Assembly: GCA_965222805.1 (NCBI GenBank)
Contig: CBDCUX010000005.1
Coordinates: 144,020 to 208,019 of the forward strand
Source: Candidatus Poribacteria bacterium
GTDB taxonomy: Bacteria; Poribacteria; WGA-4E; PCPOR2b
DNA: 64,000 bases
Direction of reading: 5' to 3'
The translations under genes and the position numbers were made by a program. The notes under the pieces were generated by a model, which had not been told where the DNA came from, made no database searches, and saw only the letters and a program-made list of their open reading frames with translations. This document shows positions 1 to 64,000 of this stretch, in pieces. Position 1 is the first letter of the stretch. Each line of letters begins with the position of its first letter.

Positions 1-286
1 AGTAAAAAACCAGTGCCGCATTCGGATTCTCTGCGAGTTCCTTCCCCTTTTGGCTTTCGTAGTCGGTATAAAAGACGAATCCCCGCTCATCAAGTCCTCT
101 GAGCAGGACAATCCTTCCCGAAGGCACACCGTCTTTCGTTGCTGTCGCCAGCGTCACCGCGTCCGGCAGATCAATCTCCGCATCAATCGCCTCTTGAAAC
201 CATTTCTCAAACTGCTTAAAGGGATTCGTATCCAAGTCTTGTTCGTCCAAGCCGGCATCAGTATATTCTCTGCGAAGCTTATCCAT
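1..286 (-). CDS. pdxH: Pyridoxamine 5'-phosphate oxidase (N-terminal part; runs off window start)
   Basis: Not in the ORF track. Manual minus-strand translation from ATG at 286: MDKLRREYTDAGLDEQDLDTNPFKQFEKWF...TLATATKDGVPSGRIVLLRGLDERGFVFYTDYESQKGKELAENPNAALVFY, the typical PdxH N-terminus; AAGGAG upstream. Confidence 0.93.
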   Translation of the reverse strand, partial: MDKLRREYTDAGLDEQDLDTNPFKQFEKWFQEAIDAEIDLPDAVTLATATKDGVPSGRIVLLRGLDERGFVFYTDYESQKGKELAENPNAALVFY

Positions 287-329
287 ACCCAAAAAAATCT
301 CCTTGCAACTAACGCTCACATTTTACCCT

Positions 330-1415
330 TCACGAATCAGATCGAATTTCAGCAATAACCGCATCTGTCATTTCGACGGTGCCGACCGTTTTTAGTCCCG
401 GCTGTTGGATGTCGATTGTGCGGACTCCTTTGTCGATTGCGCGATCAACGGCGTTTTCAATATCCGCGGCTTCCGTATCCAGATCGAAGGAGTGTCGAAG
501 CAACAGGGCTGCAGACAAAATCTCCCCTATCGGGTTGGCGACCCCTTGCCCGGTGATATCCGGTGCGGTGCCGTGAATTGGCTCGTAGAAGCCTTGCTTG
601 GTGTAGCCGTAGCTCGCCGATGGACACATGCCAAGTGAACCAACCAACACGGCCGCTTCGTCGGTGAGGATGTCTCCGAAGATATTCCCCGTGACCATGA
701 CATCAAACTGGCTCGGATTTCGGATGAGATGATAGGCACACGCATCGACTAGGATATGATTCAATTCTACATCGGGATACTCCTGACCAACTTTTGTCGC
801 GACTTCTCGCCACAGCTTTGAACTTTCTAACATGTTTTCCTTCGCCACAGAGGTGAGTTTTTTAGAACGTTTTCGTGCGAGCTCAAAGCCAGCGCGCACG
901 ACACGGTCAATCTCCCGCGTCGTGTAAGCAAGTGTATTGCATCCACGTTCTCCATCTGCGTGCTTCTCAATACCGCGTGGTTCGCCGTAGTATAAACCGC
1001 CAGCCAACTCACGGATCACAACAAAGTCCAACCCCTCACCGATAATCTCATCCTTAACCGGCATGACGGGTGCCAACGCCTTTCTTCCACGAATCGGGCG
1101 CAGGTTCACAAAAAGGTCAAGTTCTTTGCGAACTGTTCCGACAGCGCGTTCAGGACGCTCTGCGCTCGGCACGTCCTCCCACTCCGGTCCCCCTGCCGCG
1201 CCGAATAAGATTGCGTCGGATCGTCGGCATAGGTCCAACGTTTCTTGGGGCAGGGCTGTGCCGGTTTCATCAATTGCACACCCGCCTAGCAATCCGTATT
1301 CGTAGTCAAAGTGATGCCCATATTTGTCTTGCACAGTATCTAATACCCGAATAGCTTCAGCTGTGACCTCTTGACCGATCCCATCGCCGGGTATTACGGT
1401 AATTTTTGCGTTCAT
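330..1415 (-). CDS. leuB: 3-isopropylmalate dehydrogenase
   Basis: IPGDGIGQEV, NLRP, RELAGGLYYG, NIFGDILTDEAA, EPIHGTAPDITGQGVANP motifs; start placed at MNAKITV after AAGGAG. Confidence 0.9.
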   Translation of the reverse strand: MNAKITVIPGDGIGQEVTAEAIRVLDTVQDKYGHHFDYEYGLLGGCAIDETGTALPQETLDLCRRSDAILFGAAGGPEWEDVPSAERPERAVGTVRKELDLFVNLRPIRGRKALAPVMPVKDEIIGEGLDFVVIRELAGGLYYGEPRGIEKHADGERGCNTLAYTTREIDRVVRAGFELARKRSKKLTSVAKENMLESSKLWREVATKVGQEYPDVELNHILVDACAYHLIRNPSQFDVMVTGNIFGDILTDEAAVLVGSLGMCPSASYGYTKQGFYEPIHGTAPDITGQGVANPIGEILSAALLLRHSFDLDTEAADIENAVDRAIDKGVRTIDIQQPGLKTVGTVEMTDAVIAEIRSDS

Positions 1416-1494
1416 TAATTTCTCCTTCAAAGCCTTCCACAAATAAGTATAGTCCCGATGAATCGGGGCACTGCCTGTCAAGTCAGAGTCCACA

Positions 1495-3354
1495 TCATTT
1501 CGTCGCTTTTTCCATAATCTCCGTCATCCGAGCGACAAACGCGGGTGGGTCTACGGTATTTCCGTCAACCAGCAACGCACCTTCGTAAAGCTGTAGAATA
1601 CAGCTCTTGATGAGGGTTTCATCGCCTTGGTTCTGGTTGAGCTGTGCGAGATTCTTTATTAACGGATGGGAAAAGTTGATTTCTAAGATGCGTTTGGAGC
1701 CGGTGAAATCCTGATTCATCATTTTCATCATCCGCTCCATGTGAGCGTCCATACCGTCTGCCCCGACAACCAAGGTTGCTGCCGAATCAACCAACCGTTT
1801 GGAGGCGACCACATCCTCTACCTTATCACCAAGGGTCTCCTTAAAAACAGAAATCAGTTGGACATCCTCGGTTAAGGTATCGTCTTGGCTTTCTTCGTCT
1901 GTCTCGAGTTCTATATCCGCCTTTTCGATACTTTTCAGCGGTTTCTCATCATATTCAAGCAGATGTGGAATATTGAACAGATCAGTGGGATCGATGAAGA
2001 ACAACACCTCAATCCCCCCCTTCTTGAAATACTCCAAATTTGGATTCCGTTCGACCGCATCTCTATTATCACCTGACAGGTAATAAATCTCTTTCTGATC
2101 TTCTGACATTCCCGCGACATAATCCTTCAGGGAGGTAAACTTGCCGCTTTCGGTTCTGGTCGATTCAAACCGTAAGAGGTCAAGCAGTCGATCCCTGTTG
2201 ACGAAATCTGAACTGAGTCCTGTCTTGAAGAGCAAACCGAAATTCCTGAAGAATTTTTCGTACTTCTCCGAGTCGTTTTTCGCCCAGTCTTCCAGCAGAG
2301 AAAGCACCCGGCCCGTTAAGGTTTCCCGGATACGTGCCATGATGGGGCTCGATTGTGTTACCTCGCGGGACACATTCAAGGGCAGATCCTCGGTATCCAC
2401 CACCCCTGATATAAATCGAAGGTATTCAGGAAGAAGTTCTTTGCAATCGTCTTGGATAAAAACCTTGCTCGAATATAGGTGCAACGAGCCCATGTCTTCC
2501 TCCCTGAGAAATCTGAGCGGCTGCGTCTCGGGGATAAACATCAACGCTTTGAAATCCACCCGACCTTCGAGAGACAGGTGCAGGTGACCGAGCGGCGGAT
2601 TGAGATCGTTAGATATAAATTTATAGAACTCATTCCGTTCCTCCTCCGTCACTTCATTCCTATTCTTATGCCATAAGGCACTGACAGTATTCACCTGCGT
2701 CCCATTGACCGAAACAGGAAAATCGACAAAATTGGAATATTTCGTGATAACCTGCTCAACGCTATACGATTGGCTAAATTCCTTTGATTCGTCTTTCAGT
2801 TTGAAGAAGATTTGGGTGCCCCTCTGTGGGCGTTCAATCTCCTTGATGGTAAATTTGCCCTCACCTGTTGACTGCCACCGGAATCCCTTTGAGTCGGCAT
2901 CCGCATGACGCGTTTCAATTGTAATCTCATTCGTGAGCATGAACACCGAATAAAAACCGATACCAAACTGACCGATCAGGTCGGCGTCAAAAGGTTTGTC
3001 ACCTTCCTTCATCTGCTCCAAAAATTCTAGCGTTCCCGAGCTAGCAACGGTGCCAATCCTGTCGGTTAAATCGTCCTTGGTCATGCCGATGCCCGTATCC
3101 GTAATCGAGAATGTCTGTGCATCGGCATCAACAGCGATATCAATTCTTAAAGGTGTATCGGGATTCAAAATATTCTTATCCGTCAACTGCCTGAAGCGGA
3201 TTTTATGCAACGCATCGGACGCGTTGGAAATCAGTTCACGGATGGCGACTTCGGGCTGAGTATAAAGCGAGTGAACGATGAGATGCAGGAGTCGTTCCAT
3301 CTCCGCTTTATACTCAAACTCTTGGATTTCTTCGGTGTTGTTACTATCAGTCAT
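1495..3354 (-). CDS. htpG: Molecular chaperone HtpG (Hsp90)
   Basis: IRELISNASDA, DTGIGMT, IGQFGIGFYS, DLPLNVSRE motifs. Confidence 0.97.
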   Translation of the reverse strand: MTDSNNTEEIQEFEYKAEMERLLHLIVHSLYTQPEVAIRELISNASDALHKIRFRQLTDKNILNPDTPLRIDIAVDADAQTFSITDTGIGMTKDDLTDRIGTVASSGTLEFLEQMKEGDKPFDADLIGQFGIGFYSVFMLTNEITIETRHADADSKGFRWQSTGEGKFTIKEIERPQRGTQIFFKLKDESKEFSQSYSVEQVITKYSNFVDFPVSVNGTQVNTVSALWHKNRNEVTEEERNEFYKFISNDLNPPLGHLHLSLEGRVDFKALMFIPETQPLRFLREEDMGSLHLYSSKVFIQDDCKELLPEYLRFISGVVDTEDLPLNVSREVTQSSPIMARIRETLTGRVLSLLEDWAKNDSEKYEKFFRNFGLLFKTGLSSDFVNRDRLLDLLRFESTRTESGKFTSLKDYVAGMSEDQKEIYYLSGDNRDAVERNPNLEYFKKGGIEVLFFIDPTDLFNIPHLLEYDEKPLKSIEKADIELETDEESQDDTLTEDVQLISVFKETLGDKVEDVVASKRLVDSAATLVVGADGMDAHMERMMKMMNQDFTGSKRILEINFSHPLIKNLAQLNQNQGDETLIKSCILQLYEGALLVDGNTVDPPAFVARMTEIMEKATK

Positions 3355-3426
3355 GATTAAAAATTCTCCTTTCGCTGTAGCTTTGTCAGATTATCAAATG
3401 TGCAAGATTTCAGTTGTTCACCGCAT

Positions 3427-4077
3427 CTAAGGTCCCTCATACTTTTTCGCCATAACGATATACACCGGATCTGTGTATTCATCGGCCTGTGGGGTGTAAT
3501 CCAAAAATGTGATTTCCGCATAACCACCCGCCAAACGGAAGTAATGCTCCACCAATTCTGCGTGCTCAGCGTCAGCGGTTACGCGCCAGATGTACACCGC
3601 TTTCGTCGGGAACAAACGATTGGAGAAAATGACGACCAACGGACCATCTGGCTGCAGAATGCGATGCACCTCACGAAAAACCTCGACCGGCTTTGTCAGA
3701 TACTGCATCGAAACCGTCATGATTACCGCTGCAAATTCTCCACTATCAAAAGGGAGGGTTGGATTGGCATTGAGGTCATGAATCACATATTCGTCAAGGG
3801 CAGGATTGACCTGGAGCTCTACCGCGTTCAAGCCTAATCCGACGACACGTTGAGCGGGAAATCCTTCGGGTAGGTGGGAGAAGGCACTGCTCATCAGGTC
3901 TAATATGGCAGCATTTCTCGGCAAGGTTTGATCGAAAAATTCCTTGATTGCGACGATTGCGTTGTCGTCAATATGGGTGACGATACGGGGTTCGGCGTAA
4001 AACAGGCGATCATCGGTTTCGTCAATTCGTGCGAAGGCCGCAGGAGGTAGTGCTTTTTTCATTTGGAGGATCATCAA
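3427..4077 (-). CDS. Class I SAM-dependent methyltransferase
   Basis: DxxFYxEPRxVxHIDD, LDLMSSxxSHLP, QYLTKP, FSNRxFPTKA family motifs. Confidence 0.85.
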   Translation of the reverse strand: MMILQMKKALPPAAFARIDETDDRLFYAEPRIVTHIDDNAIVAIKEFFDQTLPRNAAILDLMSSAFSHLPEGFPAQRVVGLGLNAVELQVNPALDEYVIHDLNANPTLPFDSGEFAAVIMTVSMQYLTKPVEVFREVHRILQPDGPLVVIFSNRLFPTKAVYIWRVTADAEHAELVEHYFRLAGGYAEITFLDYTPQADEYTDPVYIVMAKKYEGP

Positions 4078-4121
4078 AAAATTTGGCGTATATTGACAAT
4101 AACTTTACAGTACCACTAGTC

Positions 4122-4850
4122 TTACCACATACTCAACCGTAGCTTCAGCAGCCGACGCAGCTCTTTAATTGGCTGCTTATGGTCATCAACCCGTAGATCG
4201 ATATACCGATCATTAAAACCACCCACTCCACCATTTTCACGTACAACAATCAACGCTGCCGCCTGCTGCCCACGTCGATCGCCGCCCTTTTCCTGCCCTG
4301 CAATGAGTGCTGCCATCAGTTTTTCTGCAAGTTCTCCCTCTGTTTTCTCAAACGCCTCTCCCATCGCCTCGACAACCGCCTCCCCTGTCAGGAGGTTGCC
4401 TTGTGCCGTGTAATTTTCTCCCTGACGTGCACCCGCCCATTCCATACATTCGTCGCCAGTGTAGTTAGCAACGTTGCCGCTCGCATCAAGGATGCCGACC
4501 TGACGTTGTGATCTGCCCTCATCATCAGCAACCAGCCGATTCAACGCTTGCTGGGCGGAGAGTCCGTTTTCCAGAAGTTCCAAACCTTTTGAGCCATAGG
4601 TCGTATTTGTCCACGATTGGGTCGCAACTGCACCGACACCTGCCTTTGCCCACGGGACAATAGCTCCAACGGCGAAAAACTTGGATTGAACGGCAACTCC
4701 AAGATCGCCATTCTCCGGATCGCGCCCAACGATTGAAAAGGTTGTGGCGAGGCGATCATGCACTTTAGAATTGGGCTGATGCGGTTCCGTGTTGGCAAAA
4801 GCGAGGACGCCGGTGTAGATTGTCGCACAGACAAACCGGAGGGGTGACAT
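4122..4850 (-). CDS. DUF1028 family Ntn-hydrolase-like protein, probably secreted
   Basis: TFSIV...GVAVQS, GVGAVATQ, RQVG, QGNLL, GGDRRG, DLRVDDH; hydrophobic N-terminus. Confidence 0.88.
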   Translation of the reverse strand: MSPLRFVCATIYTGVLAFANTEPHQPNSKVHDRLATTFSIVGRDPENGDLGVAVQSKFFAVGAIVPWAKAGVGAVATQSWTNTTYGSKGLELLENGLSAQQALNRLVADDEGRSQRQVGILDASGNVANYTGDECMEWAGARQGENYTAQGNLLTGEAVVEAMGEAFEKTEGELAEKLMAALIAGQEKGGDRRGQQAAALIVVRENGGVGGFNDRYIDLRVDDHKQPIKELRRLLKLRLSMW

Positions 4851-4877
4851 GCAGGCAAATCTCCTTTGCGTGATACC

Positions 4878-5030
4878 GGAAATAGGGAATTAAAGGATTG
4901 ACATACTCCCAAACCTAAAGGATTGGGATTCTCATCCTTTAGGATTCGAATTGCTCTATCAACAAAGTCAGCCCGACGAATTGGGACTTACAACTTCTCC
5001 TGAGAGGGTGGATGCCCCCACCCTATGGAT
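4878..5030 (-). ncRNA. Predicted omega-RNA (reRNA) of element 1, guide = flank 4897-4878 (UCCUUUAAUUCCCUAUUUCC)
   Basis: Overlaps the tnpB 3' end and right-end hairpin, as established for TnpB systems; 5' boundary approximate. Confidence 0.6.
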
Positions 5031-6095
5031 ATTGACCGCCGCATTGCGGTCTCTATCCAACTCTGTGTGGCAGCTTGGACACTGCCATGTTCTATCACGA
5101 AGGTTTAGGTCTTGGTTGATTGCACCACAGACATGGCAGGTCTTACTCGAAGGATACCACTTGTCTATGAATCGGATTTCCGTGCTTTTCTTCGAAGCGA
5201 TATACTTGAGTTTCTGCACAAAGTCAGAAAAACCTAAGTCAGAGACTTTGCGACCCCAAAGGGACTTCATGCCTTTGAGGTTGAGGGTCTCCAGTGAAAT
5301 CCAATCATATCTGTCTGTGAGGTCATGAGCAAGTTTCCAGTGGAAATCTTGCCTTTGGTTCGCAATCTTGCGATGTTTCTTTGCAAGGTTGACTCTTGCA
5401 CGTTGCCGATTCTTTGACCTTGCGACCTTTCGTGAATGGTTGCGATTGGCACGGTTGATAGTGTTGAGACCGCGCTTGAAGAATTGTGGAGAGTCGTAGT
5501 CATTGAAGCTAGACCCGGTGAGATACCTCTTTAGTCCAAAGTCCAACCCCGCGTTATTACCCGTCGTGGGCGACTCTAAATCGGTATCTACATAGTCTGT
5601 CAGAATGATTAGCCATACGTCTCCTACGCTGTCACGTTTTATCGTGCAGCGGCTCGGGGTGCCTAAGACTTCCCTACTTTTGAAATATCGGTAGATGCGT
5701 TTGCCAATACGGATAGAGTTGTTTTGTAGCAGTTTCCAACCGGCTTGCTTGAGGGTGTAGGACTTGTATAGTTTACGTCTCTTGAAACGGGGATGACCGG
5801 AACGCTTGCCGCTTTTGCGGTCAGTAAACAGTTTAGAGTACGCTTTATCAAGTCGGTCTATGACGTCTTGCAACGATTGACTCGGCAACTGATTCCAATG
5901 GGCAAAGCGGGGGAGTCGCTTCAACTTGGTTAAGTGTCGCATCAGTGCTTTCTTACCCGGATATGTCCCGTAGATAGCATAGTATCTGCGACACAACGCT
6001 ACAAAGTGATTCCATACTTCAGCATGGCTGTCAATCGTTTGCTGCAACTCACGATTAGTGTGGTTGCTATACATTTTGAACGTGTAGGTCTTCAC
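4968..6095 (-). CDS. tnpB: RNA-guided endonuclease TnpB
   Basis: RuvC triad GLDFGL / ISLETL / DRDRNAA, Zn finger CHVC...CPSC, PSSKTC; probable GTG start at 6095 (MKTYTFK), the ORF-track extension being the leader RNA. Confidence 0.93.
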   Translation of the reverse strand: MKTYTFKMYSNHTNRELQQTIDSHAEVWNHFVALCRRYYAIYGTYPGKKALMRHLTKLKRLPRFAHWNQLPSQSLQDVIDRLDKAYSKLFTDRKSGKRSGHPRFKRRKLYKSYTLKQAGWKLLQNNSIRIGKRIYRYFKSREVLGTPSRCTIKRDSVGDVWLIILTDYVDTDLESPTTGNNAGLDFGLKRYLTGSSFNDYDSPQFFKRGLNTINRANRNHSRKVARSKNRQRARVNLAKKHRKIANQRQDFHWKLAHDLTDRYDWISLETLNLKGMKSLWGRKVSDLGFSDFVQKLKYIASKKSTEIRFIDKWYPSSKTCHVCGAINQDLNLRDRTWQCPSCHTELDRDRNAAVNIHRVGASTLSGEVVSPNSSG

Positions 6096-6188
6096 GAGAT
6101 TGTCTTTCTGTCTTTCATGTCCTATGCTGTAGGAGGTAGGGGACACCGCCAAGCGACGGTGCAGCATTCCCCTACGAAAGACAAGACA
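6096..6188 (-). ncRNA. Conserved structured 5' leader RNA upstream of tnpB (copy 1)
   Basis: Homologous to 52708-52802 with compensatory changes; stems TTGTCTTTC/GAAAGACAA, GTAGGGGA/TCCCCTAC, CACCGTC-GCTT-GGCGGTG, CCTA-CAGCA-TAGG. Confidence 0.75.
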
Positions 6189-6217
6189 ATTATAATAGAC
6201 TTAGCCTACAAAATCAA
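6189..6217 (-). promoter_or_regulatory. Sigma70-type promoter of tnpB leader
   Basis: TTGATT-17 nt-TATAAT on minus strand; same position and spacing in element 2. Confidence 0.75.
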
Positions 6218-6335
6218 TACAAAAACGGCTGAAGCGAAACTTATATCCCAAAGATAAATCATTGGGCTTTACGGGCTAAAGCCCAACTCTGTAAAAAAGG
6301 TTGGAAAGGTTCTCCGCTTCCTCTCCTTCTAATCG

Positions 6336-7658
6336 TTAATGTTCGACTTCAAGATCGTCCCGATCCTTATCAGATCGGATCTTCATCGCCTCCGCATGTC
6401 CTTGAAGTCCCTCAACCTGAGCGAGTTTGACGACAGCCGGCGTGACCTTTTCCAACGCGGTTTTGGTATAGGAGATAACACTTGTCTTTTTTAGGAAATC
6501 ATCAACGCTCAACGGCGATGCGTACCGCGCCGCCCCACCCGTAGGCAAAATGTGATTGGGGCCGGCGATGTAATCACCGACAGATTCTGGAGTGTAAGGT
6601 CCTAGCATAATCGCTCCCGCATTACGGATGGCACCAACCCACTCGATTGGACTTTCTACCTCTAACTCCACATGTTCAGGTGCAATCTCGTTGGCGAGCT
6701 CCATCGCTTCGGTTAAATCTGCAACGATAAACGCCGCTCCGTAATTTTCAAAAGCACCGGTTAGTTCAGATTGGCGGGGCAGTTTTTGTGCCTGATGCTC
6801 AATTTCTGCACAAACCTGTTCCGCAATTTCTCTTGATATTGTAATAAGAATGGCAGAACATTCTACGCTGTGTTCTGCCTGCGAAATTAGGTCCGCTGCA
6901 ACATAGGCGGGATTTGCCGTGTGATCGGCAATAATGAGGACTTCGCTTGGACCCGCTAGCTTGTCAATATCGACGGGTCCATACACCTCTTTTTTCGCAA
7001 GTTGGACATACAGATTGCCCGGACCAACGATTTTATCCACTCTCGGGATGGTGCTCGTCCCATACGCCATCGCACCAACTGCTTGGGCACCACCACATCT
7101 GTAAATCTCACGGACCCCACATGCAGATGCGGCGAAAAGCATGTGCGGGTCAATCTGCCCATCTCGCATCGGTCCCATGAAGACCGCAATCTCCTCAACA
7201 CCCGCAACCTTCGCAGGGACAACATTCATTATTAACGAAGAAACCAGCAACTGACTCACCGACGGGACACATACGCCGACACGCCTTAGCGGACGGATGA
7301 GGTGTCCCAAAACAACGCCATCGGCCTCGGTAGACAGCCAAGAATTCCGCAGCTGCTTTTGGTGAAATCGCTCAATATTCGTCCGCGCAAGCTGGACCGC
7401 ATCGTGGAAGTCTGAATCGACCTGCGTGGAGGCACTCTCAATCTCTGCGTCTGTAACCCGTATCTCGTTGACAGACATCCGTGGAGCATCAAATCTGCGC
7501 GTATATTTAACGACGGCTCTGTCACCATTTCTTTGGACATCTTGCAAAATCCGCTGGACTGTCCTAAGAATACTTGGTTCTTCTAATCCCCCACGCAGAC
7601 TAAGTTTTTCGATGAAAGCCGCCGCTTCGTCCGAATGGGCATCAAGAATGATGATCAC
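6336..7658 (-). CDS. hisD: Histidinol dehydrogenase
   Basis: [48 protein letters not shown]; GTG start after GAGGA. Confidence 0.95.
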
Positions 7659-7702
7659 AAAAAATTCCTCACTTCTTGTCAAGATTCGTACTGACTTTAC
7701 TA

Positions 7703-8513
7703 GGGCGTGTTGACATTTGTGTCATAATGGTAATATGTCAACCTTCACCCTATCCGATACGCAATGGTCAAAAATAGTATCATTCCTTAACACCTGTCCT
7801 GACATCTATACCGGACAACAAACTCACTTAAAACGCTTTATCAATGCGGTGCTTTGGATAACCCGTAGTGGCAGTCAATGGCGACTGTTACCTAAACAAT
7901 ACGGCAATTGGAACAGTGTCTATAAACGATTCGCAAGATGGTGCGATAAAGATATCTTTCAACGCATGCACCAATACTTTGCCAAAGACCCTGATATGGA
8001 GTGGCTCATCATTGACACCACTATCATTCGCACGCACCCATGTGCTGGAGGTGCATTGAAAACAAGTGGGGGTCAAGCCTCACAAGCACTTGGACGCAGC
8101 CGAGGTGGATTTTCAACCAAAATTCACCTCGCTGTTGACGGCTTAGGTAATCCCTTACGTTTAATGCTGACAGCCGGTCAACGGCACGACATCACTTGTG
8201 CTGAAGCGTTGATTGACGGTTATAACAGTGAGTATGTGATAGTTCCGACACAGCCTATGATGCTATGGCATTTATTGAGTCGATAACCGAAAGGGGTGCG
8301 GTGCCGGTGATACCGCCACGTGCCAACCGTCGGGATTCACGCACTTATGATGTGCATCTGTATAAAGAGAGGCATTTAGTCGAATGTTTCATCAACAAAA
8401 TGAAGCAGTATCGCCGTATCTCCGCTCGTTTTGATAAGCTAGCGGTTCGATATATGGGGTTTCTGAGTTTCGTTGCCACCATTATCTGGTTACGATGAAA
8501 TGTCAACAGAACC
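7703..8513 (+). mobile_element. IS5-family (IS427-like) insertion sequence
   Basis: Imperfect 16-bp TIRs GGGCGTGTTGACATTT / GGTTCTGTTGACATTT, flanked by TA (7701-7702, 8514-8515) in a CTAG context. Confidence 0.9.
7735..8498 (+). pseudogene. IS5-family transposase, frameshifted near 8242
   Basis: WRLLPKQYGNWNSVYKRFARW, IIDTT, GRSRGGFSTKIH, RHLVECFINKMKQYRRI; GTT CCG ACA reads as GCC GAC ACA GCC TAT GAT (ADTAYD) with two extra T. Confidence 0.8.
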
Positions 8514-8603
8514 TAGTACGTCTTCACTCCCTCATTGGCGTTTATGACCCACCTCCCGTACGCTCCCACATTTCAGCAAACGCTGTTTTCTCAATAATGG
8601 TAG

Positions 8604-9584
8604 TTATCGGATGCCCTGTTTGAACCATCCCCATATGGTGAGTTTCTTACCTGCGGGAGTAACTGCAAAAGCAGGACTAAACCATGCAGGATGCCAGTCA
8701 TTATGAGGATCATTATTGGTGAGTCTTTGTTGATTCTGTCCATCGGCGTCCATCACGTAGATTTTACCGTGCCCATCCCTCTCAGACACGAAGGCAATGC
8801 GTTCACCGTCAGGAGACCATGAGGGAAACCTGTCATAATGACGATTTTCAGTGAGTCTTCGTCGATTCTCCCCATCGGCATCCATCACGTAGATGTCAAA
8901 GTTTTCCCCGTTCCCATTCGTATCAGATGCGAAGGCAATGCGTTTACCGTCAGGAGACCATGAGGGCAGCAAGTCAGTCGCGGGATTTTTAGTGAGTCTT
9001 CGCGGATTACCCCCATTGGCATCCATCACGTAGATTTCCCAGTTCCTCTCAACCCTATTCCTATTAGACACGAAGGCAATGCGTTTACCGTCAGGAGACC
9101 ATGAGGGATACCTGTCCTCATTGGGATTTTTAGTGAGGTTTTGCGGATTGCCCCCATCGGCGTCCATCACGTAGATTTCATTGTTCCCATTCCTTCTAGA
9201 CTCGAAGGCAATCCGTTCACCATCGGCGGGCGACCATGAGGGATACTGGTCTGCATTGGGATTTTTAGTGAGGTTTTGCGGATTGCCCCCATCGGCGTCC
9301 ATCACGTAGATTTCGTCGTTCCCATCCCTTCTAGACACGAAGGCAATGCGCCTACCGTCCGGAGACCATGAGGGATACCAATCATCAAAGTCATTTTTAG
9401 TGAGGTTTTGCGGATTGCCCCCATCGGCGTTCATCACGTAGATTTCACGGTTTATAAAGTGCCCATCCCTATTAGACGCGAAGGCTATCTGTGCCTGTGC
9501 GTCAACGCATACTATCAGCGGCGTCAGACCTAAAGCTACAACGCTAGCTAAAAGGAAATGTGCGAGATTGTATCTCCGTTGCAT
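8604..9584 (-). CDS. Secreted TolB-like beta-propeller (PD40 repeats) with C-terminal AVTPAGKKLTIWGWFK motif
   Basis: Signal peptide, six PSWSPDGxRIAFxS...EIYVMDADG repeats; start MQRRYNL after GAGGAGG. Confidence 0.9.
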   Translation of the reverse strand: MQRRYNLAHFLLASVVALGLTPLIVCVDAQAQIAFASNRDGHFINREIYVMNADGGNPQNLTKNDFDDWYPSWSPDGRRIAFVSRRDGNDEIYVMDADGGNPQNLTKNPNADQYPSWSPADGERIAFESRRNGNNEIYVMDADGGNPQNLTKNPNEDRYPSWSPDGKRIAFVSNRNRVERNWEIYVMDANGGNPRRLTKNPATDLLPSWSPDGKRIAFASDTNGNGENFDIYVMDADGENRRRLTENRHYDRFPSWSPDGERIAFVSERDGHGKIYVMDADGQNQQRLTNNDPHNDWHPAWFSPAFAVTPAGKKLTIWGWFKQGIR

Positions 9585-9633
9585 CTGTCTTTCCTCCTCT
9601 GTTCTCAAATCGGTTTTTTATTCTTTGAATCAG

Positions 9634-9696
9634 TATGTGGGGTTTCTGAGTTTCGTTGCCACGATTATCTGGTTACGATGAAATGTCAACAGAACC
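9634..9696 (+). mobile_element. Orphan right-end fragment of the IS5 element at 7703-8513
   Basis: About 63 bp nearly identical to 8451-8513 including the TIR, followed by TA that is part of the murA stop codon. Confidence 0.9.
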
Positions 9697-10961
9697 TAGT
9701 CTCTCACCCGGATAATATCCGCGCCAATACCCCTCAGTTTCTCCTCAATGCCTTCATACCCACGATCTATATGATAGATCCGGGAGACGGCCGTTTCACC
9801 CGCTGCCGCCATGCCTGCGAGAACAAGGACGGCACCTGCACGGAGATCCGATGCCATAACAGGGGCGCCACTGAGTTTAGGCTTACCACGCACCACCGCT
9901 CGGTTCCCTTCGACACGAATATCTGCGCCCATCCGATTGAGTTCGCTCGCATGCATGAAGCGATCTAAGTAGATACCTTCCATGATAGTGCTAATCCCCG
10001 GCGTGATACTGAGGAGTCCCATCATCTGTGCCTGCATGTCCGTGGGGAAACCCGGATATGTATCAGTGGCGATATCAACCGCTTGGAGCTCTCGTGATGC
10101 CCTCACGCGGACGCCATCATCTGCCCAATCCAATTGAACACCCGCCTCAACTAATTTCTCGGAGGTAGTACCGAGGTGTTGAGCGGGGGCATCCTTCACA
10201 AAAACATCTCCCCTCGTAATAGCACTCGCAACCATGAACGTTCCTGCTTCGATACGGTCTGGAATGACAGTATACTCCGTGCCATGAAGTTGTTTAACGC
10301 CATGTATCGTCAAAGTGGACGTTCCAACTCCTTTAATGTCCGCACCCATTGCGTTGAGGAAGTTTGCCAGGTCAGCGACCTCTGGTTCGCAGGCAGCTCC
10401 ACGAATAATCGTTGTACCTTCCGCCAGCGTTGCAGCCATCATAACGTTTGCGGTTGCACCGACGCTTGAGCCGTGTGGGCCCCTCAGATACATCTCGGTG
10501 CCAACCAACCGATTCGTCCGTGCTATGATATAGCCACTATCAATTTCGATTTCTGCACCGAGTTGCTGCAGCCCTTTCAGGTGCAGATCTACCGGACGTG
10601 GCCCTATAGCACAACCGCCGGGGAAAGAGACTTTTGCCACACCTAAACGCGCAACGAGGGGACCCAGCACATAAATTGATGCTCTCATTTTCCGGACGAG
10701 ATCGTAAGGAGCCTCGTAAGCAATTCGGTTCCCCGGTTCAATATAGAGGGTTGAGTTCTTGAATTTTGTCGTCGCTCCCAGCACCTCAAGCACGGCACAT
10801 AGGCTATCAATATCCCTCAGCTTGGGAACGTTGTGAATAACGCTGGCGCCGTCTGCTAAAATCGCGGCTGCAACAGCGATAGGAAGCGTCGCATTTTTAG
10901 AGCCACTGACTGAAATTGTACCTTCGAGCTGCTTGCCACCGTTGATGATCAGTCTATCCAT
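9696..10961 (-). CDS. murA: UDP-N-acetylglucosamine 1-carboxyvinyltransferase
   Basis: SGSKNA, MRASIYVLGPL, PGGCAIGPRPVDLH (Cys form), PDRIEAGTF, PGFPTDMQAQ, DLRAGA, HIDRGY; start MDRLIING after AGGAG. Confidence 0.97.
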   Translation of the reverse strand: MDRLIINGGKQLEGTISVSGSKNATLPIAVAAAILADGASVIHNVPKLRDIDSLCAVLEVLGATTKFKNSTLYIEPGNRIAYEAPYDLVRKMRASIYVLGPLVARLGVAKVSFPGGCAIGPRPVDLHLKGLQQLGAEIEIDSGYIIARTNRLVGTEMYLRGPHGSSVGATANVMMAATLAEGTTIIRGAACEPEVADLANFLNAMGADIKGVGTSTLTIHGVKQLHGTEYTVIPDRIEAGTFMVASAITRGDVFVKDAPAQHLGTTSEKLVEAGVQLDWADDGVRVRASRELQAVDIATDTYPGFPTDMQAQMMGLLSITPGISTIMEGIYLDRFMHASELNRMGADIRVEGNRAVVRGKPKLSGAPVMASDLRAGAVLVLAGMAAAGETAVSRIYHIDRGYEGIEEKLRGIGADIIRVRD

Positions 10962-11169
10962 GATGAATTCTCCTAACGTAGAGCTCTGTTTCTCCACTCG
11001 GCTTGGGTTGGGCGGGTCAGGTTCAGGTGTTCCCGGTTGCATCAAGAACCAGCAACTTAATTCTACTGACGCGAGGTGCTGCAGCACCCATCGAAGAACC
11101 TTGTTCTCTCGTTTAACCCTACACCGACTTGCAAAATAAATTGCTCAGAATAGATTCATGATGCATATA

Positions 11170-11186
11170 TGCATCAACGATGCCAA
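11170..11186 (-). promoter_or_regulatory. Putative sigma54 (-24/-12) promoter
   Basis: TTGGCATCGTTGATGCA: GG-N10-GC spacing, oriented toward murA. Confidence 0.55.
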
Positions 11187-11294
11187 GCCGCAAACCGTTT
11201 CGTTACAAGCATTGTCGCGTAGTTTGCCTCAAAATTAGTGTGTCGGAATAACCACATGTCATGGAGCTGCCCCGCTCACCTCAATTGTATATTT

Positions 11295-12230
11295 CTAGAT
11301 GCGCTCAACTTCCCCATCCTGCTCTTCGGGTTTCCGCCATAATTGCCACTCCTCCCTCACCTCAACAAGTTGTTCCGGCGGCGCATCTCGGACCTCCAAA
11401 ACGGTTGGCGTATCCGGTGGAATCTCCGATAGAATCTCCTTGAAGTCAAGATCTCCGGAACCCGGAGGATGATACGCTTCAAGATCTTTGAGGTCGTGCA
11501 GGTTCACACCGATGAGGTTCTCTGCGTATGCCTCCAACCAACGCTGTGACCAACAGAGCCCTACCCGCTCCTGAAGCATGGCATGTCCGACATCGTGCCA
11601 ATACCGCATGTTGCTTCCCTTGAACGTCTCCAAGAACAACCCAACCTCGTCAAAATTCGGGATTTGATGGTAACGCGGACGATTCTCAATCGCCAAGTAG
11701 ACATCCATCCGCAAAGCCGTTTCATTCAACGTATCGAGGCTGAACAGCACGGCGTCCTGATGTTTCGCCTCCTTGCGTTTACGCCACTCAGTCGCTTCCA
11801 CCACCTTCGCCCCAAACGCCTCAAACTCTCGCTCACCGTATTCGTAGAAATCATACATCAGGTAGGAGCGATCATAAGTATCCACCTTACCTAAGTGAAG
11901 CACAACGATTGGAACTTCAATCTCAACTGCTAACTCCATCGTCCGAATCGTCTGCTTAACCGCTTCGTTCCGCGTATCCGCATCAAGACTTGCTAAGTGA
12001 ATCGGATCGTTTTCCGCCTCCGATTGCAGAGAACCGTGCAGAACGGGGCAAAAGTTGTGGATAGAACAGATCTGCGTGTTCGCTAGGTGAGGCTTAATCT
12101 GCTCAATCTGTTCCCGTGTTAGGTGGCGACTGAGTTCAATGGCATCAAACCCAAGTTCCTTGAGCTCGTCCAACAGTGCCGCTCCATCGGGTTGTCTCAA
12201 AGCGTTCCACATTGTCGAAATTGCTATCAT
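11295..12230 (-). CDS. Sugar phosphate isomerase/epimerase family (xylose isomerase-like TIM barrel)
   Basis: GFDAIELS, SIHN, VVLHLG, IENR, WHDVGHA, HD...HPPGSGDLDF, VLEV. Confidence 0.85.
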   Translation of the reverse strand: MIAISTMWNALRQPDGAALLDELKELGFDAIELSRHLTREQIEQIKPHLANTQICSIHNFCPVLHGSLQSEAENDPIHLASLDADTRNEAVKQTIRTMELAVEIEVPIVVLHLGKVDTYDRSYLMYDFYEYGEREFEAFGAKVVEATEWRKRKEAKHQDAVLFSLDTLNETALRMDVYLAIENRPRYHQIPNFDEVGLFLETFKGSNMRYWHDVGHAMLQERVGLCWSQRWLEAYAENLIGVNLHDLKDLEAYHPPGSGDLDFKEILSEIPPDTPTVLEVRDAPPEQLVEVREEWQLWRKPEEQDGEVERI

Positions 12231-12231
12231 T

Positions 12232-12840
12232 TCACGACTCCTTTACCAAGACCTTTCTGCCAACAATTTCGATCGCCCCATCCGCATACCACCGCACAAC
12301 CTGCGGATATAGTTTATGCTCTTCAGTATGAATCCGCTTGAGGAGACTTTCTTCATCGGCATGGTCGAATACAGGCACCGAAACCTGCGCAATGATAGGT
12401 CCAGCGTCAACCCCCTCATCGACAAAAAAAACGGTAACGCCGCTAACTTTTACGCCATACGCCAGCGTATCGAGTACCGGGTGCGCCCCCGGAAACGCGG
12501 GCAGTAGCGATGGATGAATATTGATGATACGGTTGCTATACTTCCGCACAAACGCTGGCTGGAATAACTTCATAAAGCCTGCTAGAACGATTAGCTCCAC
12601 TCCGCGCCTGTCAAGGATTTTGGAAATTTCTGCATCAAACGCATCTCGATCCGGAAAATCCCGGACTCTCACGACGTAGGTGGGAATACCCGCTTCCTTG
12701 GCGCGGGTGAGCGCGTAAGCCTTTCTTCGATCGCTAATCACCACAGCGATTTGAACTCCACTATTTTCGTCTTGGTGGAGCTGATCGATTAATGCCTGCA
12801 AATTGGTTCCGCTGCCGGAGGCTAAAACTGCAATTTTCAT
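12232..12840 (-). CDS. purN: Phosphoribosylglycinamide formyltransferase
   Basis: VLASGSGTNLQALID, LAGFM, INIHPSLLPAFPG, GVDAGPII. Confidence 0.96.
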   Translation of the reverse strand: MKIAVLASGSGTNLQALIDQLHQDENSGVQIAVVISDRRKAYALTRAKEAGIPTYVVRVRDFPDRDAFDAEISKILDRRGVELIVLAGFMKLFQPAFVRKYSNRIINIHPSLLPAFPGAHPVLDTLAYGVKVSGVTVFFVDEGVDAGPIIAQVSVPVFDHADEESLLKRIHTEEHKLYPQVVRWYADGAIEIVGRKVLVKES

Positions 12841-13015
12841 GTTCGCTGAACTGATATCCCTTAGAGCCTGTTTGAAAAGTCATTTTGGGTAAAGTGATTT
12901 GCCATGAACCCGAGTTTTTTCTTCAAAACTCGGGTTCTTCCGCAATCCAGAAGGGCGTCCACTATTCAACGGCATATTATCACCATATTCAGCAAACCGT
13001 GTCAGGTCAATCATA

Positions 13016-13061
13016 GGGGCTTGGTTTCCAAGTCCGATGGGTTGGGAGCCCCAACCCCTAC
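13016..13061. repeat. GTAG-type REP doublet (REPIN-like) inside the MITE
   Basis: GGGGCTTGGTTTCCAAGTCC ... GGGTTGGGAGCCCCAACCCCTAC, two inverted palindromes, one ending in CTAC. Confidence 0.6.
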
Positions 13062-13072
13062 CTTGCGATGTG

Positions 13073-13102
13073 GCTCGCTATGGATTGACAAATCCACAGC
13101 AC
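13073..13102 (+). repeat. Palindromic intergenic repeat GCTCRCWRTGGATTGACAAATCCACWGCAC, copy 1
   Basis: Same motif at 49471-49507 (minus) and 55386-55422 (plus). Confidence 0.8.
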
Positions 13103-13136
13103 CGTGGGATCATCCCTTGCTTTTTAAAACAGGTTC

Positions 13137-13739
13137 TTAAGTTGAATGAATCATACTCAACAAAATGCCCAGAATTTTACCGATATCGTTGACATGATAT
13201 TCGTCTAAATCGATATAGACGGTTTGTCCCTCTAACTTTAGAAATTTCCAAACGCTTCCCGTCGTGATTCCCCCGTAGATTGTGGTGATATTGTTCTCCT
13301 CACGCTCGTTAAATAATTTGGCGGCAACCATTTCCGCCACACATTGACCGATACCATTCATAGGGTTATCATTTTTAGCTTCGACGATCGCAATGACGGG
13401 CGTAGTAATAAATAGTTGCTCCGTAGAAAGGCTAATGATAAAGCCGCACGCGCCGCTCAACCCTCTTTTTCTATCCACATTAAACGCCTTACCTGAAAAC
13501 AGACTAATCTGGCGGTGTGTCTGTTCCAAAAGTTCAACCAAAACCGGCGCGACAATCAGTTCTGATCGTGCCTTTTCCGTATTGATAGCGATCCCCAAAG
13601 ACAGGTTTCTTTCTAACGTCTGGCGAAGAAAATCGCTGATTTCGACTTCCGCCGCCGTGGAAAAGAGATCTCTTGATTCATCAGTAATCAGTTGAAAGAC
13701 CTTTTTAGCTTCACTTAATGTAAAACGATTATAAGCCAT
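13137..13739 (-). CDS. Conserved hypothetical protein, probable PD-(D/E)xK/HsdR-N-like fold
   Basis: EKARSELIVAPVL, IVEAK, GQCVAEMVAA, IYGGITTGSVWKFL; family assignment by recall. Confidence 0.7.
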   Translation of the reverse strand: MAYNRFTLSEAKKVFQLITDESRDLFSTAAEVEISDFLRQTLERNLSLGIAINTEKARSELIVAPVLVELLEQTHRQISLFSGKAFNVDRKRGLSGACGFIISLSTEQLFITTPVIAIVEAKNDNPMNGIGQCVAEMVAAKLFNEREENNITTIYGGITTGSVWKFLKLEGQTVYIDLDEYHVNDIGKILGILLSMIHST

Positions 13740-13829
13740 CTTCCATTTTCTCTTTTTAGAATGTCAATATGCTCTAGCAACTTGAGTTATTATAACCTAT
13801 TTTCTGACCATGTGCGTAAGTCTTACCTC

Positions 13830-13937
13830 TGTCTGAATCGCAGATTGTCGCGGATTAAGGGATTACACGGATTAAAAAAACATCGGTGGTGATTGTCTGG
13901 ATCTGGATTTACTGGATTCAAGGATTTTCAGGATTTT
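13830..13937 (+). repeat. Two TGTCTGRATC-headed arrays of 9-nt GATT-cored repeats
   Basis: TGTCTGAATCGCAGATTGTCGCGGATTAAGGGATTACACGGATT and TGTCTGGATCTGGATTTACTGGATTCAAGGATTTTCAGGATT. Confidence 0.8.
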
Positions 13938-13950
13938 GGGGCGGCGGTTT

Positions 13951-13995
13951 CTCCACAATAGCGATTTCTTCAGGAATCAAGTTGTATAACGAGTA
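13951..13995 (-). pseudogene. Remnant copy of the 3' end of the RM gene (YSLYNLIPEEIAIVE)
   Basis: Matches YLLYDLTPEEIAIVE at 16517-16561; CTCCACAATAGCGATTTCTTCAGG identical. Confidence 0.75.
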
Positions 13996-14006
13996 ATTGG
14001 TCAGTC

Positions 14007-14420
14007 TCATTCCTCGGCTCCGCCTAAGGCATTAGGAGAGGGCGTTCTTGATACAAATTTTGACCGTAGTGCAAGTTCAGTTGCTAAAAATAAAAGGTCG
14101 ACCCGTCCATCTGGCCACGGCATAATATCAGCATGTAAAGGATGTATAGAGGTTTCAGGTTCAACCTTTTGCTGGAGAGCGTAAACATCTTTTGCCAAAA
14201 GGTCAGCCCGACCATACAGGGTCTTATCTCTCGGTTCAGCCACAAACTCATTACCAATTGACCAAATCGCGCTTTCGCTCAGTGTTGAGGTACGGTAAAC
14301 GGACAATCGTTTGTTTTTTGGTGGGACAAATGCTTTTGCTTTAACAGTCTGATCCGACGGACGAAACTCATTTCTACTCAGTATGAAACGACTAATTCTT
14401 TCATTTGGATCAATTGTCAT
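14007..14420 (-). CDS. Hypothetical protein, possible ADP-ribosyltransferase/RES-like toxin fold
   Basis: 137 aa with ISRF, AFxP, LSVYR and HADI motifs; overlaps upstream TPR gene by 11 nt; fold is inference. Confidence 0.6.
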   Translation of the reverse strand: MTIDPNERISRFILSRNEFRPSDQTVKAKAFVPPKNKRLSVYRTSTLSESAIWSIGNEFVAEPRDKTLYGRADLLAKDVYALQQKVEPETSIHPLHADIMPWPDGRVDLLFLATELALRSKFVSRTPSPNALGGAEE

Positions 14421-16212
14421 AATGGAGGTAAAGACCTGTAATCATGCCAATAACGGCGATAAGGTGAGGCATTGAGAAGGTTAATATCCCACGCGCTTGA
14501 TGCTCCGCGCCGAAGATTCCAGCAAAAACAATGTGCCCATCGCCACCAAAACTCAAGGTAAATATCTTTTGTCCTTCTCGCCATTCGAGGCAGATTTCAC
14601 CATTGTCTAAGGGCATAATATCCGGTAAGGGCACGAATTTGTTAACCGTTTTCAAAAACCTGTCCACATCTTCGTAAGCCGTTTCTGGGATGGCATCTAG
14701 CTCTTGATCAAGCCTCCTTTCTTCTTCCGCTTCTGCTCGGACTTTTTGCAGTATCTTCCCTATATCCTTTGGGGCGGGGTCATCTAAATCCGTGTGAATA
14801 GAACTCCCCTTTAGCTGAAGTGCTTTTTCCAGACCTTCCCATGCTCGCGCGTAGTTTCCTAAGAACTCATCTAAGCCGGTTTTGACAACGACCTGGGGTG
14901 TCAACATTGCGGAGATGTCTTCCGGTAATTTAATACCCTTTCTATCTTCAAAGTCCGAGACGCTTTCGTAGTCCCTATGAAATGAAGCAATAATATCCAC
15001 CTCCATCCCCTTGGCAGCGATTAGGTCCGCTCTCGCTTTATCCCATTCTTTCAAGTGTAACCACGCCTCGCCACGATTGTAATAAGCATTGCCATAATCA
15101 GGTTTCAGCTGTATCGCCGTGTCATAATCCTCAATGGCATGGTCAAAATCACCCTGTCGGTAGTAAGCCGCACCACGATTGTTATAGGCTTCAGCATAAT
15201 CGGGTTTGAGTTGTATTGCTGTGTTGTAATCTTCAATGGCACGGTCATATTCCTCTTTGCTATCGTAAGATACCCCGCGATTGTAATAGGCTTCGGCATC
15301 ATCAGGGTTGAGTTGTACCACTATGTTAAAATCTGCGATGGCGCGGTTATATTCCCCTTTGCTATCGTAAGATACCCCGCGATTGTAATAGGCTTCAGCA
15401 TAATCGGGTTTGAGTTGTATTGCTGTGTTAAAATCTTCAATGGCGCGGTCATATTCCTCTTTGTCGTTGTAGGCATTACCGCGATTGCTGTAGGCTTCGG
15501 CGAGATTAGATTTGAGTTGTATTGCTGTGTTAAAATCTTCAATGGCACGGTCAATCTCGCCTTTGCTGTAGTAAGCCGCCCCGCGATTGCTGTAGGTTTC
15601 GGCGAGATTGGGTTTGAGTTGTATTGCTGTGTTGTAATCTTCAATGGCACGGTCATATTCCTCTTTGCTACTGTAAGATACCCCGCGATTATTATAGGCT
15701 TCGGCGTAATCGGGCTTCAGGTCCATTGCTCTGGTAAAGTCTTTGATGGCACGGTCAACCTCGCCTTTAGAGTAATAAATAATACCACGATTGTAATAAA
15801 CTTTGGCAAAACCGAGATTGAGTTGTATCGCTTTGTTATAGTCTTCTATGGCACGATCATACTCGCCCTTATCGCTATAGGCATTGCCACGATTATTATA
15901 GGCACTGGCATCATCGGCCTCCAAGTCTATCGCTTTGATATAATTTGCGATAGTCCGGTCAACCTCGCCTTTTTCCCCGTAAGCAATCCCGCGATTGTTA
16001 TAGGCCTCGGCAAAATCAGGTTTGAGTGCTATCGCTTTGCTAAAGTCTTTGATGGCTAGGTCATACTCACCTTTTTTACCGTAAGCGATGCCGCGGGTGT
16101 TATGTGCCTCGGCATCGTCAGGTGTCTGGGCTGTCGCTCTGGTAGTATCCTTGCTAGGCACACCTGTATAAGCGTAATCAAAGCCAACAGGTGCTGAGCT
16201 CAATCCTTGCAT
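14410..16212 (-). CDS. TPR-repeat protein (about 11 repeats) with unrelated C-terminal domain
   Basis: 34-aa repeats AEAYNNRGxxYxxKGEYDRAIEDxNTAIQLKPDY; C-terminal PDIMPLDNGEICLEWREG domain. Confidence 0.93.
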   Translation of the reverse strand: MQGLSSAPVGFDYAYTGVPSKDTTRATAQTPDDAEAHNTRGIAYGKKGEYDLAIKDFSKAIALKPDFAEAYNNRGIAYGEKGEVDRTIANYIKAIDLEADDASAYNNRGNAYSDKGEYDRAIEDYNKAIQLNLGFAKVYYNRGIIYYSKGEVDRAIKDFTRAMDLKPDYAEAYNNRGVSYSSKEEYDRAIEDYNTAIQLKPNLAETYSNRGAAYYSKGEIDRAIEDFNTAIQLKSNLAEAYSNRGNAYNDKEEYDRAIEDFNTAIQLKPDYAEAYYNRGVSYDSKGEYNRAIADFNIVVQLNPDDAEAYYNRGVSYDSKEEYDRAIEDYNTAIQLKPDYAEAYNNRGAAYYRQGDFDHAIEDYDTAIQLKPDYGNAYYNRGEAWLHLKEWDKARADLIAAKGMEVDIIASFHRDYESVSDFEDRKGIKLPEDISAMLTPQVVVKTGLDEFLGNYARAWEGLEKALQLKGSSIHTDLDDPAPKDIGKILQKVRAEAEEERRLDQELDAIPETAYEDVDRFLKTVNKFVPLPDIMPLDNGEICLEWREGQKIFTLSFGGDGHIVFAGIFGAEHQARGILTFSMPHLIAVIGMITGLYLHYDN

Positions 16213-16355
16213 GATTTCCTCTCCTTCACGATGCGAATTTCCTTTGGTGTCATAATAATCTGTCGGTGGATAGGTGTCAACCGAATTTCACGGAATAATC
16301 CGCTCCTATTCTGTTTATCCTTCCCTCCCCAATAAATAGCGATTTCGCTACACTC

Positions 16356-16505
16356 AATCTGAAAATCCTGATTCAGACAATTGCCGCCGCCTCCACAATC
16401 CCAATCCTCTCATTGTCAGAATCGCTGATTATCGCGGATTCAGGGATTACGCGGATTAAAAAATCCGCGCAATCTGTGTAATCTGTTTAATCCGTGATTC
16501 AGACA
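16356..16505. repeat. 9-nt-repeat elements, including a ~92-bp inverted pair (16414-16457 / 16462-16505)
   Basis: Same TGTCWGAATC head plus GATT 9-mers as 13830-13937; arms face each other around AAAA; RM gene stop codon lies in the head motif. Confidence 0.8.
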
Positions 16506-19500
16506 GTGGCCGCTTCCTCCACAATAGCGATTTCTTCAGGGGTGAGATCGTATAACAAGTATACTATCTGATCAATCTCATTTTCAAGGTCGGATACATC
16601 GGCGTCTGGGTTGGTGCGTTTGGTGGCAAGGATCTGATTGACGAGTTTGCTGATAGATGCTTTCTGCGCGGGCTTGATAGGAGGAATAGGGATTTGAGAC
16701 ACATATTGAGCGATAAATCTCACGAACCCGCCCCGAATCTGTGTACTTGTCTTTGTGTAAAACCAGAAAACGGCTTTGCTGTTGAGCAGACCGAGAATCC
16801 ACATCTCCTTTGTTGGTAAGAGATACGAAGTATTTCCTAAAAAATAACCGCTATCATCAAAGGCAAACTCCGTACCTTGCGCTATATCAGGATAAACAAT
16901 CTTTGGTTGCTGAAATTCCTCCCAATATGCACACGACCGCAATTCCCAAAAGTATTTCCCCTGATCGTATCGTTGAATCAGTTGCTTCCGAAAGGGTTCA
17001 AAATATGCGTGGATAGCAGGATAAGTATTCGCAAAAATGTCTTCTGCTTCTGTCATAGTTTTCTCTGACCACGGATGCGCCCGGTTTTCTGATGATTCAA
17101 TTTTGATAAGATACTGCTCCGCAAAATTTACCTGCCACCGTTTCACATCACCCCCACGTAAAAATGGCTTTAATACTCCTGAAGACGATGGATGTTCTGC
17201 AATGAGTTTATCCTGCGTCTCCTTATCCACAACAAAGGCTTCGTTCAAACCTGTTTTGATACCGGAATAAAACCGTCCGTTGATATATTCCTCCAACGGT
17301 TTCCCCGCATTGCGGAGTTTTTCGAGCAAACTCAACACAGCGGGAGAGGTAAGCCGCCAACCGTCAACAGTTAGGGCATTTTGCGGCATGGTGAACCCCT
17401 TCGTTTGAAAAATCGTCCCGAATTCGTCAATGGAGGGGCCCGGCTCCCAATTCAAGGCACGGAGGTAGTTGTCTTGGGCGTGGGCCTTGGACGTTGTGAT
17501 AATGCTCGGATACGCAATGGACGTAAAAACAGGCGCGTCGCCAAAGTCAATGAGTTGAGACAGGGTAGACTGACGGGCAAGAAAATCCCGAAGTTTCTTA
17601 CCGTATGCAGACCGGAAATACTTATTTGAGGAGATATAGGTCAGGACACCGTTGTTCCGAAGCATCTGAAAGCCGCGCTCATAGAAATAGACATAGAGAT
17701 CGGCGGTGCCGGTGTAACAGTCGTATTGATTCTTTAACGCCGGTTTGAGGTGTCTAATTTTCTCTTGGCGGACATAAGGTGGATTTCCAACCACCACATC
17801 AAACCCGTCTACAATACCAAACATCCATTCTGGATCAAACCAATCCGCGCTTGCGTTCTGGTCGTAAGGGTCCCAAGCGGCGACTTTATTCGCATCATCG
17901 GGGGGCATCCCGATATGCTTTAATTCCGTCGCTAAGGCTCGTCGCAATTTCTTGTCCGCTCGTTTACAGGCTAGTTTCTGCGGGCGGGTTGTGGCGTGGA
18001 AATGCCGCTCGCGGTTATCGCCCAATTCCATCTCTAAATCCTTCGCTTTGGGGCTGGTCAGGGTTCGCTCTCCCTCAAGGCCGATGAGCGTATTCGCTGC
18101 GATAAACCGCGTCTCCAGATTTGGCAGCGGCTTGATTCCAAAATTGTCTGCGGTTCTATCCGGCTCCTGCTCAATGGCAAGGGAGATGAAAAAGCGGAGT
18201 TTGGCGATTTGACAGGCGATGGATTGGATGTCCAAGCCGAAGATGCTGTTTTGGATCAGGTATAACTTGCGTCCGAAGTCCCCCGAATAATTTTCAAAGA
18301 TTCTGCTAATTTCCCTGAGCTCCTCGTCGCGGGTCCGTCTATCCTTTGTGTCAAACGCAGCCGCCGCCCGTTGGATGGCGCGTTCTTTCTGTAGCTGCGC
18401 CCACCGGGTGTTAGCCGGATCTAGCCGCCGTAGTGCGAGGGTCAGTTTGTGCAACACACCCATCGGAAAGGCACCGGAACCGACCGCCGGATCCAGTATC
18501 TTCAACTCTGAAATAGTCCGCACCACCTCGTCGGCTTCGCGGCTATCGAAAAATTCACTTGCATCGTCAAACACCTTTGCGTAATCAAACAGGTAACGCA
18601 ACCGCTCGGCCCAAAATTTCGTATCCCCGTCCGTTGGCGATACCTGCGCTGCTAGTGCTGCCACCAACGCCTCCTCCACCATATAGTCCACGATGGGGCG
18701 TGGAGTGTAGTAGGAACCGGTCTGTTTCCGGGCGGTTGCACCGGTTTCGGGGTTATACGCGGCGAGTAGGTTTTCAAACACCTTGCCGAGCAGCTCCGGA
18801 TCTAACGCGACCTCCTGCTCTATCGGTGTGTTTTCTTCGACGGTGAACTTGTAGTGTTGCAGCAGAGGAATCAGGCCTTGGTCGTCATCAAAGAAGAGAC
18901 GGTTGGGAACCCTCAACTTATTGTAGTGCACATCGGAAAAGCAATCAATGCGGTAGCCACCCTCCCGCGTTGCCTCTTCGCTGTCGAGGCAATCAAACAA
19001 GCCACCGTTGATAAATGGTGTTTGCTGAAACAGCGTCAACAGTGTATCGGGATCGGTTATCTGGTCCTTGTAGCGATACAGTGAGAAATTGCGATGGCGT
19101 GGGTTTCCGCCTTCGCTAAACCCACGTTTCCCTATCTCGGTGTTCAGGGTGGCGAAAAATAGGTTTTGTAGCACGGCACGGTAGTAGGAATCCCCACTGT
19201 CCCGGTCGTAGTCCTTCAGCAAAGGGGCGATTTGTGCCTCGTTGAACAGTTCATCGGCAATCAACCCCTTCTCCTTGATGAACCAAACGAACAGCAAGCG
19301 TGTAATTAAGCGGATGACGTGCTCTTCTGGATCTAAGCTGCGATTTTTGTCTGTGGGAAATTTCCCCTCAACAACCGCCCATTCAAACCAGGTGAACAGT
19401 TCCCGGTAGAATTTTTTGTTGAGTTCTTCGGTGTCCAGTGTCTTTTCCCAAGCGCGATGCAGCTCGACAAAGTTGTGGACACTGTGCGTTTGGTTCAACG

Positions 19501-20098
19501 GTTCAAGGGCAAGATCGAATAGGATGTCAATGTGGGCGCGGTGGGGGTCCTTGAAATCAATATCCTTGATGAGGGTGACTTTTTTGAGGATATCGCGGGA
19601 TGGGTCGGCGGCGTGCAAACGGCGATTGATAATCGACAACGTGAGCGTCTCACCGTGCTGAAAGAGCAGCATCGCGGGCATCATGAACAATTTGTTGATT
19701 TCGCGGGTGATTTGTGACAGTTGGGTGCGGTTGTAATTGCTGCCTTTCAGCCGGAGCGCGAAGAAAAGGTAGGACTGGATAATGGTCTTATCCACCTGCG
19801 TCTGGCTGGGATCGAAAAGTAATCCGGTTGTCTCTGTGAGCGTCAGGTCATCGCCGCTGAGTTGGAAAAGCAGGGCAATGGAGGTCCACTCTGCTGTCAA
19901 TGCCCTATCGTGATTTAGTTTGCCTTGCGAATCGTACGCGGCGATAAACGTCTCGGCGGTGTTCGATTCAAGGGTTAGGGTCCTTTCACTCCGATAGCCG
20001 AGTGTGTTGAGTAGGTTCCGGCCGTTTTCGACGAGGTCCCTCGTGGTGAAGCGGTTTAGGGCTTCCTTGATGGCGACTTTGTGTTGTGGGGCGTTCAT
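16499..20098 (-). CDS. Type IIG-like (Eco57I/TaqI-C) restriction-modification adenine methyltransferase
   Basis: GSYYTP, motif I LDPAVGSGAF, motif IV GNPPYV, C-terminal TaqI-like TRD (LGLLNS...IPIP...LYDLTPEEI); start MNAPQHK after GAGGGAG. Confidence 0.9.
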   Translation of the reverse strand: MNAPQHKVAIKEALNRFTTRDLVENGRNLLNTLGYRSERTLTLESNTAETFIAAYDSQGKLNHDRALTAEWTSIALLFQLSGDDLTLTETTGLLFDPSQTQVDKTIIQSYLFFALRLKGSNYNRTQLSQITREINKLFMMPAMLLFQHGETLTLSIINRRLHAADPSRDILKKVTLIKDIDFKDPHRAHIDILFDLALEPLNQTHSVHNFVELHRAWEKTLDTEELNKKFYRELFTWFEWAVVEGKFPTDKNRSLDPEEHVIRLITRLLFVWFIKEKGLIADELFNEAQIAPLLKDYDRDSGDSYYRAVLQNLFFATLNTEIGKRGFSEGGNPRHRNFSLYRYKDQITDPDTLLTLFQQTPFINGGLFDCLDSEEATREGGYRIDCFSDVHYNKLRVPNRLFFDDDQGLIPLLQHYKFTVEENTPIEQEVALDPELLGKVFENLLAAYNPETGATARKQTGSYYTPRPIVDYMVEEALVAALAAQVSPTDGDTKFWAERLRYLFDYAKVFDDASEFFDSREADEVVRTISELKILDPAVGSGAFPMGVLHKLTLALRRLDPANTRWAQLQKERAIQRAAAAFDTKDRRTRDEELREISRIFENYSGDFGRKLYLIQNSIFGLDIQSIACQIAKLRFFISLAIEQEPDRTADNFGIKPLPNLETRFIAANTLIGLEGERTLTSPKAKDLEMELGDNRERHFHATTRPQKLACKRADKKLRRALATELKHIGMPPDDANKVAAWDPYDQNASADWFDPEWMFGIVDGFDVVVGNPPYVRQEKIRHLKPALKNQYDCYTGTADLYVYFYERGFQMLRNNGVLTYISSNKYFRSAYGKKLRDFLARQSTLSQLIDFGDAPVFTSIAYPSIITTSKAHAQDNYLRALNWEPGPSIDEFGTIFQTKGFTMPQNALTVDGWRLTSPAVLSLLEKLRNAGKPLEEYINGRFYSGIKTGLNEAFVVDKETQDKLIAEHPSSSGVLKPFLRGGDVKRWQVNFAEQYLIKIESSENRAHPWSEKTMTEAEDIFANTYPAIHAYFEPFRKQLIQRYDQGKYFWELRSCAYWEEFQQPKIVYPDIAQGTEFAFDDSGYFLGNTSYLLPTKEMWILGLLNSKAVFWFYTKTSTQIRGGFVRFIAQYVSQIPIPPIKPAQKASISKLVNQILATKRTNPDADVSDLENEIDQIVYLLYDLTPEEIAIVEEAATV

Positions 20099-20115
20099 TG
20101 AAAAACTCCCTCGGC

Positions 20116-21123
20116 TCATTTCAACTGTTTCATAATCGCACGATTTATCGCCCACGCACCGGCTGACGTATTAGAGATCACTGTTATGACTGAATCCTTT
20201 GCAGGGCATGTGCTCCTGAAAGAAACGCCAGCATCCCATCCGATGAGATAGTGAACTGGATCTACCCCCTCCTCATGGTAAATCCAGATACCGTGACCAT
20301 AAAATCTATTATCTTTGTCTTTGACTGCCTTTTCTAAAAATAGCTGTGTCAACTGTTTAGAAAGGACTTTTCCCTGAAAAAAGGCCCTCCACAACTTGTC
20401 CAGATCTTTTGCCGTTGTGAAAGCCCCTCCATCAGATGATCCGACAATTGGTAAGTTGAAAATGTTGGTTCTCCATCCTTCTTCCCCGTCAATATATCCG
20501 AAAGCCGTGCGTTCCGGCAAACGGTTCATAGCAAAAAATCCCGAATCATTCATGTCACATAATTCAAAGATATTTTCTTGTATAAAATCGGTGTAAGGAA
20601 TCCCGGAGATTTCCTCAATGACGATTCCTAATAGAATAAATCCTCCGTTTGAGTAGGAAAACCTGTCCCCTGGGTTAAACTTCATTCTCCCATCACGAAA
20701 TAGCGGTATGTAATCCTTGAGACCTTTTAGTTCAAAACAGGGTATATCCAATTGAAAATTATCGACATCCTCAACAAGTTCCTCATCATAATAGTCATAA
20801 ACCCCAGAGGTATGGGTTAAGAGATGGTGGATAGTGACATCTTCTGATATATTCGGAAAATCAATATTTACACAGTCACACAGCCTTGAAGCTAAAGAGA
20901 GTTGGTCACGGTCAATCAGTTTTCCTATTCCGAGCGCAGTCAAGAACTTGGCTCCTGACGCTATTCCAAAACGGGTATCAACCGTATTCGGGATTTTATT
21001 GCTCCTATCCGCATAGCCGTAGGCATTTTCAAATTCTATGTTTCCATCGAGCTTGACGAAAATCACGCCTGAAAAACTAGTTTCACCGACGGTTTGCTCT
21101 ATCACCTGATTTAACCGGCTCAT
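20116..21123 (-). CDS. Serine hydrolase, beta-lactamase class C-like family
   Basis: SxxK (ASGAK), LLTHTSG, YSN. Confidence 0.9.
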   Translation of the reverse strand: MSRLNQVIEQTVGETSFSGVIFVKLDGNIEFENAYGYADRSNKIPNTVDTRFGIASGAKFLTALGIGKLIDRDQLSLASRLCDCVNIDFPNISEDVTIHHLLTHTSGVYDYYDEELVEDVDNFQLDIPCFELKGLKDYIPLFRDGRMKFNPGDRFSYSNGGFILLGIVIEEISGIPYTDFIQENIFELCDMNDSGFFAMNRLPERTAFGYIDGEEGWRTNIFNLPIVGSSDGGAFTTAKDLDKLWRAFFQGKVLSKQLTQLFLEKAVKDKDNRFYGHGIWIYHEEGVDPVHYLIGWDAGVSFRSTCPAKDSVITVISNTSAGAWAINRAIMKQLK

Positions 21124-21125
21124 CC

Positions 21126-22286
21126 TTATACCTGCGACTGTTCCACTGGACGCCAGCGGATAGCGTAAAAGTCGGTATTGTGCCGCACCGCTTCCCAGCT
21201 GTTGCCTGCCTGACTAGAGCCAACCACAGACAGGATGCAGTCATCCTCAAGCGTGACACTGCCAGCGTAACTACCGGTGAATGTGGTATAGTCGAGATAG
21301 TACACCTCGTCTTCCCATGTGCTGCCCTCATCACGACTAATCATCGCCCGGCTGCCCGGCGGTCCGGGACCGTAGCGCGTGTCGTGAACCACAATCACAG
21401 TGCCATCGCTCAACGCTACGGGATCGCCGCGCGTTTGCCCGAACACCGTTGCGAGTTGACGAAAGTCCCTCCATGTGCGCCCCCAATCATCTGACTCAAC
21501 GACGCACACATGCTTATAGGGCCAACCGGGATTCGCGCTGCCAGTTCGCTGCTCTAGATCGGGCGGATCGCCGGGCAGCATGGGTCGCTGGTAGCGTTGC
21601 GCCGCAACCAGTTTGCCCGACGGGGTCAGTGTAACACCGCCTTCGCTCGCCCAATCATGCACACGGGCTGGATCCGTCCATGTCTGGCCGCCATCAGTTG
21701 AGCGATACACAAACAGGTCACCCGCACCCGATTTGTACACCAGCTTCGGCCCCTCCTGCTCAAAGACATGGTTCACATGACCAATCGCCACTAACAATGT
21801 TTCATCCGGTAGACGAAAAATCCACGACCCACCGCCCCAGTGTCCCGGCGGGTTCGGCACTTCCCCAATTTTTCGCCATGTCCGTCCCTCGTCCACCGAC
21901 GAGTGGATAACCACCTTCGTGTTCGGATGCTCGCCTTCACCGCCTAAGCCGATAAACGTACCGTCCTTGAGGACTTCAAAAACCCCACGGAAGGAACCCT
22001 TATCATGCGCTGTCCACCCCCTGCCTCCATCGCTGCTTTTGCAGATGATGTTGCCGAGGTTGGCGTATACGGTGCCGTCAGACCCTTTGACAAGTTGAAT
22101 CGCTTGCGGATTCGTCTCCCGATCCGGTGGCAGCAGGACCTTTTCGACCGGAACTTCGCTCAATCTTCCATCACAAGCATGGAGAATATAGGAACTGTGG
22201 TGCATCTTTTGGAGCACATCGGCGGAAGGAACATCTACGCCGCCGAGGCGAGCAGTCTTCAGGTTCGGTTCAACCATAAGGGGCAT
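21126..22286 (-). CDS. Sialidase-like / BNR (Asp-box) repeat protein
   Basis: Five SxDxGxTW Asp-boxes; start uncertain (could extend to 22361). Confidence 0.8.
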   Translation of the reverse strand: MPLMVEPNLKTARLGGVDVPSADVLQKMHHSSYILHACDGRLSEVPVEKVLLPPDRETNPQAIQLVKGSDGTVYANLGNIICKSSDGGRGWTAHDKGSFRGVFEVLKDGTFIGLGGEGEHPNTKVVIHSSVDEGRTWRKIGEVPNPPGHWGGGSWIFRLPDETLLVAIGHVNHVFEQEGPKLVYKSGAGDLFVYRSTDGGQTWTDPARVHDWASEGGVTLTPSGKLVAAQRYQRPMLPGDPPDLEQRTGSANPGWPYKHVCVVESDDWGRTWRDFRQLATVFGQTRGDPVALSDGTVIVVHDTRYGPGPPGSRAMISRDEGSTWEDEVYYLDYTTFTGSYAGSVTLEDDCILSVVGSSQAGNSWEAVRHNTDFYAIRWRPVEQSQV

Positions 22287-22534
22287 CAGCTTTCTCGCTT
22301 TCTGCGTACGTGGGAATGGCAGAAATCGATAAAATATATCACGAGCCATAAACAGCGTCAAGCGTTAAATCTACCTTTGGCGGGGGATAATGGCACACCG
22401 CCGGAAGAAACGCCGGCTTTTTGCATTTGACGGCGTTCCGGGTGCGTGATACAGTATCGCCGAAACAGACGAAGGTAACGCAACTCTTGAGGACTAATCC
22501 CTTGAACGTATCCAGTAGACCGAGGTGAAAAACA

Positions 22535-23746
22535 ATGATGCCTAAACTCCGCATTGCTGTCATCGGCGTGGGAGCCGATCGCGGTTCCCGCGCGCGTCAG
22601 TATCTGGAAACAATCACACGTTTGACCGATCACTACGAACTCGCTGCCATCTGCGACCGCAATCCCAAGGTGCTTCAGGAGGTGGCAACCCAATACGGGG
22701 TAAAGGCGCACTACGAAAGTGTGACTGCCCTTTTTGACACCGAAAAGCCAGATGTCATACTCAGTTTAGCACCGAAGGATTCCCATATTGTCATTGCTCT
22801 CACTGCAGCGCGGCACGGCGCACATATCATCACAGAAATACCAGTGGCGTTGACACGACGTTACGCCGCAGCAACTGCCGAAACGTGCCGGTCAACAGGG
22901 GTGCTGTGGGAGGTGGCAGAGCAGGTCTGGCTCTGGCCCAACGAGCGTCTCAAGAGACAGATCATCGAAGCTGGAGGCATCGGTAAACTTACCCATGCCC
23001 GGCTGTGGTACTTAACCGGACAGTATCACGGTTTCAATGGTATTCGGTCGCTGTTGGGGGCAAGAGCAACCCGCGTCCTCGGTTACTGCGGCGAGGTGGA
23101 AACCGAACCCTACATCGCCTACGGCGGAGAACCAGAGTCAACAATAAAATGGGAACACGCGGTGATTGAGTTTGATAACGGCGTGACCTGTCTGTTTGAA
23201 AAACCGCCGCGCGCCTTTCCATTGCGGGAACAGACCTTTTCAACGGGCTGGCAGGTCGAGGGTACAAAGGGGCACTTCGATCGAAACCGGCTCACAATAT
23301 ACGGAGAAACGCAACCCCACGAAATTACAGAGCGGTACACTGAGACGGAGGGAGAACGTATACTTGACACGCTCCGGGTGGACACTATCCCGCCGGTGGT
23401 CTGGGAAAATCCATTCAAATCGTATCGAATCGGTTCACCGGATGACGTTGCTAAGGCAAGCATCCTCATCAGCTTTCACCATGCAATTACGCACGGCGGA
23501 AGGCCGCAGTACGGTGTCGAAAACGCGCTACACGATTGGGAAATCTGTCTTGCCATCCGCGAAAGCGACCGTTTGGGAAATACCTGGGTGACGCTACCCT
23601 TGAGCAGTCCGACCGAGTTAGAGAGCCAGATTGAGATGGAATTTATCCGACGCTACGGACATGATCCAGTTGAGGAGACCGAAGCACTTCTGGACACCCC
23701 TTTTAGCCGATCAGCCACACTCTGGCCCTTCGCACATTGGCTTTGA
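22535..23746 (+). CDS. Gfo/Idh/MocA family oxidoreductase
   Basis: Rossmann start LRIAVIGVG, AICD, EIP in place of EKP. Confidence 0.85.
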   Translation: MMPKLRIAVIGVGADRGSRARQYLETITRLTDHYELAAICDRNPKVLQEVATQYGVKAHYESVTALFDTEKPDVILSLAPKDSHIVIALTAARHGAHIITEIPVALTRRYAAATAETCRSTGVLWEVAEQVWLWPNERLKRQIIEAGGIGKLTHARLWYLTGQYHGFNGIRSLLGARATRVLGYCGEVETEPYIAYGGEPESTIKWEHAVIEFDNGVTCLFEKPPRAFPLREQTFSTGWQVEGTKGHFDRNRLTIYGETQPHEITERYTETEGERILDTLRVDTIPPVVWENPFKSYRIGSPDDVAKASILISFHHAITHGGRPQYGVENALHDWEICLAIRESDRLGNTWVTLPLSSPTELESQIEMEFIRRYGHDPVEETEALLDTPFSRSATLWPFAHWL

Positions 23747-23783
23747 ATTGTTAGGAAAACCGAGAAAGATCGAAAACCGATTC

Positions 23784-25187
23784 TCAAAGGTTCGGATATC
23801 TGTTGTGCCACTCGGTTGCCCTTTCATAGGTGTGACCAATCCGGCACAACAACGGTTCTGTCAGGTGCTTGCCCACCCACTGAACGCTTAGAGGAAGCCC
23901 TTCGCTGTTAAATCCACACGGCACCGATAATGTTGGCGCCCCGTTGTAATCGAACGGCACGGTGAACCGTTGGAATTTCGGTTCTCGGCTCTCTGACATC
24001 CGACCATATAACTCCTCTGGCTTGACCGGGTGCGGTGGTGCGGCTGTTGAAGGACAGACCAGTGCATCGATTCCCTCAAACACGCGACGGAGATGCCCCG
24101 TGCAGGCGGCGCGTAAGTTATTGGCTTTGGCATATTCCGCCCCCGTCACCTTCGCTCCCTTATCAAGCCAACCTCGAAACCAGGGACCATAGTCATCTCT
24201 TCGGGAGGGGTAGGTCGCCTCGTGGGCGGCGCCCGCTTCAGCGGAACATAAAGTTGGCCATGCGGCGACATATGGGTCCATATCCGGCAGCTGTACCTCG
24301 ACAATCTCAGCCCCCAAATCTTCCAGAACCTTTACGCCAGCGAGCACTGCCTCTGCAAGCTCAGGGTCAATATCTTTGGTAGCATATTGCAAGTCGAACC
24401 CGATACGCACACCTGCTACACCCTTGTCTATATCCTCAAGCATGTTTGGCACAGGGGCAGACAGGGACGTGGGATCGTTGGGGTCGAAACCGGAGATAGC
24501 TTCAAGCACGATGCCTGCATCGGCAGCACTTCGCGTCAGCGGACCAACATGGTCGAGCGATTCAGCCAAAGCCAACACACCGTAGCGACTGACTCGTCCC
24601 CATGTCGGTTTGAGACCCACCGTACCACATGCTGCAGCAGGGAAGCGAATCGAACCACCGGTATCGCTGCCCAGCGAGCCGAAGCACAGACCAGCCGCTG
24701 TCGCAACCCCGGACCCACTGGATGAGGCGCCCGCCCACCGTTCCGCGTCCCATGGGTTGATAGGAATCTGGAGTTTAGGATTGTAGCCGCCCATCGCACC
24801 TTCCGTAAGATTGAGTTTGCCTAGCAGCACTGCGCCGGCTGATTCCAGCTTTGCAACGACAGTGGAATCAAAGTGAGGGACGTGCTCGGCGAGTGCATGT
24901 GTCCCGCCCATCGTGTGAACACCCGTAGTGAAACACAGATCTTTTACCGCTATTGGGACGCCATGGAGTAACCCACGATATGTGCCAGATGTGATCTCTG
25001 CTTCAGCCTTCTCAGCCTCCATCATTGCGTGATCTACCATGACCGTGGCATAGCTTTTGAGGCGGCTATCGAGTTGGCCAATCCGATCCAGTATTGCAGT
25101 GGTAACCTCCACAGGCGATACATGTTTCTCTCGTATTAGTTCGGATACCTCAGTAATCGTTTTGAAATGAAGTGGTATTTCGCTCAT
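23784..25187 (-). CDS. Amidase signature family protein
   Basis: LHGVPIAVKD, GASSSGSG, GSDTGGSIRFPAA, GLKPTWGRVS. Confidence 0.95.
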   Translation of the reverse strand: MSEIPLHFKTITEVSELIREKHVSPVEVTTAILDRIGQLDSRLKSYATVMVDHAMMEAEKAEAEITSGTYRGLLHGVPIAVKDLCFTTGVHTMGGTHALAEHVPHFDSTVVAKLESAGAVLLGKLNLTEGAMGGYNPKLQIPINPWDAERWAGASSSGSGVATAAGLCFGSLGSDTGGSIRFPAAACGTVGLKPTWGRVSRYGVLALAESLDHVGPLTRSAADAGIVLEAISGFDPNDPTSLSAPVPNMLEDIDKGVAGVRIGFDLQYATKDIDPELAEAVLAGVKVLEDLGAEIVEVQLPDMDPYVAAWPTLCSAEAGAAHEATYPSRRDDYGPWFRGWLDKGAKVTGAEYAKANNLRAACTGHLRRVFEGIDALVCPSTAAPPHPVKPEELYGRMSESREPKFQRFTVPFDYNGAPTLSVPCGFNSEGLPLSVQWVGKHLTEPLLCRIGHTYERATEWHNRYPNL

Positions 25188-25284
25188 TTTTTTGCTCCTA
25201 ACAAAAGTCCGTCCCCAGATCTTCCCTTGTGCAACCTCCGATTAAAAATCAAAGGCTGAGTTGTAATGATTGGTGTCTACACAC

Positions 25285-26406
25285 TCATTCGGGACCCACA
25301 ACAGGACCGGTGACGAGTTCGTTGAAAATCTCGAAGGAGGGTAAGCCTTCCGGGGTCACGACACCACAGGCAATATAAGTATCGGCATCCCCAGCAACAA
25401 GACTGCCATTTCCACCACCGTGACTCCGTACCCATTCAGAATCAATCAACCTTTCACCCTCCCATATGCCGCCTGTAGCAACCAATAAACCAAAGCGGGC
25501 GAGATCTTCCGCATTCATAATAACCCAACCACCACCGCCCCGAACTACATGGCCATTAATCTCATACGGCGGGTCGAGGAAGTCGCCGTATCCCGGCATA
25601 TGAGGATAGAAATCTTTGTTCTCGTATATGACCCGTCCGGGTATCCAGTCCCATCCGTCTGCACGAATACCGATTTTACTGAATAGCCTTTCATCCAGCA
25701 CCTGTTTGAGGTCCTGATCCCAAAGGACGGTCAGTGCCTGACTGAGACGCCAGATACCACCGCTGCTGTAGATGCCGACAGTGCCCGGTTCAGCGTGGGC
25801 ATAGTTGTCGTAGGAGGGGTCGCCAGTCCACTTTGCCCATTCGGGAACGGAGCTTCCCTTGTCTACTGCCGAGTTGCTAGGCGCGTAAAATCCTTGTCCC
25901 CAGGACGTTTTGCCGTGCGCGTAGGCAGCTCTGCGCCAGTAAAATCCATTGGTGACGGGGAAACCGCCGTAATGGACCTTACCGTCTTTTGGTCCGATGA
26001 GGTGGTTCCAGGTGAGTGTCCGGTGGTGCTGCTGGTCCAACTGTTTGTGCGGATGCGAGAGCTGATTCCCACCTGTCCAGGTTTTCCATATCACATCGTC
26101 CGGCTGGATCAAGCCTGCCTCCACAGCAAGTCCAACCAGTGCACGACCGAATGCCTTGCCGACGGACGCTGTTTGGTATTTGTAGGTCGGATTTCCCCAA
26201 GCCCATACCAAGTAACCACCCCGGGTAAGAACTGCCCCCCATTCTTTCTCCTCGTGAACTTCTCCCTCCCACTTCGCGCCTTTAATTTCGGTATTACCAA
26301 CAATTGAGTTGAATTTCTCCGCATCAAAACCGGCTTGAACGGGTGTAATCTGCACCCACTTTTCCTGTGGATAGACCACCCAGTCAGGAATTTCCGTTTT
26401 GTTCAT
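25285..26406 (-). CDS. Serine hydrolase-like (beta-lactamase fold) protein
   Basis: ASVGK, YSS, DLARFGLL...GIWEGERLI. Confidence 0.75.
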   Translation of the reverse strand: MNKTEIPDWVVYPQEKWVQITPVQAGFDAEKFNSIVGNTEIKGAKWEGEVHEEKEWGAVLTRGGYLVWAWGNPTYKYQTASVGKAFGRALVGLAVEAGLIQPDDVIWKTWTGGNQLSHPHKQLDQQHHRTLTWNHLIGPKDGKVHYGGFPVTNGFYWRRAAYAHGKTSWGQGFYAPSNSAVDKGSSVPEWAKWTGDPSYDNYAHAEPGTVGIYSSGGIWRLSQALTVLWDQDLKQVLDERLFSKIGIRADGWDWIPGRVIYENKDFYPHMPGYGDFLDPPYEINGHVVRGGGGWVIMNAEDLARFGLLVATGGIWEGERLIDSEWVRSHGGGNGSLVAGDADTYIACGVVTPEGLPSFEIFNELVTGPVVGPE

Positions 26407-26827
26407 GGGTTTCTCCTCTTCACAGTTTGGCATCATGGGTTTGCCCGGAAAACGAGCACCTCCCTGTGCAGTCGCTCGTTATTTATCTTGTCCCTTCCTC
26501 ATAACCCCTTGCCTACGCCATGTTGTGAATGCTCAAATCACACGCGAATTTTACACGAAAATTGGAGGAATTACGAGAAAAAAAATGGTGGGGAGATAGT
26601 TTGGGAGCACGATCATTTTGCAGAATGTGTCAGTCGATGTTTATCTTGCTTGCCTTTTTTACCAATGCTATAATTAGGTTCGTAGTCGAACGATTCAACC
26701 CCTGTTTGCCCAAGGTAAGCATGAACTAACCGATTACAAACCTTATCATCATATCAGAGCATTGTGTGCTACCATACAATGCGTGATCAACCCAGCTGAT
26801 GTCAATTGGAAAGGCGCGGTGTGTCGC

Positions 26828-27496
26828 ATGAAAAATTTCACTGACATACTCAGATCGCAAGCTGCCTCGATCTGGGAGGCAGAGCTCAAGCACCCGTTTG
26901 TACTTGGTATTGCGGACGGCAGTCTGCCAAAGGAAAAGTTCAAATACTATCTCTGTCAGGATTACCTCTTCTTGTTAGATTATAGCAAAGTCTTTGCTCA
27001 TGGTGTGGTTAAATCGCCGGACGAAGCGACAATGGCAAAGTTTGCCCAACTCCTGAACGAAACGCTGAACACCGAAATGGATCTCCATCGTGGTTACAGC
27101 GAAAAATTCGGTATCTCTCCTGCCGAGATGGAAGCGACGCCTATGGCACCAACAACGCACGCTTACACACGACATCTCCTTCACGTTGCACAGGTCGGTA
27201 CGCTCACGGAGCTCGTCGCAGGCGTATTGCCGTGTCAGTGGGGCTATTGGGAGGTCGCCACCAATTTGGCAGAACAGGGTAAGTCGCCGGAGCCTCTCTA
27301 TCAGGAATGGATTGAGATGTACGCCTCCGATGAGTTTGGGGCATTGGGGGAGTGGCTGCGAGACCTCTTGAATGGTCTGACGGCGGGGAGTTCCAATGAT
27401 GAAAAACAGCGATTGGAGAATTATTTCCTGACAAGTAGCCGCTACGAATACCTCTTTTGGGAAATGTCGTATAGTCAGGAGGAGTGGGAGATCTGA
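26828..27496 (+). CDS. tenA: Thiaminase II / aminopyrimidine aminohydrolase
   Basis: HPF, YLCQDY, catalytic LPCxWGY, WIEMY, EYLFWEM. Confidence 0.92.
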   Translation: MKNFTDILRSQAASIWEAELKHPFVLGIADGSLPKEKFKYYLCQDYLFLLDYSKVFAHGVVKSPDEATMAKFAQLLNETLNTEMDLHRGYSEKFGISPAEMEATPMAPTTHAYTRHLLHVAQVGTLTELVAGVLPCQWGYWEVATNLAEQGKSPEPLYQEWIEMYASDEFGALGEWLRDLLNGLTAGSSNDEKQRLENYFLTSSRYEYLFWEMSYSQEEWEI

Positions 27497-27664
27497 TGGC
27501 AATGTACTGACCTCGGTTGAACCGAGGGATAGTATCATACAGAGCGAAACCTACCAAGCGTATTTTGCGATGACTTGCGATTGAGTTTTTGGACTTGACA
27601 TGATATACTAAACGCACCGTAACAAACAAGTAATCAAAGACTTAGTCCAAAGACGGAGATATAT

Positions 27665-29743
27665 ATGCCACGGGAATATGGGATTGAACAGGTACGAAAC
27701 ATCGGCATCATGGCGCACATCGATGCCGGCAAAACAACGACCACTGAACGCATTTTGTTTTATACCGGCAAGAAGCATAAAATCGGCGATATCGACGATG
27801 GCACAACAGACATGGATTGGATGGTTCAGGAGCGGGAGCGCGGTGTAACTATCACAGCGGCGGCGACGACCTGCTTTTGGGGTGACCACGCGATTCATCT
27901 GATCGATACACCGGGGCATGTTGACTTCACTGTCGAAGTCGAACGTTCCCTCCGTGTATTGGATGGGGCAGTTGCCCTATTTTGTGCTGTCGGCGGCGTT
28001 GAGCCACAATCCGAAACGGTATGGCGTCAAGCAGAGCGTTACCATATCCCACGAATCGCTTTCGTGAACAAGATGGATCGGCTGGGTGCAAATTTCCCGC
28101 GTGTTATCGAAATGATGAAAGCGCGATTGGGAGCTAACCCGCTACTCCTGCAACTGCCAATCGGCGCGGAAAGCCAGTTTTCAGGCGTCGTGGATCTTAT
28201 CCGTATGCAAGCCCTCCGTTGGCATGAGGAGGACCAAGGGCAGACCTTTGATCTGACGCATATCCCCCCGGAGTTGGGTGCAGAAGCGGAGGAAGCACGT
28301 GAGAAATTGGTTGAAGCCGTTGCGAGCGAAGATGATACGCTCTTGGAAAAATATCTTGAGGGTGAGGAAATCACGGAAGAAGATCTTCTGGACGGGATTC
28401 GTCGGGCGACACTACAAAACAGACTCGTCCCGGTGCTATGTGGAACGGCTCTAAAGAACCAAGGCGTCCAACCGTTACTCGACGCTGTTATCAATTTCCT
28501 GCCGTCACCGATTGACGTGCCACCGATTGAGGGCATCGTCCCCGGCAAAGACCGTAAAGAGGAACGTGCGTCAACAGATGACGCGCCGTTCGCCGCGTTA
28601 GCGTTCAAAATCGCTAGAGATCCAAATGTGGCTAAGATTGTTTATTGTCGTATCTACTCTGGGACACTCCAGCGTGGAGACGTCGTTCAGAATGTAGCGA
28701 AAAACACAAAAGAGCGAGTGACGCGGATCCTGCAGGTCCATGCCAATAAGCGGGAAGCCTGTAATGAAGCCCACGCAGGAGACATTGTCGCGCTTGTTGG
28801 ATTGAAAAATACCACCACCGGGGATACGTTGACGACTGTCCCACACCCAATTCTGCTGGAATCAATGGTATTTCCGGAGCCGGTCATCTCTGTCGCTATT
28901 GAGCCGAGATCTGAGAGAGATAAAGATGCGCTTGAAGAGACGCTTAACTTCATGATGGAAGAGGATCCAACCTTTACTGTGCAAATTGACGACGAAACCG
29001 GGCAGCGGGTGATTTCAGGTATGGGAGAACTTCATCTGGAGATTTTGACAGATAGGATGCTACGCGAGTTCCGAGTCAATGCACGGGTCAGCAAACTGCA
29101 GGTTGCCTATCGTGAGACAATCAGCGAAATCGCTGAAGCCCAAGGCAAATATATTCACAAGGTTGAGGATGAGGGCATTTACGGAGATGTCATACTCAGA
29201 CTAGAACCCCTACCGAGAGGAATGGGGTTTGAATTTGCGGATGAGAGCAACGAAATAGATATCCCTCGTCAATACGTTGCCCCTATTGAACGGGCGGCAC
29301 GAGGCGCGATGTCGAATGGGATGTTAAGTGGTTTCCCTATGCAAGATATTAAAGCCGTGCTTATCGGCGGTTCATACCATGAGACGGATTCATCGGAAGC
29401 CGCATTTGAAGCCGCCACCGTTATTGCCTTTGAGAACACCGCCCGACAGGCGTCACCTGTCCTATTAGAGCCAATTATGAAAATTCAAGTGATTGCGCCA
29501 AGCGAGCATATTGGAAAGGTAATTGGTGACCTCAATTCACGCCGCGCAAAAATCCACGAAACCGGGACGGCGGGAACAGCCGAATCTATTGATGCTCATG
29601 TTCCGTTAGCGCAGATGTTCCAATATACAACGGAGCTGCGTTCGTTGACTCAAGGACGTGGACTGTTCACGATGGAGTTCTCTCATCACGACATTGCCCC
29701 CGCCAGCACACGAGATGCGGTTGTAAGCAGACCGCTATTTTAG
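27665..29743 (+). CDS. fusA: Elongation factor G paralog (outside str operon)
   Basis: [43 protein letters not shown]; no rpsL/rpsG/tuf neighbours. Confidence 0.93.
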
Positions 29744-29777
29744 CAGCCGAGCGATTAAGCGAGTGAAAGGAGCACCG

Positions 29778-30794
29778 ATGAGCAAACCTAAAATCTTATA
29801 CCTGCCCACATCAGGGCATACCGAAGATGTTTTCAGTCCAGAAGTTTTGGCGCGATTTCAGGAACAATTTGATGTAACGTTGAATGAAACCGGCGCAAAC
29901 TATACAAGCGATGAAATCGCCGAACTTGTTGCCGGATTTGACGGGGTAGTTACCGGTTGGGGTGTGTCACCGATAACCGAAAAGGTGATGGCTAATGCAG
30001 ATGCGCTCCGAATCATCGCTCATTCAGCGGGTTCTGTGAAACGCCTTGTCGATGAGGTCCTCGATAAATACATCCTACCACGCCAGATTTGTGTGTTCAG
30101 CGCCAACGAAGCAATCGCCTACAATGTCGCGGAATACACGATTGGCGCAATGATTATGACTACCCGTCGATGGGTTGATTTTATCTTGCACACTCGATCG
30201 GGGAAATGGAATCGTAGTGAAGTAGCTTCCATAGCGCCCTCTTTACGCGGAAGTACCGTTGGTATCGTCTCAGCAAGCAAAGTTGGACGACAGGTGATTA
30301 AGCTGCTGCAGTCTTTCGAGGTCAGGAAACTGATCTACGATCCCTACCTCTCAGATTGGGAGGCAGGGGCTCTTGGCGTGGAGAAAGTTTCGCTCAACGA
30401 TCTGTTTGCCACAGCCGATATTGTAACGGTTCACACACCAAGTATCCCCCAAACGAATAAGATGATTGGCGAGGAACAGCTAAAACTGCTTCGGGATGGA
30501 ACCACGCTGGTCAATACTTCGCGGGGCAGTATCATCGATCATGATGCCTTACTGACCGAAGCACGGACCGGTCGTATTTTCATCACACTTGATGTCACAA
30601 CCCCGGAACCGCTGCCGCCGGATAGCCCATTCCTAGGGTTGCCAAACGTTTTTGTCACGCCCCATGTCTCTGGCACAGGCGCTTACGGTTACGGCAAAAT
30701 TGGTGAGATGACACTTGCGGCGCTGGAAGATTTCTTCGCGGATAGACCCGTTGTCGGTGCGGTCGATTTCAATCGATTCGATTTAATAGGTTAA
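29778..30794 (+). CDS. D-isomer specific 2-hydroxyacid dehydrogenase
   Basis: HSAGSVK, VAEY, NTSRG, LDVTTPEP, TPHVSG. Confidence 0.92.
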   Translation: MSKPKILYLPTSGHTEDVFSPEVLARFQEQFDVTLNETGANYTSDEIAELVAGFDGVVTGWGVSPITEKVMANADALRIIAHSAGSVKRLVDEVLDKYILPRQICVFSANEAIAYNVAEYTIGAMIMTTRRWVDFILHTRSGKWNRSEVASIAPSLRGSTVGIVSASKVGRQVIKLLQSFEVRKLIYDPYLSDWEAGALGVEKVSLNDLFATADIVTVHTPSIPQTNKMIGEEQLKLLRDGTTLVNTSRGSIIDHDALLTEARTGRIFITLDVTTPEPLPPDSPFLGLPNVFVTPHVSGTGAYGYGKIGEMTLAALEDFFADRPVVGAVDFNRFDLIG

Positions 30795-30858
30795 TTCTTT
30801 TTCCTATTTAGTCGATAATGTATCGGGAAATCTGCTCACATCTGTGGGGTTAAGAAGA

Positions 30859-30882
30859 AAATTGCACCAAATGGTGCAATTT
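30859..30882. promoter_or_regulatory. Palindromic putative enhancer-binding-protein site
   Basis: AAATTGCACCA-AA-TGGTGCAATTT about 100 bp upstream of a sigma54 promoter; NtrC-like half-sites with spacer 1 bp shorter than canonical. Confidence 0.65.
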
Positions 30883-30975
30883 CAAAAATCCACTCTACCC
30901 CATTTCGTGCATTAAATCAACTAACCGACAACAGAAACCCTCTGTTTTCTGCGAGTTTCCCTACTCGCAGCGCAA

Positions 30976-30991
30976 TGGCATATTAATTGCT
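30976..30991 (+). promoter_or_regulatory. Sigma54 (-24/-12) promoter
   Basis: TGGCATATTAATTGCT, GG-N10-GC, 100 bp before the 31091 start. Confidence 0.75.
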
Positions 30992-31090
30992 ACAAACCGA
31001 CACATTAACGATGTAGACTTTTGCATCGCACATGATGCGAGGGGCTGTTCAATTCTTTAAACACAAATAACAAATTTTTGGAGGAAAAAC

Positions 31091-32569
31091 ATGAGTGCCA
31101 AGAAAACCTCAGGGGCTTTAATGACCTCGTTGATTGTCCACGGAGTCGCCTTCTTTATCGCGGGTATCTATCTCGTTACCCAAACACAGCAGTTCAAAGA
31201 TTTAGTGGGCACGGACATCTTACAGGCAAAAGAACCCCCGAAACCACAAGTTCGTAAACCGGTCATCAAGCCGATAGTCAAGCCAACCGTTCCAACCACA
31301 AACACAGTGGTAGTTGAGCAGGTTCAGGTTCAACCCAGAGTCACGACAGCAACCGTTGTGCGTCCGACCGCCGTGCAGCCACAAACTGTTTTAGACTTTT
31401 CCAATAAGGTGATCAAGCTTCGTGCTCCCCTCAATCCTAACGTTCCGAAAGTAACAAACCCAAATCAGCCCGTGCCACAAGTTGTTACACATGCTGACTT
31501 GCCTGTTTCTGACGCGCCCGGCGCACTCGCATTTAGTGCTCCAGTAGCAACGGCTCCCAGTGCCGCCCCCGCCAACATCGGCCGTGGAATTGGCGGTATC
31601 GTACAGGTGAAAGTCGCTTTTGAGCGTCCGGCTGGTCTTGCTATGGTTGAACATGTCGGTGCAACCCGTGATGCCTTGGGTGATGTTGTTGAAAACATTA
31701 CGCTTGGTAACGTAGAAGTTCCTCCGCTGCCCCGTGGTGAACCCGGTGGGCGTGTCATCGGCCGTGGCGCTGATATTCGCGGCGTCTTCCGCTTCACCCG
31801 TGTCCGTCACAGTCTCTCCGACTGGTGGGCAGATGCCTCCTCGCTTAACGCCTGGACAAAGTGGATGAACGAGCGAACAAAGATTAAAACAGACATGAAC
31901 GTCGAAGGCGGCGCCCTCAAGTTCACTGATGCTAACCTACATAAAGCCCCTCTGCTTTTCATGACGGGCCACGATCCGGCACTTACCCGGTCCCATAACC
32001 TGATGAGTCGTCAATACGGTGGTGGTAAATTGGACAATCGCCTCTCCGAAAGCGAAGCAGCTTCGCTGCGTCGGTATCTTGTCGAAAAGGGCGGTCTCCT
32101 TTCTTTTGACGACTGTGGTGTGAATGCGCCAGCGCAGGCGATGATTCGTCTGTTCTTGGCTCAGATGCGTTTTGTTATGCCTGAATATCAGGTGACGCGA
32201 ATTCCGAATGACCATGAAATGTATAGCAATTTCTATGAGATGGGCGGACCGCCAGTTGGATTCGATCTGTGGTGGTGGGGAACTCACCCGCCGAAGCGGA
32301 ACTATCTCGAAGGAATTGTGGTTGGTGACAAGATTTCCGTCTTAGTATTCCGTCGTGATTATATGTGTGCGATGGAATCCGTGAGTTTGCCAACTCGTAG
32401 TGTCCATTATTCACCAGGCGTTTATCGTTTCATGACCAACGTTGCGGTCTACGCACTGACGCACGGCTCAATTTCTGACTACTCGGGTTATGTACCAGAA
32501 GATACATCCGCGAAGAAGAAACTGCCGACCAGTGCTCCTGAAGCTGCAAAGATTGGCGCTGTTGAATAG
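31091..32569 (+). CDS. DUF4159 domain protein with N-terminal TM anchor and Pro/Val-rich linker
   Basis: SLIVH TM helix (TonB-like SxxxH), Pro-rich linker, PLLFMTGH, LRRYLVEKGGLLSFDDC, NVAVYALTH. Confidence 0.8.
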   Translation: MSAKKTSGALMTSLIVHGVAFFIAGIYLVTQTQQFKDLVGTDILQAKEPPKPQVRKPVIKPIVKPTVPTTNTVVVEQVQVQPRVTTATVVRPTAVQPQTVLDFSNKVIKLRAPLNPNVPKVTNPNQPVPQVVTHADLPVSDAPGALAFSAPVATAPSAAPANIGRGIGGIVQVKVAFERPAGLAMVEHVGATRDALGDVVENITLGNVEVPPLPRGEPGGRVIGRGADIRGVFRFTRVRHSLSDWWADASSLNAWTKWMNERTKIKTDMNVEGGALKFTDANLHKAPLLFMTGHDPALTRSHNLMSRQYGGGKLDNRLSESEAASLRRYLVEKGGLLSFDDCGVNAPAQAMIRLFLAQMRFVMPEYQVTRIPNDHEMYSNFYEMGGPPVGFDLWWWGTHPPKRNYLEGIVVGDKISVLVFRRDYMCAMESVSLPTRSVHYSPGVYRFMTNVAVYALTHGSISDYSGYVPEDTSAKKKLPTSAPEAAKIGAVE

Positions 32570-32609
32570 AGCCTACTGATTTGGACAGATCCTCATATTA
32601 TGTCGCATC

Positions 32610-32646
32610 AAGCAGCCAAGCCATTCGCTTGGCTGCTTTTTTTTTG
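32610..32646 (+). terminator. Rho-independent terminator
   Basis: AAGCAGCCAAG-CCATTCG-CTTGGCTGCTT followed by a T run. Confidence 0.9.
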
Positions 32647-32823
32647 TATTATAGTTTAGCCCCCAAGCTCGTGAGCGGGCTGAGATTTCTCATCTCAGTC
32701 CATTTTTTTGCGAACAAAACCTGAATTTATCGTCCTAAATATAGTGGCAGAAAATCCACAACAGTAAAATCAGCAGGACACGAGTCCCCAATACAAAATC
32801 CAATTTCTAAGACGAGGTGAATA

Positions 32824-33261
32824 ATGATAAAGCGAATCGGTCTCAAAAACATGTGTGTTGGGCTTATTCTCATCTGTATGCTGGGAATAGGTATATCATT
32901 GATAGCGCAAGAGGAAAGTGAGTCTAAATACACCCTCCTAGTTTTCGGTAAATTGTACCTGACCCCCACCGGAGACGCGGAGGTTGCCGAAAAACTTCTA
33001 AAAGAGAAATTGTTGGCAGCGGCAAAAGGGATTGAAGGGTTGAAGATTACTGCACTCAAGCGGATGCAATTCGCGGGGGGACCTGCGAACACCAATCAAC
33101 CCGATTTCGTCATGATGGCGGAGCTGACAGATGTGGAGGTCTTCACCAAACTCATGACAGCAACGCCTGCCGCCTTGAAGGAATATGGCGAAGGAATGAA
33201 GGTGCAAGCCGGCGCCCCTCAATTCGAATTGTATCAAATCGTGGGGACATCAACAGAATAA
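32824..33261 (+). CDS. Secreted hypothetical protein (possible dimeric alpha/beta barrel)
   Basis: Signal peptide, GAGGTG SD, 145 aa. Confidence 0.7.
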   Translation: MIKRIGLKNMCVGLILICMLGIGISLIAQEESESKYTLLVFGKLYLTPTGDAEVAEKLLKEKLLAAAKGIEGLKITALKRMQFAGGPANTNQPDFVMMAELTDVEVFTKLMTATPAALKEYGEGMKVQAGAPQFELYQIVGTSTE

Positions 33262-33346
33262 ATCTAATTTGAAATCCGATATGATATTCCATACGAGAGT
33301 TTGCCATACCCCAATTTGGCGTGTAATAGACATCAGGAGGACATTG

Positions 33347-36300
33347 ATGAAACAGATCTTTCAACATATCTATCAAGTCATTATAATCACTTTTGTGTTC
33401 GCTATGTTACTCATCGGTTGTAGGCAAGATGTTACTCGCAAAGCCGATTGGGAAACCCATTTCACAGACATCCACTTCGTCAACTCTACGTACGGCTGGA
33501 TTGTTGGGGAGAAAGGGTTCATCGTTCACACAAACGATGGTGGCAAAACATGGAACCGTCAAGAAGTCGCGACAGAGCAAGATCTCAAAGCTGTCTACTT
33601 TACGAACCTAAAATACGGCTGGGTTGTGGGAGACAACGGTGTCATCGCTGCGACCGATGATGGCGGCAGACACTGGTATCTCCAGGACAGCAACACATCC
33701 GGCATGCTCAGAGGTGTTGTCTTCGCTGATTCCGACGAGGGCTGGGTTGTGGGAGAAGATAACTATGTAATCGCTACAAAAAACGGTGGAAAGACGTGGG
33801 AACGCCAGAGTTATCTGAGCGACTTTTCCCTCAACGCTATCTGGTTTATTGATGATCAGCATGGCTGGATCGTTGGTGAATATGAACGTATCCTTCACAC
33901 GGACGACGGCGGACAAACATGGCAAGAACAGACTACCCGACACCAATTGGCACGAACCCGATTGGTTAACGACAACCGGCGCGTCATTTTCGTGAATGAG
34001 AATGAAGGATGGCTGGCGGGCACGGACGGTTCTATTTTCCGTACACAGAACGGCGGTGCCCAATGGAATATGCAAGATAGCCGTATTCCGAATATCAACG
34101 GTCACGTCAAGGAAACCGTCAACGGCATCCATTTCGCAGACAGCAAGCGTGGTTTGGCGGTCGCTGATATCGGGTTTATCACGTTCACCGAAGATGGCGG
34201 CGATAACTGGCGTCTACTGGATAGCGTTACAGAAAACAACCTGATGGCTGTTCAGTTCACGAGTCAGACCGAAGCGTGGGCGGTCGGCTGGCACGGCACA
34301 ATTGTGCACTCGACAGATGGCGGAAACACATGGACAATGAAGAGCGGCACCACGGCAAACGATCTAGAAAACATCCAGTTCACCTCGGAGAACCGTGCCA
34401 TCGCTGTCGGACAACGCGGTGCCATCGTGGTATCCGAAGACGGTGGGGAGACGTGGGAGGAGGTTGACACTGATATCTGGGATAATATCCGCAACGTTTT
34501 CTTTATTTCTGACAAAGAGGGTTGGTTGATTGGCGAGCGGAACATGATCGCCCACACCACCGATGGTGGACGGACATGGGATCGGCAATACGCCGGCGCA
34601 CAGCACATGCTCAACGGTATTTTCTTTGTGACGCCGAAGAAGGGCTGGGCGGTCGGTGAGCTCGGCACAGTCGTGCATACCGCTGATGGTGGCAAATCGT
34701 GGGTGCCTCAGACGCCAACCGAATTTAACTCGCTCAAAGGTGCCTTCTTCCTGAACGAGAAAGAGGGATGGGTGGTCGGTTGGCCAGGGGTCGTCTACCA
34801 CACGACTAACGGTGGGCTCTCATGGAAATCACAGACATCCGGAACTTTCAACGAACTGTATGCGGTCCACTTTACAGACACCAACAACGGTTGGATCGCC
34901 GGTCAATTTGGTGAGATTCTGCGTACAAAGGATGGCGGTCAAACATGGAGATTCCAGCGGAGCGGTGTCGAGGAGAACCTGAACAAGATCTACCTCGCCG
35001 ATACTTCGCACGGTATTATCGTCGGCGACAAGGGCGTGATTCTGACCACAACCAATGGTGGCGCAAAATGGGAAAAACAGGAGAGTGGTACCGAGAACGA
35101 TCTCTTGGGATTCTCGCTCTCACTGGAAGGGATGGTCGTAGTAGGGCGCGGCGGGATAGCGATGCGATACTCGATTGACACAGAGCAACTCCCTGTAACC
35201 TTGCCGCCTATCGCAGAGATTGTTGAGGAGCCGGAACCTACTGAAGAAGAGGTAACAGTCGAGGAGGTAACCTACCATTGGGATATTATCCGCCACGCCA
35301 CATGGCAGACTGATTTTTCGGATACCTATTTCCTTGATGAGCACACCGGTTGGACGGTCGGGAGAGGTGGCGTCATCGCACACACAACCGATGGCGGAAA
35401 AACATGGCTACCGCAACATAGCAGTGTTGAAGCAGACCTGTATCAGGTCATGTTTGTCGATAAATCGCATGGATGGATTACAGGCAGTCGTATGATGCTC
35501 CGCACCGAAGATGGCGGGAACACATGGCAGGTAGTGAAGGGTGTTCTACAAAACTTCCGGCGTGTCAACACAATGCAGTTTATTAATCCCAAAGAAGGCT
35601 GGCTAGGCGTCGGTGCCGCAGAGATGCTCCATACCACCGATGGCGGGCTGACGTGGGAACGACAGCGGACCGGAATGAACGAGAACCCGATTGTTGATCT
35701 CCATTTCATCAATGAACTCGAAGGATGGGCGGTCCTGAGGGAACGCCTCGACGGTGGAGCGAGGGAAGGCGGAGTCATTTTGCATACCACTGATGGAGGG
35801 GACTACTGGCAGGTACTTGACAACACCAACCAACCCGCCATCGCTATCCATTTCATGGACTCAAAGTCAGGGTGGGTCGTGCTGACTAACGGCGCATCAA
35901 TCGCAACCCATGACGGAGGTGTAACGTGGAAGCGCGTCCTGTCCGATTCAGATAGCGGATGGCCTCCCCAACGAATCGGTCGGATAACCTTCAAAAATCA
36001 TCAAACAGCGTGGGCACTTGGAAGGGATGGTAGGCTTTTCATCACACACAACGCCGGTCAAACGTGGGAGGGTGCGAACGTTCCACAGCATGAAAGTTCG
36101 GTCAACTCTGATGCTGCAGCCGAAGAGGATATCGATTGGCTTGCGCTCTGGGTCGGTGAGGAAGGAGAATCAGACAATGGTGCCGACGATCAATCCAGTG
36201 ACACAGACACTCCGGAATGGGATGAGGATTTCGCAGAACAGTTCCAAACAGACATGAGCGATAGACGTCAACGCACCGGACGCTTCACGCCAGAAGGCGA

Positions 36301-37414
36301 TCTTGGTGGGGAAAATGTGCAATCCTCCAACGAAGCGCAAACACAACAGCGGGCTGCCCAACAAGAGCGACCACGACCAAGACGCGCTAGAAGACGTGGG
36401 AACCGTTTAATTAGCAACATCCATTTCGTCAACGACCAGATCGCGTGGGCGGTCGGCGAGGCCGGACATATCTTCCACACCACAGACGCCGGAGAGACAT
36501 GGGAACGGCAACTCGGTGAGCAGCTGGATGATTTCCGAGATGTACTGTTTCTCAACGACCAGCAGGGATGGATCGCTGGGGATAATGGTCTGTTGCTAGA
36601 GACTCAGGATGGTGGAACCACATGGACTACCTTGAAAAGCAGATCGCGGCAGCGATTGATTGGTGTCCACTTCCCCAGCCTCGACCCAAAATGGGGGTGG
36701 GCGATGCAGCGCAATGGCACAGTTCTCTACACGACCGACGGTGCAAACTGGTCGGCTGGACAAACACCAATGCGCCCCGGCTTCCTCGAAGATGATCCAC
36801 CGCGATCCGTCGCAATCAACGACGTCGAGTTTAAACAATTCTCCGAAGGGTGGGCAGCTGGCGCAGAAGGGCAGATAATCCACAATCAGGATGGCGGCCC
36901 CATCTGGACACCGCAACGGACATCAACCGGAACAGACCTTGTCGGCATCGATATGAATTACGCACCGCTTGGATGGGCGGTGGGACACGACGGTATCGTT
37001 CAACGGACCATCAACGGCGGCGGTTACTGGAAATTTCATGAAACAGCTACAGGCTACGACCTGTTTGATGTCTCATTCATCACCAAGCGTAAGGGTTGGG
37101 CGGTCGGACGCTACGGCATAATTCTCCGAACCACCGGCGGCGGTTTTAAGTGGGAACCCTTGTCTAGCGGGATCACAATAGATCTCTACAGCGTTATCGC
37201 CCTATCGGAGAATGAAATCTATGCTGTCGGCAGCAAAGGTACAATTCTCTACTCAGCCGATGGTGGCGACACATGGGAGCAAGAACATACCGATATCGGA
37301 AACGATCTGTACCGGATTGGCCGTGCAAAGGAAGGGGATACGCTCTGGGTTGTTGGGCAGTGGGGTGTTGTCCTACGCCGGAAGATCGGCGACACAAAAG
37401 TGTCAATGCGTTAG
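33347..37414 (+). CDS. Large YCF48/BNR-repeat multi-beta-propeller lipoprotein
   Basis: Lipobox LLIGC; about 25-30 repeats GWxVGxxGxIxHTxDGGxTW; two acidic linkers; start MKQIFQ after AGGAGG. Confidence 0.9.
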   Translation: MKQIFQHIYQVIIITFVFAMLLIGCRQDVTRKADWETHFTDIHFVNSTYGWIVGEKGFIVHTNDGGKTWNRQEVATEQDLKAVYFTNLKYGWVVGDNGVIAATDDGGRHWYLQDSNTSGMLRGVVFADSDEGWVVGEDNYVIATKNGGKTWERQSYLSDFSLNAIWFIDDQHGWIVGEYERILHTDDGGQTWQEQTTRHQLARTRLVNDNRRVIFVNENEGWLAGTDGSIFRTQNGGAQWNMQDSRIPNINGHVKETVNGIHFADSKRGLAVADIGFITFTEDGGDNWRLLDSVTENNLMAVQFTSQTEAWAVGWHGTIVHSTDGGNTWTMKSGTTANDLENIQFTSENRAIAVGQRGAIVVSEDGGETWEEVDTDIWDNIRNVFFISDKEGWLIGERNMIAHTTDGGRTWDRQYAGAQHMLNGIFFVTPKKGWAVGELGTVVHTADGGKSWVPQTPTEFNSLKGAFFLNEKEGWVVGWPGVVYHTTNGGLSWKSQTSGTFNELYAVHFTDTNNGWIAGQFGEILRTKDGGQTWRFQRSGVEENLNKIYLADTSHGIIVGDKGVILTTTNGGAKWEKQESGTENDLLGFSLSLEGMVVVGRGGIAMRYSIDTEQLPVTLPPIAEIVEEPEPTEEEVTVEEVTYHWDIIRHATWQTDFSDTYFLDEHTGWTVGRGGVIAHTTDGGKTWLPQHSSVEADLYQVMFVDKSHGWITGSRMMLRTEDGGNTWQVVKGVLQNFRRVNTMQFINPKEGWLGVGAAEMLHTTDGGLTWERQRTGMNENPIVDLHFINELEGWAVLRERLDGGAREGGVILHTTDGGDYWQVLDNTNQPAIAIHFMDSKSGWVVLTNGASIATHDGGVTWKRVLSDSDSGWPPQRIGRITFKNHQTAWALGRDGRLFITHNAGQTWEGANVPQHESSVNSDAAAEEDIDWLALWVGEEGESDNGADDQSSDTDTPEWDEDFAEQFQTDMSDRRQRTGRFTPEGDLGGENVQSSNEAQTQQRAAQQERPRPRRARRRGNRLISNIHFVNDQIAWAVGEAGHIFHTTDAGETWERQLGEQLDDFRDVLFLNDQQGWIAGDNGLLLETQDGGTTWTTLKSRSRQRLIGVHFPSLDPKWGWAMQRNGTVLYTTDGANWSAGQTPMRPGFLEDDPPRSVAINDVEFKQFSEGWAAGAEGQIIHNQDGGPIWTPQRTSTGTDLVGIDMNYAPLGWAVGHDGIVQRTINGGGYWKFHETATGYDLFDVSFITKRKGWAVGRYGIILRTTGGGFKWEPLSSGITIDLYSVIALSENEIYAVGSKGTILYSADGGDTWEQEHTDIGNDLYRIGRAKEGDTLWVVGQWGVVLRRKIGDTKVSMR

Positions 37415-37523
37415 TTCGATGCAATATCGGCACAGCTATAGCAACAGATTGAGATTTTTTCGCCTTAGCCTATTTTTTTCGAACTAAAGCGTAGTCTATC
37501 TGCCTAATAAATCGAATTCAAAT

Positions 37524-38882
37524 ATGCTCAAACAACTATCTAAAGGACACAAAATGCTCAGATGGAAAATAAGGCTGGCTTGTCTCTGTATATCCAGCCT
37601 TATCCCGTTCGCGGGATTGGCTCAAAACCAAGACGAAATCGATTTATCGCAACCACTTGCCCTACAGCAGTGCATTCAAATCGCTGTCGAAAACTCGACC
37701 GATATGCGAAATGCACGTATTGATTTGGCAGTTCAAGAGCTGCGCGTCAAAAACGCACGCGCCTCTTATTATCCAGATCTCTTCCTCAATGGTCGGTACG
37801 ATTTCTCAGATCAGGTCGATTTTGGGTTTGAACGCGAGAACTACGATGCGGGTGTTACAGGACAGTATACCGTGTGGGATAACGGACAACGAGAAGCCAA
37901 TTTTGCTCAAGCAAAAGAAAGTCGTTCCACCACAGCCTCCCGTAACGAACAGATTAAACAGAACTTGATTTTTCAAGTCACGCAGGCGTATTATGATGTC
38001 TTGCAGACCCAAGAACTGGTCAAAGTTAGCGAAGAACTATTAGCCCGATCCTACGAGAACACAGAGCGAGTAAGAGCTTTCGTAGAAGCGGGTATTCAGA
38101 TTGAAGCCGATATCGCCACAGCTCAAGTGAGAGAGGCAAACGATGAGCTGAGCCTATTGAACAATCGGAACGGCCTCGAAATCGCAATGGCGACGCTCCC
38201 CCGCTTGATGGGATTAAATCCGGGGACGTTGATTATGGTCGCTGACGATATCGACTACCAGCGATACCGTGAAACAGGGCAAATTGAGACCGATGCGATG
38301 ACAATCGAGGAAGCGATTCAACAGGCATTTGAAAGTCGCCCCGAATTTCAGGAGATTCAAGCCCGAGTCAAACAACAGGAGTGGGATCTGACACTCGCAA
38401 AACTTGACCGTTTGCCGCGTCTAAATGCCAAGTTCGATTATAGCGTTAACCTCGATGACTACCTACGGGAACGCGAGAGTTTCGACCAATTCCGTCAGTG
38501 GAATGCCGCCACAACGCTGAACTTTACTATCTTCGATGGAGGCACAGCCGGTAGGCGCGTCACAGGGATCGAGTTACAACTTGAACAGACCCGTGAGGAT
38601 GCCAGTGATCTTGAGCGGTCAATCGCTCTGGAAGTCCGTCAAGCCTACCTCAACTTGAAACGAGCGAACCGGGCGGTGGAAATCTCAAACACCCAAGTCC
38701 GAAATGCCCAGTTGAGCCTTGAAGTTATCCAAGGACGATTTGAGCAAGAATTAGCGATTCTGTTAGAACTTCTCAATGCCCAAACTGAGTTTGCACAAGC
38801 CTTGACAAACCAAGTTCGAGCGTTCTACGACTACAAGATTGTCCAGAACGCTCTGTTACGTGCTATGGGAGTACTTCAGTAA
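37524..38882 (+). CDS. TolC family outer-membrane protein
   Basis: Signal peptide; two OEP repeats (VTQAYYDVL, VRQAYLNL, LELLNAQ). Confidence 0.92.
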   Translation: MLKQLSKGHKMLRWKIRLACLCISSLIPFAGLAQNQDEIDLSQPLALQQCIQIAVENSTDMRNARIDLAVQELRVKNARASYYPDLFLNGRYDFSDQVDFGFERENYDAGVTGQYTVWDNGQREANFAQAKESRSTTASRNEQIKQNLIFQVTQAYYDVLQTQELVKVSEELLARSYENTERVRAFVEAGIQIEADIATAQVREANDELSLLNNRNGLEIAMATLPRLMGLNPGTLIMVADDIDYQRYRETGQIETDAMTIEEAIQQAFESRPEFQEIQARVKQQEWDLTLAKLDRLPRLNAKFDYSVNLDDYLRERESFDQFRQWNAATTLNFTIFDGGTAGRRVTGIELQLEQTREDASDLERSIALEVRQAYLNLKRANRAVEISNTQVRNAQLSLEVIQGRFEQELAILLELLNAQTEFAQALTNQVRAFYDYKIVQNALLRAMGVLQ

Positions 38883-38914
38883 CAAAGACAGATCCTAGGA
38901 AAATTCGTTAGGAA

Positions 38915-39577
38915 ATGACGATGGACATAATCCGAGAAATTTTTGCGCCATACTCCCTTGCAATCCTAGGAACTATTGTTCTCAACCTAATACTCGCATT
39001 TGCCCTGGGACTGGTCATTGCCACTGTTTACCGGTGGACCGCGGATAGAGCAGAAAACGCAATGACTGACGCGCTAATCATTCTCTGTATGCTCATTGCC
39101 GTTGTCATGGTGGTGATTGGCGATAGTGTGGCGCGTGCCTTCAGCCTCGTAGGTGCCCTGTCAATTATCCGTTTTCGCACTGTGGTTCAGGATGCGCGAG
39201 ACATCGCCTTTGTCTTTTTCTCCTTAGCCGTCGGGATGGCAATCGGTGCCGGCAATCCACCGGTGGCTGTCATTGGAACATTCCTGATAAGCGTTGTCAT
39301 TATTGGACTCCACCGCTGGCATACGGCAGCATCAAATGATGGAGAATTTCTCCTGACTTTCCAAGAGCCGCTTGAGGCAAAGCACCAACAGAGTTACGAA
39401 TCAATTTTCAGTGAGCAGTTGGCAGCAAACCAACTCATCGGTCAGAGAACGACAAAATCGGGGACCGCCGAGCTGAAATTTCATGTAAAATTGAAAGACC
39501 CGAAACACTGGACCGGTTTTGCCCAAGCACTTTCTACACTAGAAAACATCACCAGTGTAAAATTGGAAAAGCAGTAG
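38915..39577 (+). CDS. DUF4956 membrane protein
   Basis: ARAFSLVGALSIIRFRT, IAFVFFSLAVGMAIG, C-terminal ACT-like domain. Confidence 0.88.
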   Translation: MTMDIIREIFAPYSLAILGTIVLNLILAFALGLVIATVYRWTADRAENAMTDALIILCMLIAVVMVVIGDSVARAFSLVGALSIIRFRTVVQDARDIAFVFFSLAVGMAIGAGNPPVAVIGTFLISVVIIGLHRWHTAASNDGEFLLTFQEPLEAKHQQSYESIFSEQLAANQLIGQRTTKSGTAELKFHVKLKDPKHWTGFAQALSTLENITSVKLEKQ

Positions 39578-39612
39578 ACCGTTTGACGAAAGTTGATAAA
39601 GGCACATCAGAG

Positions 39613-40497
39613 ATGAGAAAGCAGATCTTTATACTAATTCTGGTTTTCCTCGTCAGTGTGCTGCTGATATTCCTTCTGCGCCAAACTCAGCGATTTGCAC
39701 ATAAACAGAACTCATTAACCGGATTAGCTCCGATTCAATTGCCACACAAGTCGATCGGTAATATTGCTCCAATCCTGATGCGCGAGCTATCCGGCACAAC
39801 CTATCACCCACAACGTCAAACCGTCTTTGCTGTTGGCGATGAGGGGGATATCTATGAAATACGGACCGATGGAGGATTAATACGAAAAGGACTGTTGGAA
39901 CAGACGGACATCGAAGGAATTACCGTCCATCCGGAGACAGGGCTCCTATACGCCGTAGTCGAAGGTGATGAAGTCATCCTTGAGATAGCTCCTCAAACCT
40001 TCCGTATCACTCGGGAGTTCAGAGTCAACCGAAATTTTGAGGGGCGCGAACTACTGAAAAAGGGAGGTATGGGATTGGAAGCAATTGCCTTTATTCCGAA
40101 CGCTTTCCATCCCGAAGGTGGGACATTCTGGGTCGGAAATCAATCTTTCAGCCTAAAGCAGGGGAAAGAACCATCAGTTATCTGTGAAGTCATTGTTCCA
40201 CTCGTTTCATCGAAGGCTTCCCCGGATACCGATAAAATTGAAGGACAGATTTCTCGCTTTTTTTCACTTTCAATTATTGACATTTCCGGGCTTGCCTTCG
40301 ACCAAGAGCGTCAGTGTCTGCTCGTAATGAGCGATACGACGAACCTACTGCAGGAGATAACGCTGGATGGGAACGTTCGCCGCCAGTACCTGATACCGGG
40401 ACATGACCAAGAAGGTATTGTGATTGACCAGATGGGGTTCATGTACATTGTCCAAGAGAATGGGGAAATCATTAAACTCGAAGACCATCGGAACTGA
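39613..40497 (+). CDS. SdiA-regulated (YjiK-like) beta-propeller, membrane anchored
   Basis: ELSG, DIEGI, GLEAI, DISGL, QEGI repeats; N-terminal TM. Confidence 0.8.
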   Translation: MRKQIFILILVFLVSVLLIFLLRQTQRFAHKQNSLTGLAPIQLPHKSIGNIAPILMRELSGTTYHPQRQTVFAVGDEGDIYEIRTDGGLIRKGLLEQTDIEGITVHPETGLLYAVVEGDEVILEIAPQTFRITREFRVNRNFEGRELLKKGGMGLEAIAFIPNAFHPEGGTFWVGNQSFSLKQGKEPSVICEVIVPLVSSKASPDTDKIEGQISRFFSLSIIDISGLAFDQERQCLLVMSDTTNLLQEITLDGNVRRQYLIPGHDQEGIVIDQMGFMYIVQENGEIIKLEDHRN

Positions 40498-40532
40498 GAT
40501 ACCAAAACAAACCTCCCAACGAGGATATTACC

Positions 40533-41072
40533 ATGAAGAATCATGATCGCATTCAAAAACAGCTCTCTGCATATCTGGACGATGAGTTAAGTTCGGAACA
40601 ACGCATGAGCATCGAGGCGCATCTGAGCGAATGCCATGAATGTACCGAGATTATCGCTGATTTTCAACGAAATCGTCAGTGGATTGGCGCGTTAACGCAC
40701 GAAGCCCCCCCAATCACGGATACAGTGCTCCCACAGTTGACAGACCGAGGTCCCGTTCGACGGAAGTTTCTTCCCAGCTTTAGCGAACTTTGGGATTGGG
40801 TATGCCGACCAGCTATCGGCGGCGTTGGGGCGTTGGCGACCGTTGGCTTGGTTTTGGCACTTATCTATTTCAATCTGATGATGCCGGCATCTGAAGACAT
40901 ATACACCGCGGATCCACTCGATTTTTATCTGACAGTTCACACCGAGGACGCTGCATACAATCCACTCTACTCCTATGCCGTTGCGGATTCATCCGGCGGA
41001 GACATTAATACACCGGAAACCACTGTCCAAGATAACACCGACTTTCTTCTGGAGGTTCACTTAGGAGATTGA
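40533..41072 (+). CDS. Zinc-binding anti-sigma factor (zf-HC2)
   Basis: LSAYLDDEL...HLSECHEC, single TM helix. Confidence 0.9.
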   Translation: MKNHDRIQKQLSAYLDDELSSEQRMSIEAHLSECHECTEIIADFQRNRQWIGALTHEAPPITDTVLPQLTDRGPVRRKFLPSFSELWDWVCRPAIGGVGALATVGLVLALIYFNLMMPASEDIYTADPLDFYLTVHTEDAAYNPLYSYAVADSSGGDINTPETTVQDNTDFLLEVHLGD

Positions 41073-42163
41073 TAGTTATGATTTTGAAGCCAAGAGGCAC
41101 GAGTTGGTTATTACCAATCATTTTTATACTGTTGATTTTGGCAGCGAGTGCTATCGCAGAGACATCGCCTGAATCATTGGAAATTCTCAAACGTGTAATG
41201 AACGCAGAGAAGAAAGTTGCCTATGCCGGCACACGTATGACTGTTGCTAATACGTCGCGCGGGACTATCGTCCGTGAGGAAGCTGTTCTCCATCAGCCCC
41301 CAGAGATTCATGCCGTCACAGTATTGTCAATCTTGGAAGACGGTCGATCATTAAAACTCAACGATAGAGAACCCCGTAAAGATAGTGAGGGAAATAGGCG
41401 GAATGGTAGACGGGATGAAAGGCGTGGAGATCGAAGAAGGTTTCCGCTGGATCGAAAACCGATGGCAGCACTCTCTCAGAAGGAGGTAGAGCTGCTCGCA
41501 CAGAACTATATCTTTGATTCGACCCCCGCGGATCCGATCGCTGGACAGAAAACCGATCTGGTGACGGTTTCTCCGCGATTTGAGGCGCGACCAACAAAAC
41601 GCCTCTACCTTGCAAGCGACACGGGGATTATCTTGCGAATCGAAGACCTTGACCCGGAGGGGAACCTCCGGTTTATGTCTGTCTACACATACATTAGCTT
41701 CGAGGAGGAGACAATCCAGCAGAGATTAGCCGAGTGGCGCAGTAACGGAAAAATCCCGGCTGAAAGAAGACGCCGTCGAAGTCAACCAATCACCCTTGTT
41801 GAAGCAAAAACAGTGTTGGGCGACAGACTCGTCGAACCGAGCTATCTTCCACCCGGTTTTCAGTTTATAGAGGCACGACATATCAAACAACGTTCAGACA
41901 CGGTCTATCTGCGATATACGGACGGTATGCTGACTTTCACAGTATTTGAATCGAAAAGTAAACAAGGACGCACCCGGACCGGCAACAGAAGAAACATGGA
42001 AGATATACAGATCCAAGGAACGGCAGCTCAGTACGACCAGCGTGGACCGACGCATATTCTACAATGGTCTATTTCCGATCTGAATTTTACAGTAATCGGA
42101 GAACTCCACCGAGATGAACTCATCAAGGTTGCCGAGTCATTGATCCTCGCCGCTGAGCAATAG
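41069..42163 (+). CDS. MucB/RseB-like periplasmic sigma-E regulator
   Basis: Signal peptide, YAGTR, QNY...IAG, PSYLPPGF, YTDGMLTFTVFE, TVIGEL; directly follows anti-sigma. Confidence 0.85.
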   Translation: MIVMILKPRGTSWLLPIIFILLILAASAIAETSPESLEILKRVMNAEKKVAYAGTRMTVANTSRGTIVREEAVLHQPPEIHAVTVLSILEDGRSLKLNDREPRKDSEGNRRNGRRDERRGDRRRFPLDRKPMAALSQKEVELLAQNYIFDSTPADPIAGQKTDLVTVSPRFEARPTKRLYLASDTGIILRIEDLDPEGNLRFMSVYTYISFEEETIQQRLAEWRSNGKIPAERRRRRSQPITLVEAKTVLGDRLVEPSYLPPGFQFIEARHIKQRSDTVYLRYTDGMLTFTVFESKSKQGRTRTGNRRNMEDIQIQGTAAQYDQRGPTHILQWSISDLNFTVIGELHRDELIKVAESLILAAEQ

Positions 42164-42295
42164 GTCTGTTTACTCTGAGTAGAAATTCTTGATTTTATAT
42201 GTAAGTTGGTTTAGAATTGTATTTTGAGGAATTATTGGTGTGTGAAACCGTGGCCAACTAACAAAGATCAAGTTTAACAGAGGGAAACAAGACTT

Positions 42296-43255
42296 ATGAG
42301 AGATTGGAATCAAGATATTGTCAGGTATCCAGACCCTTCGATTGAGGTAATTGACCCACGTTTCTCCAAATATAAAATCGGTAACTCAGCGGTGGAACGG
42401 CTGTGGACAGGAGCGCGATGGACGGAGGGACCGGTTTGGTTTGGGGATGGTCGTTATCTGCTTTTCAGTGACATCCCAAACAACCGGATAATGCGTTGGA
42501 GCGAGGAAACGGGTGAAGTCAGCGTTTTCCGCAGCCCTTCCAACAATAGCAATGGCAACACCCGCGACAAACAGGGACGACTCATCACCTGCGAGCACGG
42601 TTCACGCCGAGTCACCCGTACCGAGTATGACGGAAGCGTCACGGTGCTAATCGACAGCTTTGAGGGAGGACGGTTGAACGCGCCGAACGATGTAATCGTC
42701 CACCCGGACGGATCTATCTGGTTCACCGATCCCGGATACGGTATCCTCATGAACTACGAAGGACACCGAGCCGAGTTTGAGTTGCCTACCAATGTCTATC
42801 GACTCAACCCGGATACCGGCGAGGCGACAGTCGTCACGGACGAACTCGACAAACCGAACGGGCTCTGCTTCTCACCCGACTTTTCCAAACTCTACATCTC
42901 CGACACCGGCATCTCACACACTCCCAACCATCCCAGTCACGTCTATGTTTATGATGTCGTGGATAACGCTCGCTTGGCAAACGGCAAACCGTTTTGTGAC
43001 ATGGGATCCGGATTCGCGGACGGGATCCGCTGCGATATCGATGGTAACCTCTGGTCAAGCGCTGGTTGGGTTGGCGAGGGGTTCGATGGTGTGCATATCT
43101 TCGCCCCCGATGGCGATCTCATCGGTAAGATCCATCTTCCAGAAGTCTGCTCCAACGTTTGCTTCGGCGGCGTCAAGCGGAACCGGCTGTTCATGACCGG
43201 CAGCCAATCTCTTTACTCCGTCTATGTAGAGACGCAAGGCGCACAGATTCCATAA
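42296..43255 (+). CDS. SMP-30/gluconolactonase/LRE family protein
   Basis: WTEGPVW, FSDIPNN, LNAPND, PNGLCFSPD, ADGIRCD. Confidence 0.93.
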   Translation: MRDWNQDIVRYPDPSIEVIDPRFSKYKIGNSAVERLWTGARWTEGPVWFGDGRYLLFSDIPNNRIMRWSEETGEVSVFRSPSNNSNGNTRDKQGRLITCEHGSRRVTRTEYDGSVTVLIDSFEGGRLNAPNDVIVHPDGSIWFTDPGYGILMNYEGHRAEFELPTNVYRLNPDTGEATVVTDELDKPNGLCFSPDFSKLYISDTGISHTPNHPSHVYVYDVVDNARLANGKPFCDMGSGFADGIRCDIDGNLWSSAGWVGEGFDGVHIFAPDGDLIGKIHLPEVCSNVCFGGVKRNRLFMTGSQSLYSVYVETQGAQIP

Positions 43256-43274
43256 TCAGAATCACAGCGATTGC

Positions 43275-44486
43275 CTACCTCACAACGGTTTCGTGCTGCC
43301 GGTAAATCCGATCATAGCGTTCCTGATCAATTTCTACCCCTAACCCCGGCGCGGAGGGCACCTGATAACAGCCGTCTTCAAACTCGTATCCCTGCATGAT
43401 GTAGAGATCAAAATGCAAGGTCGAATCTTCAGCAATGACGAACCGCTCCGTCACCGCACCGAACTGGATATCACCGCGTAGACCAATCGCTGCAGCATTG
43501 TAGTTGTGCGGACAGATCATCGTCGCATAACCAGAATCTTCGATGTCGCGGGCAAGCGTGTGGAACGGCCAAAAACCCATGTCTAACATGTCAGGCTGTA
43601 TGCCGTCCAGCAAACCTTCTTCCATCAACTGCCAGTAAATGGTGTTGCGACCACGATGGCCCTCGCCATCTACGAGCATCGTCTCTGGCGACCACCGGTC
43701 CCGCCACTCCTTGAGTTTTCGGTAGTCTGCCACGTTTTCAGTAACCATCTCTTCCATCCAGAAAGTCTTATCTGGACCCGTTTCACGCACAAAGGTTTCC
43801 AGGAGCGACAATTTGCCATCGTAACCGTTGTTTGCGTCAACAAGGATCTTGATTTCTGGACCCACCGCTTCCCGCACGGCGTGCACGACTTCAATGTCAC
43901 GTGCTAAACCCGCATTCGGCTCGAACCAGCGACCCGGTCGACCGAGTTTCAACTTCATTGCCCGCCAACCGTTGGCGACAGCATCCTTCGCTTCACGAGC
44001 CACAGCACTAGCACCCGCTTCGGGGTGTACTAGGTCCTGGAAGTAAAGGGTGGAGTCGTAGCTCTCAACCCAACCACGAACCCGGTCGCCCAATAGACGA
44101 TACGCGGGGACATCCAGCGCCCGGCCCATCAGGTCGAAGATAACGAAATCGATGAACCCGTTCCCTCGCAGTAATTCCTCCCAGCGAGGATTCACACCTG
44201 TAACGCGACCGCCGCTCACGCGATAAAACTCGAACACGTCTCGGTCCAGCAGCAACTGGAGCGTGGCGTAGAGCGCTGTCAACTTGTCCCGGTTCATCGC
44301 GGGCCTGGCGTTTGTTACACCGGTGAGACCACTGTCGGTGGTTACTTGTACCAGCCATTCACGCTGATTGTAGCCATAGTTTTGACCCTTCGAATTACGA
44401 CCAACGATTCGGCCGATACCGGGAGCACCGAAGTAGGTTTCGACCGGTGTTATCCGAATGTCTTTGATGATGTGTTTTTCTGACAT
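43275..44486 (-). CDS. Mandelate racemase/muconate lactonizing enzyme (enolase superfamily) protein
   Basis: PAYRLLG, KLK, VDAN, MEE, DGE, IQPD, PHN. Confidence 0.85.
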   Translation of the reverse strand: MSEKHIIKDIRITPVETYFGAPGIGRIVGRNSKGQNYGYNQREWLVQVTTDSGLTGVTNARPAMNRDKLTALYATLQLLLDRDVFEFYRVSGGRVTGVNPRWEELLRGNGFIDFVIFDLMGRALDVPAYRLLGDRVRGWVESYDSTLYFQDLVHPEAGASAVAREAKDAVANGWRAMKLKLGRPGRWFEPNAGLARDIEVVHAVREAVGPEIKILVDANNGYDGKLSLLETFVRETGPDKTFWMEEMVTENVADYRKLKEWRDRWSPETMLVDGEGHRGRNTIYWQLMEEGLLDGIQPDMLDMGFWPFHTLARDIEDSGYATMICPHNYNAAAIGLRGDIQFGAVTERFVIAEDSTLHFDLYIMQGYEFEDGCYQVPSAPGLGVEIDQERYDRIYRQHETVVR

Positions 44487-44516
44487 GGTTTCCTTCGGGT
44501 TAGGCAGTGAAGAACC

Positions 44517-45698
44517 TCACTCCACCTGCCATTCGTGTAAAACATACTTTGCCTTGAACAGGTCTTCGTCGACAGAAATGCCAAGTCCAGGGCGTTCCTG
44601 CACCTGATATGCTCCGTCCTTGAAAGGAGGGAAGGGACCAAAGATATGGGGGAGGTTGCGTTCGTCCTCCAGCGACACAAAGGTCTTAGATGCCGCACCG
44701 AACGCAGCTGTCGCAAAGGTGCCGAAAGTGCCGTTGCCGAAGTTGTGCGGAATTGAGCGCACTTCTGTTCCACACAACGCCTCCTCAATCTCTATCCAAC
44801 GGAGGAAACCGGCGCCCACGATGTCCGGCTGGTAGCCGTCAATCAGACCGCCCTCAATGAGATGCTGAAAGGTCTCGCTGATCGGATCGCGGTCTGTTTC
44901 GCCGCACACAAGCAGGGCTTGGGAGCCGTGTTTTGCCTGCATCTCTCGCATGGCGCGGTAGCCGGCCACGTCGTGTGTTATCATCTCCTCCAGCCAGTAG
45001 ATGTTTGCGGAGATCGTCTCCCGAATGAAATCTTCGAGCAGGTCAAGCCGATCATCATAGCCAAAGTTGGCGTCAACGTAGATCTGGAAATCTTCTCCGA
45101 CAGCTTCCCGCACGCCCAAAACTACATCGACGTCCCGCTGCATACCAGCTTCCGGCATCATCCAGCGACCGCCGCGTCCGGTTTTTATCTTGAGTGCCCG
45201 AAACCCGGCAGCCTTCGCTTCAGCAGCCTCTTCGGCAACCTGCTTCGCGCCTTTCTCAGGGACTAGGAAATCTTGGAAGTAGAGTGTGGTGTCATAGGCT
45301 GGCACTGTGTCGCGCACTTTTCCCCCAAGTAGACTGATAGCTGAGACGTTGTGGGCTTTGCCGTAGAGATCGAAGGCGAGCGCATCCATCCAGCGATTGC
45401 TGCGGAAGATGCGTGCTACGTCTGCGCCGGGGCCGGTGACGACCCCGTTCTGCACCTGCAGCAGCGAGTCTACCTCTCTGCCCAACAGCGACGTTTCCAA
45501 CAGATTAAGCAGATCTTCTACCCGTCCCCGTCCCATCGCTCGGTTGGCGCTAGTCACGCCTTCTACACCGCCATCTGTCCGGGCACGCACGATCCATTCC
45601 AACCGTTGCTTACCAATGTTATCTGAGAACGCGTTTTTGCCCAGCTCCTTTGGGTAATACGAAGGAACCGGTGTCACGGATATTTCTGTGATTTTCAT
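44517..45698 (-). CDS. Enolase superfamily protein, paralog of 43275-44486
   Basis: KIK, VDAN, LEE, CGE, QPD, PHN, PGLGI; shared YDxTLYFQD motif. Confidence 0.85.
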   Translation of the reverse strand: MKITEISVTPVPSYYPKELGKNAFSDNIGKQRLEWIVRARTDGGVEGVTSANRAMGRGRVEDLLNLLETSLLGREVDSLLQVQNGVVTGPGADVARIFRSNRWMDALAFDLYGKAHNVSAISLLGGKVRDTVPAYDTTLYFQDFLVPEKGAKQVAEEAAEAKAAGFRALKIKTGRGGRWMMPEAGMQRDVDVVLGVREAVGEDFQIYVDANFGYDDRLDLLEDFIRETISANIYWLEEMITHDVAGYRAMREMQAKHGSQALLVCGETDRDPISETFQHLIEGGLIDGYQPDIVGAGFLRWIEIEEALCGTEVRSIPHNFGNGTFGTFATAAFGAASKTFVSLEDERNLPHIFGPFPPFKDGAYQVQERPGLGISVDEDLFKAKYVLHEWQVE

Positions 45699-46040
45699 TT
45701 TTGTATTCTGTCTGTTTGTTATCCCAGCCGCAGCAAAAGAATCTGACCGAACTTGATGGCTGCCACGCTAGGATTGATGCGACTTTGGTTTTGTCCATGA
45801 CCGGATGCGGATTGCCTCCGTTTTGGCACTGATTAAATTTCAATTTTCACTACCTACCAGCTAACAATATTGTTAGACATTTTATAGGTATTTCCACACC
45901 ATAGTCAACAAAAATATTGGGGGTACATATACTATTAGAGCTGGGGATTTATGTTGACACCGATTTGCGAATGAATATAATGTGATTGAACAATCAAAAA
46001 AACAGCTCCAAAAGATAATCCACTAAGCAATAGGAGAAAA

Positions 46041-46490
46041 ATGGTCGAGAAGGGTAAAGTGTTGTTTCTTTGCACAGGGAACTCATGCCGAAGTCAAATG
46101 GCAGAAGGCTTTTTGAGGGATATGGCTGGCAATCATTTCGAGATCTATAGTGCAGGACTGAAACCATCATCTGTTAATCCGTTGGCAATCAAGGCGATGG
46201 CTGGCGTCGGAGTCGATATTTCAGCCCATACCTCTTACTCTCTCGATAAATACCTCGACCAAAACTTCCATCATTTGATTACCGTCTGCGACCACGCGAA
46301 GGAGAGTTGTCCAGTTTTCCCCGGCACTGGAGAAAGCCATCATTGGGGGTTTGATGACCCGGCAGAGGCAGAAGGGAGCGAACCGGAGCGGTTCACCGTT
46401 TTTTGTCGGGTCCGCGATGAGATCCAGCAAAGCATCCAGCAGTGGTTAGAGACGCTTGACCCACCCATACACTCATATCAAGAAGAATAA
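46041..46490 (+). CDS. arsC: Arsenate reductase, LMW-PTP/thioredoxin type
   Basis: FLCTGNSCRSQMAEG, TVCDHAKESCP, FDDP, RDEI. Confidence 0.88.
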   Translation: MVEKGKVLFLCTGNSCRSQMAEGFLRDMAGNHFEIYSAGLKPSSVNPLAIKAMAGVGVDISAHTSYSLDKYLDQNFHHLITVCDHAKESCPVFPGTGESHHWGFDDPAEAEGSEPERFTVFCRVRDEIQQSIQQWLETLDPPIHSYQEE

Positions 46491-46498
46491 GGGAGACA

Positions 46499-47332
46499 AT
46501 GTCACCGCTCTTTTTAGCCATCGGTCACTTCTGTAACGATGTGGCACCAGATGGATACGTGCTGGGCGGGGGTGCGGCTTACTCGACGATTACAGCGCGT
46601 AACCTCGGATGCCGTGCTTGTGCGGTCACCGCTGTCGGTGCAGATTTTGACCGGCAACAACCGATCCTAAATGGCATTGATGTTGCCTACCACGAATCAC
46701 CCGAAACCACAATCTTCGATAACCGATACGACTTAGATGGCAAACGTCAGCAGCTAATCTTAGGGGTCGGCGGTGAATTGGGCGGACACCACATCCCACC
46801 CCAGTGGAAAAACGCAGACATCGCCTATCTCTGCCCACTCACCGGCGAGGTGGACTCCTCAATAGCCCAATGTTTTAACCGTGCGTTAATCGGTGTCACA
46901 CCGCAAGGATGGATGCGTGCATGGGATGAAAATCGTCGGGTACATGCCAAACGGTGGCATACCGCCGAGGCTATCCTACCTCACGCAGACATTTTGGTTT
47001 TAAGTGAGGAAGATATCGCTGCCTCTCCCGAAGACCTCGAAAAATATATTCAGTGGACGCGGATAGTTGTGCTAACGAAAGGACGGCACGGTGCAACGCT
47101 GTACGAAAACGGCCGTATCTTAGAATCTGCCGCCTATCCTGCACATGAAGTCGATCCAACAGGTGCAGGGGATGTGTTCGCTGCAGCATTCCTAATCAAA
47201 TATCATGAGACCCATTCACCACAAGCAGCGTTGAACTTCGCACACTGCACAGCCTCCTTTGCCATCGAAGAGCGTGGAACAACAGGCATCCCAACGTTGA
47301 ATCAGGTCAACGCACGACTCAGAAAAATCTAG
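46499..47332 (+). CDS. PfkB family carbohydrate kinase
   Basis: GGGAAY, VDPTGAGDVFAAAF. Confidence 0.9.
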   Translation: MSPLFLAIGHFCNDVAPDGYVLGGGAAYSTITARNLGCRACAVTAVGADFDRQQPILNGIDVAYHESPETTIFDNRYDLDGKRQQLILGVGGELGGHHIPPQWKNADIAYLCPLTGEVDSSIAQCFNRALIGVTPQGWMRAWDENRRVHAKRWHTAEAILPHADILVLSEEDIAASPEDLEKYIQWTRIVVLTKGRHGATLYENGRILESAAYPAHEVDPTGAGDVFAAAFLIKYHETHSPQAALNFAHCTASFAIEERGTTGIPTLNQVNARLRKI

Positions 47333-47381
47333 GTATCATAGAAATCGCTTCCTCATTCCCTACCTTGACGCGTTGCGACCG

Positions 47382-49316
47382 CTACCACGGTTCCGAATAG
47401 GACGGCTCATTCACAAAACGCTCGGTGGCAAGATCCAGTGTAATCTCAGCACCCGGTGGGAGCGTGATGCGCAGATGTTTGCTGTTTACAGGGACCGTCC
47501 GCGTCTCGGTCCTCAGCGGTGGAGGTGCATAGCTGCCAGCATATCCACCCAGTTCTCCAGGCCAATCACTGGTCCGTACAAAGTATTCCGCAGTGCCAAA
47601 CCGGTGCTCTCCGAAGCCGCCAGCTTGGATGATTAGCTCCCTTCCCTCATTGGGGTTGAGATTTACTAGGCGCACAACCGTGCGTGCCGCTTCCAACTTT
47701 TCGACCAATGCACCCACATCCTCCGGCAGACCGGGGCGACGGCGATGGACATCGAAGTAGCGCAGCCGACAGTGCAGCAGCCCACCATTGTAAATCGGCT
47801 GAGGAGCACCGAGCGTCAGTTGGATCAACGCCTCAGACGAAACCGGGTTGCCCCACTGCCAGTGGTGGACGTGGTGATGCGTTCCTACCGCGTTGTCCTC
47901 CCCAAGCAGCGCTAGGCGGCGACACACTATCTGGTGACTGGCGTGAAGGAGGTGCTCAGGATAGCTCGCATTCTGTCCCGCCAAGTACCGGACCCACGGC
48001 TGCTCATGCCCGGAATCCTCCTTGTTGTGGAATGCAAAGGTCGCATTCCAGTCGAAAGCCTCCGCACCCCGAACACGCTCCATGCTCTCCCAGTCTTCGT
48101 CTGCCATCGAAAGGTTCCACAACGTTACCATATACACAGGGGAGATAGGCTGCCAGTCGAACCAGCCAGCATCCCCATATCGGTAAGGCACCAAAAACGT
48201 CTCGTACTGTTCATCCATTGAGGCAAACTGGCTATCCCAGCGTTCACTGACGCTCATGTCGAAGTCGCGGATATCCTTCACCTCTCCAAGCTCAAGGATA
48301 CGATTCATCTGCTGCCGTGGCAGTTCAAGATAGGCGTCATCGCGGGTCAACAGATAGGCGTTCGCAGCAGCATCAAGCGTTGCTTTCTGAAGGGTCAGGA
48401 ACCCGTGCGGAAATGTCCACCCGTAGCGACCTCCATACCACTTGCCGTTGCAGTATTCGCCCACCTCCCCGGAGTGTCCGACATTATCTGGGAGGAGTCC
48501 GTTGTTCCGCCGAGCCCGTTCAGCCCAAGCATCGGTATACTCAACCACCCAGTCGCGATACTTCTCTTCGCCGGTCAGGAGGAAGGCATTCGTCACCAGT
48601 GACGTAACGGACAAGTTTGTCGGAGTGTCCCCCTTTCTCCAGCGATCAAATAGCGCCTGTCCCATGGCACGGGCGTTATCCGGATCCCCCAAATCCTGCA
48701 CGGTGGAGATGCCGGGCAGATCGAAAAAGGGTAGGCTGTACCGTTCCATACTACTACCGAGGGGAGCATAGTTCGCCGTTTCCCGCTCTGACATCGGTGC
48801 GTAATACGCTCCCTTGCTACCGCTGAGCCCAGAAAGGACGATTTTGCGTTCGGGATCGTAGTTGATGGCATCGGGATCTTCGTTGAGGTAGAAACCTGCA
48901 AAACGCTGGGCTCGCTCACGACGCTTCTCTCCATTCGGATGCGCTAGGCACAGATGGAAAAAGAGGATGTCGCTTTCAGACTGGTGCATCTGGTCTTCGC
49001 GGATGCCATATTCTTTGTAGACCGTGCCGAGGCGCGTCAACTGCTTGGTGACCGCCTCCCATTGACGATCCGCCAAGGTGAGCAGGTGGTCTCCACCGCC
49101 CATCAGGTAGACCAGGGGCCAATTAAAGAAAGGTTCGTAATAGTCGTCGGGACTGCCACCGCCCCACTCGTCTTTCCAGATAAATTCGCCATCTTCGCGT
49201 GTGAAGTGGTCAAGGAAGGGTTGCACAGACCTGTTCATCGTGTCGAATAGTCGCCGCTCCCAGACCGCCCAAGAGGGTGGTGCCGTAATCGGTACGTTAG
49301 CAGATATGTGGACCAT
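47382..49316 (-). CDS. Conserved hypothetical protein, possible alpha/alpha-barrel glycoside hydrolase/lyase-like enzyme
   Basis: 644 aa; DDYYE, NGLLPDNVG, HCRLRYFD..RRPGLPEDVGALV; function not assignable. Confidence 0.65.
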   Translation of the reverse strand: MVHISANVPITAPPSWAVWERRLFDTMNRSVQPFLDHFTREDGEFIWKDEWGGGSPDDYYEPFFNWPLVYLMGGGDHLLTLADRQWEAVTKQLTRLGTVYKEYGIREDQMHQSESDILFFHLCLAHPNGEKRRERAQRFAGFYLNEDPDAINYDPERKIVLSGLSGSKGAYYAPMSERETANYAPLGSSMERYSLPFFDLPGISTVQDLGDPDNARAMGQALFDRWRKGDTPTNLSVTSLVTNAFLLTGEEKYRDWVVEYTDAWAERARRNNGLLPDNVGHSGEVGEYCNGKWYGGRYGWTFPHGFLTLQKATLDAAANAYLLTRDDAYLELPRQQMNRILELGEVKDIRDFDMSVSERWDSQFASMDEQYETFLVPYRYGDAGWFDWQPISPVYMVTLWNLSMADEDWESMERVRGAEAFDWNATFAFHNKEDSGHEQPWVRYLAGQNASYPEHLLHASHQIVCRRLALLGEDNAVGTHHHVHHWQWGNPVSSEALIQLTLGAPQPIYNGGLLHCRLRYFDVHRRRPGLPEDVGALVEKLEAARTVVRLVNLNPNEGRELIIQAGGFGEHRFGTAEYFVRTSDWPGELGGYAGSYAPPPLRTETRTVPVNSKHLRITLPPGAEITLDLATERFVNEPSYSEPW

Positions 49317-49470
49317 TAGAAATGCGTTCTCCTTGTGTATTTACCCCAAATACTCTACAACTCTAACCGGCTCGACTCGGATAGACATATCTAAGCCAAA
49401 AAACCCGGACTATAATGTAACGTTCCGGGCTGATTGAGCCAAGACTGTCGCACAATGTGCTAGGTATGTT

Positions 49471-49507
49471 GTGCAGTGGATTTGTCAATCCACTGTGAGC
49501 GGCGATT
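49471..49507 (-). repeat. Palindromic intergenic repeat, copy 2
   Basis: AATCGCCGCTCACAGTGGATTGACAAATCCACTGCAC on minus strand. Confidence 0.8.
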
Positions 49508-49541
49508 GACTCAAGTTAGCTCACAGTTTGCTATAAAGTCT

Positions 49542-50555
49542 TCATCGACGCATGAACGTCGAAACATCAACCGGTTCACCGTCACGCCGAGCCGATTCCC
49601 AGCCAGCAAGGAGGGGCGCTAGGGTGTATAGCCCATCGTGATAATCGTTCAAGATGCCGCTTCCGTCACCCGTCCGAATCGCCTCTACGAAAACACGGTC
49701 CTCCTCAAACCACGGATTGAAATCTTCTGCCGTGAATACCCGTTCGCCGTTCATGTCAATATAGGAATAGTTATGGACACCGAGATAGCCGCTCTCATAG
49801 TAAAATAGAAAATACGGCTCCCCCGCAGGTTGCCCCGGAGAGGCAGACAGGAAGGTCATCGTCATAGTCGCTCCGTTCGACATAATGAAGTTGAACGAAG
49901 AGGACAGAGGTGCTTCGTACCACCCCGGATGATGAAAAAAAGCTTGAGCGCGAATCATATCGAGTCCACTCATATAGCGACAATAATCCAGAGCGTGAGG
50001 ACCCCATCCGAAGAAGGGGGCACGAAGTTCTAAAGCACCGTCCCAACGCGGTGCTTCCCCCTCTGGAAGGCGTGCAGGTAAGTCCGATATCATCTGGAAC
50101 CGAATGTGGACAATTTTCTTGTCTTGAAGCAGCCGTTTGGCTTCTTGGAAGATAGGGCGGTAGCGTTCGCGGAAGCAGACGGTGCTCAACACCCCGGAGC
50201 GGCGAATCGCATTGTCAATGCGATAAGCAACCTTCATGTTCATCGCCTGTGGCTTCTCAATAAAGAGATGAATACCCTTCTCGGCTGCGGCGACCTCAAC
50301 ACCGTCCTCACGCGCAGCAGCCACTACTGTTGACCATAATGCGTCTAGCGATTCATTTTTTACCATTTCGTGACCATCAGTGTAGCTTCTCGAAATCCCA
50401 AAGTCGGCAGCTGCCTGACGTGCGTTTTCCTCAACAATATCGCAGACTGCGACTACCTCTACTCCCTCTAACCGCATAAGATTAAGGAGATGGTTGTTCC
50501 GCGCATGGCCACCAGCACCGTAGATACCAACCTTTATCGTTCGCTTGCTGCTCAT
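49542..50555 (-). CDS. Gfo/Idh/MocA family oxidoreductase
   Basis: VGIYGAG, AVCD, IEKP, HALD. Confidence 0.9.
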   Translation of the reverse strand: MSSKRTIKVGIYGAGGHARNNHLLNLMRLEGVEVVAVCDIVEENARQAAADFGISRSYTDGHEMVKNESLDALWSTVVAAAREDGVEVAAAEKGIHLFIEKPQAMNMKVAYRIDNAIRRSGVLSTVCFRERYRPIFQEAKRLLQDKKIVHIRFQMISDLPARLPEGEAPRWDGALELRAPFFGWGPHALDYCRYMSGLDMIRAQAFFHHPGWYEAPLSSSFNFIMSNGATMTMTFLSASPGQPAGEPYFLFYYESGYLGVHNYSYIDMNGERVFTAEDFNPWFEEDRVFVEAIRTGDGSGILNDYHDGLYTLAPLLAGWESARRDGEPVDVSTFMRR

Positions 50556-50567
50556 ATTGCCTCACCT

Positions 50568-51461
50568 TTACATATCGCCCCGGTACGGGGTTGGTCCTTC
50601 CGGTCGGTTCTTACGGGGCACTTTTGTTGGATACTTTTCGAGTGCCGTGATCCAAGCCTGCCGCCACTCCTCGTAATCGGTTTCGGAATCCGGAGATAGG
50701 TGACTCCGGGCATCAAAGCTGGGCCAAAAGGCGCGACCCGTCGGCGTTCCTCTTTTCTGGTAACGTATATCCATGCTCCAACGGATAGCATCTGTGCTGT
50801 TTGTACCCGACGAATGGGGGGTGAGCTTGTGAATAAAGATCACATCTCCCTTTTTCATCGGCACAGAAACCCAGTCCCCGTCTGGCAGACTGTCGCCCCA
50901 GTATACCGTGCGGTGCTTGTGTATCCGGGGCATCACCCGCAGACAACCGTTCTCCTCCGTGGTATCGCACAAAGGGATCCAGACCGTCAGGACGAAGGTT
51001 GTATCCGCTTCCTCATGGAAGAATATCGCATCTTGGTGCCAGAAGACCACGTTGGAGTTTCGCCCCTGCTCTAGGTCCGAAGGCAGCTTCGCGCGTATAT
51101 GCGTCATGGGACTACAGCAGATCTCTGGACCGATAAGTCCCTCTATCAGATCCAGCAACCGTTTGTTGCGCATAAAGTGAAAAGTCCCACTGCCCCGGAT
51201 ATGACCCACATCCAGAAATGTGTCCGACTCGAAATAGGTTGCCTCATCTTCGTCGCATATCCGAGCGAGACGCGTTTCAAACGGTTCGCCCGCGTACAGT
51301 TGACTGATTCGACCTTCAGCGTACAGATCTTTGGCGAGCCTGTCTATAACCTCCTCGTAGTCCTGAATCACCGGCTCGAAATCGACATCCTGTAATGCTG
51401 CCTCAAGCACTACGTACCCCTCCACTTTGAAATGTTCAAGTTGTTCCTTTGTAAGCGTCAT
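50568..51461 (-). CDS. Phytanoyl-CoA dioxygenase (PhyH) family Fe/2OG enzyme
   Basis: WHQD, WIPL, ENGCL, PHSS..N...IRWSMDIRY. Confidence 0.92.
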   Translation of the reverse strand: MTLTKEQLEHFKVEGYVVLEAALQDVDFEPVIQDYEEVIDRLAKDLYAEGRISQLYAGEPFETRLARICDEDEATYFESDTFLDVGHIRGSGTFHFMRNKRLLDLIEGLIGPEICCSPMTHIRAKLPSDLEQGRNSNVVFWHQDAIFFHEEADTTFVLTVWIPLCDTTEENGCLRVMPRIHKHRTVYWGDSLPDGDWVSVPMKKGDVIFIHKLTPHSSGTNSTDAIRWSMDIRYQKRGTPTGRAFWPSFDARSHLSPDSETDYEEWRQAWITALEKYPTKVPRKNRPEGPTPYRGDM

Positions 51462-51630
51462 TCGTCAGTCCTCTGACTGCTCCCAAAGATAAATCTTTGG
51501 GGTTCTTAATAGACTTATTGGCAGACATTAGAATCTCCATGCTATTTTCTTGCTTCGACGGGACGTGCCCCGACAACCGAGGTCTTACCATCTCTCCACA
51601 AGCGTTTTACGTCTCCGTGTGTCCCATGGC
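51453..51630 (-). ncRNA. Predicted omega-RNA of element 2, guide = flank 51472-51453 (AGGACUGACGAAUGACGCUU)
   Basis: TAAAACGCTTGTGGAGAGATGGTAAGACC...GAAGCAAGAA after the tnpB stop, then right-end hairpin; 5' boundary approximate. Confidence 0.6.
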
Positions 51631-52707
51631 GACGTTTCTCAGGTTTATCGCAGCGTTGAGATCTCTGTCTTGCGTATGACCACACACACTGCAATGGTAG
51701 GTTCTATCTGATAAGGATAGGTTACTATCCATCACATTACAAGCCGAGCAAGTCTTACTAGACGGGTAGAAGGTATCTGCTTCTACAATCTTTACACCTA
51801 TCCGTTCTGCCTTGTATTTTAGCATAGACAGGAAACTCGACAACGAAGCGTCCGATAACGCCTTTGCAAGCCTATGATTCTTAAGCATACCTACAACATT
51901 TAGCGACTCAATCCCGATACGGCTTGCACTATTGATAATTACTGTGGACGCTTTGTGTTGTGCGTCCTGTCGAATACAGGTGATACGGTAATGTAGCTTG
52001 ACAAGCTTCGCTTGGGTCTTATGCCAATTACGACTGCCTGTTTCCCTTCGACTCAACTGACGTTGCAACCGCTTTAGCTTGCGCTCGTAACCCTTTAAGG
52101 CTTTCGGATTCTCGTAGTACACGCCTTCGGACGTGACCGCCAAGTGCTTGATACCTACGTCCACACCAACGACGGGGTGTTGTCGAATATCAGGTATTGG
52201 ATCGTCTTTGAATGTATCCACAAGAATAGCAGCGAACCAACGATGTCCATGCTTAGAGATAATGACCTTACAGATACTACCAAGGAAGCGAAGGGGTTCA
52301 CATAAGCGGACCCAACCAATTTTGGGAAGTTTTATACGCTGTCCTTCGACTTGGGTTTCTCCTTTGCCTGCAATCGCTTGGTAACTCTGACCATGGAACC
52401 GATTCTTGAACTTGGGAAAACGATTCTGACCTAACTGCCAACGACCTATAGCGTCCTTGAGGTTATTGTAGATAGCACATTTCGACACGGTTTGCGACAT
52501 ATCCTTAGCCCATGGGTACTTATCATATTTAACAGCGTTAAAGCGGTGTTGAAGGTCTATATGACTGTGCCAATCCCCTTTGGCTAAACCTGCTTTGAAA
52601 TCGGCTAAGGCATGATTGTAGGCAACACGGGTGTAACCACAATGTTGAGCAAATTGGGTTGCCTGAACGTTGTTCGGATCTAACGCTATCTTATGAGTTT
52701 TTAACAT
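51607..52707 (-). CDS. tnpB: RNA-guided endonuclease TnpB
   Basis: N-terminal HTH (HKIALDPN...YNHAL), LPKIG, GVDVGI / GIESLN / DRDLNAA, CSAC...CSVC. Confidence 0.95.
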   Translation of the reverse strand: MLKTHKIALDPNNVQATQFAQHCGYTRVAYNHALADFKAGLAKGDWHSHIDLQHRFNAVKYDKYPWAKDMSQTVSKCAIYNNLKDAIGRWQLGQNRFPKFKNRFHGQSYQAIAGKGETQVEGQRIKLPKIGWVRLCEPLRFLGSICKVIISKHGHRWFAAILVDTFKDDPIPDIRQHPVVGVDVGIKHLAVTSEGVYYENPKALKGYERKLKRLQRQLSRRETGSRNWHKTQAKLVKLHYRITCIRQDAQHKASTVIINSASRIGIESLNVVGMLKNHRLAKALSDASLSSFLSMLKYKAERIGVKIVEADTFYPSSKTCSACNVMDSNLSLSDRTYHCSVCGHTQDRDLNAAINLRNVAMGHTET

Positions 52708-52802
52708 TGGGGTTGTCTTTCCGTTTATCGTTTCCTATGTCGTAGGGTGTAGGGGACTCTACCAAGCGGTAGAGCGACATTCCCCTACTGAAAGACAAGA
52801 CG
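52708..52802 (-). ncRNA. Conserved structured 5' leader RNA upstream of tnpB (copy 2)
   Basis: Homolog of 6096-6188; CTCTACC-GCTT-GGTAGAG, CCTA-CGACA-TAGG, same outer stems. Confidence 0.75.
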
Positions 52803-52831
52803 ATTATACCATACTTTGCCAAGAAAATCAG
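52803..52831 (-). promoter_or_regulatory. Sigma70-type promoter of tnpB leader
   Basis: CTGATT-17 nt-TATAAT with extended -10 TG. Confidence 0.75.
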
Positions 52832-53023
52832 ACAAAATTACCGTGTTGGACCCAAAGCTAAAGCATTGGGATTGTTGCTAGTTAGCCTTCAGTCAGCAAA
52901 AACATACCCCATATCTGATTTTAACGGGGACAAATCCTGAAACTTTAGGGCAACATTATACGCCGAAGCAGAAAGGGTGTAAAGGGGAAATTAGACGCAG
53001 CTTTCTACCCCCCCTAGATCCAC

Positions 53024-53052
53024 TTGCATTTCAAATAAGGAGGTGATATAAT
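53024..53052 (+). promoter_or_regulatory. Sigma70-type promoter
   Basis: TTGCAT-17 nt-TATAAT with TG extension. Confidence 0.65.
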
Positions 53053-53259
53053 GCCGCGCATAGCGGTTAAACTTGCTTTGACAGCAAACGATAATCCGCT
53101 CCCAGATTTTTGGGTTTTTTTTGTGTGCCTAAAATAGGATGGATTGACGAAATCGGTTCTACCAATAATCCTTTTGCAGTATGAATTCAATTTAATAACA
53201 GCGTGACATAAAATTCTCTTTGCTAGGTTTCCAATCTGGATCGAATCAGGGGAGACGAA

Positions 53260-54237
53260 ATGTATAACAAATTTGCAGATCTTAAACTCAAAACTGGTGA
53301 GACAATGGAGGTTGGTGTTATCATTGCCCCAGACGAAGCGCATGCGGAACAGATTAAGCCGTTCTTAGCACACAAGGGCGGGGGCTTCAAGTGGCATCTG
53401 GAACGCTCCGTTATTGAACCGCTCGATGATTTGGAGACACGCTTCTATGTCGGCAAAGTGGAGGGGGAAATCATCGCAAATATTATGATAGTTGAATACC
53501 AACACGTTGGTATCCTTGGGCATGTCTTTACCACACCGACGCAACGGCGCAAAGGTGCTTGTAAAGCGGTGATGCAGTTTCAAATGGAGGACTTCCGTCA
53601 GCGGGACGGTGAAGCACTCTACCTCGGAACCGGATACAACAGCCACCCTTACTATATCTACAACAGTTTCGGCTTTGAGAGTGTTTTCCCCGGTTCAGGC
53701 TTCATGAAATACCATGCGGTTGAGGACTTCGATGACCGCTACTTTGCTGAGAGCCCCGTTCACGCAAAGGATGTGGTATGGCACGACTGGGCAAAGATGA
53801 CCGCACTAACCGGGATCGTTGAGGGCGACTACCTCCGCAGCATCGCATTCGGCATCTATGGACCTGCGAATTTCGAGGGCGGTTTTCTTGGGTTCAAACA
53901 AGCGCTAGAAGATGGGGATACCTACCACGACGCAAAGCTGCTGAAATCGGACGCCGGGGCAATTGTTGGCGTGGCAACAGTCTTTTGGGATACACGCTGG
54001 CAGCCCGACACAGCGGTGTTAGACGTTTTCGTTCATCCGAACCTCTATGAATCAGCATCGGTGCTGCTCGAAGCAATTGATTTCCCAGATGCCAAAACCC
54101 AGTGTTACGTTGAATCCGCCTCAACTAACAAAGCCGAAGCGGTCCAAAATGCGGGATTCCGCCACGAAGCGACATTGAAAAACCAAATTCAACACCAGGA
54201 TAGAGGCGTTGATGTGTTGGTCTTTGCACGTAACTAA
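53260..54237 (+). CDS. GNAT family N-acetyltransferase (tandem GNAT fold)
   Basis: HVFTTPTQRRKGAC, IYNSFGF; degenerate second GNAT domain. Confidence 0.82.
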   Translation: MYNKFADLKLKTGETMEVGVIIAPDEAHAEQIKPFLAHKGGGFKWHLERSVIEPLDDLETRFYVGKVEGEIIANIMIVEYQHVGILGHVFTTPTQRRKGACKAVMQFQMEDFRQRDGEALYLGTGYNSHPYYIYNSFGFESVFPGSGFMKYHAVEDFDDRYFAESPVHAKDVVWHDWAKMTALTGIVEGDYLRSIAFGIYGPANFEGGFLGFKQALEDGDTYHDAKLLKSDAGAIVGVATVFWDTRWQPDTAVLDVFVHPNLYESASVLLEAIDFPDAKTQCYVESASTNKAEAVQNAGFRHEATLKNQIQHQDRGVDVLVFARN

Positions 54238-54288
54238 ACAACCCCGGCACCCAATACCGTGCCATCAGCCATTATCAGGAGAAATCAG

Positions 54289-55281
54289 ATGCTTGGTGTC
54301 CAACTTTTGGGAAATGAGACAGTTACCGTTAAAGAATATCCTGAACCAACGCCCAATGAGAACGACCTACTGATTCAGGTTAAGGCGTCAGGAATCTGTG
54401 GCAGTGAAATGCACGGCTACCGCAGCCCAACCCCTCACGCGTCCAATGGCGGACATGAAGTTGCAGGAGAGGTCATCGACTCGGGGCAGTCAACAAAATT
54501 CAAGGTGGGGGACCACGTTGGCGTCCACGCCGTTTGGGGGTGCGGGGATTGTCGGTGGTGTGCGGTTGGAAAATATACCTTCTGCGGTAACCGCATAGGC
54601 GGCGGTTCGGGAACACATGTGGAACGACTCGCTGCCCCAGACCATGTTTGTCTCAAGCTGCCTGAAGACATCCCGTTTGACGTAGGGGTGCTTCTGACCG
54701 GCGACGGCTTTGGTGTCCCTTATCATGTGAGTCAACGGCTTAACACCAAAGGTGGCGATTTTGTGTGCGTCTTGGGAGCAGGTCCCGTCGGGCTTGGAAA
54801 CACCATCGTGCAATCCTTCCTAGGGGCGGAAGTGATAGCTATTGACATCAACGACTATCGACTCTCCCTTGCAAAGGCAGCCGGCGCCGCGCACACCATC
54901 AACTCGCAGCATACCGACCCCCTTGAAGTAATCACAGAAATCACCCACGGTATGCTTATGGACAAGTGCATCGAGGCGGCTGGACGCCCGGAGACGCTTA
55001 GACTTGCCTTCACTTTGGTTGCGGTGGCAGGGACAATCATGTGCGTTGGTGAGCAGGGCGACCTACCGATCAGTCCAAGCCGCGATCTAATACGGAAGGA
55101 CATCACGTTGATGGGAAGTTGGTTCTATCACTACTCGGAATATCCCGCCATGCTCGATCTGTATCGGCGTGGCTTACCCATCGGACGGATGATTACCGAC
55201 CACTTCCCGCTTGTCGAAGCACAGACGGCATTCACTAAATTTGCCAACGGTCAGGCGGGCAAAGTAATGCTTGAACCCTAA
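54289..55281 (+). CDS. Zinc-binding alcohol dehydrogenase (MDR)
   Basis: GICGSE, GHE, CGDCRWC...C, GAGPVG. Confidence 0.93.
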   Translation: MLGVQLLGNETVTVKEYPEPTPNENDLLIQVKASGICGSEMHGYRSPTPHASNGGHEVAGEVIDSGQSTKFKVGDHVGVHAVWGCGDCRWCAVGKYTFCGNRIGGGSGTHVERLAAPDHVCLKLPEDIPFDVGVLLTGDGFGVPYHVSQRLNTKGGDFVCVLGAGPVGLGNTIVQSFLGAEVIAIDINDYRLSLAKAAGAAHTINSQHTDPLEVITEITHGMLMDKCIEAAGRPETLRLAFTLVAVAGTIMCVGEQGDLPISPSRDLIRKDITLMGSWFYHYSEYPAMLDLYRRGLPIGRMITDHFPLVEAQTAFTKFANGQAGKVMLEP

Positions 55282-55296
55282 CCGGCGAATTTGGTG

Positions 55297-55325
55297 TTGA
55301 CATGATGAAAACGCAGTGATATATT
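55297..55325 (+). promoter_or_regulatory. Strong sigma70-type promoter
   Basis: TTGACA-17 nt-TATATT with TG extension. Confidence 0.7.
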
Positions 55326-55385
55326 TATCTCAAGTTGCCACTTAGGTGAACAGCCCAACTTGGGTGAATGGACCTAAAGCGAGTA

Positions 55386-55422
55386 AATCACCGCTCGCAG
55401 TGGATTGACAAATCCACTGCAC
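55386..55422 (+). repeat. Palindromic intergenic repeat, copy 3
   Basis: AATCACCGCTCGCAGTGGATTGACAAATCCACTGCAC. Confidence 0.8.
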
Positions 55423-55601
55423 ACGCGCACGGATGGCTTGGATATGTCTATCCAAGCCGAGCAGGACTGATAAATAGAACGCAACGTAGCATGCTAAGAA
55501 ATATACAAAATTCCCTAATTTCCAATAAGTAGTAACTCAGGTTATATTTATTTTTAGCTTCGGATATAGCGTCGCATAAAACGTATTCATAAGGAGAAAT
55601 A

Positions 55602-56393
55602 ATGGATCTCGGACTCAAGGATAAAGTTGCAGTCGTTGGGGCATCAAGTAAAGGGCTCGGCAAAGCCATCGCGCTCGGATTGGCTGAAGAAGGGGCAAAG
55701 GTGACAATCTGTGCACGGGATCCGGCGACACTGGAAGAGACAGCCGCCGAAATGCGTGAAAAAACGGGGGCGGAAGTCTTGGCAGTCCCAACGGATGTCA
55801 GCCAACCGGAACAGGTTAGCGGGTTGATTGCCAAAGCCATCGACCGATTCGGCGGAATTGATATTCTTGTCAGTAACGCCGGTGGGCCCAGAGCGGGTCG
55901 GTTCGCAGATCTATCTCCCGAAGATTACCAAACAGCACTGCACCTCAACCTACTCAGCACGATTAACCTCTGCCGTGGTGTTGTGCCGAGCATGAAGGCG
56001 CGAGGCGGAGGCCGCATAATCAATCTCACCTCCATTTCCGTGAAACAGCCGGTAGATGGATTGATGCTATCTAACATGGCGCGGACCGGCGTTATCGGGT
56101 TCGCTAAAACACTTGCGTCCGAGCTTGCACCCAACAATATTCTCATAAACAATGTCTGTCCGGGGATTATCTTCACCGACCGGATTAAACAGTTAGCCAC
56201 TGTGAGGGCAGAGGAGGCGGGGATTACGTATGAGGAAGCCCTTGCAAATATGACCCAAGATATACCACTCGGTCGAATCGGAGACCCCAAGGAATTCGCC
56301 AGTCTCGTTGTGTTCCTTGCCTCCGGACGCGCAAGCTACATCACCGGCACCACAATCCAAGTGGATGGCGGTATGTCAAAGGGGCTGTTATAA
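55602..56393 (+). CDS. SDR family oxidoreductase
   Basis: GASSKGLG, NAGGP, SNMAR in place of YxxxK, ITGTTIQVDGG. Confidence 0.93.
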   Translation: MDLGLKDKVAVVGASSKGLGKAIALGLAEEGAKVTICARDPATLEETAAEMREKTGAEVLAVPTDVSQPEQVSGLIAKAIDRFGGIDILVSNAGGPRAGRFADLSPEDYQTALHLNLLSTINLCRGVVPSMKARGGGRIINLTSISVKQPVDGLMLSNMARTGVIGFAKTLASELAPNNILINNVCPGIIFTDRIKQLATVRAEEAGITYEEALANMTQDIPLGRIGDPKEFASLVVFLASGRASYITGTTIQVDGGMSKGLL

Positions 56394-57167
56394 TTGAAAA
56401 AACCGGGACAGCCGGTGAGTGGAAATCCTACACATCGCTTCCCAACCCTGTCAGTCATTATCCCAGCTTTTAATGAGGCTCGAACGATTCGGCAGGTCGT
56501 TGAAGCGGTTAAGGAAATACCGATTGACACGGAAATCATCGCCGTCAACGACGGCTCAACCGACGAAACCTTTGAAATTTTGGAACAGATGCGCGATGAG
56601 CCGAAATTAAAAATCCTTCAGTGCAAAGACAATCGGGGCAAAGGAACCGCGATTCGGCTTGGACTGGAACAGGTCACCGGTGAGTTTGTCGTCATTCAAG
56701 ACGCCGATCTTGAACTCTGTCCCAGAGATCTGATACCAATTCTGGAAGTCTTACAAAAAGGTATTGCCAAAGTAGTCTACGGCTCAAGATTCCTGAACGG
56801 TAAAAAACAGGCTAGTTTGAAAACCTACATAGCGAATCGTATGCTTACCAGTTTCACAAATCTGCTATATCATGTACGCATCACCGATGAGGCAACATGT
56901 TACAAGGCATTTAATGCCAAGTTGGTCGCCAGCCTCAATCTGACGGCTCAAGGCTTTGAGTTCTGCCCAGAAGTGACAGCGAAGGTGCTACGCGCAGGCT
57001 ATCATATCCATGAAGTGCCTATCTCCTACTTCCCGCGCACAAAGGGTGGTGGGAAAAAACTCCGATTCTGGAGGGAGGGCATCCGTGCAGGGTGGACCTT
57101 GCTCAAATATCGCTTTGCCCCCACGTCAAAAATCCTTAAAAATAAGTCGTATTCCCTAAAAAAATAA
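56394..57167 (+). CDS. Glycosyltransferase family 2 (DPM1-like)
   Basis: SVIIPAFNE, NDGSTD, GKG, QDAD, YGSRF; true start may be GTG 56415. Confidence 0.92.
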   Translation: MKKPGQPVSGNPTHRFPTLSVIIPAFNEARTIRQVVEAVKEIPIDTEIIAVNDGSTDETFEILEQMRDEPKLKILQCKDNRGKGTAIRLGLEQVTGEFVVIQDADLELCPRDLIPILEVLQKGIAKVVYGSRFLNGKKQASLKTYIANRMLTSFTNLLYHVRITDEATCYKAFNAKLVASLNLTAQGFEFCPEVTAKVLRAGYHIHEVPISYFPRTKGGGKKLRFWREGIRAGWTLLKYRFAPTSKILKNKSYSLKK

Positions 57168-57240
57168 CCCAGTTTTTATCAATTTTCATGTGAAACGCAA
57201 CAAACGGAACATTCCTAACTCCAAAAGGAAGGAGTCCCAA

Positions 57241-57663
57241 ATGGCAGATCAAGTGAAACACGAAGTGACTTTGAACATTCCGATACACCCTAATATGGAA
57301 TTAGTCGCTGCGCACACCGCTTCTATCATCGCCGAAATTATGGAGTTTGACGAAACCCACATTGATGAGATTCAATTGGCTATCATCGAAACCTGCATCA
57401 ACGCTTTTGAACATAGCAATAGCAAAGATCGCAAGGTGACAGTCACCTACGTTCTCACAGATAATGAACTGGAGCTAAAAATTACGGATCACGGCACCGG
57501 ATTTGGTATGGACAAAACCAAGCTTTTAACCGGAGAAGCTCGGGCCCGAGCCATGCAAAAGCGCGGGTGGGGGTTGGAGATTATTCGCGAGATGATGGAT
57601 GAAGTGGATATCGACAGCGGTGATGAAGGAACAACCATCACGATGCTGAAGAAAAGAGCGTAA
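57241..57663 (+). CDS. RsbW-like anti-sigma factor / serine kinase
   Basis: ETCINAFEHS, DHGTGF, RGWGL, MDEV, GTTITM. Confidence 0.9.
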   Translation: MADQVKHEVTLNIPIHPNMELVAAHTASIIAEIMEFDETHIDEIQLAIIETCINAFEHSNSKDRKVTVTYVLTDNELELKITDHGTGFGMDKTKLLTGEARARAMQKRGWGLEIIREMMDEVDIDSGDEGTTITMLKKRA

Positions 57664-57717
57664 TCAAAAATAGGAAACACAACCACCACCTAAAAATTTT
57701 GATGAAGGAGGAAACAA

Positions 57718-58062
57718 ATGGCGTCATCTTTTAATGTCAACACGCGTACCGAAGACGGTTACGCTGTTATTCAAACGGATGGATATCTAAACGGACCGAC
57801 GGCGGAAAAACTCGCCGAAACTGCCAAAGACCTTATGAATCAAGGATACAGTACGCTTGTGATTAATCTTGAGAGAACCCGACTCGTTAACAGTATTGGC
57901 ATTTCCATCTTAATTGAGATTATTGAATTGCTTCAAGAGCAGGGGGGAATAGTGCATTTCTGCCACTTAACACCCGTAATTGAGCGGACTTTCAAAATGA
58001 TGGGACTCGCTCAATATGCCGAGATTTACCCCGATGAGACGTCCGCAACGACCGACCTATAA
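57718..58062 (+). CDS. RsbV-like STAS anti-anti-sigma factor
   Basis: 114 aa STAS, VNSIGI phosphoacceptor motif, FKMMGL. Confidence 0.9.
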   Translation: MASSFNVNTRTEDGYAVIQTDGYLNGPTAEKLAETAKDLMNQGYSTLVINLERTRLVNSIGISILIEIIELLQEQGGIVHFCHLTPVIERTFKMMGLAQYAEIYPDETSATTDL

Positions 58063-58171
58063 CTGGATTGGCTGGGCGCGACTGAGCCGGATCAACCGAT
58101 AGCACCACTAGCACCCGCGCAATCTGCGATAGATAATCAATCCCAACCAACCGATCAGAGGTGATGAAGAG

Positions 58172-59986
58172 ATGCAATCCGTTTCTGCTGAAGAGACAAT
58201 ACAACGGCTGATTTTTAGCCTGTCTGAGCTTGAACAACTGGGTGAGACAATCATCTCCGGGCGCGGTAACTTTAACGTATCAAGTCGGACCTATCTGCGC
58301 ATCATCCACGGCACCTTGCAAGTCACCCGTTGCGCAATTTTGCTCTTTCAACCCACTGAGAATTGTCTCGCTGTTGAAGCGGCGATTAATATCAAGGATG
58401 AATCGTTGAGCATTTCGGTAACTGACGACGACATCGCGGCGATACTTGAATCTTCAACCGTCGATCCCTCTAACCCACCGCCTACCTTGGATACCTTTTT
58501 CAATCAAATCCAACCCCAATTAGAACTCCTTGATGCCAATTTATGGGCACCCCTAAAGATACGCGATGAATTTCTGGGGGTTATCAGCCTAGGAAGTTTC
58601 AGAACACAGGATGATTTGGAGGACTGGAATCGGGAGCTCCTGCCTGTGCTGGCAAACCAAATCTCCGTCGCAATCGCTTACTCTCGCCTAGTCGACAAAA
58701 CCCGCGCAGAACAGTTCCGCCTTTTTATGCTCTCTGATACCGCTACCCAGATCTGCAAATCGCTCGACACGGAGGCTGTGCAGGAAGAGGTGGTGACACA
58801 TGCGATCACGCTGTTGGACGCCAGCGCAGGTGTGTTATTACTCATTGACCCAGTCGCACAGCGGCTTGAAACGAAATCCATTTTCGTCCTTGACCCTCAA
58901 GCGAATGCCGACCTAGAAAATCTATCGATCCCCCTACAAGCAGATCAAGACGCTCCGTCCGTGCTATCCCCCCTCGCCGAAATCGCAACGCAAGGGGGTG
59001 AAACACTGATTTGCAATGATGAAGGGGAAGGTGCGTTGCTCGGTCGCAGGAACCTAATGGCCGTCCCCATGCTTGGACGTGAAGAGACTCTGGGAGTGTT
59101 GATTGTCGCTGATAAGGAGGGAAGAGGGGGAGCTACCCTGGATTTTACCAACGAAGATAGAGTCCTGCTCGAAGCCTTCGCCAATCAGGCAGGAGTTGCA
59201 ATCGAAAATGCGCAACTCTACCAAGAGGCACTGGAGGGACGTCAACTACAGGCGGAAATGGACGAAGCGGCAAAGATTCAGCAGAATCTGATTCCCGATA
59301 CATTACCGGAAATCTCCGGCTATGAGGCGACCGGGCTTTACTTCCCCCGTGGCGGGGTCGGCGGAGACTACTACGATTGCCTCCCAGATTTAAACGGCAC
59401 CTGGGGTCTCGCCATCGCCGATGTCTCTGGCAAAGGGATGCAAGCCGCGCTACTAATGGCGACGTTGCGGGCGGGGTTACACTCAGAGGTAACGCGAAAG
59501 AAAGATCTGCCGAGCATGGCAGAGGCACTCAATTCACTGCTCTATGCAAGCAGCACCTCCGGCAAATTTGCAACCTTCTTCTACGCTCAATTACATCCGG
59601 AAACAGATCAGATGACCTCCATCAACGCCGGACACAACTACCCGCTCGTCATCCGGTGCGCTGGCGGTTGTGATGAGCTGGAAAAAGGCGGCGTGATGTT
59701 GGGTATGTTCCCTAACGATGTGCTGTCGGAAATCGTAGAATATGAGCAGGAGACCACCCAACTCCACAGCGGGGATGTCGTGCTTTTCTACACCGATGGA
59801 GTAACGGAAACCGTAAACCCGGACGGCGAACTGTACGGAGAAGAGCGTTTGGAAGCGGTCGCAACACGCGTGAAAGGCGAAAACGTCGATCAGATATGCC
59901 AAGCCATTTATGACGATGTTATCGAATTTCAGGGGGAAGCCCAGCAGTTTGATGACCTAACATTAATGGTGCTTAAAAAGATATAG
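58172..59986 (+). CDS. RsbU-like PP2C phosphatase with two GAF domains
   Basis: Two GAF domains; VGGDYYD, ADVSGKG, NAGH, YTDGVTE, DDLT. Confidence 0.93.
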   Translation: MQSVSAEETIQRLIFSLSELEQLGETIISGRGNFNVSSRTYLRIIHGTLQVTRCAILLFQPTENCLAVEAAINIKDESLSISVTDDDIAAILESSTVDPSNPPPTLDTFFNQIQPQLELLDANLWAPLKIRDEFLGVISLGSFRTQDDLEDWNRELLPVLANQISVAIAYSRLVDKTRAEQFRLFMLSDTATQICKSLDTEAVQEEVVTHAITLLDASAGVLLLIDPVAQRLETKSIFVLDPQANADLENLSIPLQADQDAPSVLSPLAEIATQGGETLICNDEGEGALLGRRNLMAVPMLGREETLGVLIVADKEGRGGATLDFTNEDRVLLEAFANQAGVAIENAQLYQEALEGRQLQAEMDEAAKIQQNLIPDTLPEISGYEATGLYFPRGGVGGDYYDCLPDLNGTWGLAIADVSGKGMQAALLMATLRAGLHSEVTRKKDLPSMAEALNSLLYASSTSGKFATFFYAQLHPETDQMTSINAGHNYPLVIRCAGGCDELEKGGVMLGMFPNDVLSEIVEYEQETTQLHSGDVVLFYTDGVTETVNPDGELYGEERLEAVATRVKGENVDQICQAIYDDVIEFQGEAQQFDDLTLMVLKKI

Positions 59987-60054
59987 GCACCCAAGTTGCT
60001 AGCGTGTGATAGATTGAACCAATCTCCATTCCAAGAGGATCTGAGTTAATTCCT

Positions 60055-60080
60055 GTAGGGGCAACCCTTGTGGTTGCCCT
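60055..60080 (+). repeat. GTAG-type REP palindrome
   Basis: GTAGGGGCAACC-CTTGT-GGTTGCCCT. Confidence 0.7.
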
Positions 60081-60144
60081 GCCGTCGATCGATGCTCCAA
60101 AATCGACATTCTAAAGCCCCGGCGGGGTGATAAGGACGAAACCG

Positions 60145-61047
60145 ATGCAAAATCGAGAAGGACAGCGGTATCTGGATCCCGTCGCATTAGCAAAAATCGG
60201 AAACCTCGAACTCATTGCAAAATTTGTCGTCGAAGGATTCATCTCAGGGCTCCACAAAAGTCCCTATCACGGCTTCAGCGTCGAGTTCGCGCAGTACCGA
60301 CAATATATGCCCGGCGATGATATCAAACATCTCGACTGGAAAGCCTACGGACGCACCAATCGGTACTACATCAAGCAATTTGAGGAGGAAACCAACCTCA
60401 ACTGTTACCTCCTCCTCGACACCAGCGAGTCAATGAACTACGGTTCTGGCGATCTGACGAAGTTGCAATACGCCAGCTACCTTATCGCTTCGATTGCGTA
60501 TTTCATGGCAAAGCAACGGGATGCCGTCGGATTCGCCTACTTCGACGAAAGCCTCCACGAATACCTTCCCGCCCGGAGTTCTCCCGCCCATCTCCACGCA
60601 ATCCTGCTGACGCTTGAACGGATCCAAACGAACAAACTCACGCGCATGGGGCAACCCATCCACCAGATCGCCGAACGCCTCAGCAAACGCGGATTGGTTA
60701 TCCTAGTCTCTGACCTCTATGAGGATGACCCCGACACAGTCGTGAAAGCCTTAGAACACCTCCGTTACGACGGACATGAGGTGATCGTCTTTCATATCCT
60801 AGACAACCAGGAATTAGAGTTTGCATTTGACCGCGTGGCGCGTTTCGTTGATGCCGAAACGGACGAGGAGGTCATCGCAACGCCGCAGGCAATCCGCCAA
60901 AGCTATCTCAGCCATCTGCACGACTTCATCAACCACTATAAGTTGGAACTGAGCAGATCCGACATCGACTATAACACGATCGACACCGCAACCCCCGTTG
61001 ATTACGCGCTGTCAGCCTATCTCGCCAAACGGGAGGGGTTGATATGA
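60145..61047 (+). CDS. DUF58 (vWA-like, MoxR-associated) protein
   Basis: GLHKSPYHGFSVEFAQYRQYMPGDD, DWK, EEE, LDTSESM, SD. Confidence 0.93.
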   Translation: MQNREGQRYLDPVALAKIGNLELIAKFVVEGFISGLHKSPYHGFSVEFAQYRQYMPGDDIKHLDWKAYGRTNRYYIKQFEEETNLNCYLLLDTSESMNYGSGDLTKLQYASYLIASIAYFMAKQRDAVGFAYFDESLHEYLPARSSPAHLHAILLTLERIQTNKLTRMGQPIHQIAERLSKRGLVILVSDLYEDDPDTVVKALEHLRYDGHEVIVFHILDNQELEFAFDRVARFVDAETDEEVIATPQAIRQSYLSHLHDFINHYKLELSRSDIDYNTIDTATPVDYALSAYLAKREGLI

Positions 61048-61107
61048 TATAATATTGCCCTTCGCCTCAAAACCGAACTTTTTCGTTAATTTATAGAGGA
61101 AAATTTT

Positions 61108-62583
61108 ATGTCAAATAATCCTGTGTTAGATCGTATCATTGGTTTCTTTGAAGCAGATGTACTTAATCTTTACGCAAGCCACCCCGATAAGTATGAGTTG
61201 GATACAGACTATTTTGAGGGAATTCTCGAAACAAAGGACACATACTTTTATCAACTTGAATCCTCGGAAAGACTAGACGAATACATCAGCATTCGTTTTG
61301 GATATCATAGTAAAAAAGACGGAACATTGTGCATTGCTGTTTACCTCCCAGATTTAGCAAAGGCTCCAGAAATAGAAAAAAGAAAGTGGAGCCCATTCAT
61401 TGTTGAAAAATCTCTCTTATCGCAAGAGGATGAACGATTTGAAATGTGGTACGATAGATATAGGCGAGGTAGTTTTGAGGTATCGATTGCGCCTAGAAAA
61501 CGATTAAGTCATATTATCAAAAAAATTAATGCCTGCTGTAAAACACTTGTGGACGAGCCACTTTATACGAAAGTGCCGGATAAATCTATTCGTTATCCCA
61601 TATCTCAAAATAGTCATGCCTATGAAGATGCTCACAGAGATCTATATGGTTTCTTAGTTGATTCGCTTTCAAAAAAATGCCTTTTGGCCCTTGCATGTAT
61701 TAGAAAGCAGACAATACTTGAAGCACAAAATATGAGATCGCCAATATTGCTACGACATGTATTTCACGAATTTGATAAGCACTCCAAACTCCATACCCTG
61801 CTTTCAAAAGTTAGCAAACAGCGTAGGAACAGTAGTCATGACGTCAGATCCGCAGCAATAGAATACGATGCTTTTGGAAATTTCTATCGTGATATAGAAA
61901 GTGCTGTTGAGGCTTATGAAGAGTTACTTCAGCTAGTAGAATCAGAATTGGGTGTTTCAGCCGATCATGAACTAAAGAGGCATGACGCTATGAATTATCT
62001 GCCACAAATCGTCGGTGATGTTGAGCCACATCATTCGATTTGTGAAGCAACAAGAATGGTAAGGAAAACGGTTGAAAAAGTGGAGTTTGGTAAGCGTGAA
62101 GATCGCAAGGATATTGAAGGAGTACATCAAAGTGAAGTTTTACATGTGAAGTTCACAGATGGTGAAATCCTTGCAATGGATACAAGATCAAATGCCTCGG
62201 AACTTGAACGTAATGCGGCAATGAAGCCAGATGACTTTCAGGTAAATTTCGCGCTTAGATGGGTGCCGGCTTCCTCTGAAAGGAGGTGCGAAATTATGGC
62301 TTCTCTACCCAAAATTGTCGGTGATGTCGAATCACATTATTCAATTTGCAACGCAACAAGAATGATAGGGAAAACGGTTGAAAAAGTGGAGTTTGGCAAA
62401 CGTGGAGATATTGAGGAGGTACATCAAAGTGAAGCTTTATGTGTGAAATTCACAGATGGTGAATTTCTTGGGCTGGATACAGGATCAAATGCACTGGATT
62501 TTGAACGTAACGCAGCAATGAAGCCAAACGAGTTTCATGTGGATTTCATGCTTACATGGGTGCCTGCGCCCTCTAACAGGTAA
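61108..62583 (+). CDS. Hypothetical protein with possible HEPN motif and tandemly duplicated ~93-aa C-terminal domain
   Basis: RRNSSH (Rx4H); repeats at 61999-62277 and 62305-62574; AT-richer than neighbours. Confidence 0.75.
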   Translation: MSNNPVLDRIIGFFEADVLNLYASHPDKYELDTDYFEGILETKDTYFYQLESSERLDEYISIRFGYHSKKDGTLCIAVYLPDLAKAPEIEKRKWSPFIVEKSLLSQEDERFEMWYDRYRRGSFEVSIAPRKRLSHIIKKINACCKTLVDEPLYTKVPDKSIRYPISQNSHAYEDAHRDLYGFLVDSLSKKCLLALACIRKQTILEAQNMRSPILLRHVFHEFDKHSKLHTLLSKVSKQRRNSSHDVRSAAIEYDAFGNFYRDIESAVEAYEELLQLVESELGVSADHELKRHDAMNYLPQIVGDVEPHHSICEATRMVRKTVEKVEFGKREDRKDIEGVHQSEVLHVKFTDGEILAMDTRSNASELERNAAMKPDDFQVNFALRWVPASSERRCEIMASLPKIVGDVESHYSICNATRMIGKTVEKVEFGKRGDIEEVHQSEALCVKFTDGEFLGLDTGSNALDFERNAAMKPNEFHVDFMLTWVPAPSNR

Positions 62584-62678
62584 CTGGATTGGAAAATTAC
62601 TTGGGCGCATTTGCATTTTTCCAGCGAACACGACCTAAGCAGAAGGTGAAAATCCCCAAACTTCAGTAGATTCACGCT

Positions 62679-62867
62679 ATGAAAGTTAGAAACCTCATTA
62701 GACTGATTGAAAGAGATGGCTGGTATCTGGTACGAACGCGGGGCAGTCACCGGCAGCTTCGACATCCAACCAAATCAGGTACTGTTACCGTTGCTGGAAA
62801 ATTAGGATTGGATGTGCCACCCGGTACGCTCAATAGTGTTCTCAAGCAAGCCGGCCTCAAAGATTAA
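62679..62867 (+). CDS. hicA: HicA family mRNA interferase toxin
   Basis: DGWYLVRTRGSHRQLRHP...GTLNSVLKQAGL. Confidence 0.93.
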   Translation: MKVRNLIRLIERDGWYLVRTRGSHRQLRHPTKSGTVTVAGKLGLDVPPGTLNSVLKQAGLKD

Positions 62868-62880
62868 CTTGGAGGAACGT

Positions 62881-63096
62881 ATGCAATACCTAGTTGTATT
62901 TGAAAAAGATTCGAACAGTTACGGTGCCTATGTGCCCGACCTCCCCGGCTGTGTCGCAATAGGTGAAACGATGGAGGAAGTACGCGGATTAATTGCAGAA
63001 GCGATCCAATTTCATATTGAAAGTCTACAAGAAGATGGTTCTGCTGTTCCACTGCCAGCGTCAACAGCAGCGTTTATTGATGTGGCTACTGCCTAA
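62881..63096 (+). CDS. hicB: HicB family antitoxin (short, no DNA-binding domain)
   Basis: YGAYVPDLPGCVAIGET.EE...EAI; GGAGG SD before 62881. Confidence 0.92.
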   Translation: MQYLVVFEKDSNSYGAYVPDLPGCVAIGETMEEVRGLIAEAIQFHIESLQEDGSAVPLPASTAAFIDVATA

Positions 63097-63137
63097 CAAT
63101 TGGTCGTTTGGGAAATGTGATAAGGCTGAAACTCTTA

Positions 63138-64000
63138 GAGCCTGTTTTAAAAGTCATTTGATACGGTTTTGCATCAAGTAAATGGAAGCAATGTATATCA
63201 TAGCCTCAGCAGTCTCAGCGGAGCGTTCATAGTCCACAGTCAATCGACGAAACCAAGCGAACCAAGAAAAGGTGCGCTCCACAATCCACCGCAAGGGGAT
63301 AACTACAAATCCTGATTGCCTAACAGATGGCGCAATGTCCAATCGACACTGATGCGCCATATATAACCAGTCACCTAATTCTCCGCGATAACCCGCATCC
63401 GCACAGACTAACTGAATCGTTATGTGCCAATTAAAAACCTCTTTGAGTAACTCTATTGCGACTTGGTTATCACTGACATTGGCATCAGTGACCTTCACCC
63501 GCAATGGAATGCCAATTGTATCGGTGACTATATGACGTTTACGCCCTTTGACCTTCTTATGTGCATCAAACCCTCGACTGTCTGCCAGTTCAGTCGTTTT
63601 GACCGATTGGCTGTCAATAATAGCGACTGTCGGTGAAGGCACTTTGCCAATATCACAACGGGTTTGGTGATGAAGTGCTTGATGAATCATCACCCATGTG
63701 CCATCGGCTTTCCATTTTCTGAAATGGGAATAGACCGTTTGCCATGGGGGCATCTGATGCGGGAGCATTCGCCATTGACACCCTGATTTGACTATATAAA
63801 AAATAGCGTTGATGATTGAGCGCATCTCCCATTTGAGCGGTCTACCTACCGGTGAAGGTTTTGGCAGATAGGGGAACAGATTGTCCCACTGGGCATCGGT
63901 CAAATCCGTGGGATAGGTTGTTCGGGTCATGTTTATGCCTTTCATTGGAATGGTATTCACTGCTCCAATGATTGGACGTAAACATGAACTCTTGAGTCAG
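63138..64000 (-). mobile_element. IS5-family (IS1031-like) element, other end outside window
   Basis: TTA|GAGCCTGTTTTAAAAG terminal repeat next to transposase stop. Confidence 0.85.
63154..63930 (-). CDS. IS5-family (IS1031 group) transposase, intact
   Basis: YPTDLTDAQW, GCQWRMLP, IIDSQSVK, KGRKRH, ADAGY, RWIVERTFSW. Confidence 0.95.
   Translation of the reverse strand: MTRTTYPTDLTDAQWDNLFPYLPKPSPVGRPLKWEMRSIINAIFYIVKSGCQWRMLPHQMPPWQTVYSHFRKWKADGTWVMIHQALHHQTRCDIGKVPSPTVAIIDSQSVKTTELADSRGFDAHKKVKGRKRHIVTDTIGIPLRVKVTDANVSDNQVAIELLKEVFNWHITIQLVCADAGYRGELGDWLYMAHQCRLDIAPSVRQSGFVVIPLRWIVERTFSWFAWFRRLTVDYERSAETAEAMIYIASIYLMQNRIK

What the first reader, a model, noticed from the sequence alone, without database searches (positions are those of the whole stretch)
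6096..6217. Covarying structured 5' leader RNA shared by two divergent tnpB genes (also 52708-52831)
Seen: the two TnpBs are very different proteins with different ends and target motifs, yet each has the same promoter geometry followed by a ~90-nt leader. Copy 1: UUGUCUUUC-GUAGGGGA-AUGCUG-CACCGUC-GCUU-GGCGGUG-UCCCCUAC-CU-CCUA-CAGCA-UAGG...GAAAGACAA-UCUC-GUG. Copy 2: UUGUCUUUC-A-GUAGGGGA-AUGUCG-CUCUACC-GCUU-GGUAGAG-UCCCCUAC-AC-CCUA-CGACA-UAGG...GAAAGACAA-CCCCA-AUG. The inner hairpin changes sequence but keeps pairing. The bulge UGCUG/UGUCG changes together with the downstream loop CAGCA/CGACA, keeping a 5-bp loop-bulge pseudoknot. The outer stem pairs the transcript 5' end with the purine tract just before the start codon. 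Established: TnpB guide RNAs come from the 3' right end, and I know no named RNA family at this upstream position. Inference: an undescribed cis-regulatory RNA (translational switch, possibly autoregulation by TnpB or TnpA), a ribozyme-like module or a second RNA partner, occupying the slot where tnpA would be.
Basis: partly seen in the sequence, partly recalled or inferred. Interest (0 to 1): 0.9.

Follow-up and report, generated by a model that had tools for sequence, protein, structure and literature searches.

The report
New pseudoknotted leader RNA before tnpB
A previously undescribed, strongly covarying folded RNA sits at the very start of the messages of transposon nuclease genes in sponge-symbiont Poribacteria and probably acts as a two-state switch on their translation.

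Summary
Both tnpB genes (minus strand) are preceded by an ~85-nt element: closing helix P1, long arm P2/P2b with a 6-nt bulge, short hairpin P3, and a bulge-to-P3-loop pseudoknot.

It is one of 30 copies in this Candidatus Poribacteria genome. It was found in 99 of 151 Poribacteria genomes searched, and in none of 5 other-phylum genomes holding the closest TnpB relatives. Rfam 15 has no match.

On 49 distinct sequences, 32 of 33 pairs show changes on both sides, including all 6 pseudoknot pairs, which the search model did not contain.

New points:
- A -10 box lies 4 nt upstream in 49 of 61 cases, so P1 starts at about +1.
- The 3' strand of P1 is duplicated in tandem in 63 of 73 instances. The distal copy abuts or contains the start codon, and the two pairings have nearly equal predicted energy.
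- The promoter-plus-leader is modular. Three mobile copies of the same IS lack it, and it also precedes GIY-YIG genes and sigma-54 loci.

Best reading: a cis-acting bistable leader controlling translation and possibly mRNA stability. This is inferred; no transcript ends could be mapped. TnpB autoregulation, ribozyme and ssDNA readings are disfavoured.

The parts
4898..6290 (-). IS200/IS605-family element, copy 1 (tnpB only). One of six near-identical copies in the genome.
   Evidence: The flanks of the six copies diverge right after TTAC at the left end and after ...GGAGTATGTCAA at the right end. One RNA-library contig joins 4897 to 6315, with 21 other letters between.
6291..6294 (-). TTAC, the target or transposon-adjacent motif flanking the left end of copy 1.
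   Evidence: It is the last shared bases before unrelated flanks in all six copies.
6261..6287 (-). Left-end hairpin 1 (GGGCTTTA-GCCCG-TAAAGCCC). It is terminator-like, being followed by a T-rich run.
   Evidence: Terminator-like site; coordinates.
6247..6266 (-). Left-end hairpin 2 (CCCAA-N10-TTGGG). It is shared with the right end and with both ends of copy 2, and is the likely TnpA-recognised subterminal hairpin (inferred).
6189..6217 (-). Sigma-70-type promoter, TTGATT-17 nt-TATAAT.
   Evidence: 10 of 12 matches. It is the only promoter-like site on either strand of 5950-6350.
6100..6184 (-). Leader RNA motif, copy 1 (covariance-model hit).
- P1 5' strand: 6184-6176
- P2 5' strand: 6175-6168
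- Pseudoknot 5' strand (bulge): 6167-6162
- P2b hairpin: 6161-6144
- P2 3' strand: 6143-6136
- P3 with pseudoknot 3' strand in its loop: 6133-6121
- Proximal P1 3' strand: 6116-6110
- Distal P1 3' strand: 6108-6100
4968..6095 (-). tnpB, copy 1 (375 aa, GTG start).
   Evidence: Pfam OrfB_IS605 plus TNB. The start aligns with the ATG of an 89%-identical relative. The in-frame ATG at 6167 lies in the variable pseudoknot strand and is not conserved.
4908..4927 (-). Right-end hairpin of copy 1 (CCCAA-N10-TTGGG).
51469..52891 (-). IS element, copy 2 (single copy here). The ends were set by comparison with two 91%-identical relatives in other Poribacteria genomes.
   Evidence: The left end starts TGAAGGCTAAC after unrelated flanks; the right end finishes ...GCAGTCAGAGGA.
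52851..52870 (-). Left-end hairpin of copy 2 (CCCAA-N10-TTGGG).
52803..52811 (-). Extended -10 element (TGgTATAAT) of copy 2.
   Evidence: No -35 passed the scan.
52713..52798 (-). Leader RNA motif, copy 2.
- P1 5' strand: 52798-52790
- P2 5' strand: 52788-52781
- Pseudoknot 5' strand: 52780-52775
- P2b hairpin: 52774-52757
- P2 3' strand: 52756-52749
- P3 with pseudoknot 3' strand: 52746-52734
- Degenerate proximal repeat: 52729-52721
- Distal P1 3' strand: 52721-52713
51607..52707 (-). tnpB, copy 2 (366 aa, ATG start).
   Evidence: Pfam HTH_OrfB_IS605, OrfB_IS605 and TNB.
51482..51501 (-). Right-end hairpin of copy 2 (CCCAA-N10-TTGGG).

Best explanation
Proposal. The element is a cis-acting 5' leader RNA. 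It is carried together with its own promoter as a portable expression cassette in front of selfish nuclease genes of Poribacteria, mostly tnpB.

Fold.
- Transcription starts at about the first paired base of P1 (inferred).
- The RNA forms a compact three-way junction.
- P2/P2b and P3 are tied side by side by a 6-7 bp pseudoknot between the P2 bulge and the P3 loop.

Switch.
- The 5' end can close the junction by pairing with either of two tandem copies of the same 3' strand.
- Pairing with the proximal copy leaves the distal copy and the start codon free, which would allow translation.
- Pairing with the distal copy buries the ribosome landing site or the start codon itself, which would block translation.
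- The two states have nearly equal predicted energy, so the leader is bistable.
- What tips the balance is not known. Candidates are folding kinetics, temperature or ions, or a host factor.
- A fully paired 5' end may also protect the mRNA from 5'-end-dependent decay.

Shown: the fold, its covariation, the tandem strands, and its position relative to -10 boxes and start codons. Inferred: that it is RNA rather than DNA, where transcription starts, and the effect on translation.
For: Structure.
- 92.6% of 1578 cells pair, against 43-46% when partners are slid.
- 32 of 33 pairs show changes on both sides; 0 of 500 shuffles reach any measure (49 distinct rows).
- The pseudoknot was not in the covariance model, yet 6 of 6 of its pairs covary (82% paired).
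- Own bulge versus own loop gives a run of 6 bp or more in 59 of 73 instances, against 22% when loops are swapped. There are 53 distinct 5' pseudoknot strings.

Position.
- A -10 hexamer with at least 5 of 6 matches is present in 61 of 64 non-sigma-54 instances.
- It lies exactly 4 nt before the model hit in 49 of those 61, and 39 carry TGn.
- In the own genome, 25 of 30 hits sit 4-8 nt before tnpB or its remnants, always in sense orientation.

Switch.
- 63 of 73 instances hold two or more separate sites complementary to the 5' strand, against 11% in a control with swapped 5' strands.
- 15 of 18 unrelated P1 sequence classes show this.
- In three loci (L079, L110, L124) the distal site contains the ATG.
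- The median energy difference between the two conformers is 0.2 kcal/mol (n=63). For copy 1 it is -39.7 versus -39.7.

Strand. G.U pairs number 73, against 41 A.C cells.

Modularity. Three copies of an IS with the same ends lack the promoter and leader. The module also precedes two GIY-YIG genes.

Precedent. [quoted passage not shown] Copy 1 likewise has a terminator-like left-end hairpin followed by a promoter.
Against: - No transcript 5' end, cleavage site or expression level could be read. The RNA runs were held only as assembled contigs.
- The antisense strand also folds well, and the G.U over A.C excess is moderate.
- In the sigma-54 class most copies have about 45 nt ahead of the motif and no start codon within about 25 nt after it. 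In the GIY-YIG leaders a Shine-Dalgarno-like AAGGTGG or GAAGGAG lies beyond the distal repeat. Direct occlusion of the start therefore cannot be the whole story.
- 10 of 73 instances show fewer than two complementary sites: 9 have one and 1 has none. In copy 2 the proximal copy is degenerate.
- The energies ignore the pseudoknot.
- The alignments behind one search were fitted to the model's nested helices, which flatters those helices (but not the pseudoknot).
Confidence: 0.55

Rival explanations
1. It is a sensor for a specific small molecule, that is, a classical riboswitch aptamer with P1 as the switching helix.
For: The architecture fits: a junction closed by a switching P1, a tertiary pseudoknot, and mutually exclusive pairings next to the start codon.
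Against: - No junction or bulge nucleotide is conserved across the sequence classes.
- J2/3 varies (AC, CU, AU, AG, UC, UA). J3/1 varies from 1 to about 13 nt. The pseudoknot has 53 different strings.
- The downstream genes are nucleases, not metabolic or transport genes.
Confidence: 0.08
2. It is a binding site for TnpB (autoregulation) or a second RNA partner of TnpB.
For: 24 of 34 TNB-domain genes in the own genome carry it. It was found only next to TnpB in 18 of 28 sampled loci of five other Poribacteria genomes.
Against: - It serves TnpB clades only 27-40% identical.
- It also precedes GIY-YIG genes and sigma-54 loci without tnpB.
- It is absent from 47 TnpB loci whose record titles do not name Poribacteria, and from 5 whole genomes holding 46-50% identical TnpBs.
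- Three mobile copies of the same IS lack it.
- It lies about 100 nt inside the left end, so it cannot carry a flank-derived guide.
Confidence: 0.07
3. The leader is cut off, or accumulates, as a stable trans-acting small RNA or protein sponge, as the 5' part of IS200 tnpA mRNA does in Salmonella.
For: - The fold is compact, with a z-score near -5.
- Copy number is high.
- It occurs inside sigma-54-driven transcripts with no adjacent ORF start, up to 7 copies in one genome.
- There is a precedent in PMC5435999 (abstract read).
Against: - No terminator or conserved 3' end follows the motif in the tnpB class.
- The variable parts differ between copies, so no common target sequence is evident.
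- No RNA ends are available.
Confidence: 0.1
4. It is a small self-cleaving ribozyme that trims read-through transcripts at the left end.
For: It has a pseudoknotted junction fold and is linked to mobile nucleases, including GIY-YIG genes.
Against: - It matches no Rfam ribozyme family, even at E up to 10.
- It has no conserved core nucleotides.
- Its own promoter sits directly upstream, so 5' trimming is not needed for most transcripts.
Confidence: 0.05
5. It acts as folded single-stranded DNA in transposition, or is a REP-like DNA repeat, and not as RNA.
For: - IS200/IS605 elements move as single strands of the top strand, which is the sense strand here.
- G.T wobble is tolerated in DNA.
- The antisense strand also folds.
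Against: - The hairpins shared by both ends are elsewhere (6247-6266 and 4908-4927).
- The motif is absent from the right ends.
- Three recently moved copies with the same ends lack it.
- Its borders track the -10 box and the start codon rather than the element ends.
- Orientation is always sense to a gene.
Confidence: 0.03

Closest known systems
IS200 tnpA 5'UTR stem-loop (Salmonella/E. coli), with the left-end terminator
   Same: - Same transposon family.
- Same order of parts in the left end: a terminator-like hairpin, a promoter, then a structured 5'UTR whose helix covers the ribosome-binding region.
- An alternative unpaired form has been proposed for IS200 as well (PMC4513863, passages read).
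   Different: - IS200 has a simple long stem-loop before tnpA, plus an antisense sRNA (art200) and Hfq.
- Here the fold is a three-way junction with a covarying pseudoknot and tandem alternative 3' strands, and it precedes tnpB.
- No antisense promoter was found in copy 1.
- There is no sequence or Rfam relation.
TnpB omega RNA / reRNA (Rfam IS605-orfB families are named in the Rfam 15 paper; search listing only)
   Same: It is encoded in the same elements, is structured, and is pseudoknot-bearing (the latter recalled).
   Different: Omega RNA lies at the 3' end across the right end and takes its guide from the flank. This motif is a 5' leader about 100 nt inside the left end. It has no Rfam match.
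Junction riboswitch aptamers tied by long-range pairing, such as purine and THF-I (architecture recalled, not tested)
   Same: A three-way junction closed by a switching P1, with two arms held together by tertiary base pairs.
   Different: There is no conserved pocket, no metabolic gene context, and no Rfam hit.
Occlusion of the ribosome site by alternative mRNA folds in IS10/IS50 and hok mRNA (recalled, no paper read)
   Same: Toxic or selfish genes are kept quiet by 5' pairings that cover the start region, with folding pathways that decide between active and inactive forms.
   Different: Those are simple helices without a conserved pseudoknotted domain or tandem decoy strands.

Membership tests
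IS200-type left-end 5'UTR translational repressor | Lies in the left end, between the element's own promoter and the start codon. | tested here: met
IS200-type left-end 5'UTR translational repressor | A helix covers the Shine-Dalgarno or start region. | tested here: inconclusive
   In the tnpB class the distal P1 strand ends 3-8 nt before the start, or contains the ATG. This does not hold in the sigma-54 or GIY-YIG classes. No ribosome-binding test was possible.
IS200-type left-end 5'UTR translational repressor | Sequence or structure homology to the IS200 leader, and an antisense art200-like RNA. | tested here: not met
   No Rfam match. Only a sense-strand promoter was found in 5950-6350.
Metabolite riboswitch | Invariant unpaired nucleotides that form a ligand pocket. 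| tested here: not met
   Junctions and loops vary between classes.
Metabolite riboswitch | Mutually exclusive pairings linking the aptamer helix to the expression signal. | tested here: met
Known small self-cleaving ribozymes (hammerhead, twister, pistol, hatchet, HDV-like) | Match to the family covariance model or catalytic core. | tested here: not met
   no match at gathering score, nor at E up to 10 around copy 1.
Known small self-cleaving ribozymes (hammerhead, twister, pistol, hatchet, HDV-like) | Site-specific self-cleavage. | not testable with these tools
   Needs a bench assay or raw reads. Only contigs were on hand.
TnpB omega RNA | Lies at the 3' end of tnpB across the right end, with the guide taken from the flank. 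| tested here: not met
   The motif is at 6184-6100, upstream of the start at 6095. The right end is at 4898.
IS200/IS605 subterminal TnpA hairpin (ssDNA) | Present near both ends and needed for mobility. | tested here: not met
   The shared hairpins are other sequences. Three copies with the same ends lack the motif.
REP/REPIN-like DNA repeat | Intergenic copies in either orientation, without a fixed relation to a gene start. | tested here: not met
   All 30 own-genome hits and 12 of 12 hits in TnpB loci are in sense orientation. The own-genome tnpB-class hits sit 4-8 nt before the tnpB start, and the 12 hits in TnpB loci end 6-51 nt before the TnpB match.

The most novel reading that the evidence does not exclude
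The motif is the sensing domain of a new class of bistable riboregulator that answers to a host signal, whether a Poribacteria-specific protein, an ion or temperature. Unrelated selfish nucleases (several TnpB clades and GIY-YIG endonucleases) have captured it from, or share it with, sigma-54-dependent host transcripts. The host would then hold one common handle on the expression of its mobile nucleases.
Probability: 0.2. Interest if true: 0.85.

Novelty: new variant of a known kind. Interest (0 to 1): 0.68.

Why it matters
- **TnpB regulation.** TnpB nucleases are the ancestors of Cas12 and are widely used as compact genome editors. How their expression is held in check in nature is little known beyond processing of the 3' guide RNA.
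- **What is added.** Here is a large, well-supported RNA family (hundreds of copies across three Poribacteria families) that governs the 5' end of tnpB messages. Its architecture is a pseudoknotted junction plus tandem decoy and occluding strands, and it can be tested directly with reporter fusions.
- **Evolutionary point.** The motif follows the host lineage rather than the TnpB lineage, and it is swapped between unrelated nuclease genes. That points to host-adapted expression cassettes as a unit of exchange among mobile elements in an uncultured symbiont phylum.
- **Database gap.** It would be a candidate new entry for RNA family databases.

Tried and rejected
**RNA-seq.**
- All 24 runs offered were held as assembled contigs. 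I laid four sponge metatranscriptome runs.
- Contigs of RNA libraries cover 6086-6298, but they cannot show a start, an end, the strand or the level. No transcription start could be read.
- The lower summed depth in 6157-6277 is not a finding.

**Literature.** Five full-text searches found no description of this motif.

**Upstream ORFs, considered and dropped.**
- uORF starting at the AUG of AUGAAAG: that AUG is replaced by ACG, AUC, AUU or is absent in many copies and whole classes.
- N-terminal extension from the ATG at 6167: it is not in frame in copy 2 and lies in the variable pseudoknot strand.

**Extended P1 with bases upstream of the -10 box (read-through form).** Seen in copy 1, but there is no second 5' copy in other classes.

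**Cyanobacterial origin (my first guess).** Rejected. Sigma-54 activator genes and promoters are present, and the record titles of relatives name Candidatus Poribacteria.

**First counting scripts.** The first tandem-site count merged overlapping sites and was replaced. The first right-end search failed on SNPs and was redone.

Full report
**What is there.** Both stretches read as the finder wrote them, on the minus strand.
- Copy 1 runs from 6184 to 6100 and ends 4 nt before a GTG at 6095. Copy 2 runs from 52798 to 52713 and ends 5 nt before an ATG at 52707.
- The genes are TnpB (OrfB_IS605 plus TNB domains) and share 27% identity. The leaders and their promoter regions align at about 80%.
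- The differences between the two leaders are compensatory in the inner hairpin and between the bulge and the downstream loop.
- Each leader folds far better than its shuffles (z -5.2 and -5.0). The antisense strands also fold well (z -3.9 and -4.4).
- Rfam 15 gives nothing. There are no gathering-score hits in the whole window, only two chance-level hits elsewhere at E up to 10 around copy 1, and none in nine related loci.

**A large family, restricted to one phylum.**
- A DNA search found about 16 copies in the window's own genome.
- A covariance model (R1) built from nine of them found 28. A second model (R2), built from 51 aligned matches, found 30.
- Record titles of the closest TnpB loci name Candidatus Poribacteria.
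- R1 matched 48 of 151 Poribacteria genomes.
- R2 matched 99 of 151 at E <= 1e-4. By family: f1 23/25, f2 5/10, f3 70/100, and six further families 0/15.
- Of 80 TnpB loci drawn from all prokaryotes, R1 hit 12. Eleven have Poribacteria titles and one is an unnamed 'uncultured bacterium'. All 12 are on the sense strand and end 6-51 nt before the TnpB match. None of the other 46 loci whose titles do not name Poribacteria was hit.
- With filters off, 12 more of 21 Poribacteria loci gave weak hits at the same place. Several others show the architecture by eye.
- Five whole genomes from other phyla that hold 46-50% identical TnpBs gave no hit better than E 0.08. There tnpB follows tnpA directly or has an unstructured leader.
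- The motif therefore follows the host lineage, not the TnpB lineage.

**Covariation.**
- On the MAFFT alignment of nine copies, 92.5% of cells pair (41-50% when slid). Sixteen pairs change on both sides, and 0 of 500 shuffles reach this.
- On 49 distinct model-aligned sequences, 92.6% of 1578 cells pair (43-46% when slid). 32 of 33 pairs change on both sides, and 0 of 500 shuffles reach any of the five measures.
- That alignment was fitted to the nested helices, which flatters them. The pseudoknot was not in the model, yet all six of its pairs covary (82% paired).
- In an alignment-free check, a bulge and its own loop give a run of 6 bp or more in 59 of 73 unique instances, against 22% with swapped loops. 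There are 53 different 5' pseudoknot strings.
- P1 is nearly invariant within the window's genus. It is wholly replaced, with its partner, in other classes: GTATCACGT/ACGTGATAC, GTATTGCT/AGCAATAC, ATCCTTCCC/GGGAAGGAA, CAGCATGGT/ACCGTGCTG.
- G.U pairs outnumber A.C cells 73 to 41. This is a moderate pointer to the sense strand.

**Anatomy around it.**
- Copy 1 is a 1393-bp tnpB-only IS200/IS605 element (4898-6290) inserted after TTAC, with six copies in the genome. One RNA-library contig of a related strain joins 4897 to 6315, with 21 other letters between.
- From the left end come a terminator-like hairpin (6287-6261), a CCCAA-N10-TTGGG hairpin, a TTGATT-17-TATAAT promoter (6217-6189), the leader, and then tnpB.
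- The CCCAA...TTGGG hairpin recurs at the right end of copy 1 and at both ends of copy 2. The two elements therefore share end hairpins, although their outermost bases and flanking motifs differ.
- Across 64 non-sigma-54 instances, 61 have a -10 hexamer with at least 5 of 6 matches. It lies exactly 4 nt before the model hit in 49, and 39 carry TGn.
- A start 6-8 nt after the -10 would fall on bases 2-4 of the modelled P1. This fits the poorer pairing of the outermost P1 pair (18 unpaired of 48).
- The 5' end of the transcript would thus be base-paired with no overhang. This is inferred; no start was mapped.

**The new feature: tandem 3' strands.**
- The 3' strand of P1 occurs twice in a row. 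Examples: GAAAGACA-GAAAGACAA in copy 1; ACGGATA-ACGGATAT; CTTGATG-CTTGATAT; AGCAATAC...AGCAATAC; GGAAGGA-GGGAAGGAA.
- Using the 9-nt 5' strand and a 55-nt region, 63 of 73 unique instances have two or more distinct sites of 6 contiguous pairs or more. A control with 5' strands swapped between dissimilar instances gives 11%. 15 of 18 P1 sequence classes show it.
- Both 3' copies change together with the 5' strand, so both pairings appear to be under selection.
- In the tnpB class the distal copy ends 3-8 nt before the start codon. In three loci (L079, L110, L124) it contains the ATG.
- Folding with each pairing forced gives almost the same energy: median difference 0.2 kcal/mol, range -10.3 to +9.3. 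Distal is better in 24, the two are equal in 6, and proximal is better in 33 of 63. For copy 1 it is -39.7 versus -39.7 (the pseudoknot is not modelled).
- In the window's genus the 5' strand (UCUUUC) resembles the 16S 3' tail (CCUCCUUUCU), and the 3' copies are weakly Shine-Dalgarno-like. In other classes they are not, so what is conserved is the occlusion, not the sequence.

**Modularity and contexts.**
- Of the 30 own-genome hits, 25 precede tnpB: 21 intact genes of 362-409 aa and four truncated or remnant. Two precede GIY-YIG-domain genes of about 300 aa on contig C1. Three lie downstream of a sigma-54 activator gene and a TGGCAC-N5-TGC promoter, with no tnpB.
- 24 of 34 TNB-domain matches in the genome have the motif upstream.
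- Of the ten without it:
  - three are copies of an IS with the same left and right ends as copy 1, in which about 50 unrelated bases replace the promoter and leader;
  - one has the left-end hairpin directly before the ORF;
  - one follows another ORF;
  - one is truncated at the N-terminus;
  - three are 550-577-aa frames;
  - one is a fragment.
- The motif is therefore not needed for mobility. Ten Y1 transposase matches exist in the genome.
- In 28 further loci from five genomes of other genera, 18 precede TnpB ORFs and one a remnant. Four are short tnpB-less derivatives that end in an end-like hairpin (my reading). Five are the sigma-54 class, which has 7 copies in that one genome.
- The GIY-YIG leaders share P2 and P2b almost letter for letter with a TnpB leader class. 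This indicates exchange of the cassette between gene types.

**How it most likely works.**
- The fold itself is shown. That it works as RNA is inferred, from its fit between the -10 box and the start codon in every class, its fixed sense orientation, the G.U excess, and its absence from mobile copies of the same IS.
- No unpaired nucleotide is conserved across classes. This argues against a small-molecule pocket or a catalytic core.
- The conserved properties are a compact, pseudoknot-braced junction at the extreme 5' end, and two equally good ways to close it, one of which covers the start region.
- I therefore read it as a bistable translational leader. It may also stabilise the mRNA through its paired 5' end (the latter from recalled knowledge of 5'-end-dependent decay).
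[quoted passage not shown] Its 5' fragment also acts in trans (PMC5435999, abstract read).
- The sigma-54 and GIY-YIG contexts, where the distal strand is not next to a start codon, show that occlusion is not the whole story. They keep a trans-acting or protein-binding role open.

**Novelty and limits.**
- I found no Rfam family and no paper describing it in five full-text searches. Supplements were closed.
- The kind of element, a structured leader that restrains a transposon gene, is known. This family, its pseudoknotted junction, the tandem alternative strands, its restriction to Poribacteria and its sharing among unrelated nuclease genes are new as far as I could check.
- Function, transcription start and the signal that sets the switch remain untested.

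Noticed in passing
L049, L051, L073-L078, L170, L175, L180, L185, L190 (motif at about 1501-1585 in each); own genome C5:1087441, C5:2136131, C5:2826842: A GC-rich class of the same motif lies after a TGGCAC-N5-TGC (sigma-54-type) promoter, next to sigma-54 activator genes. About 130 conserved non-coding bases follow it. One genome has up to 7 copies. It may be a family of sigma-54-dependent small RNAs or leaders; Rfam has no match.
   Followed up: partly
own genome C1:96536-96615 and C1:91203-91282 (minus strand); L047: Two GIY-YIG-domain genes of about 300 aa lie 5 kb apart on the 141-kb contig. Each has its own promoter plus the motif. Their pseudoknots differ but both pair (AUGUCAC/GUGACAU versus AUGCUAU/AUAGCAU).
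   Followed up: partly
own genome C5:6616249, C5:1603133, C5:5093676 (TNB positions): Three copies of an IS share the left and right ends of copy 1 but lack both the promoter and the leader. No -10 box is evident before their ATG.
   Followed up: yes
L169, L179, L189, L194 (for example L194:1465-1840): Short tnpB-less elements hold a promoter, the motif and about 270 non-coding bases, and end in a CCCCTACC-TTTAGG-TAGTGGG hairpin. They are possibly miniature non-autonomous derivatives that keep the leader and the guide-RNA region.
   Followed up: no
window 6261-6287, minus strand: The left-end hairpin of copy 1 scores as an intrinsic-terminator-like site. This recalls the IS200 left-end terminator that blocks incoming transcription.
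   Followed up: no
own genome C5:2400183-2438269: Five of the ten Y1 transposase (PF01797) matches cluster within 40 kb.
   Followed up: no
own genome C5:1576713-1576796 (L007/L038): One copy of the copy-1 IS family has lost its promoter and the P1 5' strand by a deletion between two GTAGG repeats. Its tnpB also carries a stop codon.
   Followed up: partly
own genome C5:2778460, C5:4268757, C5:4880289: Three TNB-domain open frames of 550-577 aa are much longer than the other TnpBs and have no leader motif.
   Followed up: no
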